The notes under the pieces were generated by a model. It did not search any database, was not told the origin of the DNA, and was given only the letters and a program-made list of their open reading frames with translations. A DNA stretch of 45,129 nt from Oscillospiraceae bacterium (lineage in GTDB: Bacteria; Bacillota; Clostridia; Oscillospirales; Ruminococcaceae). The position numbers were made by a program, and so were the translations under genes. The stretch covers positions 1 through 45,129 of the forward strand of contig JAIRZL010000016.1 of NCBI GenBank assembly GCA_031267245.1, in the 5' to 3' direction. Of this stretch, positions 1-45,129 are shown one piece after another (the stretch's first letter is position 1; each line of letters begins with the position of its first letter).

Positions 1-212
1 CGGCGAACCCACACCCTTATTCCGGCAACGAATCCCGGCCAGAAAAAAAGGGAGCAAGGCAGCAAATATAGCGTAAAAGCGCTGTCGACGACTTGCACTG
101 TTTGCCGCCGCCCGTATCCAGCCTGCGATACTTTTGTCGTTCGTTTTTTGCCAGTTAACGATTGGGGCTCTGGACTTGGCCGCCGGCTGTTTTTGGCTTT
201 TACCACCAAATA

Positions 213-577
213 GAAATTGCGATGGGCACCACTCTGGCGCGACTAACGACAGTTTTTGGTGATTTATATATACAAACGCCGCGCCTCGCTGCCAGCAATG
301 CTAAAGGACGCGCGAAACAGAAGAATTAGAAATTGTGTTGGCCGACAAGAGCCGAAATTGCGTAGTGGTGGATGTAGCCGTGCCTTTGCAATTCCCTTCG
401 GCGCCTGTTGGAGAACCAAAAGCTAGGCCACGAACAAATCGCAGTAAAGGAAATTTGCGTAATCGGCGCCACTCTGGGCAGGCCTAACGACTGTTTTTTG
501 TGATTTATATAATAAAGCAAGAGCCTCGCTGTAAACAGATCTTTAGGACTCGCAGTGCACAAGAATTGAAAATTGTG
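213..577. repeat. Two diverged direct copies of a ~125-bp non-coding element (213-337 and 450-577)
   Basis: Shared blocks ccactctgg, ctaacgac-gttttt-gtgatttatata, gcctcgctg, aggac-cgc and aagaatt-gaaattgtg occur in the same order about 240 bp apart. Confidence 0.7.
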
Positions 578-973
578 CCGTCAGTCATCCGAAGACAACG
601 CGTAATGCCGGTCGTTGGTCAGCATTTGCAACAAGCTTCCGTGAGCGTAGAAATCTTGCAACCACGCTCTCATCAATAACGCAAGGGATCGTTGCGTAGG
701 CGGCCCCGCCTCTGGCCCGCTTAACGGCAATGCTTGGGGAGCTGCGCATCTTCTTCTCTAAGCGACGGGAAACGGGCACAAAAGGCAACAATTTGCCGCA
801 AAATAGAAAGGCACGAAAATAATTACCCACCTTGCGCGCAAAATAGCAACGACGACAAGTAAATTCCCGGCGATAAGCGCCATTTGGAACAGTCCCGCCA
901 ATCTAGGCAACTAGGATTTGGTGAGTTGGAAGGGCTTCAACATAAAAAAGACAAAAAAAACTTCAACATCCAC

Positions 974-1002
974 TTGACAATGCAGAAAATATGTTGTAGA
1001 CT
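974..1002 (+). promoter_or_regulatory. SigA-type promoter of the hrcA-dnaK operon
   Basis: TTGACA (974-979), 17-bp spacer, TAGACT (997-1002), directly upstream of CIRCE. Confidence 0.8.
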
Positions 1003-1005
1003 TGA

Positions 1006-1032
1006 ATGGCAGTCGATAGTGTTGAGTGCTAA
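1006..1032 (+). promoter_or_regulatory. CIRCE element (HrcA operator)
   Basis: ATGGCAGTC-N9-GAGTGCTAA versus consensus TTAGCACTC-N9-GAGTGCTAA; right arm perfect; located before hrcA. Confidence 0.9.
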
Positions 1033-1036
1033 TTAA

Positions 1037-2080
1037 TTGGCAAGGTGGCGATTACCAATAAAGCTAGACGAAAGAAAGAAAAGAATTCTGGCGGCTATTG
1101 TGGAAGAATATGTTGCCACGGCAAAACCTGTGGGCTCAAGCTATATTGCGAATCTCTTTGGTAACAACATGTCATCTGCAACTATCAGAAACGAGATGGC
1201 TTTTTTATACGAAATTGGCCTACTTGAGCAACCACACATTTCTGCTGGTCGCATACCTTCCCTTAACGGTTATAGGTTTTACACAGAGAACATTCTCGAG
1301 CGCAACGGAATTGACGAATTACATAAAGCCAAAATAGCCTGCCTTTTGGAATCCAATCCAAACCAAAAAAGCATTTTAACAATGGTAAGCGCCATTCTTG
1401 CTGAGATTACCCATTGCGTGGCTGTCCTTTCTACCCCGCACTCAAAAACAGACAAAATCCAACATTTGGAGGTGAGCTGCACTTCAAATGATCTTTGCAT
1501 TATAATCCTCGCAACAACCGCACACACCATCAGACACAAGGTCTGCAAGTTCAATCACAATATCTCCAGCAATTTTTTAACCGCCTTAAACACTTTTTTG
1601 AATAACACTTTCGCAAACAGATACCTAACAGACATCACCAATTCCTTTGTGAAATCGATCATTTCAACAAACCTCAATGAAGACACTTCATTCCAAACAA
1701 TACTTTCACCTATTCTGCTCTGCATATATCAAATCTGTTTAGATAGTTGCAATGTGGACCTTTACATAAAAGGAAGAACAAACCTCTTGCTTTATGATGA
1801 GGCAAAAGAAGATGTAGCAAAAGCTCTTAATCTCTTAGAAGATCCGCAAAAAGTCCTAGAATTAATGACAACAAAATCAGGCGAACTCGACATCAAAGTG
1901 GGGCAAAACCTTGGCGGAAGCGAATTAAAACCTTTTAGCATCCTAGACGCATGCTACACAGCAAAAAGCCTTGGCGAAGGGCATATAACCATCATAGGCC
2001 CAATAAAAATGAGATACAAAATATCTGCTAGCTATGTTAGATATTTCGCAGAAATCCTGCCCGGTTACTTAAAAGGATAA
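1037..2080 (+). CDS. hrcA: Heat-inducible transcription repressor HrcA (true start possibly ATA at 1058)
   Basis: LDERKKRILAAIVEEYVATAKPVGS, SSATIRNEM, QPHISAGRIPS, IIGPIKMRY motifs; upstream of grpE-dnaK-dnaJ. Confidence 0.95.
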   Translation: MARWRLPIKLDERKKRILAAIVEEYVATAKPVGSSYIANLFGNNMSSATIRNEMAFLYEIGLLEQPHISAGRIPSLNGYRFYTENILERNGIDELHKAKIACLLESNPNQKSILTMVSAILAEITHCVAVLSTPHSKTDKIQHLEVSCTSNDLCIIILATTAHTIRHKVCKFNHNISSNFLTALNTFLNNTFANRYLTDITNSFVKSIISTNLNEDTSFQTILSPILLCIYQICLDSCNVDLYIKGRTNLLLYDEAKEDVAKALNLLEDPQKVLELMTTKSGELDIKVGQNLGGSELKPFSILDACYTAKSLGEGHITIIGPIKMRYKISASYVRYFAEILPGYLKG

Positions 2081-2104
2081 CATGTTTAGGAGGGGAAACG
2101 CGAG

Positions 2105-2626
2105 ATGAATCAAAAACAAAAGCACAAAGAAGCAAAAGATTCTAAAGAGCAAGTAGGCAACAAGAACACAGACAACGAAAAACTGGAGGTTCAATTACAA
2201 GAACTAGCCCATAAACATTGCGAACTAAACGATCAACTTCTTCGGCTCGCCGCTGAATATGAAAATTTTAGAAAACGCTCGATTAAAGAAAAAGATCAAA
2301 TGTATTCAGATGCAACCGCCATGGTTGTTAGCCAGTTTTTGAACATAATAGATAGTGTTGAGGCGGCTTTGCTAATAAACACCACCGACACAGCGTTCAA
2401 AAAAGGATTAGAGTTAATTTATGTCAATTGCCACAACACACTAGACAAATTGCGAGTTGAGGAATTTGGGAAAGTTGGTGACCAATTCAATCCAAATCTT
2501 CACAACGCCGTGTTACACGTGGAAACAGATGGTCCGGAAGAAGGTGAAATTATAGAAGTTATGCAGAAAGGTTATAAAATTGAACAAAAGATTATCCGAC
2601 ACGCAACGGTTAAAGTGGCAAATTAG
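2105..2626 (+). CDS. grpE: Nucleotide exchange factor GrpE
   Basis: LRLAAEYENFRKR, FNPNLHNAV, QKGYKI..IIRHATVKVAN; strong RBS AGGAGG. Confidence 0.97.
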   Translation: MNQKQKHKEAKDSKEQVGNKNTDNEKLEVQLQELAHKHCELNDQLLRLAAEYENFRKRSIKEKDQMYSDATAMVVSQFLNIIDSVEAALLINTTDTAFKKGLELIYVNCHNTLDKLRVEEFGKVGDQFNPNLHNAVLHVETDGPEEGEIIEVMQKGYKIEQKIIRHATVKVAN

Positions 2627-2801
2627 TTTGATTCCAACGAAGTAGGCGCTGAGAACCCAGTTTAGCAAGCATCAGAAAAAAACAAACAAAAGTGACTTTC
2701 TGGTTTTTTTGCGCTAATGAAGATATAGTGCAACCACAGGAAAAGCCTTCCCGTGAAGGCTAAAAAACACCTAAGATGTTAACTCAAGGAGGAACAATAT
2801 T

Positions 2802-4622
2802 ATGGCAAAGATTATAGGGATTGACCTTGGCACAACAAATTCATGCGTTGCAGTAATGGAAGGCAACGATGCCGTTGTAATTCCAAATAGCGAAGGCGCA
2901 AGAACCACACCATCTATTGTGGGATTCACCAAAACAAACGAACTTGTGGTTGGCCAGGTGGCAAAGCGGCAAGCAATCACCAACCCAGGCAACACCGTTA
3001 TTTCAATCAAAAGAGAAATGGGGACCGATTATAAAGTTGACGCTGGAGGTAAAAAGCGTACCCCAGAAGAAATCTCCGCAATGATCCTGCAAAAACTAAA
3101 AGCCGACGCCGAAGCGTTTTTGGGGTACCCTGTTACAGAAGCCGTGATAACTGTGCCCGCATATTTCACAGACGCGCAACGGCAAGCCACAAAAAACGCG
3201 GGCACGATTGCTGGCCTTAATGTTCTGAGGATCATAAACGAACCAACGGCAGCGGCGCTAGCTTATGGGCTCGGCAAAGAAGAGTCCCACCAAAAGGTAA
3301 TGGTTTTCGATCTTGGCGGTGGAACCTTTGATGTTTCTGTTGTGGAGACTGGTGACGGCATACAAGAAGTTTTGGCAACCGCAGGGAACAACCGCCTTGG
3401 TGGAGATGATTTTGATGATCGAATCGTCAAGTTCGTGAGCAACGAATTCAAAACTGCGAATGGCATTGATCTGTTACAGGATAAAATTGCAAAACAAAGG
3501 CTACAAGAGGCGGCGGAAAAAGCAAAAATCGAGCTTTCTAGCACCACTCAAGTCAACATTAATCTACCATTCATCACCGCGGATGCAAGCGGCCCCAAAC
3601 ACCTAGACCAAACAATAACAAGAGCAAAGTTTAATGAACTGACTGCCGACCTTGTGGAAGCAACCATAGAGCCGGTAAAGCAAGCCTTAAAAGATGCAAA
3701 TACAGAAGTATCGGAATTAACCAAAATCTTGATGGTTGGCGGCTCTTCTCGCATCCCGGCCGTGCAAGAAGCTGTAAAAAAATACACAGGAAAAGAGCCG
3801 TTCAAAGGCATAAACCCGGATGAATGTGTTGCCGTTGGCGCAGCAATTCAAGGAGGGGTGCTGGCCGGAGATGTTAAGGACCTGCTTTTGCTAGATGTGA
3901 CACCGCTTTCGTTGGGACTAGAAACCCTAGGCGGCGTTTTTACAAAGATAATAGAACGCAACACAACCATTCCAACAAAAAAATCGCAGGTTTTCTCAAC
4001 GGCCGCAGACAACCAAACTTCCGTTGAGATCCACATACTCCAAGGCGAGCGGGAAATGGCAAGCGGCAATAAAACTCTCGGGCTTTTCAAATTGGATGGG
4101 ATCCCGCCGTCACCAAGAGGAGTGCCACAGATTGAAGTAACTTTCGACATAGACGCAAACGGCATTGTCAATGTTTCGGCAAAAGACTTGGGGACAGGCA
4201 AAGAACAGAAAGTAACAATAACAGCATCCACAAACATGTCAAAAGAAGACATTGAAACCGCCGTCAAAGAAGCAGAAAAGTTCGCCGCAGAAGACAAAAC
4301 GAAAAAGGAAGGGATTGATCTCAAAAACTCCGCCGACCAGATGACATATCAAGCGGAAAAAACCTTAAACGAGATCGGTGACAAGGTGTCACAAGAAGAA
4401 AAAGACGGAATGCAACAAAAAATCACAGCGCTTAAAGACGCCCTTGCTTCTTCTAATACAGAAGCAATCAAAACCAAGCAAGAAGAGCTACAAAAGGCCT
4501 TGTTTGAGATGTCGCAAAAATTATACCAACAAACACACAAAGAGAACGAAGCACCACCGCCTGCAAACAATGTGGTTGACACAGACTACACAGAAGTCAG
4601 CGAAGAAGCAGATAAAAATTAG
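2802..4622 (+). CDS. dnaK: Chaperone DnaK (Hsp70)
   Basis: [34 protein letters not shown] motifs; RBS AAGGAGG. Confidence 0.99.
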
Positions 4623-4711
4623 AATCCCACGACAACCCCCTAAAAGCACATTTTGCCAGAGGCAACTGCCCAGGAGAAAGAAAAAATACCATAGCAAAAG
4701 GAGAATAAATC

Positions 4712-5893
4712 TTGGCTAAACGAGATTATTACGAAGTCCTGGAAGTTAACAAAAACGCGACAGAAACCGAGATAAAAAAGGCATTTAGAAAACTCGCCAA
4801 GCAATATCACCCAGACTTAAATGCGGGTAATCAAGCAGCCACAGAAAAATTCAAAGAAGTCAACGAAGCATATGAAGTGCTTTCAGACAGCGAAAAAAAA
4901 GCCAGATACGACCAATTTGGCCATGCTGGCGTTGACCCATCGTATTCTGGAGGAGGCGGCAGCGCTGGCGCTGGTGGATTTGGCGGGTTCAGTGATTTTG
5001 GCGTGGATCTTGGAGATATCTTCGAGAATATGTTTGGCGGTTTCGGTGGTTTTGGTGGCGGCAACAGAACAAGGAATCAAAACATTCCAACAAAAGGCGA
5101 AAACATCGAAATCACCATTGGCCTAACCTTTATGGAAGCTGCTCTAGGCACGAAGAGAACCATAAAATTCAGTAGACAAGAAACCTGTCCACAATGCGCA
5201 GGCACCGGTGCCGAAAAAGGGCAGCCACCTTCCACTTGCAAAGATTGCAAAGGAACCGGCACAACCAAGGTTGTTCAAAGAACACCTTTTGGGGTGATTT
5301 CCTCCAGCAGAGTTTGCCAGCGCTGTGGCGGCGCAGGGGTTTTTATCGATCACCCCTGCCATAACTGTTCCGGGAGCGGCAACATACAAAAAAAAGTCTC
5401 GATCGATGTAAGCTGCCCCGCTGGCATTGACAATCGCCAGATCTTTATTGTGCGAAACCAGGGGCACGCTGGACACAAAGGCGGGCCAAATGGCGATCTT
5501 GAAGTGTTGGCGCGGGTGGAAAGTCACCCGATTTTCACCAGAGATGGCAACGATATTCATTGCGAACTGCCGCTAAAATTCTCGCAATTAACCCTTGGCG
5601 ATGAGATCACGGTGCCCACAATAAGCGGCAAAGCAAAATATTCGATCGCAGAAGGCACCCAGCCAGGCACAACCTTTAGATTGAAGGGCAAAGGGATTCC
5701 TTATACAAACGGGCGGGGTTGCGGCGATGCGTATGTTAAAGTTAGTGTTGAGATCCCGCGGAACCTCAACGCAAAACAAAAAGAATTGCTACAAGAACTT
5801 TCAGATAGTTTAAAGAATGAAAAAAACTACACAAAACGGAAGGGTTTTTTTGGAAAACTAAAAGAAGACTTTAAAGATACCTTCGCTTTCTAA
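4712..5893 (+). CDS. dnaJ: Chaperone DnaJ
   Basis: J-domain HPD, G/F-rich region, four CxxCxGxG zinc-finger repeats. Confidence 0.98.
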
Positions 5894-6298
5894 GAAACAC
5901 AGCATTACACACGCCTACAATAACCGCGATCCGGGCAAACTTTCTGTATGATCACGGCCTTATGATCTTTGTGGATTGTCAGTCGGTTGGTTTGCAAACA
6001 AGCTCCCCGCAGCAGATTCTTCGTTGAGAATCTGCTGCGGCCGATTAATAGTTGCGGTCGCCAACACATAAACGCAGCGGATAAATCTCCCACACGACCC
6101 AAAGCTCACAATTGATACTACCAAAGGAAAGGCAAAAAAACATCTGGAGTGAGCTTAGTATGGCAATGCAAAAAAAAGGCCAACAGTGGCGCGATCCGCG
6201 ATCGTAGTTATGGGCCAACTCCCTGGCCGCAGGTTTACCGTGATCGGCGAACGAATCATTGGCGATTGATTAACAATTGCGCTCGTTAGCGGAGCTAC

Positions 6299-6529
6299 CT
6301 AACAATGGCAAGAAAAAATATAGTCTTCAATAATATCTTTTACGTGCATAAATGAGACAGAATGGTAGCAGCAAAGGTCCATAATTTTCAAAACCTGATC
6401 TTTGCTGCAAGAGATTGAAGAAAATCGTTTTAATTGACCCTGGTTAGAGACCAACAATCCATAAGCAATACGTTTTGTGTTGTTTTCTGCAAAATATGTT
6501 TCAAAAAGATCAATAGAATATAAAGTCAT
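6299..6529 (-). CDS. Small clostridial conserved protein, DUF6514-like
   Basis: 76 aa with YG..., SIS-SKDQV and VS-MHVKDIIEDY pattern; RBS GGTGA; extended -10 TGtTATAAT upstream. Confidence 0.65.
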   Translation of the reverse strand: MTLYSIDLFETYFAENNTKRIAYGLLVSNQGQLKRFSSISCSKDQVLKIMDLCCYHSVSFMHVKDIIEDYIFSCHC

Positions 6530-6601
6530 AAAAGTTCACCATTTTTTCAAAGTCCGCGCAGATATTATAACATGCAAAAAGTTTGGGGCCTCTAAAAACC
6601 G

Positions 6602-6618
6602 TTCGACAAATTTCGACA
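6602..6618 (-). promoter_or_regulatory. Two tandem Spo0A-box matches (TGTCGAA) upstream of the DUF6514-like gene
   Basis: ttcgaca at 6602-6608 and 6612-6618; -10 TATAAT at 6564-6569 on the minus strand. Confidence 0.55.
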
Positions 6619-6748
6619 CAAAGGCGCGCAAAAATGCAAGACGAAGAATACAAAAAAACAACCCGTTGAGGGCACCCCATCATGCTGCAAAGAAGCGATA
6701 AGGATAGCGTTTTTTTGCAATATATACACCTTGCAAGGAGTAAAATTT

Positions 6749-8020
6749 ATGTTTGTCGATTTCGCAGAGATTATGGTCAGATCTGGCAACGGCGGCGATG
6801 GCGCTGTTAGCTTTCATCGCGAAAAATATGTTGCTGCAGGAGGCCCAGATGGTGGCGATGGCGGCAAAGGTGGCGACATAATCTTTCAGGTTTCGCAGCA
6901 CTTAAATACCCTTGTTGACTTCCGTTATAAAACACATTATGTGGCACACAACGGTGCAAATGGCGGGCGCAACAACTGTTCTGGCAAGTCGGCAACAAAC
7001 ACAATCATAAACCTCCCACAAGGGACCCTTGTGCGTGACAAAACAAGCGGTGCAATTATCGCCGATCTATCGAGTAACGAAAGCTTTGTTGTGGCCAAAG
7101 GCGGACGTGGTGGGCGCGGGAATCAGCATTTCGCGAAGCCCAATCGTCAAGCACCACGTTTTGCAATCCCGGGTGAAAGTGGAGTTGCCAAGGATCTCAT
7201 TTTGGAATTAAAGTTACTTGCTGATGTTGGTTTGATTGGGTTCCCTAATGTTGGCAAATCATCCTTAATTTCCGTTATCAGCAATGCAAGACCAAAGATT
7301 GCCAACTATCATTTCACAACCCTGCAGCCATGCCTTGGCGTGGTTAGGATTGCCGAAGGGGCATCTTTTGTTGTTGCAGACATCCCTGGGTTAATAGAAG
7401 GGGCAAGTGTTGGTTGCGGATTAGGTCATAACTTTCTGCGGCACATTGAGCGTTGCCGGATGCTTTGGCATGTGTTAGATGTTGCAGCATTAGAAGGACG
7501 GGATCCGGCAACAGATTTCAACAAGATAAACAATGAAATGGAGCATTTCAGCAAAGCCCTGCTAAAAAAGCCACAAATCATCGTGGCAAATAAGATCGAT
7601 GCGGCAACAGAGGAACAGGTCGAAAAATTAAAAAATTATGCAGCAAAAAGCGGGAAGGATTTGTTCTGCGTTAGCGCTTTAAGGCAAGAAGGATTGGAAA
7701 AACTGACCAGAGAAAGTTACAATATATTAAAACAGCTGCCTCCAATTAAGACTTTTGAGCCAACTTTCAATGAAGATTACCGCATCGGCGATACCGAACC
7801 TGATTCGGTTGAAGAACAAGATGGCATATTTGTTGTTAAGTCGCAACTGTTAGCTAGAGCGTTAAAATCTGCGGATTTGTCTGATTACGAAAATCTTCTA
7901 TATTTTCAAAAAATGCTAGTCAAAAGCGGAATTGAGGCAAAGCTAAAGAAACTCGGCATAAAAGAAAAAGACACCGTCATTATAGACGGCATCGGGGTTG
8001 AGTTTGAATATCAAGAATAA
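6749..8020 (+). CDS. obgE: GTPase ObgE/CgtA
   Basis: MFVD.AEI, GGPDGGDGGKGG, GFPNVGKSS, YHFTTL, DIPGLIEGAS, NKID; RBS AAGGAG favours the ATG at 6749. Confidence 0.97.
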   Translation: MFVDFAEIMVRSGNGGDGAVSFHREKYVAAGGPDGGDGGKGGDIIFQVSQHLNTLVDFRYKTHYVAHNGANGGRNNCSGKSATNTIINLPQGTLVRDKTSGAIIADLSSNESFVVAKGGRGGRGNQHFAKPNRQAPRFAIPGESGVAKDLILELKLLADVGLIGFPNVGKSSLISVISNARPKIANYHFTTLQPCLGVVRIAEGASFVVADIPGLIEGASVGCGLGHNFLRHIERCRMLWHVLDVAALEGRDPATDFNKINNEMEHFSKALLKKPQIIVANKIDAATEEQVEKLKNYAAKSGKDLFCVSALRQEGLEKLTRESYNILKQLPPIKTFEPTFNEDYRIGDTEPDSVEEQDGIFVVKSQLLARALKSADLSDYENLLYFQKMLVKSGIEAKLKKLGIKEKDTVIIDGIGVEFEYQE

Positions 8021-8350
8021 AGCAGCACTAAACGGGGCCGCCGAACCAGTGGGTAGCAAAAAACACCCGCTAGGCTCAAGCGGCCAGCTAGCCACTACAA
8101 TGCAGGATTAACAGTGGCAGCGGGACGTTGATGGGCTGCTACTTTTTCCCCGCGGCAGGAAACTTCGTCATGATCGACAAAAGAAGTTTGGGCAGTTGAC
8201 GCAAAAGCCCGACAAAAAAACAGAACAAACAATAAACTTGTTGCGGCTTCCAAGGCCGCCCTTTTGGGGCCCAATGCGGGCAGCATCTAAGGCAAAAGGC
8301 CGCTCAATCATTGGTAGCTTCGAGTCTGGCTGGCTAGCAGTTGTTTGCGG

Positions 8351-8995
8351 CTAACAAATATCTCTGCGGTTAAACAGAACCAATCCGGCTGAGAGTGAAA
8401 CCGAAAGCCAGACTACGGTTACTTTAGGGACTACTGGCGCCATATCAGCAATGTCAATCAGCAAAAGGGAGAGAAGCGCACAAACCATCGAACCAACAAC
8501 ATTTCTTATTGTCTGCGATATAAAGGTACCCCCTACAGTTAGTACAAAAAACAGCAAAAATTCCCGCAAATAATGCCGGACCCAATTAATTTCGCTTGCA
8601 AACGCGAACTGAGAAATAAACGCTATCATAATCAAGTTGAGAGCTGTCACCACCAGGATAATTACTATGGCCGCAAAATAACAAATGCCCAACTTTGATA
8701 AATATACTTGCGTTTTAGTGTACCCTTTGGATATAACATTTTTTATCGTGCCTTGAGAAAATTCAGACGTGGTAAAAACGGCAATAAAAACAGCACAAAA
8801 AGCATACATTTCGAACCTATCCAAGAGAACATGGTACGGCATCCGCCATGGCAACTCATCAATAGGCCAGTTATTCCTTTCATACACCACACCTATCCAT
8901 ACACTAATGGCACAAATCATAACAAGTAAAAAACTAAACCAAAAGATTCTGGAACGAATCAACCTTTTGGTTTCATATTTAAGAAGCGCTGACAT
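8351..8995 (-). CDS. ABC-2 type transporter permease (peptide-resistance type), no adjacent ATPase
   Basis: LLKYE.KRL start, SEFSQGTIKNVISKGYTKTQVYLSK loop, about 6 hydrophobic segments, F.RRDI end; paralog of 16271..16972. Confidence 0.85.
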   Translation of the reverse strand: MSALLKYETKRLIRSRIFWFSFLLVMICAISVWIGVVYERNNWPIDELPWRMPYHVLLDRFEMYAFCAVFIAVFTTSEFSQGTIKNVISKGYTKTQVYLSKLGICYFAAIVIILVVTALNLIMIAFISQFAFASEINWVRHYLREFLLFFVLTVGGTFISQTIRNVVGSMVCALLSLLLIDIADMAPVVPKVTVVWLSVSLSAGLVLFNRRDIC

Positions 8996-9269
8996 AGCTA
9001 ATTCCCCCTATTTCCTAATTTTCTAATTATACCACAACGAGAAATATTTTTCCATTCGCCAATAAAGAAAACCACCAACCGAGCAGCCGCCATGGCCACA
9101 ACTGTCACCCAAAAAAGCTGCTTGCAAGTAAAGCCTTTCAAGAGAGCACCAAATCTAGCTGCCGGCCCACGAGCCACAATTAGCCATCACCAATGATAGT
9201 TGTTCGCGCCAAAAGCTTCCCCAAAACAGAACCACACATCACATCTTCTTACTAATGAGGAACGTACTT

Positions 9270-10925
9270 TCAGCCACCAAGCTTGATCACCTTTTTTGCC
9301 CCTTCAAGCATCTTCAACTTATGTGTTAGCAGAATCACAACGCTTTTTTGCTTCATTTCATTTATAATTTCCATAACATCTTGAGAATTTGCATCATCCA
9401 ACGATGATGTTATTTCATCAAAAATATTAATCGGCGCATCCTTAAGATATGCTCTGACTATTGCCAATCTTTGCATTTCACCGCCAGAAAGATTAATTTT
9501 TTCGTTTATAATTGTATCGTATTTATCCGGCAAGCTTTCTATCTTGCTGTGTAAATTGAGCCGCTTACAAACCGCAATCAGCTTTGCATCTGAGATATCA
9601 TTTTGGTGTTGGTGGCCCAAAAGCAAGTTTTCACGAACAGACACATTAAATAGCTGTGTGCTTTGAGACACAAAGCTAATATTTAAACGCAGATCACACA
9701 AAGAAGTAGCCAATGATTCTCCGGGACGCACCAACACCTCCCCACCACAAGGCTCATAAAAACCCATCATTAGCTTGGCGATTGTGCTTTTTCCAATGCC
9801 AGAAGGACCAATTATCCCATAAAGCCCCACACCACAAAAATCGAAACTAAAATTATCCAAGATTCCCTGTTGACCATCGTACCCAAATGTTACATTTTTA
9901 AAAACAACAGACGGCGTTTTTTTTGTTTTTTGCGCATTTTTAGAAGGGACCATGCCTTCCGCAGGCAACTCAAAATATTCATGCAATCTTTTTAATACAG
10001 GAATAAATTGCCGATATGCCATGTTGCTGTTGATAAGCTCATGAATCGGGCCAAGCAACATTTGGAAATAGACCTCAAGCGCAACAACAGAGCCAATTGT
10101 CATCCAACCATTTAAAACACCACCAAAACCCAAACAATAAATCGTGGCAATAGCAAATATAACTATAGTGTTGCTTACACCATTGCATAAAGAAGCAAGT
10201 TTGGCATTTCTAATCCCCAAATTAAACAGCTTTTTAAGTGTGCAAAGATACTGCGAGCTCACCCTTTTTTCCGCCACAAATGCTTTAATGAGCTCGATAT
10301 TATCTATGTTTTGCTCAATCGTTGTGTAAAACCTATCATTTAAACTCAACGATTCTGAAGATATCTTTTCAAACTTTTCGCCAACACAAACATTAAACAC
10401 CGTATAGATCATTATGTAAAGAGTAAGCACAAAAGCAATAGATGGAGAAAGTAGAAACATTCCAACAATACTCATCAGAACACACACAGCGTTATTAACA
10501 ACCACAGCCCAAAATGAGGTTATAAACGAGCTCAGACTGCCACCATCATTGGCAATTCGCGAGATAATATCACCTTTTGTTGTTTTGTCAAAAAAACAAA
10601 GAGGAGAATTAATTACCCGTAAAAACAATCTACTCCTCACATCAAATTTGATGTTTTCAGAAATATACATAAAAAAATAATCTCTAAGGTAATTAAAAAT
10701 CGGCTGCAATAAGCATACAGCAAGGAATATTAACATACTTGGATACATTTCTGCAGTTGACTTGAACTTGGCAACATTATCTATCAAATGCTTAGAAAGA
10801 TATGGGGTTACAAAAACTGAAAAACTGCAAAAAACAGTCATCACAACCCCATAACACTCTTCCTTTTTATATTCCCTTAGAAGGGCAAATAAATATCTTG
10901 TAAATTTAGTTTTTCGTTTATTCAT
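9270..10925 (-). CDS. ABC exporter, fused permease/ATPase, without an N-terminal C39 peptidase; likely peptide exporter
   Basis: N-terminal TM domain, Walker A GPSGIGKST, signature LSGGEMQR, Walker B INIFDE, H-loop. Confidence 0.9.
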   Translation of the reverse strand: MNKRKTKFTRYLFALLREYKKEECYGVVMTVFCSFSVFVTPYLSKHLIDNVAKFKSTAEMYPSMLIFLAVCLLQPIFNYLRDYFFMYISENIKFDVRSRLFLRVINSPLCFFDKTTKGDIISRIANDGGSLSSFITSFWAVVVNNAVCVLMSIVGMFLLSPSIAFVLTLYIMIYTVFNVCVGEKFEKISSESLSLNDRFYTTIEQNIDNIELIKAFVAEKRVSSQYLCTLKKLFNLGIRNAKLASLCNGVSNTIVIFAIATIYCLGFGGVLNGWMTIGSVVALEVYFQMLLGPIHELINSNMAYRQFIPVLKRLHEYFELPAEGMVPSKNAQKTKKTPSVVFKNVTFGYDGQQGILDNFSFDFCGVGLYGIIGPSGIGKSTIAKLMMGFYEPCGGEVLVRPGESLATSLCDLRLNISFVSQSTQLFNVSVRENLLLGHQHQNDISDAKLIAVCKRLNLHSKIESLPDKYDTIINEKINLSGGEMQRLAIVRAYLKDAPINIFDEITSSLDDANSQDVMEIINEMKQKSVVILLTHKLKMLEGAKKVIKLGG

Positions 10926-11279
10926 CGGATCTCAACTTCTTCATAAATCTCCATAAACCTTGTTTTACATATAAAAAGGTACTGTGCTGAACTGTATGCG
11001 AAAGATGGTGGTCGCAACAACACTCATTCTTACAAGCATACCACAACCGTAAAAAAAACAACAACTTCAACATCCAATTCAGCAGGAAACATCGCATTTT
11101 TTAATGGCCATTAAGATGAAAGCCAAAAGTTGGCTTCCCAAAACAATCATTTCGAAAGGCACAGTTAGCTGCACCACGCCAAACAATTACAACTGCGCCA
11201 CCTTTCTACAACCTTCCCCTATCGCGCCGCACGCATAACAAAGCCACCTCTTCAGCCACCTCTTCCTAAACTTAACAAC

Positions 11280-11399
11280 TTACTTTTTTTGCTGAGCATA
11301 AAAAGTAATAATCACCGCACCCAACACAGCAATCGCTGCAATGACATATGGGATCATAAACACAATACCACTCTTCAATTCCACTAGACTTAACTTCAC
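11280..11399 (-). CDS. 39-aa single-pass membrane peptide MKLSLVELKSGIVFMIPYVIAAIAVLGAVIITFYAQQKK
   Basis: Manually translated; GTG start with RBS AAGGGAGG; one long hydrophobic stretch and a basic tail; co-oriented inside the RiPP locus. Confidence 0.65.
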   Translation of the reverse strand: MKLSLVELKSGIVFMIPYVIAAIAVLGAVIITFYAQQKK

Positions 11400-11600
11400 A
11401 ATCCAATAGCCTCCCTTCAAGCAATGCATTGGGAACACAGGCGAAAGGGGTCTATACCCAAACGAAAAACGAATCCACCCATGGGCCCCAATGCAAGATG
11501 GAACAACTACCCGCTTTTACTTACCTACTTTTTTGATTGCTTCACACGCGTTTTTTTACACTACTTTTAACAGTGCCCAATAAGCAGGGAATAATAACAC

Positions 11601-11693
11601 CTAATTCCTATTGCACTTTTGACAGCGCCAGATACAGTCAAGGGAATAATATTGCTCTTCAAATCTCTTTATAGGTTTAATTATGTACTTCAC
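11601..11693 (-). CDS. Cys-rich RiPP precursor P5: MKYIIKPIKRFEEQYYSLDCIWRCQKCNRN (30 aa)
   Basis: Manually translated; GTG start, RBS GAAAGGGGGG, TAG stop; paralog of P1-P4. Confidence 0.85.
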   Translation of the reverse strand: MKYIIKPIKRFEEQYYSLDCIWRCQKCNRN

Positions 11694-11906
11694 AATCAAT
11701 CCCCCCTTTCATTATCAAAACACTTACAGTACATTAATTTGCCCCACAAAAAACCGAAAAATAGCAAACTCACCATTACATTACAACAAACCAACCTACT
11801 TACTCTTAACTTGTTATCGCTTTCTTGATTGCCTCCTATCACACTTTTGCACACCCACCTATAAAAATCACCAACAAACACATTCGCAAGCACATTGCCA
11901 CAAAAC

Positions 11907-11999
11907 CTACTTCGCCTCACACTTTTGACAGTGCCAAATGCAGATACAGGAATAATATTGCTCTTCAAATCTCTTTATAGGTTTAATTATGTACTTCAC
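11907..11999 (-). CDS. Cys-rich RiPP precursor P4: MKYIIKPIKRFEEQYYSCICIWHCQKCEAK (30 aa)
   Basis: Manually translated; GTG start, RBS GAAAGGGGGG, TAG stop. Confidence 0.85.
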   Translation of the reverse strand: MKYIIKPIKRFEEQYYSCICIWHCQKCEAK

Positions 12000-12141
12000 A
12001 ATCAATCCCCCCTTTCATTATCAAAACACTTACAGTACATTAATTTGCCTCACAAAAAACCGAAAAATAGCAAACTCACCATTACATTACAACAAACCAA
12101 CCTACTTACTCTTAACTTGTTATCGCTTTCTTGATTGCTTT

Positions 12142-12237
12142 CTATCGTACTTTTAGACACTTCTGACAAAACCACCAACAGGTGGGGGTATAATGGCCTT
12201 CTTCAAATCTCTTTATAGGTTTAATTATGTACTTCAC
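12142..12237 (-). CDS. Cys-rich RiPP precursor P3: MKYIIKPIKRFEEGHYTPTCWWFCQKCLKVR (31 aa)
   Basis: Manually translated; GTG start, RBS GAAAGGGGGG, TAG stop. Confidence 0.85.
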   Translation of the reverse strand: MKYIIKPIKRFEEGHYTPTCWWFCQKCLKVR

Positions 12238-12312
12238 AATCAATCCCCCCTTTCATTATCAAAACACTTACAGTACATTAATTTGCCTCACAAAAAACGA
12301 AAAATAGCAAAC

Positions 12313-12453
12313 TCACCAATCTATATCAAAAAGATTGCATAAGGTAGGGCAGGGAGGAGCGTTGATACACTTAACACAGTAAATCCAACAGTCTCGTGGG
12401 CACCCTTCCGCCCTCGTCGCAAATACACCTCTAGGCCCTATTATGTACTTCAC
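12313..12453 (-). CDS. Cys-rich RiPP precursor P2: MKYIIGPRGVFATRAEGCPRDCWIYCVKCINAPPCPTLCNLFDIDW (46 aa)
   Basis: Manually translated; GTG start, RBS GAAAGGTGG, TGA stop; six Cys. Confidence 0.85.
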   Translation of the reverse strand: MKYIIGPRGVFATRAEGCPRDCWIYCVKCINAPPCPTLCNLFDIDW

Positions 12454-12549
12454 AATCAATCCACCTTTCATTATCAAACACCTTACAGTGGTCTTACTTG
12501 CCTCACAAAAAACAACAAAAAAAACATGAAAAATAGCGAACTCACCATA

Positions 12550-12633
12550 CTACAACAGCAAGCCATTACTTGCCATTGCCTCACCTACGCACCTCTCACA
12601 AAACCACCAACAAACACGTGAGTAATCATTCAA
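12550..12633 (-). pseudogene. Leaderless precursor relic (L)NDYSRVCWWFCERCVGEAMASNGLLL
   Basis: Open frame starting 2 nt after the P1 stop; contains CWWFCERC, nearly identical to the P3 core CWWFCQKC; no MKYI leader or well-spaced RBS. Confidence 0.6.
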
Positions 12634-12635
12634 AC

Positions 12636-12758
12636 CTAGTTACGTATACACCTTTGACAAAACCAACCACAGTTGGTGGGGCAACCTATACCATTGGGAA
12701 CGCAACCGTCTACCATTGGGGGCAAATACGCACCCCTAGGCCCCATTATATACTTCAT
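12636..12758 (-). CDS. Cys-rich RiPP precursor P1: MKYIMGPRGAYLPPMVDGCVPNGIGCPTNCGWFCQRCIRN (40 aa)
   Basis: Manually translated; ATG start, RBS AAAGGGGGTGA, TAG stop; first precursor downstream of the maturase. Confidence 0.85.
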   Translation of the reverse strand: MKYIMGPRGAYLPPMVDGCVPNGIGCPTNCGWFCQRCIRN

Positions 12759-12996
12759 AACTCATCACCCCCTTTGATTTAACTGCCAACTTGCCAAAAA
12801 CACAACTACTATTGGCGATTTTTTGCCGTTTTTTTATCAAGCGCAACAACACCCCCATTTCTTAAAGTTAGCTATTCCAATGACCACCAAAGTCTATATT
12901 CATCCTGCTTACTCACAACCATTCCTTAAATATATGAGTGGCGGGCAGCCGGGGCAAAACTTTTAAACCTTTCTGTAGAATCACAACTTTACTTTT

Positions 12997-14367
12997 TCAT
13001 TTGCCGGCATCCCCTCTCCTGCGAACCCCACAACAATCACCGCTTTGTTCTTCATTTTCGTCCCCTTGCATACAATACACATCATATCTTGTTTTTAAAA
13101 CATCTATTAGACCGTATCTCCATTTTTCGCAATCTGGTTTTTTATTTTTAAGCCCATTATACGGGCACCCACCCATGCAAATCGGCAGAACTTCACAACT
13201 AACACATTCGGGCTTATCAAACGGCGACCACAACAGGTATTCCAGTGCAACATTTGAAATCTTCTGGCTTTCACGCTCCTTCACATTACCAACACTCAGC
13301 TTTAAATTGCCAATATCATTCCAACATTTATACAAATTGCCTTTTGGATCAACAACAAAAGCAGTCAATGAATCTGCACAACAATAATTCGCCTTTATGC
13401 TAGGGTAATACGGGAAATCCGAAGCATTAAAACCCTTCTCTAATAAAATCTTTTGGCACTTATAGCTCTCATTAGCATATTCCTGCACTGTCAGGCAGGT
13501 ATCAGAAATTGATGAACACGCGCTTGTTGAATCCCTAACGTGCCCAAAACCTATATCGCATTTGTTAAGCTCATTTGCAATAAGGATATCAAGCAGTTCC
13601 TCCAAACCCACTAAATTTGTTTTATCTATATTTATTCTAATACCTACATGTATCCCTGCATTCTCAAATAGCTTGATATGTGATATGATAGTATCAAACG
13701 TTGGTTCACAACTATTTTTTAATTTCCTACGCAAATTATGCACTTGCGGCGGACCATCAACCGTAATTTGAACACCGGTAATCTTCGCCTTTTTAAATTG
13801 CGCAACGACATCATCATCAACCAAATAACCATTCGAAATCATATATGCGCTATATGGTGCCTTGTGTTTGTCACATATCTCAATTAATCTTTGCGACATT
13901 TCCCAAATTACGCTTTTAGCTAAAAGCGGCTCACCACCATACCAAGTGATAGATATTTGTTCTTTTTTCTCCGCCGTCTGTTCAACCCATTTGTAAATGG
14001 CATCAATCACCTCCACATCAATCATGCCACTCTGGTTATTTTCATAACAATAAGGACACGCAAAATTGCAAGCCAAAGTTGGGGCGATGGTAAGACCCAA
14101 ACCCTGCAAATTAAATTTTCCGCAATTGCTATTGAACTTAAGCAAACTCAATTCATTTGCATCGTCATCCAAAAGAAAAAAACCCATTTTCATGTCATCA
14201 ATAAGCTTTTTTGTTTTTTCATCCGCTTTATCATAATCTATGGAATTTATGTTTTGAATCACTCTGTTGAAATCCTCGTCAACTTCAGCAAATGAAGAAG
14301 TAAACCCATTAAAAGCCAAACTTTTACCACGATACTTGAAAAAAACATTGTACTTGGACGTTTTCAA
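12997..14367 (-). CDS. Radical SAM/SPASM-domain peptide maturase (Clo7bot-maturase-like)
   Basis: CNFACPYC radical SAM motif, ITWYGGEPLL, SPASM cysteines C..VVDPKGNLYKC...CVSCEVLPICMGGC...C; N-terminal K.SKYN extension; likely start is TTG at 14367 with RBS AAGGAG. Confidence 0.92.
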   Translation of the reverse strand: MKTSKYNVFFKYRGKSLAFNGFTSSFAEVDEDFNRVIQNINSIDYDKADEKTKKLIDDMKMGFFLLDDDANELSLLKFNSNCGKFNLQGLGLTIAPTLACNFACPYCYENNQSGMIDVEVIDAIYKWVEQTAEKKEQISITWYGGEPLLAKSVIWEMSQRLIEICDKHKAPYSAYMISNGYLVDDDVVAQFKKAKITGVQITVDGPPQVHNLRRKLKNSCEPTFDTIISHIKLFENAGIHVGIRINIDKTNLVGLEELLDILIANELNKCDIGFGHVRDSTSACSSISDTCLTVQEYANESYKCQKILLEKGFNASDFPYYPSIKANYCCADSLTAFVVDPKGNLYKCWNDIGNLKLSVGNVKERESQKISNVALEYLLWSPFDKPECVSCEVLPICMGGCPYNGLKNKKPDCEKWRYGLIDVLKTRYDVYCMQGDENEEQSGDCCGVRRRGDAGK

Positions 14368-14395
14368 ATCATTTCTCCTTTTTCTTGAAATCATA

Positions 14396-14485
14396 ATCGC
14401 GAGTCTTTTGAAAGGATATCGCGAGTCTTTACGACTGTCAACCCACAATGCTTAGTTTCGACAAATAGTGTCAGGGTTTCGACAA
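14396..14485 (-). promoter_or_regulatory. Maturase promoter: TTGACA-17-TATCCT, 13-bp direct repeat operator, two Spo0A-box matches
   Basis: -35 at 14436-14441, -10 at 14413-14418; atcgcgagtcttt at 14396-14408 and 14418-14430; TGTCGAA at 14457-14463 and 14478-14484. Confidence 0.7.
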
Positions 14486-14638
14486 TTCAGCAAACAAAAA
14501 AACACAAATCAAGCTATAATTCAAGCACAATAAAATGGAGAGCGATAGCGATGATCCTGTGGTGTTCGTTTTTTGTGGCAAAAGGGTTAAGAAATCACCT
14601 ATCTCGGGTTCAGAAAGGCAATACGGAAAACAAATGCC

Positions 14639-15462
14639 TCAGCGTCCACAGCACATTAATAAATCGCACAAGGCCATTCGTCTTGTCTTCGTCCTTTTGT
14701 CTGTTGCGTTATCGGCGGTCTGGAGCTGTTTATGCACTTGCGAAAGCATCGTTTCGAAATCGCCGAACCGCTTTTTGCCCAACCGCAATGTATTCCAGAC
14801 CGCTTGTGAGCGCTGCTTGATGGCACACGTCTTGAAGCCTATTTGTAGGAGCAACAAATGAATGTAGGAGCAACAAAAACGCCGGAAGCCGTCACCTTAT
14901 ACTTGCCGCGCAATTCCGCGAAGAGAGCGACGTTTTGCAGCACCTCGACATACAGTCCCTCGGTGAGTAGGAACATCACGGCGAAGTCCGTGGTCTTTGC
15001 CGGCACGATATCACGATACATTTCTCATAGATGTCCTTGGCAAACACCCGAATCTTGGCATAGAGCGACTTGCGGGCTTCTTCGATTGCTGACTTGCCCT
15101 TTCGCCTCGAGCAGGCGGGGCGTAGTCTGCAATAGAACAAGCTCTAGTGCAGTAACATCCGTTAGGCGCACCAGCCAGATTTGATGCTGCGGAAAAATAT
15201 CGCGCTGAGATCTGGAGTTGCAAGTGCTGTAATTGCAACGATTGTTGCAATTACAGCACTTATTAAAAATTAACTGGTAATTTTTAATATATTGCGATAT
15301 GATTGGGGGTGGAAATGTAAACCTACTCAAGGGAAACTTGGTGTCGATAGGCAGCCAGCGCGGGGCATCGCCGTTGCCTGGCAGCTTGATGGCGAATTCC
15401 ACCCGCTTGCCGCCTTGGATTTCGACATTACTTGTCCCATTGCAGCCGATATGGCTTTTCAA
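14639..15462 (-). pseudogene. rmuC: Fragmented 3' half of DNA recombination protein RmuC
   Basis: Colinear fragments in different frames: RVEFAIKLPG..WLPIDTKFPL / RLLEA / AIEEARKSLYAKIRVFAKDIYEK / KTTDFAVMFLLTEGLYVEVL / LQIGFKTCAIKQRSQAVW..KQLQTA; frameshifts at small tandem duplications. Confidence 0.85.
15222..15289. repeat. Two back-to-back perfect inverted repeats (18-bp and 12-bp arms) inside an insertion in rmuC
   Basis: aagtgctgtaattgcaac-gatt-gttgcaattacagcactt (15222-15261); tattaaaaatta-actgg-taatttttaata (15261-15289). Confidence 0.9.
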
Positions 15463-15557
15463 CGTGAGAAGTTGGTTTGCTTTGGGGGCTGGCGAGGATG
15501 TTTAACGATGCGGATAAGTAAAAATGAAAAAATGAAAAATGAAAAGAGGAGATTAAG

Positions 15558-16268
15558 ATGTTTGCAATAAGGACGCAAAACTTGAGCAAACACTATCGCG
15601 GGAGTGCAGTTGTTGATTCAGTGAATTTATGTGTTCAAAAGGGAGAAAGCTATGGTCTTGTTGGGGCAAACGGCGCAGGCAAAACCACATTAATGAAACT
15701 TATTGTGGGGTTGGCTGAGGCTTCATCTGGCAGCGTGGAATTATTTGGTTCAACAGATGGTCGTCAACGAAATAAAATCGGGTGCCTTATTGAAATACCT
15801 GGCCTTTTTATCGATATGACTGCAGAACAACATCTTGATACCACGCTGGCGCTTTTGCCCCCAAATCCGCGGTTTGGTATCCGTGAGGTTCTTGCGATGG
15901 TTGGTTTGGAAGATACGCGTAAAAAGCCGGTAAAGAAATTCTCTCTTGGTATGAAGCAACGTTTAGGTATTGCAACAGCGTTACTTGGTTCACCAGAACT
16001 GTTAATATTGGATGAGCCTGTTAATGGTTTGGATCCGATTGGAATTAGAGAAATGAGTGAATTGTTTGTAAGGCTGAGACAAGAATATGGCATGACGATG
16101 TTGATATCGAGCCATCTGTTAACAGAGCTAGCCAAGGTGGTTTCGTGTTATGGTGTGGTTGCAAACGGTAAGTTGCTTGCTGAATTGCGGCAAGAAGAAC
16201 TACAGCAACTTTCAGTAACAGCAGATGGTGTGGAAGACCATATTATTACGCTTATGGAAGGAAATTAG
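15558..16268 (+). CDS. ABC transporter ATP-binding protein (BcrA/lantibiotic-immunity-like)
   Basis: GANGAGKTT, FSLGMKQRLGIA, LILDEPVNGLDP, LISSH; RBS GAGGAG. Confidence 0.92.
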   Translation: MFAIRTQNLSKHYRGSAVVDSVNLCVQKGESYGLVGANGAGKTTLMKLIVGLAEASSGSVELFGSTDGRQRNKIGCLIEIPGLFIDMTAEQHLDTTLALLPPNPRFGIREVLAMVGLEDTRKKPVKKFSLGMKQRLGIATALLGSPELLILDEPVNGLDPIGIREMSELFVRLRQEYGMTMLISSHLLTELAKVVSCYGVVANGKLLAELRQEELQQLSVTADGVEDHIITLMEGN

Positions 16269-16270
16269 TT

Positions 16271-16972
16271 ATGTCAAAGCTTCTTAGGTATGAAGCCAAA
16301 AGGTTAATTCGTTCCAAAAGTTTTTGGATTAGTCTTTTTGCTGCTGTGATTTTTGCCATTCAGTCATGGTGGTATAGATGGGAAATCTTTACGCCGGATT
16401 TCGTTGAGGAGCAGTGCGATGTTTTGGGTCGTGGATCTGATGTATGTTTAATTTGTGTTTTGTTTGCTAGTGTTTTTTTTGCGTCTGAGTTTTCTCAAGG
16501 CACGATAAAAAATGTTATATCCAAAGGGTATACTAAAGCTCAAGTATATTTATCAAAGTTTCTCCTTTGCTGTGTTGCCGTGATAGCGATTAGCCTGGTG
16601 GTGACAGCTCTCAATATATCAGTTGCTTGTTACCTTGGCCTGCTTACTTGCGGGTTTTGGATCTGCCACTGTTTCGTTAGGCTTTTATTGTTTCTTGCTC
16701 TAACATCACTTGCTACATTTATAACGATGACAATACAAAACGTTACTGCTGCGGTGATTGTGAATTTGGTTCATTTTTACGTGCTGCCAGATTTGTTAAG
16801 TATCCTTGTAAGTGAGAGGGTCAGTGGGTATATGCTCCCGCCAGTATCTGGTAGTTTTGATGGTCGTTCTCCTCCGGAAGCGCTTTTGCGTCCAATGGTA
16901 GTATGTATATTGTGGATTGTTGTTACACTCGCGGGTGGCTTGGCGATATTTAAACGCCGAGATGTTTGCTAG
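16271..16972 (+). CDS. ABC-2 type transporter permease
   Basis: Directly follows the ATPase; SEFSQGTIKNVISKG loop; multiple TM segments; FKRRDV end. Confidence 0.88.
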   Translation: MSKLLRYEAKRLIRSKSFWISLFAAVIFAIQSWWYRWEIFTPDFVEEQCDVLGRGSDVCLICVLFASVFFASEFSQGTIKNVISKGYTKAQVYLSKFLLCCVAVIAISLVVTALNISVACYLGLLTCGFWICHCFVRLLLFLALTSLATFITMTIQNVTAAVIVNLVHFYVLPDLLSILVSERVSGYMLPPVSGSFDGRSPPEALLRPMVVCILWIVVTLAGGLAIFKRRDVC

Positions 16973-17318
16973 CAATTGTCAAATGCTATTCGTTCGCAAA
17001 TCCGTATCACAGGCGGCTAACACGAATGGGAAAGAGACTGCCACTTGGCCGCCCGTGTGTTCTGATCAACGGGGTCTGGGTTCTTGCTACCGCTGTAGAA
17101 TCCTGGATGATGTTGTTTACTTTTTCTTCCATTGCGGAATGGTTGATTATTACGTGTTGATCCGCGTTCGGTGATTCGGGAAGATTTTCTTCCAACAAAG
17201 AGGGCTGCACAACGGTTTTGGTTCGTCATTAGATATATATCTGGGTGGCATGCTTTGTTGTGGAACGGCAAGCACCATTAACGATTGACAATTATCTCAA
17301 ATATTTCAGGAGGAGAGA

Positions 17319-17347
17319 TTGACAAGGGTGTTTTTTTTGTGTATATT
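17319..17347 (+). promoter_or_regulatory. SigA promoter of the tRNA pair
   Basis: TTGACA (17319-17324), 17 bp, TATATT (17342-17347). Confidence 0.7.
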
Positions 17348-17382
17348 ATGGGTTAGGTTTTTTTGTGTGTTTTTTCAGATTG

Positions 17383-17458
17383 GCTGGTGTAGCTCAGTTG
17401 GTAGAGCAGCTGATTTGTAATCAGCAGGTCAGGGGTTCGAATCCGTTCACCAGCTCCA
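17383..17458 (+). tRNA. tRNA-Thr (TGT)
   Basis: 76-nt cloverleaf, anticodon arm gctga-tt-TGT-aa-tcagc, GGTTCGAATCC T-loop, encoded CCA. Confidence 0.95.
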
Positions 17459-17465
17459 GTTTTTT

Positions 17466-17550
<85 letters not shown>

Positions 17551-17563
17551 TATTTTAATATTT

Positions 17564-17612
17564 ATCCGCAGGGAAATGATAGATGGTTCCACTGCGGATT
17601 TTTTGTTTTTTC
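17564..17612 (+). terminator. Probable intrinsic terminator after the tRNAs
   Basis: atccgcag...ctgcggat stem followed by a T-run. Confidence 0.65.
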
Positions 17613-18144
17613 TGAAATTTCCTGGAATGTCGCTAGCTGGACGTGAAGTACAGCCCTCCGCGAAGGCACGGAACATTGCCCTTTGTTATCTGATTTGCCT
17701 CCATAGAAACTTTTAACCTTATCAATGGGATCAAGCTTAACGCGGTTCAACTTAAACCTTATCAAGATTTAGATAGTTCTTGTGGGAAACCACAGAGGCT
17801 TTTTTATTGACTGCGCCCCGACAAGCCCGCATTCGTAGACAAGCGCAACAACAATCAAATCCCACTAAACAAGCACAACACCAGCTCGTCAAAATGTCAA
17901 GCAAAATCGCAAATCTAATGAGAAAAACGAGGCAAACCCACGCCAGAGAGCCACCTGAAGCACTACCCAAACGAAGCCTTACGGTATTTCAAACCCCTTA
18001 CCACCTTACAAACGCCCATAACAAACTGTCCAGGATACCCGCCACTTTGCCGAACCCCGCAAAACCGCTATATTGTTAGCTTTTTTGAGCAAACAAAAAC
18101 CATCTACCGACACTCAATGAGTTATCAATAGATGGTAGTTGATT

Positions 18145-18533
18145 TGGTGGAGAAGAGGGGAATCGAACCCCTGTCCGAAGACTCACGCGCACAAAACTCT
18201 CCGGGTGCAGTTTGTTTTCGTTATTCATGCAACAGCGCGCCAACAAACAAAAAACACTGCTGCAATATCCTCTAATTCATCAACCGGGTCGAGAAAGCTC
18301 CCGGGCAACGTTCACCACTAAATGACGTTCAAACCAGGGCATGGTAAACCTGGCCAAACGGATGGCTGCTTACGCAGCGATGGCATCTGCTCCAGAGAAA
18401 TCAAGAGTTATAACACCATCATCATCTTTACCTTTACTACCTGCGTTTAAAACTTGTTTTTTGATATTTAAAGAGCTCGCACTCTACCCGCTATTCATAC
18501 GCTAAAAATCCCCGTCGAAACCTTTGCTTCCCC
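18145..18533 (-). ncRNA. ssrA: tmRNA; tag frame 18444-18370 encodes AGSKGKDDDGVITLDFSGADAIAA
   Basis: 5' GGGGAAGCAAAGGTTTCGACGGG, 3' GGTTCGATTCCCCTCTTCTCCACCA, TTAAAC-GCA resume context, tag ending in AA; directly downstream of smpB. Confidence 0.95.
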
Positions 18534-18542
18534 TTATTCAGA

Positions 18543-19010
18543 TCATCTAAAAAACTCTTTAACAGCGCGTTCTGTAGCTCGTTTGGCTGTTTTTTCTGCA
18601 ATATCTTGACGTTTATCATAAAGCTTTTTGCCCTTACACAAACCAACCGAAATTTTCACCAAAGACCCCTTAAAGTACACCGAAAGCGGAACAATGGTAT
18701 AGCACTTCTGCTTTACAATAGACAGAATCTTAATTATCTCGCGCTTGTGCATCAGCAGCCTTTTAACTCTAAGCGGATCCTTATTAAATATGTTGCCCTG
18801 CTCATATGGCGAAACATGCAGCCCTTTAACAAAAAGTTCCCCACGCTCAACAGCACACCACGCACCTTTCAAGCTAACTCCGCCCTGACGAATACTCTTT
18901 ACTTCTGTGCCAAACAATTCAATCCCAGCCTCATAGCTATCTTCAACAAAATAATCATGCCACGCCTTTTTATTATTTGCAACCGCTTTAATCGCCTTGC
19001 CAACTTTCAT
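18543..19010 (-). CDS. smpB: SsrA-binding protein SmpB
   Basis: NKKAWHDY, EAGIELFGTEVKSIR, KGKKLYDKR; ATG at 19010 preferred over the ORF-track start 19049. Confidence 0.96.
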   Translation of the reverse strand: MKVGKAIKAVANNKKAWHDYFVEDSYEAGIELFGTEVKSIRQGGVSLKGAWCAVERGELFVKGLHVSPYEQGNIFNKDPLRVKRLLMHKREIIKILSIVKQKCYTIVPLSVYFKGSLVKISVGLCKGKKLYDKRQDIAEKTAKRATERAVKEFFR

Positions 19011-19085
19011 AAACTCACTTCCCAGAGGCACATTACTAACAAACCACACCCTTTGCTTAACCGCATTTTGCGTTATTTTTGCCCC

Positions 19086-19505
19086 TTATTTTTGCCCCTT
19101 TCTGAATTTAAGATACTCTCCTAGAATCATGGTAGCAACAACTGCATCAACACACTCCTTCCTCTTCTTCCCTCGCCTGCCATTTGCTGCTAACAGCTTG
19201 TTCGCCAGTACCGTGGTAACGCGCTCATCCCACAAAACAATTTCCAGTGATGACTTTTTTTTCAGTTTTGAGGCAAAGCCTTCAACCTGCCGAGCTCTAT
19301 CTCCGCTCTCGCCATTCATATGCTTCGGGTGACCAACCACAATCATCTCAATCGAAAGGCCAGACACCAACCTAGCAACTTCATTAATCAAGCCAGACTG
19401 ATCCGTCTGCTTGATCACACACAAGGGCGAAGCTATCATTTCGGCCGCATCACAAACCGCGATTCCTGTTCTCACATCACCGTGATCGATCGCCATTATT
19501 TTCAA
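19086..19505 (-). CDS. ruvX: Holliday junction resolvase-like / pre-16S rRNA nuclease RuvX (YqgF)
   Basis: [39 protein letters not shown]. Confidence 0.93.
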
Positions 19506-21079
19506 GCATTATTCCCTTCCATTGAGCACATTTCTTCATTGTTCACCCCCACCGGCTTCATCGTTGGGAAAAATAAAACATCTCGGATCGATTCGCTATT
19601 GGTAAGCAACATTACCAACCGGTCAATCCCAATACCCAACCCACCCGTCGGCGGCATCCCATATTCCAAGGCCGTAACAAAATCTTCATCTGGGAGATTA
19701 GCTTCCGCATCACCTTGTTGCCGTAGCCGCAATTGCGCCAGGAACCGCTCTCGTTGATCTATTGGGTCGTTAAGTTCAGAAAAGGCATTCGCATGCTCCC
19801 TGCCCACCACAAAAAGCTCAAAACGCTCGGTAAGGTTGGGGTTACCAGCACACCTTTTCGCAAGCGGCGAAATCTCCACAGGATGGTGGATAATAAAGGT
19901 TGGTGAAATTAACTTTTTTTCAACATATTCTTCAAAAAATAGGTTTAATATATTACCCACTTGATCGTTTTCCTTGCAATCTATGTTGTGTTTTTTCGCG
20001 ATTTCTCTTGCCATTTCCAAACTTTTTATCTCTTCAAAATCAACCCCTGCATACTTTTTAACAGCATCGCTCATAGAAAGCCTAGCAAACGGCTCCGCAA
20101 GATCCAATTGCCACTCGCCATAAGATATCTTCGTGGTTCCGCAAACCTTAATGGCAACAGCTCGAATTAGTTCTTCTGTAAGCTTCATCATACCTTCGTA
20201 GTTTGTGTAGGCTTCATACAACTCCAACATCGTAAATTCGGGGTTATGACGCACCGAAATTCCCTCATTGCGGAATACGCGACCCAACTCATAAACCTTA
20301 TCAAAACCACCAACAATAAGACGCTTTAGGTGCAGCTCCAACGCTATTCTTAAAAAAATGTCAAGATTCAAAGCATTGTGATGCGTCACAAACGGCCTGG
20401 CGTTAGCGCCGCCCGCAATGGTCTGCAGCACCGGCGTTTCAACCTCCAAAAAACCTCGCGTGTCAAGAAAACCACGAATCTCCCTGATCACTTTAGAACG
20501 AACAAGAAAAACTTCTTTAACCGCCGGATTCATAATTAGATCCACATACCTCTGCCGATACCTAAGATCAACATCTCGAATTCCATGGAACTTTTCCGGC
20601 AACGGTAGCAAAGATTTAGAGAGCAATTCACAAACAAAAACTTTAATCGAGATTTCACCACGTTTTGTGCGAAAAACCTCTCCCTTTACCCCGGCTATAT
20701 CGCCAATATCCCAATTCTGCAAATTTTCAAAGCCTTCTTGGCCAATGTTGTCTAACTTAAAATAAAGCTGTATTCTAAAGCCGCCATCAGAAAGATCAAG
20801 AAAAGACGCTTTGCCCATATCTCGCCAAGACATAATCCGCCCAGCAAGGCAAACCTCCTGACCCTCTAAAGTCTCAAAATTTTCAAGAATCTGCGCAGCG
20901 CAATGGGTTCGTTCGAACTTCGTAATCACAAACGGATCTTTCCCAGATTTTTTCAGTTCTGCTAATTTGTTCCTGCGAATCTTAAGAAGCTCAGAACCTC
21001 GCTCATCAATTCCACACCCATCAAAACCGTCAGATGTCAATTTGTCATCCACCATTAGAAAATTATTACCTCTTCTCAT
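19502..21079 (-). CDS. lysS: Lysyl-tRNA synthetase class II
   Basis: [44 protein letters not shown]. Confidence 0.98.
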
Positions 21080-21509
21080 CTTTTTTTACCTTAGACTAAG
21101 CGCAGTGAGGCACGAATGGCACTTCAATAGCCGAACCAACGGGAACCCTGCCATCCCAGCAGCCCGTTACTTAACGGCCTGCAACACCGGCGCTCCGATT
21201 GGTGCGCAGAGAAAAGTTTTCCTTCCCAGAAGCATTTCCCTCGTGGCCAATTCCCCGCACACTGGGAACCTTTAGTAATGGAAAATATTATAAAAAGATA
21301 GGTATCACCGGAATCGGCAGCCAATTTTTTGCATCTCAAGAAAAGCATTCACACCGGCAAGCCTTTCTTAGCGGCAGAAAACCAAAAAAAGCGTTGCAAA
21401 AAGATGATGTCTAAAGGAAGAAGAATTTGCAACTTCTCCACCTGGCCGTTGAACGGCTTCCCTCTGCTTTGTTTTTTGAAATAGCCCCGCCGAAATCGCA
21501 CTGGAAGTA

Positions 21510-22430
21510 TCACCCAAAATCTTCGCGATTTTTGTCAATCCACTCTTTTGCTGCCATACCTATTGCAACTAATCGATCTCCAACACCAGCCACGGCTTTT
21601 GCCTCGGCGCAGCCCAGGCGATCCAAAGCAACAGCAACAGCACGCATCAATGCTCCTGCAACCCTTTCGCTTTTTGCGCGCTCTTCCAAAGTCCGCTTCC
21701 ATAACTTATTCTCTCTTTGCAGGAATTGTTGTTTCTTTTTTTCTTCTTCTTCCGAAGCAACAGCCCTGTAAGCAGAGCTCCACGCATCATACGCCCGCGT
21801 TGCTGTGTCGCGTGCTTTTTCTGCAGAACGCAACGCCTTTTTGGTTGCCGTTCCATCCGGGAGCTCCGGGGAATGAGCAGGCAGCACCCGGGGCGCCCAG
21901 TGAAGAACAGGCAACAAGCAGGCAACGCCAGATCCCCCAAACAGCTCCGCGGCAAAGTTCACCGGTGCAAGAGGGATTCCTTCCTGCGGTGTGATGCCAC
22001 CATTTGCCGTAATCGCCTGGTCGGTTGCACGCAAAAGAATCGCAACAGCTTGCAAACACAGCTTAAGGTCCCTTTCGTTGCAAGGCTGAGCAATTCCGAC
22101 AACAGCCACTTCCCAAAAACCACGAAGCTCCTCGTATAACAACAGCAATTGCTCAGATGTTTTGTTTCCCACCAGCTGCTCGGCGAAGTCTTCAACCTGC
22201 GCAAGCGTAAAAACGTCACCAGCGGCGCCGGAACAAACAGCCAACACCGATGGTAAGCCAGCGGAAAGCAAGGCATCAATCGCTGCCCTGTCACCTGTTT
22301 GCTTCCTTGGCCTGGCAGATGACAACGCCGCAGCCAAGAAGATTATACTCAACGCCACAAATTCGAATCGCAAAAACCCTCGCAGTCTTTCGCCGCCGAT
22401 AAAACTTCTTATTGCCACCACAACAATCAC
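21510..22430 (-). CDS. Hypothetical Ala-rich protein with N-terminal hydrophobic segment and a C-terminal coiled-coil-like region
   Basis: 306-aa ORF co-oriented between clpP and lysS, RBS-like GAAGGGA; no recognisable family. Confidence 0.5.
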   Translation of the reverse strand: MIVVVAIRSFIGGERLRGFLRFEFVALSIIFLAAALSSARPRKQTGDRAAIDALLSAGLPSVLAVCSGAAGDVFTLAQVEDFAEQLVGNKTSEQLLLLYEELRGFWEVAVVGIAQPCNERDLKLCLQAVAILLRATDQAITANGGITPQEGIPLAPVNFAAELFGGSGVACLLPVLHWAPRVLPAHSPELPDGTATKKALRSAEKARDTATRAYDAWSSAYRAVASEEEEKKKQQFLQRENKLWKRTLEERAKSERVAGALMRAVAVALDRLGCAEAKAVAGVGDRLVAIGMAAKEWIDKNREDFG

Positions 22431-22559
22431 ATATCCCTTCAGCTGCTTGCTCTCGCGGCACCTTTATCTACCAAACATATCCATGAACTTCTTCCGCCAA
22501 CCCAAAGCAATCACGCTCTGTGCTTTGCTGAATTATGCCACCGGCTTCATTCAAACACC

Positions 22560-23141
22560 CTATCTTTTTCGCAATACTTTATCTATTATACCATATTCGC
22601 GCGCCTCTTCCGCCGACATAAAGTAATCGCGCTCTGTGTCTTGCTCGATTATGCTTACAGGCTTCTCGGTATTTGTGGCCAGAATCTCATTGAGCTTGGA
22701 CCTCAATTTTAATATCCTCTCCGCTTGGATCTTAATGTCAGTGGCCTGCCCTTGCACCCCGCCCATCGGTTGATGAATCATTATTTCACTGTTTGGAAGA
22801 GCAAACCGCTTGCCTTTTGCTCCCGCTGCAAGCAAGAAAGCTGCCATCGACGCAGCCAAACCCAAGCAGATTGTTGACACATCTGATTTGATATATTGCA
22901 TAGTATCAAAGATTGCCATACCTGCCGAGGTTGAGCCACCAGGGCTGTTTAAATACAGGTGGATATCCTTCTCTGGGTCCTGCCCTTCAAGGTAAATAAG
23001 CTGAGAAATCACCAAACTTGCAGTTGTGTCGTTCACTTCTTCGCAAAGCATAATAATTCTATCATTTAACAACCTAGAATAAATGTCATATGAGCGTTCT
23101 CCCCTGTTTGTTTGCTCAACAACCATTGGCACCAAAGGCAT
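22560..23141 (-). CDS. clpP: ATP-dependent Clp protease proteolytic subunit
   Basis: [35 protein letters not shown]. Confidence 0.98.
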
Positions 23142-23177
23142 AACAAACCCTCCTTTAATTTACAAAAAAAACATTCA

Positions 23178-24467
23178 TCAATCAATTTTTGCATGCTGCA
23201 GCACAAAATCCATTGTTTTTTTGGATAGTAGCGCTTTCTTTACATCCCCAGCGTTCCAAAACTTTTCAGCATCCTCGCGGCCCACTCCATGCACCTGCGC
23301 CAACCTCCCAAGCTCCGCCGACAATTCATCCTCTGCCACATCGATCTGCTCAAGAGTTGCTATCTTCTCCAGCGCCAATTCCAACTTCAACTGCTGTTCG
23401 GCTTGCGCTCCAAGCCTTTCTCTTAGAGTGGCTTCATCTGTTTTTGCCATCTGTAGGTAATTTTCCAGGTCAAGACCTCGCCGCTTCCACTCCTTTTGCA
23501 AATCTCTCACCAAAGAATCAACCCGCTGCTCAACCATAACCTTTGGCAATTCAACTGTTACGATCGCCGCAAGTGCCGCAAACACAAAAGCTTCCGTTCT
23601 TCCTTTGTGCTGCCGCTCTTTTAACTCCTTAAGCCTTTTAAATATGTCTGCTCTAAGTTCTTTCAGGGTTCCAAATTCACTAATATTCTCCGCAAACTCA
23701 TCATTAATTTCTGGCAACTCACATGACTTGATGTTGTTTATTTTTACTTCAAACTCCACATCTTTGCCAGCCAACTCAGCTGTCATGTAACCATCCGGGA
23801 ACTTCAACTGAATCTTAAAACTCTCACCTTTAACATGGCCCACAACAGCCTCTTCAAAACCATCTATAAATGTTTTTTTGCCTAAAGTTAAATCAACATT
23901 TTCAGATCGCCCATTCTCAAACTCGTTCCCATCTAAAAAGCCATTAAAATCAATATTAACAATATCCCCCATCTCACAAGGCCTGCCTTCCGGCAGATCA
24001 ACAATCCGCGCAACCTTGCGAGCCCACAGATCAATAGTATCGTCAACCTCCGCATCACTAACATCCTCAGCAGGGTCAACCTTCCCTTCGATCCCTTTAT
24101 AATCCCCCAGCTCGATCTCAGGTTTCACCACAACATCAACGCAGAATTTAACCCCATCTTTTTTGCTGACAGCGATTACGTTAACTCGTTCAACTGCAAC
24201 AAAATCCTCAAGTTCCGCACTTTTAATGGCCAATTTAAACTCTTCCGGCCAAAGATTGCTCAACGCATCATCGAAAAAGAAATCCGCGCCATATATCTTT
24301 TCAACCACCGAACGCGGCGCCTTCCCCCTGCGGAATCCTTGCACATTTAACTTGCCAATCCTTTTATGATAAACAAAATCCAGATGATTGTTAAATATTT
24401 CCGGCTCCACGTCAAATTCCAATGAAAATAAATTTTTGCCATTCCCCTTTTTATTGACAAATATCAT
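23178..24467 (-). CDS. tig: Trigger factor
   Basis: GFRRGKAP ribosome-binding loop, FKBP domain (IDFNG..FIDGFEE..FPDGY..ELAGK); upstream of clpP. Confidence 0.95.
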   Translation of the reverse strand: MIFVNKKGNGKNLFSLEFDVEPEIFNNHLDFVYHKRIGKLNVQGFRRGKAPRSVVEKIYGADFFFDDALSNLWPEEFKLAIKSAELEDFVAVERVNVIAVSKKDGVKFCVDVVVKPEIELGDYKGIEGKVDPAEDVSDAEVDDTIDLWARKVARIVDLPEGRPCEMGDIVNIDFNGFLDGNEFENGRSENVDLTLGKKTFIDGFEEAVVGHVKGESFKIQLKFPDGYMTAELAGKDVEFEVKINNIKSCELPEINDEFAENISEFGTLKELRADIFKRLKELKERQHKGRTEAFVFAALAAIVTVELPKVMVEQRVDSLVRDLQKEWKRRGLDLENYLQMAKTDEATLRERLGAQAEQQLKLELALEKIATLEQIDVAEDELSAELGRLAQVHGVGREDAEKFWNAGDVKKALLSKKTMDFVLQHAKID

Positions 24468-24829
24468 ACCGGTTTCCCTTCATTAAATTAAATCTTTTAA
24501 CATCGTCATTATACTACACATTCCTCTAAATCTCCACAACAAACAAGGCAGCACACGCCACACATCATCCCCTTTGTGCTTCCCTATTGAGCTTCCGTTT
24601 CTCGACACACACTACCAACCGAGCAATGGCCATGGGAAGAAATTGAGATTTTTCCTCAGCTGGCCTACATCCTCTCCCAACGCCAATTCCACCCCTCACC
24701 TAAATTCCCCTAACGAGGGAAGTAGACATTTGTGAAAAAAGAGAAGCCAGCAGAAAACGAAAATCTGGAGTCCATTCAGTGGCCCTGGGCATGTTGTTTA
24801 ACACCTGCCCTGCTTTAATTTTTTAACAA

Positions 24830-25780
24830 TCAAAACAGTGGAAATTGATCGCGAAACCAAATATCATCCAAAACAAATTCTCGATTCTGAAGGTAACCAA
24901 GATGCCCCGCATCTGAAGCGAAGCCAAACTTCAATTTTGTTGCACAAAGTGCCTGCGACTTAAGGCCCCAAATTCTATTGTTTTTTATCCGCCCGTATTT
25001 ATTGTCACCCAACACAGGGCACCCGATGTAAGCAAGGTGCGCGCGGATTTGGTGGGTGCGACCTGTGATGAGATCAACCTCCAAAAGTGATATGCGCCCC
25101 CAGTCTCGAAGAACCCTGTAACGAGTTTTAATAAGTTTATATCCATTGCCAGGAACAGAACTTATAACCGCACGATTGTTTGCTTCATCTTTCCATAAAT
25201 ACGCTGTAAGCACCGCCTCTTTTGGGCGCGGAATATTGTGAACCACACAAAGATAAGATTTTTCAAGCTCTCTGTTTTTAATCTTTTGATTCAACACTCG
25301 CAAAGTTACAGAGTTCTTGGCAGCAAGCACAAGCCCGCTGGTGTTTCTGTCTATTCTGTGGCAAAGAGCAGGCGCAAAACAATTTGCACTTGGATTGTAT
25401 TCGCCATTATGAAAAAGATATTTTTTTATGGCGTTTATTAATGTGTTAACCTTTTCATCCTTATCCTCATGCACCAATTGCCCAGGCGGCTTGTTTGCAA
25501 TGATGATATTGGTGTCTTCATAAATAACTTCAGGTTTTATTGTGGTTTTAACAAAGACCATCTTTGCATCAACCGGCACAAAAAACTCATCGTTTATGAA
25601 AAGCTCTATGCTATCCCCAGGCTTTAAGATAACGTTGTGTTGGCAACGTAGCTGGTTTAATTTTATCCTTTTTCTGCGAATATATTTGTGCATAAGGGAG
25701 GGTGGCAAGGTTGTAGCCTTCTGAAGAAACTTATCTAACCTTTGCCCAGAATCGTTGTGGCCAATCGTCAAATTTCGCAT
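24830..25780 (-). CDS. RluA-family pseudouridine synthase with S4 domain
   Basis: GQRLDKFL, NKPPG, HRIDRNTSG, TGRTHQIRAH, GDNKYG; ATG at 25780 preferred. Confidence 0.93.
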   Translation of the reverse strand: MRNLTIGHNDSGQRLDKFLQKATTLPPSLMHKYIRRKRIKLNQLRCQHNVILKPGDSIELFINDEFFVPVDAKMVFVKTTIKPEVIYEDTNIIIANKPPGQLVHEDKDEKVNTLINAIKKYLFHNGEYNPSANCFAPALCHRIDRNTSGLVLAAKNSVTLRVLNQKIKNRELEKSYLCVVHNIPRPKEAVLTAYLWKDEANNRAVISSVPGNGYKLIKTRYRVLRDWGRISLLEVDLITGRTHQIRAHLAYIGCPVLGDNKYGRIKNNRIWGLKSQALCATKLKFGFASDAGHLGYLQNREFVLDDIWFRDQFPLF

Positions 25781-25893
25781 TATTACAAGATCACCAGCCA
25801 AAAAACAGTTTACCAATCAAAACAGCAACCACCAAGAACTCAACAGCACACAAGCAGAACTATTTGTTAGTTGCAGAAATAAGAAACGCAAGA

Positions 25894-25970
25894 TGGCCTG
25901 CCCAAGAGGATTCGAACCTCTGGCCTAACGCTTAGGAGGCGTTCGCTCTATCCTGCTGAGCTATGGGCAG
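25894..25970 (-). tRNA. tRNA-Arg (CCT)
   Basis: 77-nt cloverleaf on the minus strand, anticodon arm AACGC-CT-CCT-AA-GCGTT, encoded CCA. Confidence 0.95.
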
Positions 25971-25990
25971 AAGCTAATTTTACCAACGCT

Positions 25991-26611
25991 TTATCTGCAA
26001 TCAACTGCTTCGATACCAGCTTTTGAGCTGTTTCTGTAATAGTTATATGTCTCTATCGTTTTGGGCGATATGTGCACGTTGCTTTCAATAAGCCTTGGGA
26101 TTGTATTTTGTAATGACCGCAAAATCACGCTCTGCAAAGAGGTTTCAGCAACTTCTCTTTCGCTGGCGACCATCACATGGGTTCTGTCTGCCGAGATTTT
26201 ATCGGCAACAAAGATTATCATTTCAAGCAGATCCATGCCGCCGCGCCCAGATGTATGATACAAAACGGCATTTATTATCTCTTTATCAATGATGCCAAAA
26301 TGCTTTTGGATATAAGCCGCCCCAGCCCCTGTGTGCCAAAGGCTTTGGCTTACCATCTCGCCATCTTCAAAGGGAATTTTGTATTCCCTAATCAATTCCA
26401 ACTGCATCTGCGGGTCAAGTTCTTTGGCCACATCGTGCAGCAAACCCGCCACACTCGCCTTATAAACACCACAGCCATAAATTGCAGCAAGCTTATTGGA
26501 TTGATCGGCAACAGCCAGCGAATGCTGATATCTGCTCTCAGACATAAGCTTTTTAATATCCTTCTTATAAATCTCAATCATTTCATTCTCCGCAGCTGTT
26601 AAACGTTGCAT
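25991..26611 (-). CDS. yqeK: HD-domain bis(5'-nucleosyl)-tetraphosphatase YqeK
   Basis: RYQHSLAVA, AGLLHDVAK, LWH..AGA, YHTSG, IIFVADKI. Confidence 0.9.
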   Translation of the reverse strand: MQRLTAAENEMIEIYKKDIKKLMSESRYQHSLAVADQSNKLAAIYGCGVYKASVAGLLHDVAKELDPQMQLELIREYKIPFEDGEMVSQSLWHTGAGAAYIQKHFGIIDKEIINAVLYHTSGRGGMDLLEMIIFVADKISADRTHVMVASEREVAETSLQSVILRSLQNTIPRLIESNVHISPKTIETYNYYRNSSKAGIEAVDCR

Positions 26612-26614
26612 GCA

Positions 26615-27250
26615 TTAACCACCCGCCCCTTCCCTCAAATTGGCTTTTTTCTTAATATTCATAGCCTTAAAATAATCTACAAAAAACCTAAACAACAACA
26701 CACCAAGCCAAAAACACAGGCCACAAACCCACACATACGCAACACCTGCGCACTTTATGCGTGTTTCTTCTGCCACAAACCCCGGAGTAATCACAAACCT
26801 TAGCCCTTTTCGTTTCTTCATGTTGCTCAACACGGCTGCAAGCAAGCCGCATAACCACCCAGTAACCGCCATATCCCACACAAACAGCTCGCATTTTAGA
26901 TCGCAGGCAGCAACCTTGGTGCTAGTTTTGAGCATCCACCGGAAGATTTTGCAGTAACCACGTAGTCTTTTTTTCCAAAAAGGAAGCTGCCTTTTTATTT
27001 CAGCCAAAACACGCTTAATCTTCTTGCCGCTTTTAAACCTTGGCGAAGAAGGCTTGGATGCTAAAAGATATTTATGCGCGTGCATTTTCTTTTTGAAGAA
27101 AAGGTAACGAATCTGAACGGTGAATTCATCTTCATACTCAAAATCCAAGCGCACAGGAATAAAAATCAAGCCCAAAGAACACAAAATCGCCACACCAACC
27201 AACACCAAAACATCGCCACCTTTCCCCAAAGGTTTGGTAATCATTGGCAA
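26615..27250 (-). CDS. DUF2953/YtfI-like membrane-anchored protein
   Basis: N-terminal TM ending LIFIPVRL, basic middle region, D.A.TGWLCG and ITPGF motifs. Confidence 0.6.
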   Translation of the reverse strand: MPMITKPLGKGGDVLVLVGVAILCSLGLIFIPVRLDFEYEDEFTVQIRYLFFKKKMHAHKYLLASKPSSPRFKSGKKIKRVLAEIKRQLPFWKKRLRGYCKIFRWMLKTSTKVAACDLKCELFVWDMAVTGWLCGLLAAVLSNMKKRKGLRFVITPGFVAEETRIKCAGVAYVWVCGLCFWLGVLLFRFFVDYFKAMNIKKKANLREGAGG

Positions 27251-27299
27251 TTATCTTGCCTAGCCACCTAGCCCATTGCTTCCCTGCAAAACACCACCT

Positions 27300-29549
27300 T
27301 CACAGCCTTTTCTCGCTTCTTAAACCCAAAACCGAACATACAATTCCAGCCACGCCAATTCCAACCACAGCAATTAAGAAAGGCAGGGCAGATGCCCACA
27401 TTATAGAGGCACCAGAAGAAAAGAAAACGCCGCAAAAAACTCCAACAACAATAAGAAACCCAGGAAGATAAGCAGCCCCGCAAAGACCACACGCTTTTGC
27501 ATCCCCGTCTTCCTTAACATGGCATTTTAAAACAGAAAAACAAAGCCAGCACAAAACAGTAATTACGGTTGCCGAGCTTGCAGATGCTGCCAATTGCGCA
27601 GCGTGGCAAACCCACCCTCTGCTCATAACTCGCACCAATCCACACATCAAACACATGAACAAAAAGCACACACCAAACATCACAAAAACTGCCACCATAC
27701 CACGCTCCTTGGCCTTTCTAAGCATCATAAAACAGGATGCCAAGCATATGCTTATTAAAACCACTAACAATCGCACATCAAAGAAGTTTAATTGCTTGCC
27801 TTCCATACTTTCCCAGGATATATTCTTAATCTGGGCGGCTGGCATGCGGGAAATTAATTTTGCTGTTATTCTACCAACTTCTTCATTGTCTGTTAACTTT
27901 GGAAGGCTTAAAACAAACCCCTTTTCGTCGGTTTTGATATCCCTCATCCTTTGAATATCTGCACTAGCCAACCCTTCTTCGGCCACAACCTTCTTAGCAA
28001 TATTTTCAGTGTCATCTGGAACAACACCACTCCCACAAGCATACCGAGCAAAAGTATTCCCCGGGGAGCCTTGCTGATTGCCCCGCACAACAAACGCAAG
28101 TAAAGCGCAAGCAATCACGGTGGGTATAATGATCCCTTTTGTTGCCACTGCCACTTTTTGCGGCTCCGCCAAAGGTGACAAGCACATCTGCTTGAACGCC
28201 CGGAATCTGGCACACGAACGCAACATCAAGCTTTGAAGCCACCAAAGAAATGGATTAAAAAACGAACCAGCAATAAAAACATAACCCAATTGAGCCAATT
28301 TCCCCAGCGGAAACAGGTTCTGGTCCACAGCGCTTAACACTGGTTGCAATACACTAGCAACAAGATTTCGATGCGCCCCAAAGCAACCCATAAGAACAAT
28401 CCCGCAAACAAAAACCAAACCGTTAACCTTAAGAATCTTCGCTTTTTCTGCCTGCAAGCTCAGTTCCACCGCTTTCTTCGCGGTGTTCCCTTGGCCCATT
28501 AGCCTCTTAATCCGGCCGAACAAAGAACTGCTACACACCGCATTAACCCAAAAAACGAAAGCGATTCCAAACATTATTGGAATAGACAAAGTTGCGCCAG
28601 GAACAAACGGGAAAAACCCAGTCACTGTCCCAATCACAAAACCACAAAAACCGATCAAAACAAACAAATAAATGCCGCTTAGCAGCCGATACTGACATGC
28701 CATAAATAGCAAAACGGCTGCAAACAAAACAGAAACACCCACAAACACGGGGAGCTGCGCGCAAATTCCAAACGAAGATTCAATTGCGTTCGCACTTTCC
28801 GCCACCAAACCAAACGGGAGTGCGCCCGCATTAATCGTGGCCGCCAAGTCATTTGCCGTTTCGATACTTTCGAGCCCGGCAATAAGAACACGCCCACCGT
28901 CAACAGGCTCATTTACTTTGGGAGCAGCAATCATTCGATTATCCACCCAAACAGAAAATTGATCATATGTTTCTGCCAGTTTTTTTGTTGCTGCTTGGAG
29001 CTTTTCTTTTGCCGGTTTGGTTAATTTAAAAGACACACCATGCACCGCGTTGCGGGAAAAAGAACTTGCTTTTTCAATCTCATTACCAGCCAAGATAACA
29101 TTCAAAAGCGTTTCATCTTTTGGGTTCCCATCGGCATCTGTTTCTGCCTTTTCGCGGAAGGTGATAGTGGCTCTTTTGCACAGTTTCTTCATAATCCTGC
29201 CAGCATTATCCTGCCAACCAACGTAACCAAAAGGGATCCGGACAATAAATCTTTCTTGATCGTAACTGGCAAAAACGTCACCATCTATACCCCACTCAAA
29301 CAATCTGCGCTCCAGGACTTTTTTTGCGGTCTCCATATCAGACTGGGTCATTGCTTTGTCATGCACGGCTTTAAAAACAAATTCAATTCCACCACCGATA
29401 TCGGTTCCCAAAAAGAGATCCCGCACCCCTTTAACATAAACCGTTGTGACATCTCCATGAGTTTTTCTTATTCCAAAAAAAGAAAGCCACAAAAAAAACA
29501 AGATCATCACCGCAACCAAGAAGAAAATAGATTTTTTAACCTTTTTCAT
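27300..29549 (-). CDS. secDF: Divergent fused protein translocase SecDF
   Basis: LGTDIGGG, AKKVLERRL, IAAPKVNEP, LAATINAGALPF SecD motifs followed by a second TM/loop/TM unit; SecF half poorly conserved. Confidence 0.75.
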   Translation of the reverse strand: MKKVKKSIFFLVAVMILFFLWLSFFGIRKTHGDVTTVYVKGVRDLFLGTDIGGGIEFVFKAVHDKAMTQSDMETAKKVLERRLFEWGIDGDVFASYDQERFIVRIPFGYVGWQDNAGRIMKKLCKRATITFREKAETDADGNPKDETLLNVILAGNEIEKASSFSRNAVHGVSFKLTKPAKEKLQAATKKLAETYDQFSVWVDNRMIAAPKVNEPVDGGRVLIAGLESIETANDLAATINAGALPFGLVAESANAIESSFGICAQLPVFVGVSVLFAAVLLFMACQYRLLSGIYLFVLIGFCGFVIGTVTGFFPFVPGATLSIPIMFGIAFVFWVNAVCSSSLFGRIKRLMGQGNTAKKAVELSLQAEKAKILKVNGLVFVCGIVLMGCFGAHRNLVASVLQPVLSAVDQNLFPLGKLAQLGYVFIAGSFFNPFLWWLQSLMLRSCARFRAFKQMCLSPLAEPQKVAVATKGIIIPTVIACALLAFVVRGNQQGSPGNTFARYACGSGVVPDDTENIAKKVVAEEGLASADIQRMRDIKTDEKGFVLSLPKLTDNEEVGRITAKLISRMPAAQIKNISWESMEGKQLNFFDVRLLVVLISICLASCFMMLRKAKERGMVAVFVMFGVCFLFMCLMCGLVRVMSRGWVCHAAQLAASASSATVITVLCWLCFSVLKCHVKEDGDAKACGLCGAAYLPGFLIVVGVFCGVFFSSGASIMWASALPFLIAVVGIGVAGIVCSVLGLRSEKRL

Positions 29550-29693
29550 TACTTACCCTCCACGACTTACTCTTTGCAATTGTATCAAAACTTGCTCGGG
29601 AAAATGACAAGAAAGAACAAAAAATCTTCCTCCCAAACACCACCGCCCCCGCCTACCAGCACCGATTTTGCGTTTTTTCCCATCTATGCTCCT

Positions 29694-31103
29694 CTATGCT
29701 CCTCTGCGTTCATAAATGGGAAGCAAGATCTCCACTGTTGTGCCTTCGTTTTCAACACTGTCAACATTAAGGTACCCATCATGCAACGCAACCACGCCAT
29801 CTGCCACAGCAAGCCCGATTCCGGACCCTCTCCTTGTGTAGTTGGCCTTAAAGAATCTTGTTTTCACCTGTTTGAGATCCTCCTTTTTGATTCCGCAACC
29901 ATTGTCTGTCACCCTTATTGCAGCATATCTAGCGCCATCTATATTCTCTTCTGCGGCAATAATAGAAACCAACCCATTTGCATCTGTGTACTTAAGGGCA
30001 TTATCCAGAACATTTATTAGAACTTGCTTCAACCGGTTAGCATCGGCCAGAACCAAAACATCATTATGTTCATCGTACTTAAAGACTAATCTTTTCTCTT
30101 CCTTTACTGCACGTTCTTTGAATATCCAAACCGTTTCATTAACCAATCTCAAAAGCTTTATTTCTTTTCGTTCCAGTGTGGTGTTTGTATTCTGGAATTT
30201 AGAAAAATCAAGCAATTCTGCAACCATCCGAGAAAGTCGCTCAGTCTCTGAGGCAATGATCTTCATTCCTTTTTCAAAGGTTTCTAGATCATCATCCAAC
30301 CCACAAACAGTAATGGTCTCTGCCCACCCCATTATGGCAGTTAATGGTGTTCGCAACTCATGCGAAACAGAAGATATAAACTCATTCTTCATGGTCTCTG
30401 TGGCACTAAGCTCTTCTGCCATGTTATTAATCACCGCGCACAAATCACCAATCTCATCGTTGCTACGCTTAACAATCCTTGTTCTAAAATCCCCTTTAGC
30501 AATCTTGTTCGCTGTTCGATTTATTGTCCAGATGGTGTTAACAATTGAATCTGTGAAATATGTGTTCGCAACCACAACAAAAATCAAAACAAGAGCCATG
30601 ATTAAAAACAAAACACCCAAGATCGTACTCATCTCTTTGTTGATCTCGTCTATGAGCACCCAAGCCATAACATAACCATCATCAGGGCCCAAATCATGCT
30701 CAAAAACCATAATCTTTTGCGGCCCCAACATGGTGATATAAACATTATCATCTATCATTGTTTTTTTGTTGCTTAAGCCATACAAAGATTCAAATTCAAA
30801 ACCACTAGACGCGCCTTTAATTTGTTTGTTATCACCCAACAGAAGCAACTCCATTTTGCTGCTTTCTGAGAAATTCCTAATCCATTCAAGCATCTTCTCT
30901 TCGCGGCATCTCTGGCTCTCGGTAGCAATCTGCATAAAAAATCCATCAATAAGGGCAAACTGAGAATCCACAAATTGCTGAACACCACCATAAAAGAAAT
31001 GCTTAACATAAATCGAACAAAAAACAAAAATCGCACCAAGCAAAACCATTGTTGAGATGAGGCTACTGAGCATCCCTTTTCTTGTCATCTTCGCCATCGC
31101 CAA
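29694..31103 (-). CDS. HAMP-domain sensor histidine kinase
   Basis: Two TM segments, HAMP (DEIGDL..INNMA), SVSHELRTPLT, NVLDNALKYT, DNGCGI, GSGIGL. Confidence 0.95.
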   Translation of the reverse strand: MAMAKMTRKGMLSSLISTMVLLGAIFVFCSIYVKHFFYGGVQQFVDSQFALIDGFFMQIATESQRCREEKMLEWIRNFSESSKMELLLLGDNKQIKGASSGFEFESLYGLSNKKTMIDDNVYITMLGPQKIMVFEHDLGPDDGYVMAWVLIDEINKEMSTILGVLFLIMALVLIFVVVANTYFTDSIVNTIWTINRTANKIAKGDFRTRIVKRSNDEIGDLCAVINNMAEELSATETMKNEFISSVSHELRTPLTAIMGWAETITVCGLDDDLETFEKGMKIIASETERLSRMVAELLDFSKFQNTNTTLERKEIKLLRLVNETVWIFKERAVKEEKRLVFKYDEHNDVLVLADANRLKQVLINVLDNALKYTDANGLVSIIAAEENIDGARYAAIRVTDNGCGIKKEDLKQVKTRFFKANYTRRGSGIGLAVADGVVALHDGYLNVDSVENEGTTVEILLPIYERRGA

Positions 31104-31135
31104 ACAGCATCACCTCTGCTCAACCTTCATTTTAA

Positions 31136-31849
31136 TCATGCTCCTTCCCATCTATAACCCACTCCCCAAACAGTAAATATATAAAATGGATTAGATGGCT
31201 CATCTTCTATCTTAACCCTCAATCTACGCACACATACGTCCACAACCTTCTCATCCACCTCAGCACCATTGTCGCAGCTCCACACGCGCTCAACAAGATC
31301 CGCTCTGCTGAAAGCTGTTCGCTTATGCTCCAAAAACAATTTCATCAATTCATATTCCATGGGAGTTAGCTCCAAAACAACCCCATTTTTAGACACGGTC
31401 TTTCTGTTACTATCCAACTCAAACGGCCCCGATTTCAAAAACCTACTTGGCTCACCAACATCGCATTTCTCGCTGCAAGCCGCAATTCGACGAAAAAGCG
31501 CATCCACACGCGCCACCAACTCAGACGGACTAAATGGTTTTGTTAGATAATCGTCTGCACCGGCCATCAATCCACTAACCTTGTCTATTTCCTGCGACTT
31601 TGCAGAAAGCATAATGATGCCTACTGTGCTATCTTTTGCTCTCACATACTTGCAAACCTCCAGGCCGTCTTTTTTAGGCATCATAACATCCAAAATCATT
31701 GCACCAAAACCGGTTTGATCTTGTTCAAACAGATCAATCGCCATCTGTCCATCGCAAGCAGCAACAACATCATATCCAGATCGTTTAAGGTTAACCACAA
31801 TAAATTCGCAGATCACCGCTTCATCTTCTGCGACCAAGATCCTTTCCAC
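31136..31849 (-). CDS. OmpR/PhoB-family response regulator
   Basis: ILVAEDE, LDVMMP, GADDYLTKPF, winged helix VDV..RRLR.KIE..TVWGVGY. Confidence 0.95.
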   Translation of the reverse strand: MERILVAEDEAVICEFIVVNLKRSGYDVVAACDGQMAIDLFEQDQTGFGAMILDVMMPKKDGLEVCKYVRAKDSTVGIIMLSAKSQEIDKVSGLMAGADDYLTKPFSPSELVARVDALFRRIAACSEKCDVGEPSRFLKSGPFELDSNRKTVSKNGVVLELTPMEYELMKLFLEHKRTAFSRADLVERVWSCDNGAEVDEKVVDVCVRRLRVKIEDEPSNPFYIFTVWGVGYRWEGA

Positions 31850-32483
31850 AGACCACCCTCCCTATTGTCGTCTCTTTTAAAACTCGCAACAAGTTTTTGT
31901 CTGCCTTCTGAATATGCAAAAAAATTATCAAGCCAGAAGAAGCAACCAAGAACAAAAATTCAACTGTAAACCTCTTATTCACAGAAGCCCAGATAATATA
32001 GGCCACTGGGGTGCAAAAAGCCGCGTAAATAGAAGCCAACGCCACCACCCTGGTTTTGATTGCAACAAAAATAAACACAGCAACAACTAAAGACAACACA
32101 ATAGGGTTCAAGACCAGCAAGCCACCAACAGCCGTAGCTATCCCTTTACCACCGCGAAACCCAAAAAAAACAGGGAAGCAATGCCCAACAATAACAAAAA
32201 TAAATGGCAAATAATCCAAGGCCACGCCACCCACAATACCGAACCTTGCGTAAAGCGCACGGCCGAGCAATATCGCTAGCGTACTTTTGCCGGCATCCAA
32301 AATAAAGATAACAATCCCCCATTGCAACCCAAAGTTGCGGGTCATATTGGTTGCTCCGGCGTTTCCGCTGCCCAACAAACGAATATCTTTTTTCTTGAAG
32401 GCTCTTGTTACCAAAATAGCCACATTCACGCTGCCACACAAATAAGCAAGCAGCCACGGCAGTGTATATTTTAACGTCAACAA
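31821..32483 (-). CDS. plsY: Glycerol-3-phosphate acyltransferase PlsY
   Basis: YLCGS, DIRLLGSGNAGATNMTR, GHCFPVFFGFRGGKGIAT; follows der; start uncertain (TTG at 32483 chosen). Confidence 0.92.
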   Translation of the reverse strand: MLTLKYTLPWLLAYLCGSVNVAILVTRAFKKKDIRLLGSGNAGATNMTRNFGLQWGIVIFILDAGKSTLAILLGRALYARFGIVGGVALDYLPFIFVIVGHCFPVFFGFRGGKGIATAVGGLLVLNPIVLSLVVAVFIFVAIKTRVVALASIYAAFCTPVAYIIWASVNKRFTVEFLFLVASSGLIIFLHIQKADKNLLRVLKETTIGRVVCGKDLGRRR

Positions 32484-32490
32484 GATAATT

Positions 32491-33825
32491 TCACTTCCTT
32501 CCCGTTCTCGTTCTTTCGCGCACAACAAAACGAATGGGCGGAAATTTCAGGTCAAACACCTCTCTAATCTGATTTTCCAGATACCTTTCATATGAGAAAT
32601 GCAACAACTCCCGATTGTTTACAAACAAGACAAAAGTTGGAGGTTTAACGCCAATCTGCGTGATGTAATATATCTTTAATGGCTTCCCTTTGCGAGAGGG
32701 TGGTTGCGCTTTTTCTATGGCTTCGGCAAGCATAACATTCAGCGCACCGGTTGTCAACCTTCTTGAGGTTTGTTCAAACACTTGTTTAATTTCAACAAAC
32801 AAATGGCCAATTCCAAGCCCTGTTTTCGCAGAAACAAAACAGCATGTCAGATGAGGTATGAACGAAAAAATAGCATGCAGTTTGCTCTTGTAGCAAGTGG
32901 TTGTGTTCTCTGTTTTATTAACCAAATCCCACTTGTTGATCACCGCAATCAATGCTTTTCCTTGCTCGTGAGCGTAACCAACAATCTTTGAATCCTGCTC
33001 AGATGGCCCTTCCTGCGCATCGATTAACATCAGGCAAACATCTGCATTGTTTATGGATTTAAGGGCCCGGCGCACACTAAAATATTCCAGATCTTCCCCT
33101 ACCTTACCCCGCTTTCTAAGCCCTGCCGTATCAACAAAAACAAAGCTACCCTCTTCGTTTTCAATTAAAGTATCTGTTGAATCTCTCGTTGTGCCAGCAA
33201 TTTCAGAAACCAACACTTGATCTTTTTTGGCAATGCAATTAACCAATGACGATTTCCCAACGTTCGGCTTCCCAATTACCGCAACCCGCAAAACATCTGC
33301 TGCCCGCACGCTCGCGTCATTCTCAAATTCAACATTGCTCCAAACAAGGTCAAGAAGCTCCCCAATCCCATGACCGTGAATAGAAGAGATCTCGATTAAA
33401 TTGTTGAACCCCAAAGAATAGAATTCATAAAATTCAGGCTCTGGCGCCCCCAAAAAATCGCATTTATTCACAGCCACAACAACCGACTTCGTTGTTTTTT
33501 TTAGCAACCCAGCTATCTCCAGGTCATCATTCGTTACGCCAATCTTAAGATCCACAACAAGAATAACCGCATCTGCCTCTTCAACAGCCAACATCACCTG
33601 CTGCCTAACCTTGCCCTTCAGCAATTCCTCTGGATGCACCTCCAAGCCACCTGTGTCAACCACCGAAATATTCTTACCACGCCAACTACAATCACCATAA
33701 ATCCGGTCCCGCGTTACTCCCGGCATATCTAAGGTAATTGCCTTATTTCGCCCAACAAGCCTGTTAAACAATGAAGATTTTCCAACATTAGGCCTACCAA
33801 CGATTGCGACTACCGGAACTGCCAT
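32491..33825 (-). CDS. der: Ribosome biogenesis GTPase Der (EngA)
   Basis: Two G-domains (GRPNVGKSS / GKPNVGKSS, DTGG / DTAG, NKCD / NKWD) plus KH-like C-terminus. Confidence 0.97.
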   Translation of the reverse strand: MAVPVVAIVGRPNVGKSSLFNRLVGRNKAITLDMPGVTRDRIYGDCSWRGKNISVVDTGGLEVHPEELLKGKVRQQVMLAVEEADAVILVVDLKIGVTNDDLEIAGLLKKTTKSVVVAVNKCDFLGAPEPEFYEFYSLGFNNLIEISSIHGHGIGELLDLVWSNVEFENDASVRAADVLRVAVIGKPNVGKSSLVNCIAKKDQVLVSEIAGTTRDSTDTLIENEEGSFVFVDTAGLRKRGKVGEDLEYFSVRRALKSINNADVCLMLIDAQEGPSEQDSKIVGYAHEQGKALIAVINKWDLVNKTENTTTCYKSKLHAIFSFIPHLTCCFVSAKTGLGIGHLFVEIKQVFEQTSRRLTTGALNVMLAEAIEKAQPPSRKGKPLKIYYITQIGVKPPTFVLFVNNRELLHFSYERYLENQIREVFDLKFPPIRFVVRERTRTGRK

Positions 33826-33947
33826 AGCTTATTACCTCGCGAACCAATTTTAATTAAATAACAAAACAAATAAATTCAAACACGACTTAAATTATAACAT
33901 GAATCACAGTCCTTCACAATATTCATCTTTAATACCGGTTTCTTAAC

Positions 33948-34337
33948 AACAGAAGGCCTGGCTCTTGCATGAATATGGCTGCAGCGGCACGCTGCCCTAA
34001 GCAATGGTTCCCTAAAAACATAAGGCCTGGCTTTTGCTTGAAGTCTGGGCGCAGCGGCTCGCGGCCCCAGGCGAACGCTTACAAGAAACAGAAGGTCTTG
34101 CTCTTGCATGATTATGGTGTAGCGTCATGCTACCCTAAGCTAAGGTTTCCAAAACAGAAGGTCTGGCTCTTGCTTGAATATGGCTGCAGCGGTACGCTGC
34201 TGTAAGCAAAGGGTTCCTGAAAACAGAAGGTCTTGCCCTTGCATGAAGTTTGCCTGCAGCGGCACGCTGCCCTAAACGATGGTTTCCTAGAAACAGAAGG
34301 CCTTGCCTTTGTCTGAATATGGTGCGGTACGCTGCTA
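33948..34337. repeat. Six-unit degenerate tandem repeat (66-70 bp) with an internal GC hairpin
   Basis: Units start aaca(g/t)aagg at 33948, 34017, 34087, 34153, 34222 and 34292; core gcagcg-gca-cgctgc. Confidence 0.9.
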
Positions 34338-34400
34338 GAAATGCCATTGGGGTAACTGGCGGCGTCTATGGCCACCAATTACCCCAACACAAACGAGCCC

Positions 34401-34709
34401 TTAAATACCCAGCTCAAGCACATATTTGAGTAACTGCTTTATCTTCACTTTGGCGGATTTGATATGCCGCGAAACCGTTGATTTATTTAAAGATTTTAAG
34501 GCAGCAATCTGCGGGATTTTCTTGTTGTCAAAGAAATAAAGCTTTACAACCTCTTTTTGCTTCACCGTCAGATCGTTTTCAATCACCTTCAATATGATCT
34601 TTTTCAAACGTTTAATGAGTTGTAGATTCGTTTCACCGTTTTCCTCTAGCGATTTCATGTATGCGATCTGGTTAAGCCAAACGTCATCGTAAAACGAAAT
34701 AGACGGCAT
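34401..34709 (-). CDS. Sigma-70 region-4-like HTH protein
   Basis: LTVKQKEVVKLYFFDNKKIPQIAALKSLNKSTVSRHIKSAK; RBS GGAGG before the ATG at 34709. Confidence 0.8.
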   Translation of the reverse strand: MPSISFYDDVWLNQIAYMKSLEENGETNLQLIKRLKKIILKVIENDLTVKQKEVVKLYFFDNKKIPQIAALKSLNKSTVSRHIKSAKVKIKQLLKYVLELGI

Positions 34710-34711
34710 TT

Positions 34712-34936
34712 TTAGCCCTCCGATCCATTTCTTTTGCAATAGGCATCAATGCTGTTTGCCGTTTTTAAAAGCGCCCTTATCTCATCATAAAGGCAAACAA
34801 TACGCCTTTTTAGTTTCGTTTGCTCCTTTTTGCAGGCTGTTTTGTATTCCTGGGTAAGCTCAACAACCCGATCATGCAGACTTCCCGCAGCCGCTCGATA
34901 TTCATCCTTCAGTTTTGCTATAGTCATAGCGCGCAT
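34712..34936 (-). CDS. Small helical hypothetical protein
   Basis: 74 aa, RBS GAGGA, lies immediately upstream of the HTH gene. Confidence 0.6.
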   Translation of the reverse strand: MRAMTIAKLKDEYRAAAGSLHDRVVELTQEYKTACKKEQTKLKRRIVCLYDEIRALLKTANSIDAYCKRNGSEG

Positions 34937-34979
34937 CCTATCCTCTCATTTAAATTTAAACTTCGTTGAACAGTTACTG

Positions 34980-35168
34980 AGCATAACACATATCGTGTGA
35001 TATGTCAACACATTTTGAGTACAATCGATTCTATGCGTGCATTTGCGGGCATAATTTTATGGGAAACAACCAACAAGCGGCGTTTTTGCGTTGCGGAATA
35101 CCACAAATCAGCAACAACCACCATGTTGCAACAGGCGCTTTTTGTATGGTACAATACACTAAATGTGC
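34980..35168. promoter_or_regulatory. Divergent promoters with repeated ACAC-N5-G(T/A)G(T/C) operator-like sites
   Basis: Minus strand TTGACA (35003-35008)-17-TATGCT (34980-34985); plus strand TTGCAA (35126-35131)-18-TACAAT (35150-35155); sites at 34986, 35008 and 35156. Confidence 0.6.
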
Positions 35169-35201
35169 GTGAGTCCAACAATTGAAGGAATGTGAAGCAG
35201 G

Positions 35202-35570
35202 ATGGTGGAAAAAAAACTAAAACACTTAAGGCAGCAATGCGGGATGACACAACGTCAATTGGCCGACGAACTTGGCATTTCTTCGAGCGCCGTTGGGATG
35301 TATGAACAAGGCAGAAGAGAACCTGATTACAAAACTCTTCTTGCTATCTGCCGCCTTTTTGGCACCTCGGCAGATTACCTTTTGCGGGAAGAAGATGGAA
35401 ATCAGGCCAACAACAAAGAATTTGCAACAATTATAAAAGGGTTTGAACGCACATTGCTTGAGCAAGAAGGGCTGATGTTCAACGGCGTCTTGCTTGAAAA
35501 AAATGAAGTCGAAAAGGTGGTAAATGCCATGAAGATAGGGATTGAATTGGCGTTAAACCACAAAAATTAA
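35202..35570 (+). CDS. XRE-family HTH repressor (ImmR/CI-like)
   Basis: LKHLRQQCGMTQRQLADELGISSSAVGMYEQGRREPD...SADYLL. Confidence 0.92.
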   Translation: MVEKKLKHLRQQCGMTQRQLADELGISSSAVGMYEQGRREPDYKTLLAICRLFGTSADYLLREEDGNQANNKEFATIIKGFERTLLEQEGLMFNGVLLEKNEVEKVVNAMKIGIELALNHKN

Positions 35571-35635
35571 AAAACCACAAAAAACCCACTTTGTGTTGTT
35601 TTATTTTATAAGGAGGATTAGTTGAAGAGGAGGTC

Positions 35636-36052
35636 ATGTTTTTGAACAAGATCAAACAATTGGTGAAAGGACTTGTTCAAAAACACGGGACGAATGATCC
35701 ATGGGACCTGTGCGAAAAGCTAAAAGTAATTGTTTTGGTTGCCGATCTGCCCACCAATATTCACGGCTTCTACCACTGTATCAACAAGCAGCAAATTATC
35801 CATATAAGCAGATGGATTAGCAATTCACAGATGAAAATGGTCTGCGCTCACGAGCTTGGGCATGTGATTCTTCATGGGCACAGAAACATGTACACAGTGG
35901 AGCATACGGCAACATTGGAACAAGAAGCAGAAGAATTCAAATTCTGGCTGCTAAACCTAAGAGGTTTAAGCACTGAGTTCCCCACATTCGACCCTGTCGA
36001 GATAGCACAATTCGCCAATCTGCCACCAGAAGCGCTCATCCTTGATTTTTGA
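35636..36052 (+). CDS. ImmA/IrrE-family metallo-endopeptidase
   Basis: TNDP..LC, CAHELGHVILH zinc motif, EQEAEEF; adjacent to the XRE gene. Confidence 0.9.
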   Translation: MFLNKIKQLVKGLVQKHGTNDPWDLCEKLKVIVLVADLPTNIHGFYHCINKQQIIHISRWISNSQMKMVCAHELGHVILHGHRNMYTVEHTATLEQEAEEFKFWLLNLRGLSTEFPTFDPVEIAQFANLPPEALILDF

Positions 36053-36084
36053 CCTAACTATCCACAAATACTAAACTCGCCGGT

Positions 36085-36363
36085 AGATTTAAAACTCCAG
36101 GAAAGCTTTTCTACTCTCACAACAGTTTCGCTGCAAAGATCTTGCCGGGGCGAGATTATCAATCTGGGCGTAGCGCACCGCTGGCTGACATTAGGGCGTT
36201 GCATAATAAGCTAGGGGAAATCGTCGTAATGGAAAGCACACATAACAGGTGGTGGCCAACGGGATCAAACCAGATTTAAAACACCAACGGAAAGCTTTTC
36301 TACTCTCACAACAGTTTCGTTGCAAAGAACTTGCTGGGGTGAGATTGCCAATCTGGGCACAGC
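36085..36363. repeat. Two ~90-bp direct repeats (36085-36174 and 36272-36363)
   Basis: Shared agatttaaaa..ggaaagcttttctactctcacaacagtttcg.tgcaaaga..ttgc.gggg.gagatt..caatctgggc. Confidence 0.85.
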
Positions 36364-36430
36364 CAGATTGGGGTTTTGTGAGAAACAGATCTGCAATTCA
36401 AAGTTTGAGAAATTTTTAGGAGGCATGCAG

Positions 36431-37186
36431 ATGCAGAAGCATTTTCGCCGATTTGGGGTCAGCAACTGCGAACAGCTTGTTGTTAGTAGGCCCAGAATAT
36501 CCACAACCCAGAAGCCAAAAATAATCTTAATTGCGATTTCAAAGCTTATGTTATGCCTCATTTTGTGCAGCGTGCTCACAGCATGCCGCCGCGGTTTAAA
36601 AAGCGAAAAAGAAGCAACACCAACGGAAAAAGCAACCAGCACCTCAACCTCTCAGGAGAAACCTTCCAGCACCTGGGAGCCAGAAGAACTGTGGAACGGC
36701 CAGATAAAGGACCTATCTGAAACCAATGTTCCTCCAGATTTCCTCACCAACAAACTATACATTCTACTTGCTACCGCATACAAGCAACTTGCCTCACCAT
36801 TGGGTTTGTTTTACGACGGCAACAATTGCGCAACATCAGAAACCGATGTTCAGCTTTGGGCAAAACGGCTCTTTGGCATTGACAATTTCGATTACAGGGA
36901 ATCCAACAAGTACAACCCAGAAACCCAAAATTATGAATTTGCCGAATGCCCAGGTAACGCCGTTGTTTGTAGGTCATACAAAAACAAAACTTTAGAAAAA
37001 ACGGCTGACAACCAGTGGAAATTTTCAGTTGACGTGTTCGAAGAAAATCAACCAGAAGAAGAACCAGTTGACACTGGCACCAGGGAAACATATGTAGTTG
37101 AAGGAAAAGATGAGACATTCAGGTTAGTCTCAGTGAAACGTCAGCGAATTCCAGAAGAAGGGCACACAGATGAAGCAAAATCTTGA
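36431..37186 (+). CDS. Putative lipoprotein
   Basis: RBS AGGAGG before the ATG at 36431; hydrophobic stretch ending in lipobox LTAC, then an S/T/E/K-rich linker. Confidence 0.65.
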   Translation: MQKHFRRFGVSNCEQLVVSRPRISTTQKPKIILIAISKLMLCLILCSVLTACRRGLKSEKEATPTEKATSTSTSQEKPSSTWEPEELWNGQIKDLSETNVPPDFLTNKLYILLATAYKQLASPLGLFYDGNNCATSETDVQLWAKRLFGIDNFDYRESNKYNPETQNYEFAECPGNAVVCRSYKNKTLEKTADNQWKFSVDVFEENQPEEEPVDTGTRETYVVEGKDETFRLVSVKRQRIPEEGHTDEAKS

Positions 37187-37445
37187 AGAGCTGAGACAAC
37201 AAATCGATAAATTGGATGAAAAGATAACCAGCCTTCTCTCCAAACGATTCGACACACTTAAACTAATCGCCGAATCAAAATTCAAAAACAACATAACCGT
37301 GATCAAGCAGCCGCAAAGAGAACAAGAGGTGTTGGCCCGCATTAATCTTAGTCATCACACATATATCCGCGCTGTTTACTCACATCTATTTTGCATCTCG
37401 TGCAATTTTCAGGAGGATATTATCAAGCAACTTGGAGGTGGATAG
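37170..37445 (+). CDS. Chorismate mutase (AroQ-type)
   Basis: LEELRQQIDKLDEKITSLLSKR...IAESK...QPQREQEVL. Confidence 0.8.
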   Translation: MKQNLEELRQQIDKLDEKITSLLSKRFDTLKLIAESKFKNNITVIKQPQREQEVLARINLSHHTYIRAVYSHLFCISCNFQEDIIKQLGGG

Positions 37446-38588
37446 ATGCTGCAGCTTGACGATTTGAAACAAAAATACGGCAATGTCAAGGTCCAGATGA
37501 TCGAATTGCGCGACCATATTAAAGATGAGCCTTTGCGAAACAACCTGAAAACACGCGAAGAACAGATCCTTAAAGAAGGGTTTTGGGATGACAAATCCAA
37601 CTCAAAGAAAGTTCTTTCTGAGATCAAGGCTCTAAAATCAAAGATAACAACCTTAGAGAATCTGCAAGAAGCAGACGACGAACTGGAGATTATGTTCGAA
37701 TTCGCAAAAGAGGAGCACACAGAAGCAACGTTAACAGAACTTTCTGCCAAGTTAACAGTCTTTGAGAAGGATGTAACCACCTTTAAATTAGAAACCCTGT
37801 TAACCGAAAAATACGATCAACACAATGCAATCTTAACCTTCCACGCAGGAGCCGGCGGAACCGAAGCTGAAGATTGGGTGCAGATGCTTTATCGAATGTA
37901 TTCCATGTGGTGTGCGGACCACCAATTCAGCATTAAGGTACTTGGTTGCCTTGCAGGTAGTGAATGTGGGATTAAAAGCGCATCTATGCTGGTTCACGGG
38001 GAGAACGCTTACGGTTTTTTGAAATCAGAAATGGGAGTGCACCGCCTTGTTAGGATCTCTCCATTCGATGCGTCTGGCCGACGGCACACATCATTTGCAT
38101 CCCTTGAGGTGATCCCTGAACTAGACGAAAGTTGTGAGGTGAAAATTGACGAGAAAGATCTTAAGATAGATACATTTAGAGCCAGCGGCGCCGGCGGGCA
38201 GCATGTTAACAAAACCGAATCGGCGGTTAGGATAACCCATCTCAAAACAGGTATTGTTACTTTTTGTCAGAACGAACGTAGCCAGCACCAAAACAAAGAA
38301 ACGGCAATGAAGTTATTAATTGCAAAACTGATACAGATCAAAGAAAAAGAGCAGCTTGAGCATATTGAGGATATTAAAGGCAAGCAATCGGAAATTGCAT
38401 GGGGCTCACAAATCCGGTCTTATGTGTTTATGCCATACACATTGGTTAAAGATCACAGAACCGGCTTTGAAACCGGCTCCGTATCTGCAGTGATGGATGG
38501 CAACCTAGATGGTTTTATAATGGCGTATTTAAAGAAACTGCCAGCAAGTGGCTTGCTCCTAACCTGTAGCAATGTGGATTCAACTTAA
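37446..38588 (+). CDS. prfB: Peptide chain release factor 2
   Basis: GAGGTEAEDW, GVHRLVRISPFD (SPF motif), GAGGQHVNKT, WGSQIRSYV. Confidence 0.97.
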   Translation: MLQLDDLKQKYGNVKVQMIELRDHIKDEPLRNNLKTREEQILKEGFWDDKSNSKKVLSEIKALKSKITTLENLQEADDELEIMFEFAKEEHTEATLTELSAKLTVFEKDVTTFKLETLLTEKYDQHNAILTFHAGAGGTEAEDWVQMLYRMYSMWCADHQFSIKVLGCLAGSECGIKSASMLVHGENAYGFLKSEMGVHRLVRISPFDASGRRHTSFASLEVIPELDESCEVKIDEKDLKIDTFRASGAGGQHVNKTESAVRITHLKTGIVTFCQNERSQHQNKETAMKLLIAKLIQIKEKEQLEHIEDIKGKQSEIAWGSQIRSYVFMPYTLVKDHRTGFETGSVSAVMDGNLDGFIMAYLKKLPASGLLLTCSNVDST

Positions 38589-38658
38589 AATATAATTTCA
38601 GATTCTGCGAGAAAACAATCGCGCCGCTCCCCAAATGAAAACAAGAAAGGTGAATTTA

Positions 38659-39570
38659 ATGAGTAGATTTACTGGTCAAAAATGCCAATCGTGCAAAGAA
38701 GCGCTTCCAGATGAAAATGTTGTGGTTTGTCCTGAATGCGGGGCACCCTACCACAGCACCTGTTTTGAGCGAGAGAAGAAATGCGTCTACGAAGAATCGC
38801 ATGGTCAGGAAAACTGTTTTTCTCCTGAAGTCGAAGATTCAGCAAGCTCGCAAATCTGCCGCAATTGCGGCAAAAAAAACTCCCAAACGGAAGAGACATG
38901 TAGCTTTTGTGGCAAATCAGTTAAAGAAGGTGGCATGCTTAAAAAAAGCCTTTCACACACCAAAGAATCTGGCAACGCAGACGAGAGCAACGACACAGAA
39001 AAGCTTATGGATTCCTTCATTATGACAAATATCACATACTATCGAAATGCATTCAGACACAATCTTAAATTTAATTTTGCCGCTCTTTTTTCGCCGGTGT
39101 CTTATTTTTTCTATCGCAAGATGTATCTCGTTGGGAGCCTTATTGCTGGCGGATTTATGGGCATTTTATATATGTTTGCAAAGCAAATGGAGAAGATGGT
39201 TTACCTCAACCCGGACGTGCACTCAGCAGCATCTATGGAGGACGTTATGAGGAGGCTTCTGCTTTTAAAGCAAACCAATCCATATTTATACAACGAACTG
39301 GCAAAGCTTTCTACTTCCATCCTCTTCATCACATTTTCGGTAGCCGCGCTTTGTATCTTAATAGGTTTTTTTGCGAACAATATCTATAAAAGGCACGTGC
39401 TAAACAATGTTAAGCAATGCAAAGCAATAACCGATGAAAGCAAAGAAAGATTGATCCTGCTGCTTGGCGGCACCAATCTTGTTGCCGGCATACTAACAAA
39501 AATTGGATTTTGGAGCTGCGTGCTCAAATTCATCTCCATTGCAACCAACATCTTAGCGAATTCCATTTAG
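38659..39570 (+). CDS. Membrane protein with N-terminal prokaryotic RING-like and zinc-ribbon domains (DUF2628-like C-terminus)
   Basis: CQSC..VVCPECGAPYHSTC..C, CRNCG..CSFCG, FNFAALF..YFFYRKMY, GFFANNIY; RBS GAAAGGTGA before the ATG at 38659. Confidence 0.75.
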   Translation: MSRFTGQKCQSCKEALPDENVVVCPECGAPYHSTCFEREKKCVYEESHGQENCFSPEVEDSASSQICRNCGKKNSQTEETCSFCGKSVKEGGMLKKSLSHTKESGNADESNDTEKLMDSFIMTNITYYRNAFRHNLKFNFAALFSPVSYFFYRKMYLVGSLIAGGFMGILYMFAKQMEKMVYLNPDVHSAASMEDVMRRLLLLKQTNPYLYNELAKLSTSILFITFSVAALCILIGFFANNIYKRHVLNNVKQCKAITDESKERLILLLGGTNLVAGILTKIGFWSCVLKFISIATNILANSI

Positions 39571-40605
39571 TGGGTGGCAGCGTGACGCTGCCCCCCATTT
39601 AGTAATCGGCGCCAAAAATAATAAAATAGAAAGAGATCTCGCGCGGGCAAGCCTACGACCACCTTAGCAGGGTTGGCACCATTCCGTGCGTTGCGGGAGA
39701 TTCTATCCAAAGGGTGACTGCGTGAATGGAGCAAACAGTTTGTTAACTGCCCCCATCAATCACCAACGCAGAAAGTTTTTTATCCCGCGCAAGCCTTGGT
39801 CCGATAAAGCAGGCTTGGCACCATTCCTTCAGCTGCGAAAGGCGGTAGCAGTTGGCAGCGGACATTGCCCGCCAAGAGCAGGGAACCAACGCCTACACAG
39901 AGCACAAAAGGCAAAAGCAAACAGGCGGGGGCAAATCACATACCGCCCTCTTGATTAGTAACCACCCTGCTCTGTTCTCAGAAAATTCGAGGACAAAGAG
40001 AGGACAGAGAGCTGCAACAAATGGGCCAATAGGCCAACAAGTTTTTTTAAAGGGGCAGTGGGCGGTAGCGGGCGACAGAAAAGCATCCCCGCCAACAATA
40101 AGCCGACCCAAGGAACACCCCAAGCCCTTTTGCCCGCGGCACGATTTCCGCCACGAGGAAAATTTTTGGTTCGCGGAAGGCATTTCCGGCGGGTCAAACT
40201 GAATGCCTTTCTGTTGTCGTTGCCGGCACCGCTCCGATGCCCACAGGTTGGTAACCGGACACAAAAGCATAGAAAAAGAAGCAGAGCAATTCCGCTTGGT
40301 ATCCTCGTGATCCGCGCTTCCTGGCAGAAAATGGCACCTGTCACCGGGCGCCTGCGGCCAACAAATTCCTTGCAACGGACGTCTGTTGGGCATCAAACCA
40401 AGCAAGTGCTGCTCGCAACGAACCTAGCGCAGCCCCTTCGAGGCACGCGATTGCTGCTCATGAATGATATTTGATGGCGCCAAAAGATTTCTCCTGCGCT
40501 GGCCCGGACGGCAAGAACTTTCCCTGAGCTCAACGTTGCCGCAGGCACAATTACTAACCGGCAGAAGCATTGCCAAGCGCCAAACATCATGGCCTGTGGA
40601 TCAAA

Positions 40606-43548
40606 TCACAAAAAATATGCAACACTTCCAGATGAACTCGGTTTCACAATTAATTTTTCGGCAATCTTCTCTTTCAACTCTGTCACATGAGAGATAATCC
40701 CTATCAATCGACCCGTATCCCGCAATTTCATCAAGGTTTCGATTGCCAGATCAATAGCTTCACCATCCAAAGTACCAAACCCTTCATCAATAAACATGGT
40801 TCCTATATAAACACCACCCGTATGCCCCTGCATGGTGTCAGACAAGCCCAACGCCAGCGCCAACGCCGCCTTAAACCCTTCGCCACCGGAAAGGGTGGTC
40901 ACATCTCTTGCGCGCCCGGTAAAACTATCAACAACCTCCAGATCCAGCCCAGAAAGGAATCTTTTGTTTTTCTCTTGCTTTCTAATCAACCGGAATCGCG
41001 CCATCGTCATTTCCTTCAATCTAACATTCGCCGCTTCGATCACATAATCAAAATAACGCGATAACACAAACCTCTCAAAAGAGATTTTCATCGCATTCCG
41101 CCCAGAAGCCAACTTGTATAAAGCATCAACCTTCCGCCAGATTTTATCCTGCCGCTCAATCTCCTTCCAATTGCTAACAATGCAATCCAGGGTCTGCTGA
41201 ACAGAAACAATCCTACCCTTCAATTCAGTTTCTTCTGCTTTCAATTCATTGATTTTTGTCTGCATTGCATCCAGATTTTGAGCAATGGTATTAACATCCG
41301 CAACAACCTTGCCTTCCAGTTCCTTCTGCAAAAAATTAAGCTTCATTGTGGCAGCCAACTTATTATCCTCGTGAGCCTTTATCTTTTCTTGCAACTCTTC
41401 AGAATTAGCCTCAAGCGCCAAAAGATAATCATCCTGGCCAACAAATCCTTTGTTACACAACTCTTGAAGAAACAGCTGCCGCGCATCTGTGAGCTCGTCA
41501 AACAAAGTATTCTGTGTGCGTTTCAAGCTCACTAATGTATTCTGGCCCTCCAATATCTTGCCGCGGCAGAGGCTGAATTCATTATTGAGCTGGGCAAATT
41601 CTTCACTCTGCCGTGTCAATTGAGCCTTAAGTATCTCTAGCTGTGCTTTAACATCCTCAGCAGAAGAAAAATCCACATTTGCTGCCGCCACTGTCTGCTG
41701 CAAATGCGAAATCTGCCCTTCAATGATTGCGATCTCTTTTGCACAATCGTTGCCAAGACTTACAAGTTCTTCTTCCGTTTGCGCTTCCAACAGAGACAAA
41801 AACCCAAGGGATTGTTGTTGCTGCTCTGTGTTGCAATACAGTTTTTTTAGCTCTGCGAAATGCTTCCTCTTTGCACTCAAAAGCACTTCCAAGCTACCCA
41901 CATCACGGGCTGGCACTTGAGCAATAACGCCAGAAGCAAGCAACAGATCCTCCTGCTGTTTAATCTCCAGTTTAACCGATCCCAATTCTTTTTCTGCTTT
42001 TGCTAACTGCACCTTCGCCTCGTCAAGCTTCTCACGGTTAAACGCGGCATCCACAAAAGTCATTTTTTGTGGATGTTCTTTTGCCCCACAAACAGGGCAT
42101 GGGTCGCCATCCTTCAAGTTCGCAGCCAAAACCGCCGCTTGATTCTTTAAAAAACCATCATAAAACTCAGAATAAGATGCTGAATACTTGGCCTCTAGCG
42201 GCTGTAATCTTTCCAGCTGCCCTATTAAATCCAGCAACAACCCCAACCCTTTAATGTCGCTGTGGAAGGTCGTTAATTTTTTCCGATTCTTTGCCTGATC
42301 CAATGCAAGATTTATAGCCAGTTGCTTTGTTTTTAGGCCGTCTTGCGTCTGCTTATTCTGGGCTAAAACATTGCGAGTAAACTGCACTTTATTCAACTCA
42401 ACCAACAAAACTTCCAGCTGCAGGATTTGATTGCGTACCTCACCATGGCTAGCCATAACCTTTTTAAGTTCCTCTAATCTTTGGGCAAATCCGGCAAAAG
42501 CGGCTTCTTGAGTGGCCAATCTTTCTTGCAATGCAACAACGTCCACTTTGGCTCTTTTTAGTTGCTCTTCTTTGTTTTTGATAATAAGGAAATCCGATTC
42601 CAGACCTTTCGCCGACTCAATTTGCACCAACTTATCACGCAGACCAACAAAATTCTTTTCTTGCTGTTCCAAATCATCCAAGGTTGCTTGCAATCTTTCA
42701 AGCTCACCAATCCTAATATTAATCACTTGTGCACGTTCCATATGGATCAAGAGGCTATCTTTTGCTTCTTCATGCTTTTTGCTGGTTGCTTGGGATTCCG
42801 CCAAATGCGCTTCTGCAAGAGACACCCAGTTAACCAACTGGTCCATAATCTTGCCAATCTCTGGATTCTCGCACCCAACAAGCTCAAGCAGCCAATCCTC
42901 ATTTAATCTGGCAGCTATTGTTGTAAACAACGCCGCAATTGATCCTTTTGCCGTTGTCATCTGTTGCTCAAGCAACCTTGCCTCTTCCCCCAACTTATTT
43001 GTGAAGTCATCAAAGAATTCTGTTCCAAAGACACGCCGAAAGATCAGCTGTTTTTCATCGCTTTTTGCTTCAAGCAAACGCTTAAATTCTCCTTGTGGCA
43101 ACATTACTATCTGCTTAAACTGCCGCTCATTAAGCCCCAGAATTTCTTCGATTTTTTCATTAACAGCCGCGATGCCAACCAAAACTTCACCATCCGGCAA
43201 GGTCAAAACCGCCTTAGCACCAATTGGTCTGCTCTTCCCTTTTGATGTTGTTTTCACATAAGGCGCTTCTCTGCGAATTGTGTAGGTAGCATCATTGATT
43301 TTAAAATCGAATTCCACAAAACAAAGAACCTCTTCGTCGGCGAAATCACTCTTAAGATTATCAGAACTCCTTGATTCACCACTAGCTTTCCCAAAAAGAG
43401 CAAAAGCCATTGCATCAAACAATGACGTCTTCCCCGCCCCTGTTGGCCCGGCTATAAGGAATATGTTGTTCTTCAATTTGCCAAAATCCAAAGTAACTGT
43501 TCCTGCAAACGGTCCAAAGGCACAAACCCTTAAAACCTGCGGTATCAT
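40606..43548 (-). CDS. sbcC: Exonuclease SbcCD subunit C (SMC-like ATPase)
   Basis: GPTGAGKTS, VMLPQGEF, zinc hook CPVCG, LSGGE, MFIDEGFGTLD, IISHV. Confidence 0.96.
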   Translation of the reverse strand: MIPQVLRVCAFGPFAGTVTLDFGKLKNNIFLIAGPTGAGKTSLFDAMAFALFGKASGESRSSDNLKSDFADEEVLCFVEFDFKINDATYTIRREAPYVKTTSKGKSRPIGAKAVLTLPDGEVLVGIAAVNEKIEEILGLNERQFKQIVMLPQGEFKRLLEAKSDEKQLIFRRVFGTEFFDDFTNKLGEEARLLEQQMTTAKGSIAALFTTIAARLNEDWLLELVGCENPEIGKIMDQLVNWVSLAEAHLAESQATSKKHEEAKDSLLIHMERAQVINIRIGELERLQATLDDLEQQEKNFVGLRDKLVQIESAKGLESDFLIIKNKEEQLKRAKVDVVALQERLATQEAAFAGFAQRLEELKKVMASHGEVRNQILQLEVLLVELNKVQFTRNVLAQNKQTQDGLKTKQLAINLALDQAKNRKKLTTFHSDIKGLGLLLDLIGQLERLQPLEAKYSASYSEFYDGFLKNQAAVLAANLKDGDPCPVCGAKEHPQKMTFVDAAFNREKLDEAKVQLAKAEKELGSVKLEIKQQEDLLLASGVIAQVPARDVGSLEVLLSAKRKHFAELKKLYCNTEQQQQSLGFLSLLEAQTEEELVSLGNDCAKEIAIIEGQISHLQQTVAAANVDFSSAEDVKAQLEILKAQLTRQSEEFAQLNNEFSLCRGKILEGQNTLVSLKRTQNTLFDELTDARQLFLQELCNKGFVGQDDYLLALEANSEELQEKIKAHEDNKLAATMKLNFLQKELEGKVVADVNTIAQNLDAMQTKINELKAEETELKGRIVSVQQTLDCIVSNWKEIERQDKIWRKVDALYKLASGRNAMKISFERFVLSRYFDYVIEAANVRLKEMTMARFRLIRKQEKNKRFLSGLDLEVVDSFTGRARDVTTLSGGEGFKAALALALGLSDTMQGHTGGVYIGTMFIDEGFGTLDGEAIDLAIETLMKLRDTGRLIGIISHVTELKEKIAEKLIVKPSSSGSVAYFL

Positions 43549-44729
43549 CTTTCAACATCCCTGCCTTCAGAAGAGGATATTTCTCCAACAATTCGATTAA
43601 CAATTTCAACTTGCTCGGTCGTTAAGGCTTCTTCGGTTAACTTCTCCACAAATTCGCCAAACAAGCCCACAAGATCTTCTCGTTTGCCACAATCCTGCAC
43701 ACTCGAAAAGACCATCTCGCTCAAATTATTGGGTAAGCTGAGCCCCAAAACGTTGCCAAACACCTGCCGCAACCGCATGATACCATCAAAAACGCTGTCA
43801 TTGTCAAGCAATTGCACAAAAAGGTAATCCAAGCTATTCTTGCAATACTTGTTTGGGTCCGCCAGGATATCATCTATAAATCCGCTAATAACCTTCAAGT
43901 CTCTTTTGGGGTGCAGGTCACACTTCTTTAACCTGAGCTGCCCCTTTTCTTTCATATCAACCTCAACAAAACCCTTCTCTTGATCAGCCTCCGCAACAGA
44001 ATATTTAAGCAAGGAACCAGAATAAACAACATGCTTTTTATACACTGTTTGTTGCGCATGAAGGTGCCCCAACGCCACGTAGTCAAAAAAAAACGCCGCC
44101 GAGATATCAACCACATCCACTCCCCCAACGGGGAGTTCATGCTCCACAACAACAGGGTCAGAAAAAGCACCATTCTTTGCCAAAAAACAAGAGAAAGAAC
44201 CGTGAGCCACCAACACATTTCGGTTGCCCTTGTTGATTCTTGGAAGATTATAATCAACAATCAAACGAAAAGCCTCGTTAAAGCTGCCAACCTTAACCTT
44301 AAGCTGCTGCGAAACCTTCTCTGGAGTAAAATATGGCAACAAGAAAAAATCCACCGTGCCATACTTATCAGGCAAGCTAAATTTTGGAAGCTCAGCTTCA
44401 AACTCGCCAACAATAAACGGGTTGCTTTTATATAACCGATTACCAAACGCCAATCTTGTTGCATTGTCATGGTTCCCTGCAATCATCAATATCTGTGCGT
44501 TCGTGTTGCTTATACTGCTAAAGAGAGCATCATCCAACAACCTAACACCCTCAACCGAAGGTATGCTTTTATCATAAACATCACCCGCAACCACAAGCAC
44601 ATCAATGCCATTCTCAAGGATATAATCTTCTAACTCCCGCAAAACATGGCGCTGATCTTCAATTAAAGAAAATCCGGCCAATTGCTTGCCAATGTGCCAA
44701 TCTGCAGTGTGTAAAATCTTCATCTGCAC
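43545..44729 (-). CDS. sbcD: Exonuclease SbcCD subunit D
   Basis: LHTADWHIG, AGDVYD, AGNHD, DYVALGHLH, YSGSLLKYS; overlaps the sbcC start. Confidence 0.96.
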   Translation of the reverse strand: MQMKILHTADWHIGKQLAGFSLIEDQRHVLRELEDYILENGIDVLVVAGDVYDKSIPSVEGVRLLDDALFSSISNTNAQILMIAGNHDNATRLAFGNRLYKSNPFIVGEFEAELPKFSLPDKYGTVDFFLLPYFTPEKVSQQLKVKVGSFNEAFRLIVDYNLPRINKGNRNVLVAHGSFSCFLAKNGAFSDPVVVEHELPVGGVDVVDISAAFFFDYVALGHLHAQQTVYKKHVVYSGSLLKYSVAEADQEKGFVEVDMKEKGQLRLKKCDLHPKRDLKVISGFIDDILADPNKYCKNSLDYLFVQLLDNDSVFDGIMRLRQVFGNVLGLSLPNNLSEMVFSSVQDCGKREDLVGLFGEFVEKLTEEALTTEQVEIVNRIVGEISSSEGRDVER

Positions 44730-45129
44730 TTCTCGATCTAATTTATTTTTTGCCCTCAGCCACCCTTAAACAACAGCCTTAAAGTCCCATTTCTAACCAC
44801 TTTATTATAAACCATACCAACCAAACAAATCAAATGACCATTGGGCCTCAGCTTCTTACAACGCTTTTTTGCCAAGGCTCAGAGTTTTACCAGCGCGGCA
44901 AGTTTTTCAACCGGACGGCACTCAGCTTTCCGATGCGGCAATGCTCTCAATTGACAAAATTGAAAAAACTTAGCGTTGCGAAAACCTGTGGTCAAGGCAT
45001 TGTTCTTCATACAAGTTTCAATATAAATACAAAACTAACTAGCCATATTGAATATATTGTGATATACTTAGGGCGACAATATAAACGCTCACGGAGAACA
45101 AATACCCAAAGTGAGCACAAAAACGGAAG

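Follow-up and report, generated by a model that had tools for sequence, protein, structure and literature searches.

A tandem precursor array between a radical SAM maturase and an ABC exporter

The analysed window is a stretch of 45,129 nucleotides of the Oscillospiraceae bacterium contig JAIRZL010000016.1 (GCA_031267245.1), in which five genes for Cys-rich peptides, P1 to P5, lie on the minus strand, flanked by the genes, both intact, for a radical SAM/SPASM enzyme and an ABC exporter. The original prediction had placed five co-oriented small ORFs here, each led by a ribosome-binding site (RBS), and the peptides proved to be encoded exactly as it had written them, with a purine-rich Shine-Dalgarno sequence (AAAGGGGGTG, AAAGGTGG or AAAGGGGGG) a few bases 5' of every start. 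The features of the locus are the following:

15558-16972, plus strand: LanF/LanE-like ABC ATPase and permease (TIGR03740, 217 bits, below the cut-off of 309.75; PF12730)
14413-14441, minus strand: sigma70-like promoter match 5' of the maturase gene (10/12 consensus)
12997-14367, minus strand: radical SAM/SPASM peptide maturase of Clo7bot type, 456 aa, with an N-terminal RRE-like domain
12636-12758, minus strand: precursor P1, 40 aa, 5 Cys, ATG start, divergent leader; aligns with the family leader and CxxxC
12583-12612, minus strand: leaderless decayed core copy, P1/P3-like (DNA score matched by 0/300 shuffles against P1 and against P3)
12313-12453, minus strand: precursor P2, 46 aa, 6 Cys, GTG start, divergent leader; family alignment, no NCBIfam match
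12142-12237, minus strand: precursor P3, 31 aa, 3 Cys, GTG start (TIGR04333, 21.8 bits)
11907-11999, minus strand: precursor P4, 30 aa, 4 Cys, GTG start (TIGR04333, 17.9 bits)
11836-11876, minus strand: leaderless decayed core copy, P3-like (0/300 shuffles)
11601-11693, minus strand: precursor P5, 30 aa, 3 Cys, GTG start (TIGR04333, 20.5 bits); recent P4 duplicate with a changed core
11559-11596, minus strand: leaderless decayed core copy, P4/P5-like (0/300 shuffles against P4 and against P5)
11272-11424, minus strand: uncertain, perhaps what is left of a sixth precursor; a hydrophobic ORF of 43 codons (11280-11411) with an RBS overlaps a Cys-rich frame here
10918-11160, minus strand: possible GNAT-gene remnant, suggestive only, at the position where relatives carry a GNAT gene
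9270-10925, minus strand: ABC exporter, permease and ATPase, 551 aa (60% identical to the cluster exporter of congener G002)
8351-8995, minus strand: ABC-2 permease (PF12730), inverted paralogue of 16271-16972 (74% DNA identity over 375 nt); cluster link uncertain

The array is not a chance occurrence: among the 376 RBS-led ORFs of 25-60 codons in the whole genome, seven encoded CxxxCxxC, namely the five array genes, one internal P1 start and one ORF elsewhere. When the genome, cut into 31,637 six-frame pieces, was searched with a profile derived from 24 relatives' precursors alone, P4, P3 and P5 took ranks 1, 2 and 3 (E = 0.006-0.015); P1 and P2 were absent from the top 25. All five cores kept CxxxCxxC and carried a Trp inside CxxxC, compared with 1/51 precursors of relatives. 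The latter possessed CxxxC in 47/51 cases, the exact CxxxCxxC spacing in only 17/51 and a Trp in 8/51, and the [YF]C cysteine found in 46/51 of them was missing from all of P1-P5. Nor was there an evident conserved acceptor residue of the CxxxD kind. The conserved substrate feature is the Cys spacing rather than the aromatics.

Concerning the neighbouring features, no peptidase domain was seen in the exporter, whose best NCBIfam matches began past the peptidase region of the models, and sigma70-like matches showed no excess in the promoter region (15 vs 18.9 in shuffles). The best two genome-wide matches to a DNA profile of congener GNAT genes fell inside 10918-11160 (E = 0.15 and 0.28), where 8/12 residues agreed with the C-terminus of the GNAT of congener G003; the whole-length DNA alignment to GNAT was no better than shuffles. 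The 11272-11424 region was not significant against P1-P5 DNA, the relatives' precursor profile or NCBIfam. These two regions, like the three leaderless core remnants between the array genes, had been overlooked in the original prediction. The transporter at 15558-16972 may possibly provide self-protection, its link to the cluster being uncertain, and no counterpart of its permease was found with this query in 5 related genomes. No clear dedicated immunity gene was conserved across relatives, and no sensor kinase or regulator was present within the cluster.

Family membership and predicted fold of the maturase

TIGR04334, the maturase model of the NCBIfam Clo7bot family, was by far the best match of the enzyme (595.9 bits, 4 bits short of the cut-off of 600; next family, 282.5 bits), in agreement with the earlier reading of a multi-precursor radical SAM/SPASM RiPP system. 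The Clo7bot resemblance noted in that reading also held, as the orthologue in G002, which groups with this maturase at 100/99, passed TIGR04334 (604.7 bits) and the precursors of G003 passed TIGR04333, the model for the Cys-rich peptides (cut-off 31), at 31-40 bits. The closest database homologue (P0003) was 68% identical and P0020 53%; NCBI names both Clo7bot maturase. The hmmsearch that had been proposed as a check gave matches below the cut-offs for the maturase and P3-P5 and no TIGR04333 match at all for P1 and P2. Clo7bot systems are defined by several tandem Cys-rich precursors adjoining the maturase, a layout found here with five, and their peptides have about 34-53 aa and 4-7 Cys, a range which P1 and P2 fit; P3-P5 have 30-31 aa with 3, 4 and 3 Cys.

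The system is best placed as an offshoot of Clo7bot, and since its type is that of a named family, calling it 'hidden' was overstated. No paper on the family and no characterised product or reaction was found in the literature searched, as the original prediction had supposed; any member therefore poses an open chemistry question, for which this copy from an uncultured organism, with one enzyme and five substrates of 30-46 residues containing no more than 3-6 Cys, offers the simplest test case.

The maturase was intact and full-length with all catalytic motifs, and its branch (0.23) compared with 0.24 and 0.28 for congeners. Its CxxxCxxC (C100/104/107) and seven SPASM cysteines were invariant in 66/66 homologues, and C284, C291 and C330 were found in 65/66, 64/66 and 54/66, respectively. 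The predicted model (pLDDT 91.7) contained the fused RRE, radical SAM and SPASM fold of ranthipeptide/sactipeptide synthases. CteB was the best sequence and Foldseek match and, together with TigE, the best match also covering the N-terminal domain; its VIA alignment spanned residues 4-431 (399 aligned, Z about 27.5, rmsd 5.0). The enzyme showed the seven-Cys pattern of CteB, without the extra AuxI cysteine found in anSME; part of the published account of CteB describes an open AuxI site and RRE-leader binding (PMC8326336). In the maturase, C284, C291 and C330 could fill the AuxI site. Six of six residues in proximity to the catalytic site (Y108/Y143/I177/T202/W349/N350) differed from those of CteB (F/F/T/S/H/Q) and agreed with the family consensus. 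As these residues differ and anSME was about level with CteB in VIA (Z = 29.1 and 27.6), homology does not fix the chemistry, and it is from the CteB-like fold and the cysteine pattern that we infer thioether formation.

Core diversification in a reduced, translocase-bearing genome

The P4 and P5 units share a 259-nt repeat of 92% identity, with mismatches in 13/54 core bases vs 3/181 spacer and leader bases (Fisher p = 4.6e-7). These recent duplicates retained their frame, stop position and motif cysteines, two motif Cys codons differing silently, and their non-coding spacer was 98% identical, a pattern that suggests selection on the cores. More broadly, each genome encoded several divergent cores, unrelated between congeners. 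A diversity-generating retroelement was rejected: differences between cores and remnants involved all bases and were not adenine-specific, and the reverse transcriptase of the genome lies on another contig, without an adenine-specific repeat.

The host genome (G000; 873,803 bases, 89% complete, GC 46.7%) encoded an ATP/ADP (TLC) translocase (PF03219, 506 bits) whose nearest homologues were clostridial and which was syntenic with that of G002. In a family-level sample of 401 genomes, an orthologous maturase was found in 4/6 translocase-positive genomes (two genera, 0.7-0.9 Mb) vs 0/395 others, and was not found in G001 and G257; the carriers are kin, so this may represent one gain. Enolase was found in 0/5 small genomes, and also missing in 20/41 relatives. 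The Ca. Improbicoccus clade comprises small-genome energy-parasitic Clostridia of about 0.86-1.4 Mb and 30-39% GC, for which no host-beneficial function was reported and radical SAM, bacteriocin or RiPP genes had 0 mentions in the main text (10.1101/2023.07.03.547156). The present host shares with that clade a genome near 1 Mb and the translocase, and enolase was not found in it either, but it differs in GC; the comparison covered gene content, genome size and GC. It is probably an intracellular parasite. Against this stand its GC content outside that of the published clade, the common loss of enolase, and the presence of PK, PGK and F-type ATPase (PK in G000 only as a contig-edge fragment).

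In close metagenomic loci of relatives, genes for a GNAT (14/20), a zinc peptidase (10/20) and an AMP ligase (5/20) accompany the cluster; none was found in this 89% complete genome. What is new here, within an otherwise named family, is the translocase-bearing reduced host, the variable cores with Trp in CxxxC and the missing tailoring genes, and the original prediction had overlooked this host, the hypervariable Trp-rich cores and the missing genes alike. ATP-importing genomes below 1 Mb usually shed secondary metabolism. That 4/6 such genomes have an Fe-S-dependent peptide pathway whose cores go on diversifying suggests that selection maintains it for competition or for dealings with the host.

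Proposed pathway, alternatives and related systems

It is moderately probable that the radical SAM/SPASM enzyme thioether-links five leader-sharing precursors with variable cores and that the ABC exporter secretes them, likely against competing microbes. By analogy with CteB-CteA, the N-terminal RRE would bind the MKYIxxP leader; SAM-derived radical abstraction and a three-cysteine auxiliary cluster would form Cys-S-C bonds (about -2 Da each), joining core cysteines to nearby residues in thioether rings. The 13-15-residue leader would be cut off by some protease, no dedicated peptidase having been found, and the products would be non-acylated, unlike those predicted for relatives keeping the GNAT and AMP ligase. 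The exporter would release a small peptide set, and the array would evolve via duplication, core change and decay. The host would be an intracellular energy parasite, and the peptides may therefore target bacteria that live in the same host cell or habitat. The antagonistic role is suggested by analogy and by the immunity-like transporter, whose permease was not found in the related genomes searched. P1 and P2 lie outside the family model, and the missing tailoring genes and remnants would also fit decay. A bolder version, rather doubtful, is that ATP-importing intracellular Clostridia (0.7-0.9 Mb) have kept since their common ancestor a rapidly diversifying radical SAM peptide arsenal, exported inside the eukaryotic host cell to keep out co-resident bacteria or to act on the host; in the present genome its products would have become compact macrocycles with Trp in the ring and perhaps a link between Cys and Trp.

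The Trp inside CxxxC of all five cores, their missing [YF]C cysteine and the departures from CteB near the active site would also suit the same pathway with another chemistry, in which Trp is cross-linked (Cys-S to Trp, or as a Trp C-C cyclophane) and leftover cysteines form disulfides. This is unlikely, however: the six proximal residues match the consensus of a family with mostly Trp-free substrates, so the enzyme bears no sign of a switch to Trp; models of cyclophane-forming radical SAM enzymes scored 60-67 bits, far under their cut-offs of 310-445 (GrrM/OscB 67.2 vs 310, YhhB 67.1 vs 445, AmcB 59.7 vs 425); and the five Trp-bearing cores are paralogues, hence non-independent. Far less probable still are metal- or Fe-S-binding mini-proteins using CxxxCxxC, whose cysteines are spaced as in the cluster motif of radical SAM enzymes, as a ligand set and not as cross-link donors, given that just 17/51 relatives' precursors share this exact spacing and that hypervariable multi-copy cores near an RRE-bearing maturase and an exporter suit RiPP logic.

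The products could act as signals (density sensing or host-stage cues) and not as weapons, as reported for SCIFF ranthipeptides, which the title of one paper ties to quorum sensing in Clostridia, and the lack of a clear conserved immunity gene fits this. Yet multiple divergent cores, unrelated between congeners, are more what an arms race than a single signal would lead one to expect, the cluster has no sensor kinase or regulator, and a separate gene elsewhere in this genome encodes the SCIFF maturase (605 bits), making a signalling role improbable. Decay of the cluster in a shrinking genome, with the mature product no longer made, would agree with the missing GNAT, peptidase and AMP ligase, common in relatives, with the three core remnants and possible GNAT remnant, and with the failure to find the maturase in G001 and G257. 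It is very unlikely in view of the full-length maturase and exporter with all catalytic motifs, the absence of branch lengthening and the duplicates' retained frame, stop, cysteines and near-identical spacer; the genome is moreover 11% incomplete, and accessory genes could therefore sit elsewhere.

Returning to the proposed thioether-forming system, it shares with Clo7bot the orthologous maturase, the MKYIxxP..F.EG leader, the tandem multi-precursor array, the CxxxC spacing and a co-encoded ABC exporter. It differs in scoring below both family cut-offs, in cores with only 3-6 Cys, no [YF]C cysteine and Trp inside CxxxC, in a host genome below 1 Mb, and in the position of the array, downstream of the maturase here but upstream of it in the high-scoring loci L130 and L131 and in L038. 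With the ranthipeptide systems CteA/CteB (SCIFF, thermocellin) and PapA/PapB it has in common an RRE, a radical SAM domain, a seven-Cys SPASM and Cys-rich precursors; these systems have one conserved precursor, compared with five variable ones here, where the proximal residues all differ, CxxxD is absent and the maturase is only 16-18% identical to CteB. In cyanobactin and prochlorosin libraries, a promiscuous maturase acts on a constant leader followed by hypervariable cores in several copies. The present system resembles them in its constant leader, several hypervariable cores and single, presumably promiscuous maturase, whereas cyanobactins and prochlorosins use other enzymes and chemistry and are encoded by cassettes or dozens of dispersed genes instead of five in one tandem array.

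Precursor array and core diversification

The gap between the genes for the radical SAM/SPASM maturase and the ABC exporter had been predicted to hold five co-oriented short ORFs encoding Cys/Trp-rich precursor peptides (P1 to P5), and all five were present, with exact coordinates and on the minus strand:

9270-10925, minus strand: ABC exporter, one boundary of the peptide array
11601-11693, minus strand: P5, GTG start, strong Shine-Dalgarno upstream
11907-11999, minus strand: P4, GTG start, strong Shine-Dalgarno upstream
12142-12237, minus strand: P3, GTG start, strong Shine-Dalgarno upstream
12313-12453, minus strand: P2, GTG start, strong Shine-Dalgarno upstream
12636-12758, minus strand: P1, ORF as originally written
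12997-14367, minus strand: radical SAM/SPASM maturase gene, the other boundary

The CxxxCxxC motif occurred in seven of the 376 short RBS-led ORFs of the genome (G000): P1 to P5, a second reading of P1 from a start inside it, and an ORF unrelated to the array. With a profile of 24 relatives' precursors, P4, P3 and P5 took the top ranks among 31,637 six-frame pieces of G000, and P1 and P2 were not picked out. By origin, the locus is almost certainly a RiPP cluster. A sixth precursor at 11272-11424 was unsupported in three tests (DNA comparison with P1 to P5, the relatives' profile and NCBIfam). Counts of promoter and terminator matches in the region were no different from chance, and no Rfam family was found in the spacers.

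Core composition was compared with that of 51 relatives' precursors. The congeners G002 and G003 and the genomes G032 and G134 supplied 24 of these; metagenomic loci supplied the other 27, which were retained from 32 recovered by a leader pattern, which misses some, after removal of two that were not precursor-like and three duplicates. CxxxC was present in 47 of the 51, and a [YF]C cysteine followed the leader in 46 of the 51 but in none of the five window peptides. Conversely, all five window peptides, versus 1/51 relatives' precursors, carried Trp inside CxxxC; Trp made up 7 of 107 core residues in the window, where the five are paralogues, versus 6 of 1504 in the relatives.

Between P4 and P5, mismatches affected 3 of 181 bases in spacer and leader versus 13 of 54 in the core (Fisher p = 4.6e-7), where the residue changed in six codons and two motif cysteines changed silently; between P3 and P4 the corresponding counts were 1/99 and, in the core, 29/54. 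This pattern fits diversifying selection on the cores or gene conversion of the leaders, either of which would yield a constant handle with a variable payload. Three leaderless core remnants in the array, each with a DNA score matched by none of 300 shuffles, point to birth and death of precursor copies. DGR/retroelement-type core diversification was rejected, and no adenine-specific repeat was found at the reverse transcriptase loci shared by G000 and G002. These reverse transcriptases (G000:C22:5010-6326 and L021:5125-6426) are 51% identical; that of G002 sits after its peptide cluster, and a 158-nt repeat (92%) lies beside that of G000.

Family assignment and predicted chemistry of the maturase

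The maturase scored 595.9 bits on the Clo7bot maturase family TIGR04334 (cut-off 600; next-best family 282.5), and P3 to P5 scored 17.9-21.8 bits on the precursor family TIGR04333 (cut-off 31), to which P1 and P2 had no match in the NCBIfam profile search. Because both cut-offs were missed, the system was not filed as a Clo7bot member. The nearest database protein (68% identical) nevertheless carries the name Clo7bot maturase, the G002 maturase clears the TIGR04334 cut-off (604.7 bits), and the G003 precursors clear that of TIGR04333 (31-40 bits). In a 27-row tree, from which the out-of-frame row L113_x was left out, the three congener maturases formed one clade (support 100/99). Judged by sequence, the maturase is orthologous to Clo7bot maturases despite its sub-cut-off scores, and the system appears to work like Clo7bot, as a divergent offshoot of that family. 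Matches in G350, G154 and G024 and a second one in G134 (309-381 bits, long branches) were rejected as orthologues and regarded as distant paralogues; homologues on viral contigs were distant only (21-35%). No paper describing the family was found in the literature searched, which lay outside most subscription journals; the PMC10288494 spreadsheet contained no match to a Clo7bot-type precursor, and passages of PMC10114670 contributed nothing further.

The predicted maturase model (pLDDT 91.7) had the SCIFF enzyme CteB as its best match by Foldseek, as did the sequence. VIA comparison of the model gave Z 29.1 for anSME (residues 88-434) and 27.6 for CteB (residues 4-429), whose alignment, unlike that of anSME, also spanned the N-terminal RRE region. 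Seven SPASM cysteines were invariant across 66 homologues and arranged as in CteB, and the additional AuxI cysteine of anSME had no counterpart. CteB has an open AuxI iron site and forms thioethers, according to PMC8326336; the CteB-like seven-cysteine pattern and the absence of the extra anSME cysteine favour the same for this maturase, with a predicted site left open at the iron and thioethers as the likely product.

We infer every chemical and functional step of the following scheme, to which slightly better than even chances are given: guided by the leader, the five cores would be cyclised to thioethers, and the cyclised peptides would then be exported and play an antagonistic role. Cross-links at the tryptophans instead are unlikely, and a signalling function of the products is about equally doubtful. 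Decay of the cluster is rated somewhat lower still, and metal-binding peptides would be a distinctly improbable outcome.

Accessory genes and flanks

Twenty metagenomic loci of at least 42% identity, several of them short or near-duplicate, were compared from 80 fetched, one further partial match being excluded. They contained the exporter (15/20), a GNAT (14/20), a zinc peptidase (10/20) and an AMP ligase (5/20). The G002 and G003 clusters possessed GNAT and AMP-ligase genes; a peptidase was present in G002 and G134, the latter additionally with a methyltransferase. In G000 (89% complete), the queries used found no GNAT, peptidase or AMP ligase. With these genes in relatives and none found in G000, the relatives' products are likely acylated or acetylated and that of G000 plainer. 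A GNAT remnant ahead of the exporter is only suggestive, and a pseudogene was not established: whole-length DNA scores were matched by 70-151 of 300 shuffles, and neither protein nor DNA profiles of broad scope produced a GNAT match at the site.

The Clo7bot-type cluster of G134 (L034:8833-11516) holds six precursors, the methyltransferase (homologue on G000 contig C4) and a GIN-domain protein. In G003, a 56-aa Cys-containing ORF unlike the array peptides lies past the AMP ligase (L022:8173-8343).

Paralogous ABC-2 permeases at 8351-8995 (minus) and 15558-16972 (plus), one accompanied by a LanF-like ATPase, form an inverted duplicate either side of the cluster; a single query did not find the flanking permease in five related genomes. 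A dispersed repeat of about 180 nt (15132-15311), overlapping an RmuC-like fragment, contains an 18-bp perfect hairpin (15222-15261) and has copies on contigs C4, C59 and C42 (74-80%). Genes for tRNA-Thr, tRNA-Tyr and tmRNA lie just past the right flank (17383-18533); no att-like direct repeat bounding the cluster as an island was found, including near these genes.

Distribution in translocase-bearing small genomes

G000 (873,803 bases, 0.05% contaminated) encodes an ATP/ADP translocase at the rplM-rpsI locus, where G002 also has it; the G000 contig concerned is typical in composition. The translocase was present in six of 401 genomes of the family; four of these six, all of 0.7-0.9 Mb, possessed an orthologous maturase (576-605 bits), compared with 0/395 remaining genomes of the family sample and a background of 2/250 in the order and 2/398 in the class (2 genomes unscored). 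The searches used found no orthologous maturase in G001, G257 or G350. As the four genomes belong to only two genera and their maturases, together with seven unplaced proteins, make up a single subclade of 11 rows (98/95), one gain may account for them. Congener divergence was equal for the maturase (67-68%) and Obg (64-67%), consistent with vertical descent; against a plain vertical picture, the cluster neighbours differ from genome to genome and cluster GC (0.36-0.38) is lower than that of the genome (0.467).

Other radical SAM loci were observed in these small genomes. A SCIFF maturase is retained on G000:C9 (L025:1048-2406; TIGR03974, 605 bits); the SCIFF precursor, present in G001, G002, G003 and G134, was not found in this genome. 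G134 (0.9 Mb) possesses a second, different radical SAM cluster (L035:9526-13420), in which an AMP ligase and a GNAT accompany a CC-containing precursor of 37 aa, and the translocase-bearing G350 (0.8 Mb) has three radical SAM genes side by side (L037:105-4295). A further rotary-ATPase paralogue (G000:C58:29014-30210; about 190-214 bits on atpD), a candidate flagellar/type III export or V-type ATPase, has equivalents in G001, G002, G003 and G134, and thus occurs in all five small genomes.

The G000 profile resembles that of energy-parasitic Clostridia (10.1101/2023.07.03.547156; 10.1101/2025.07.29.667580), but the match is incomplete: its GC is higher than theirs and, unlike in that profile, PGK and an F-type ATPase are present. 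Enolase loss was rejected as a parasite marker, not being discriminating. RiPPs and radical SAM enzymes are not mentioned in the main text, as far as available, of either study. The cluster type is already known by name; what is new is that a minimal variant rich in Trp occurs here and has been kept in miniature genomes that bear the translocase.
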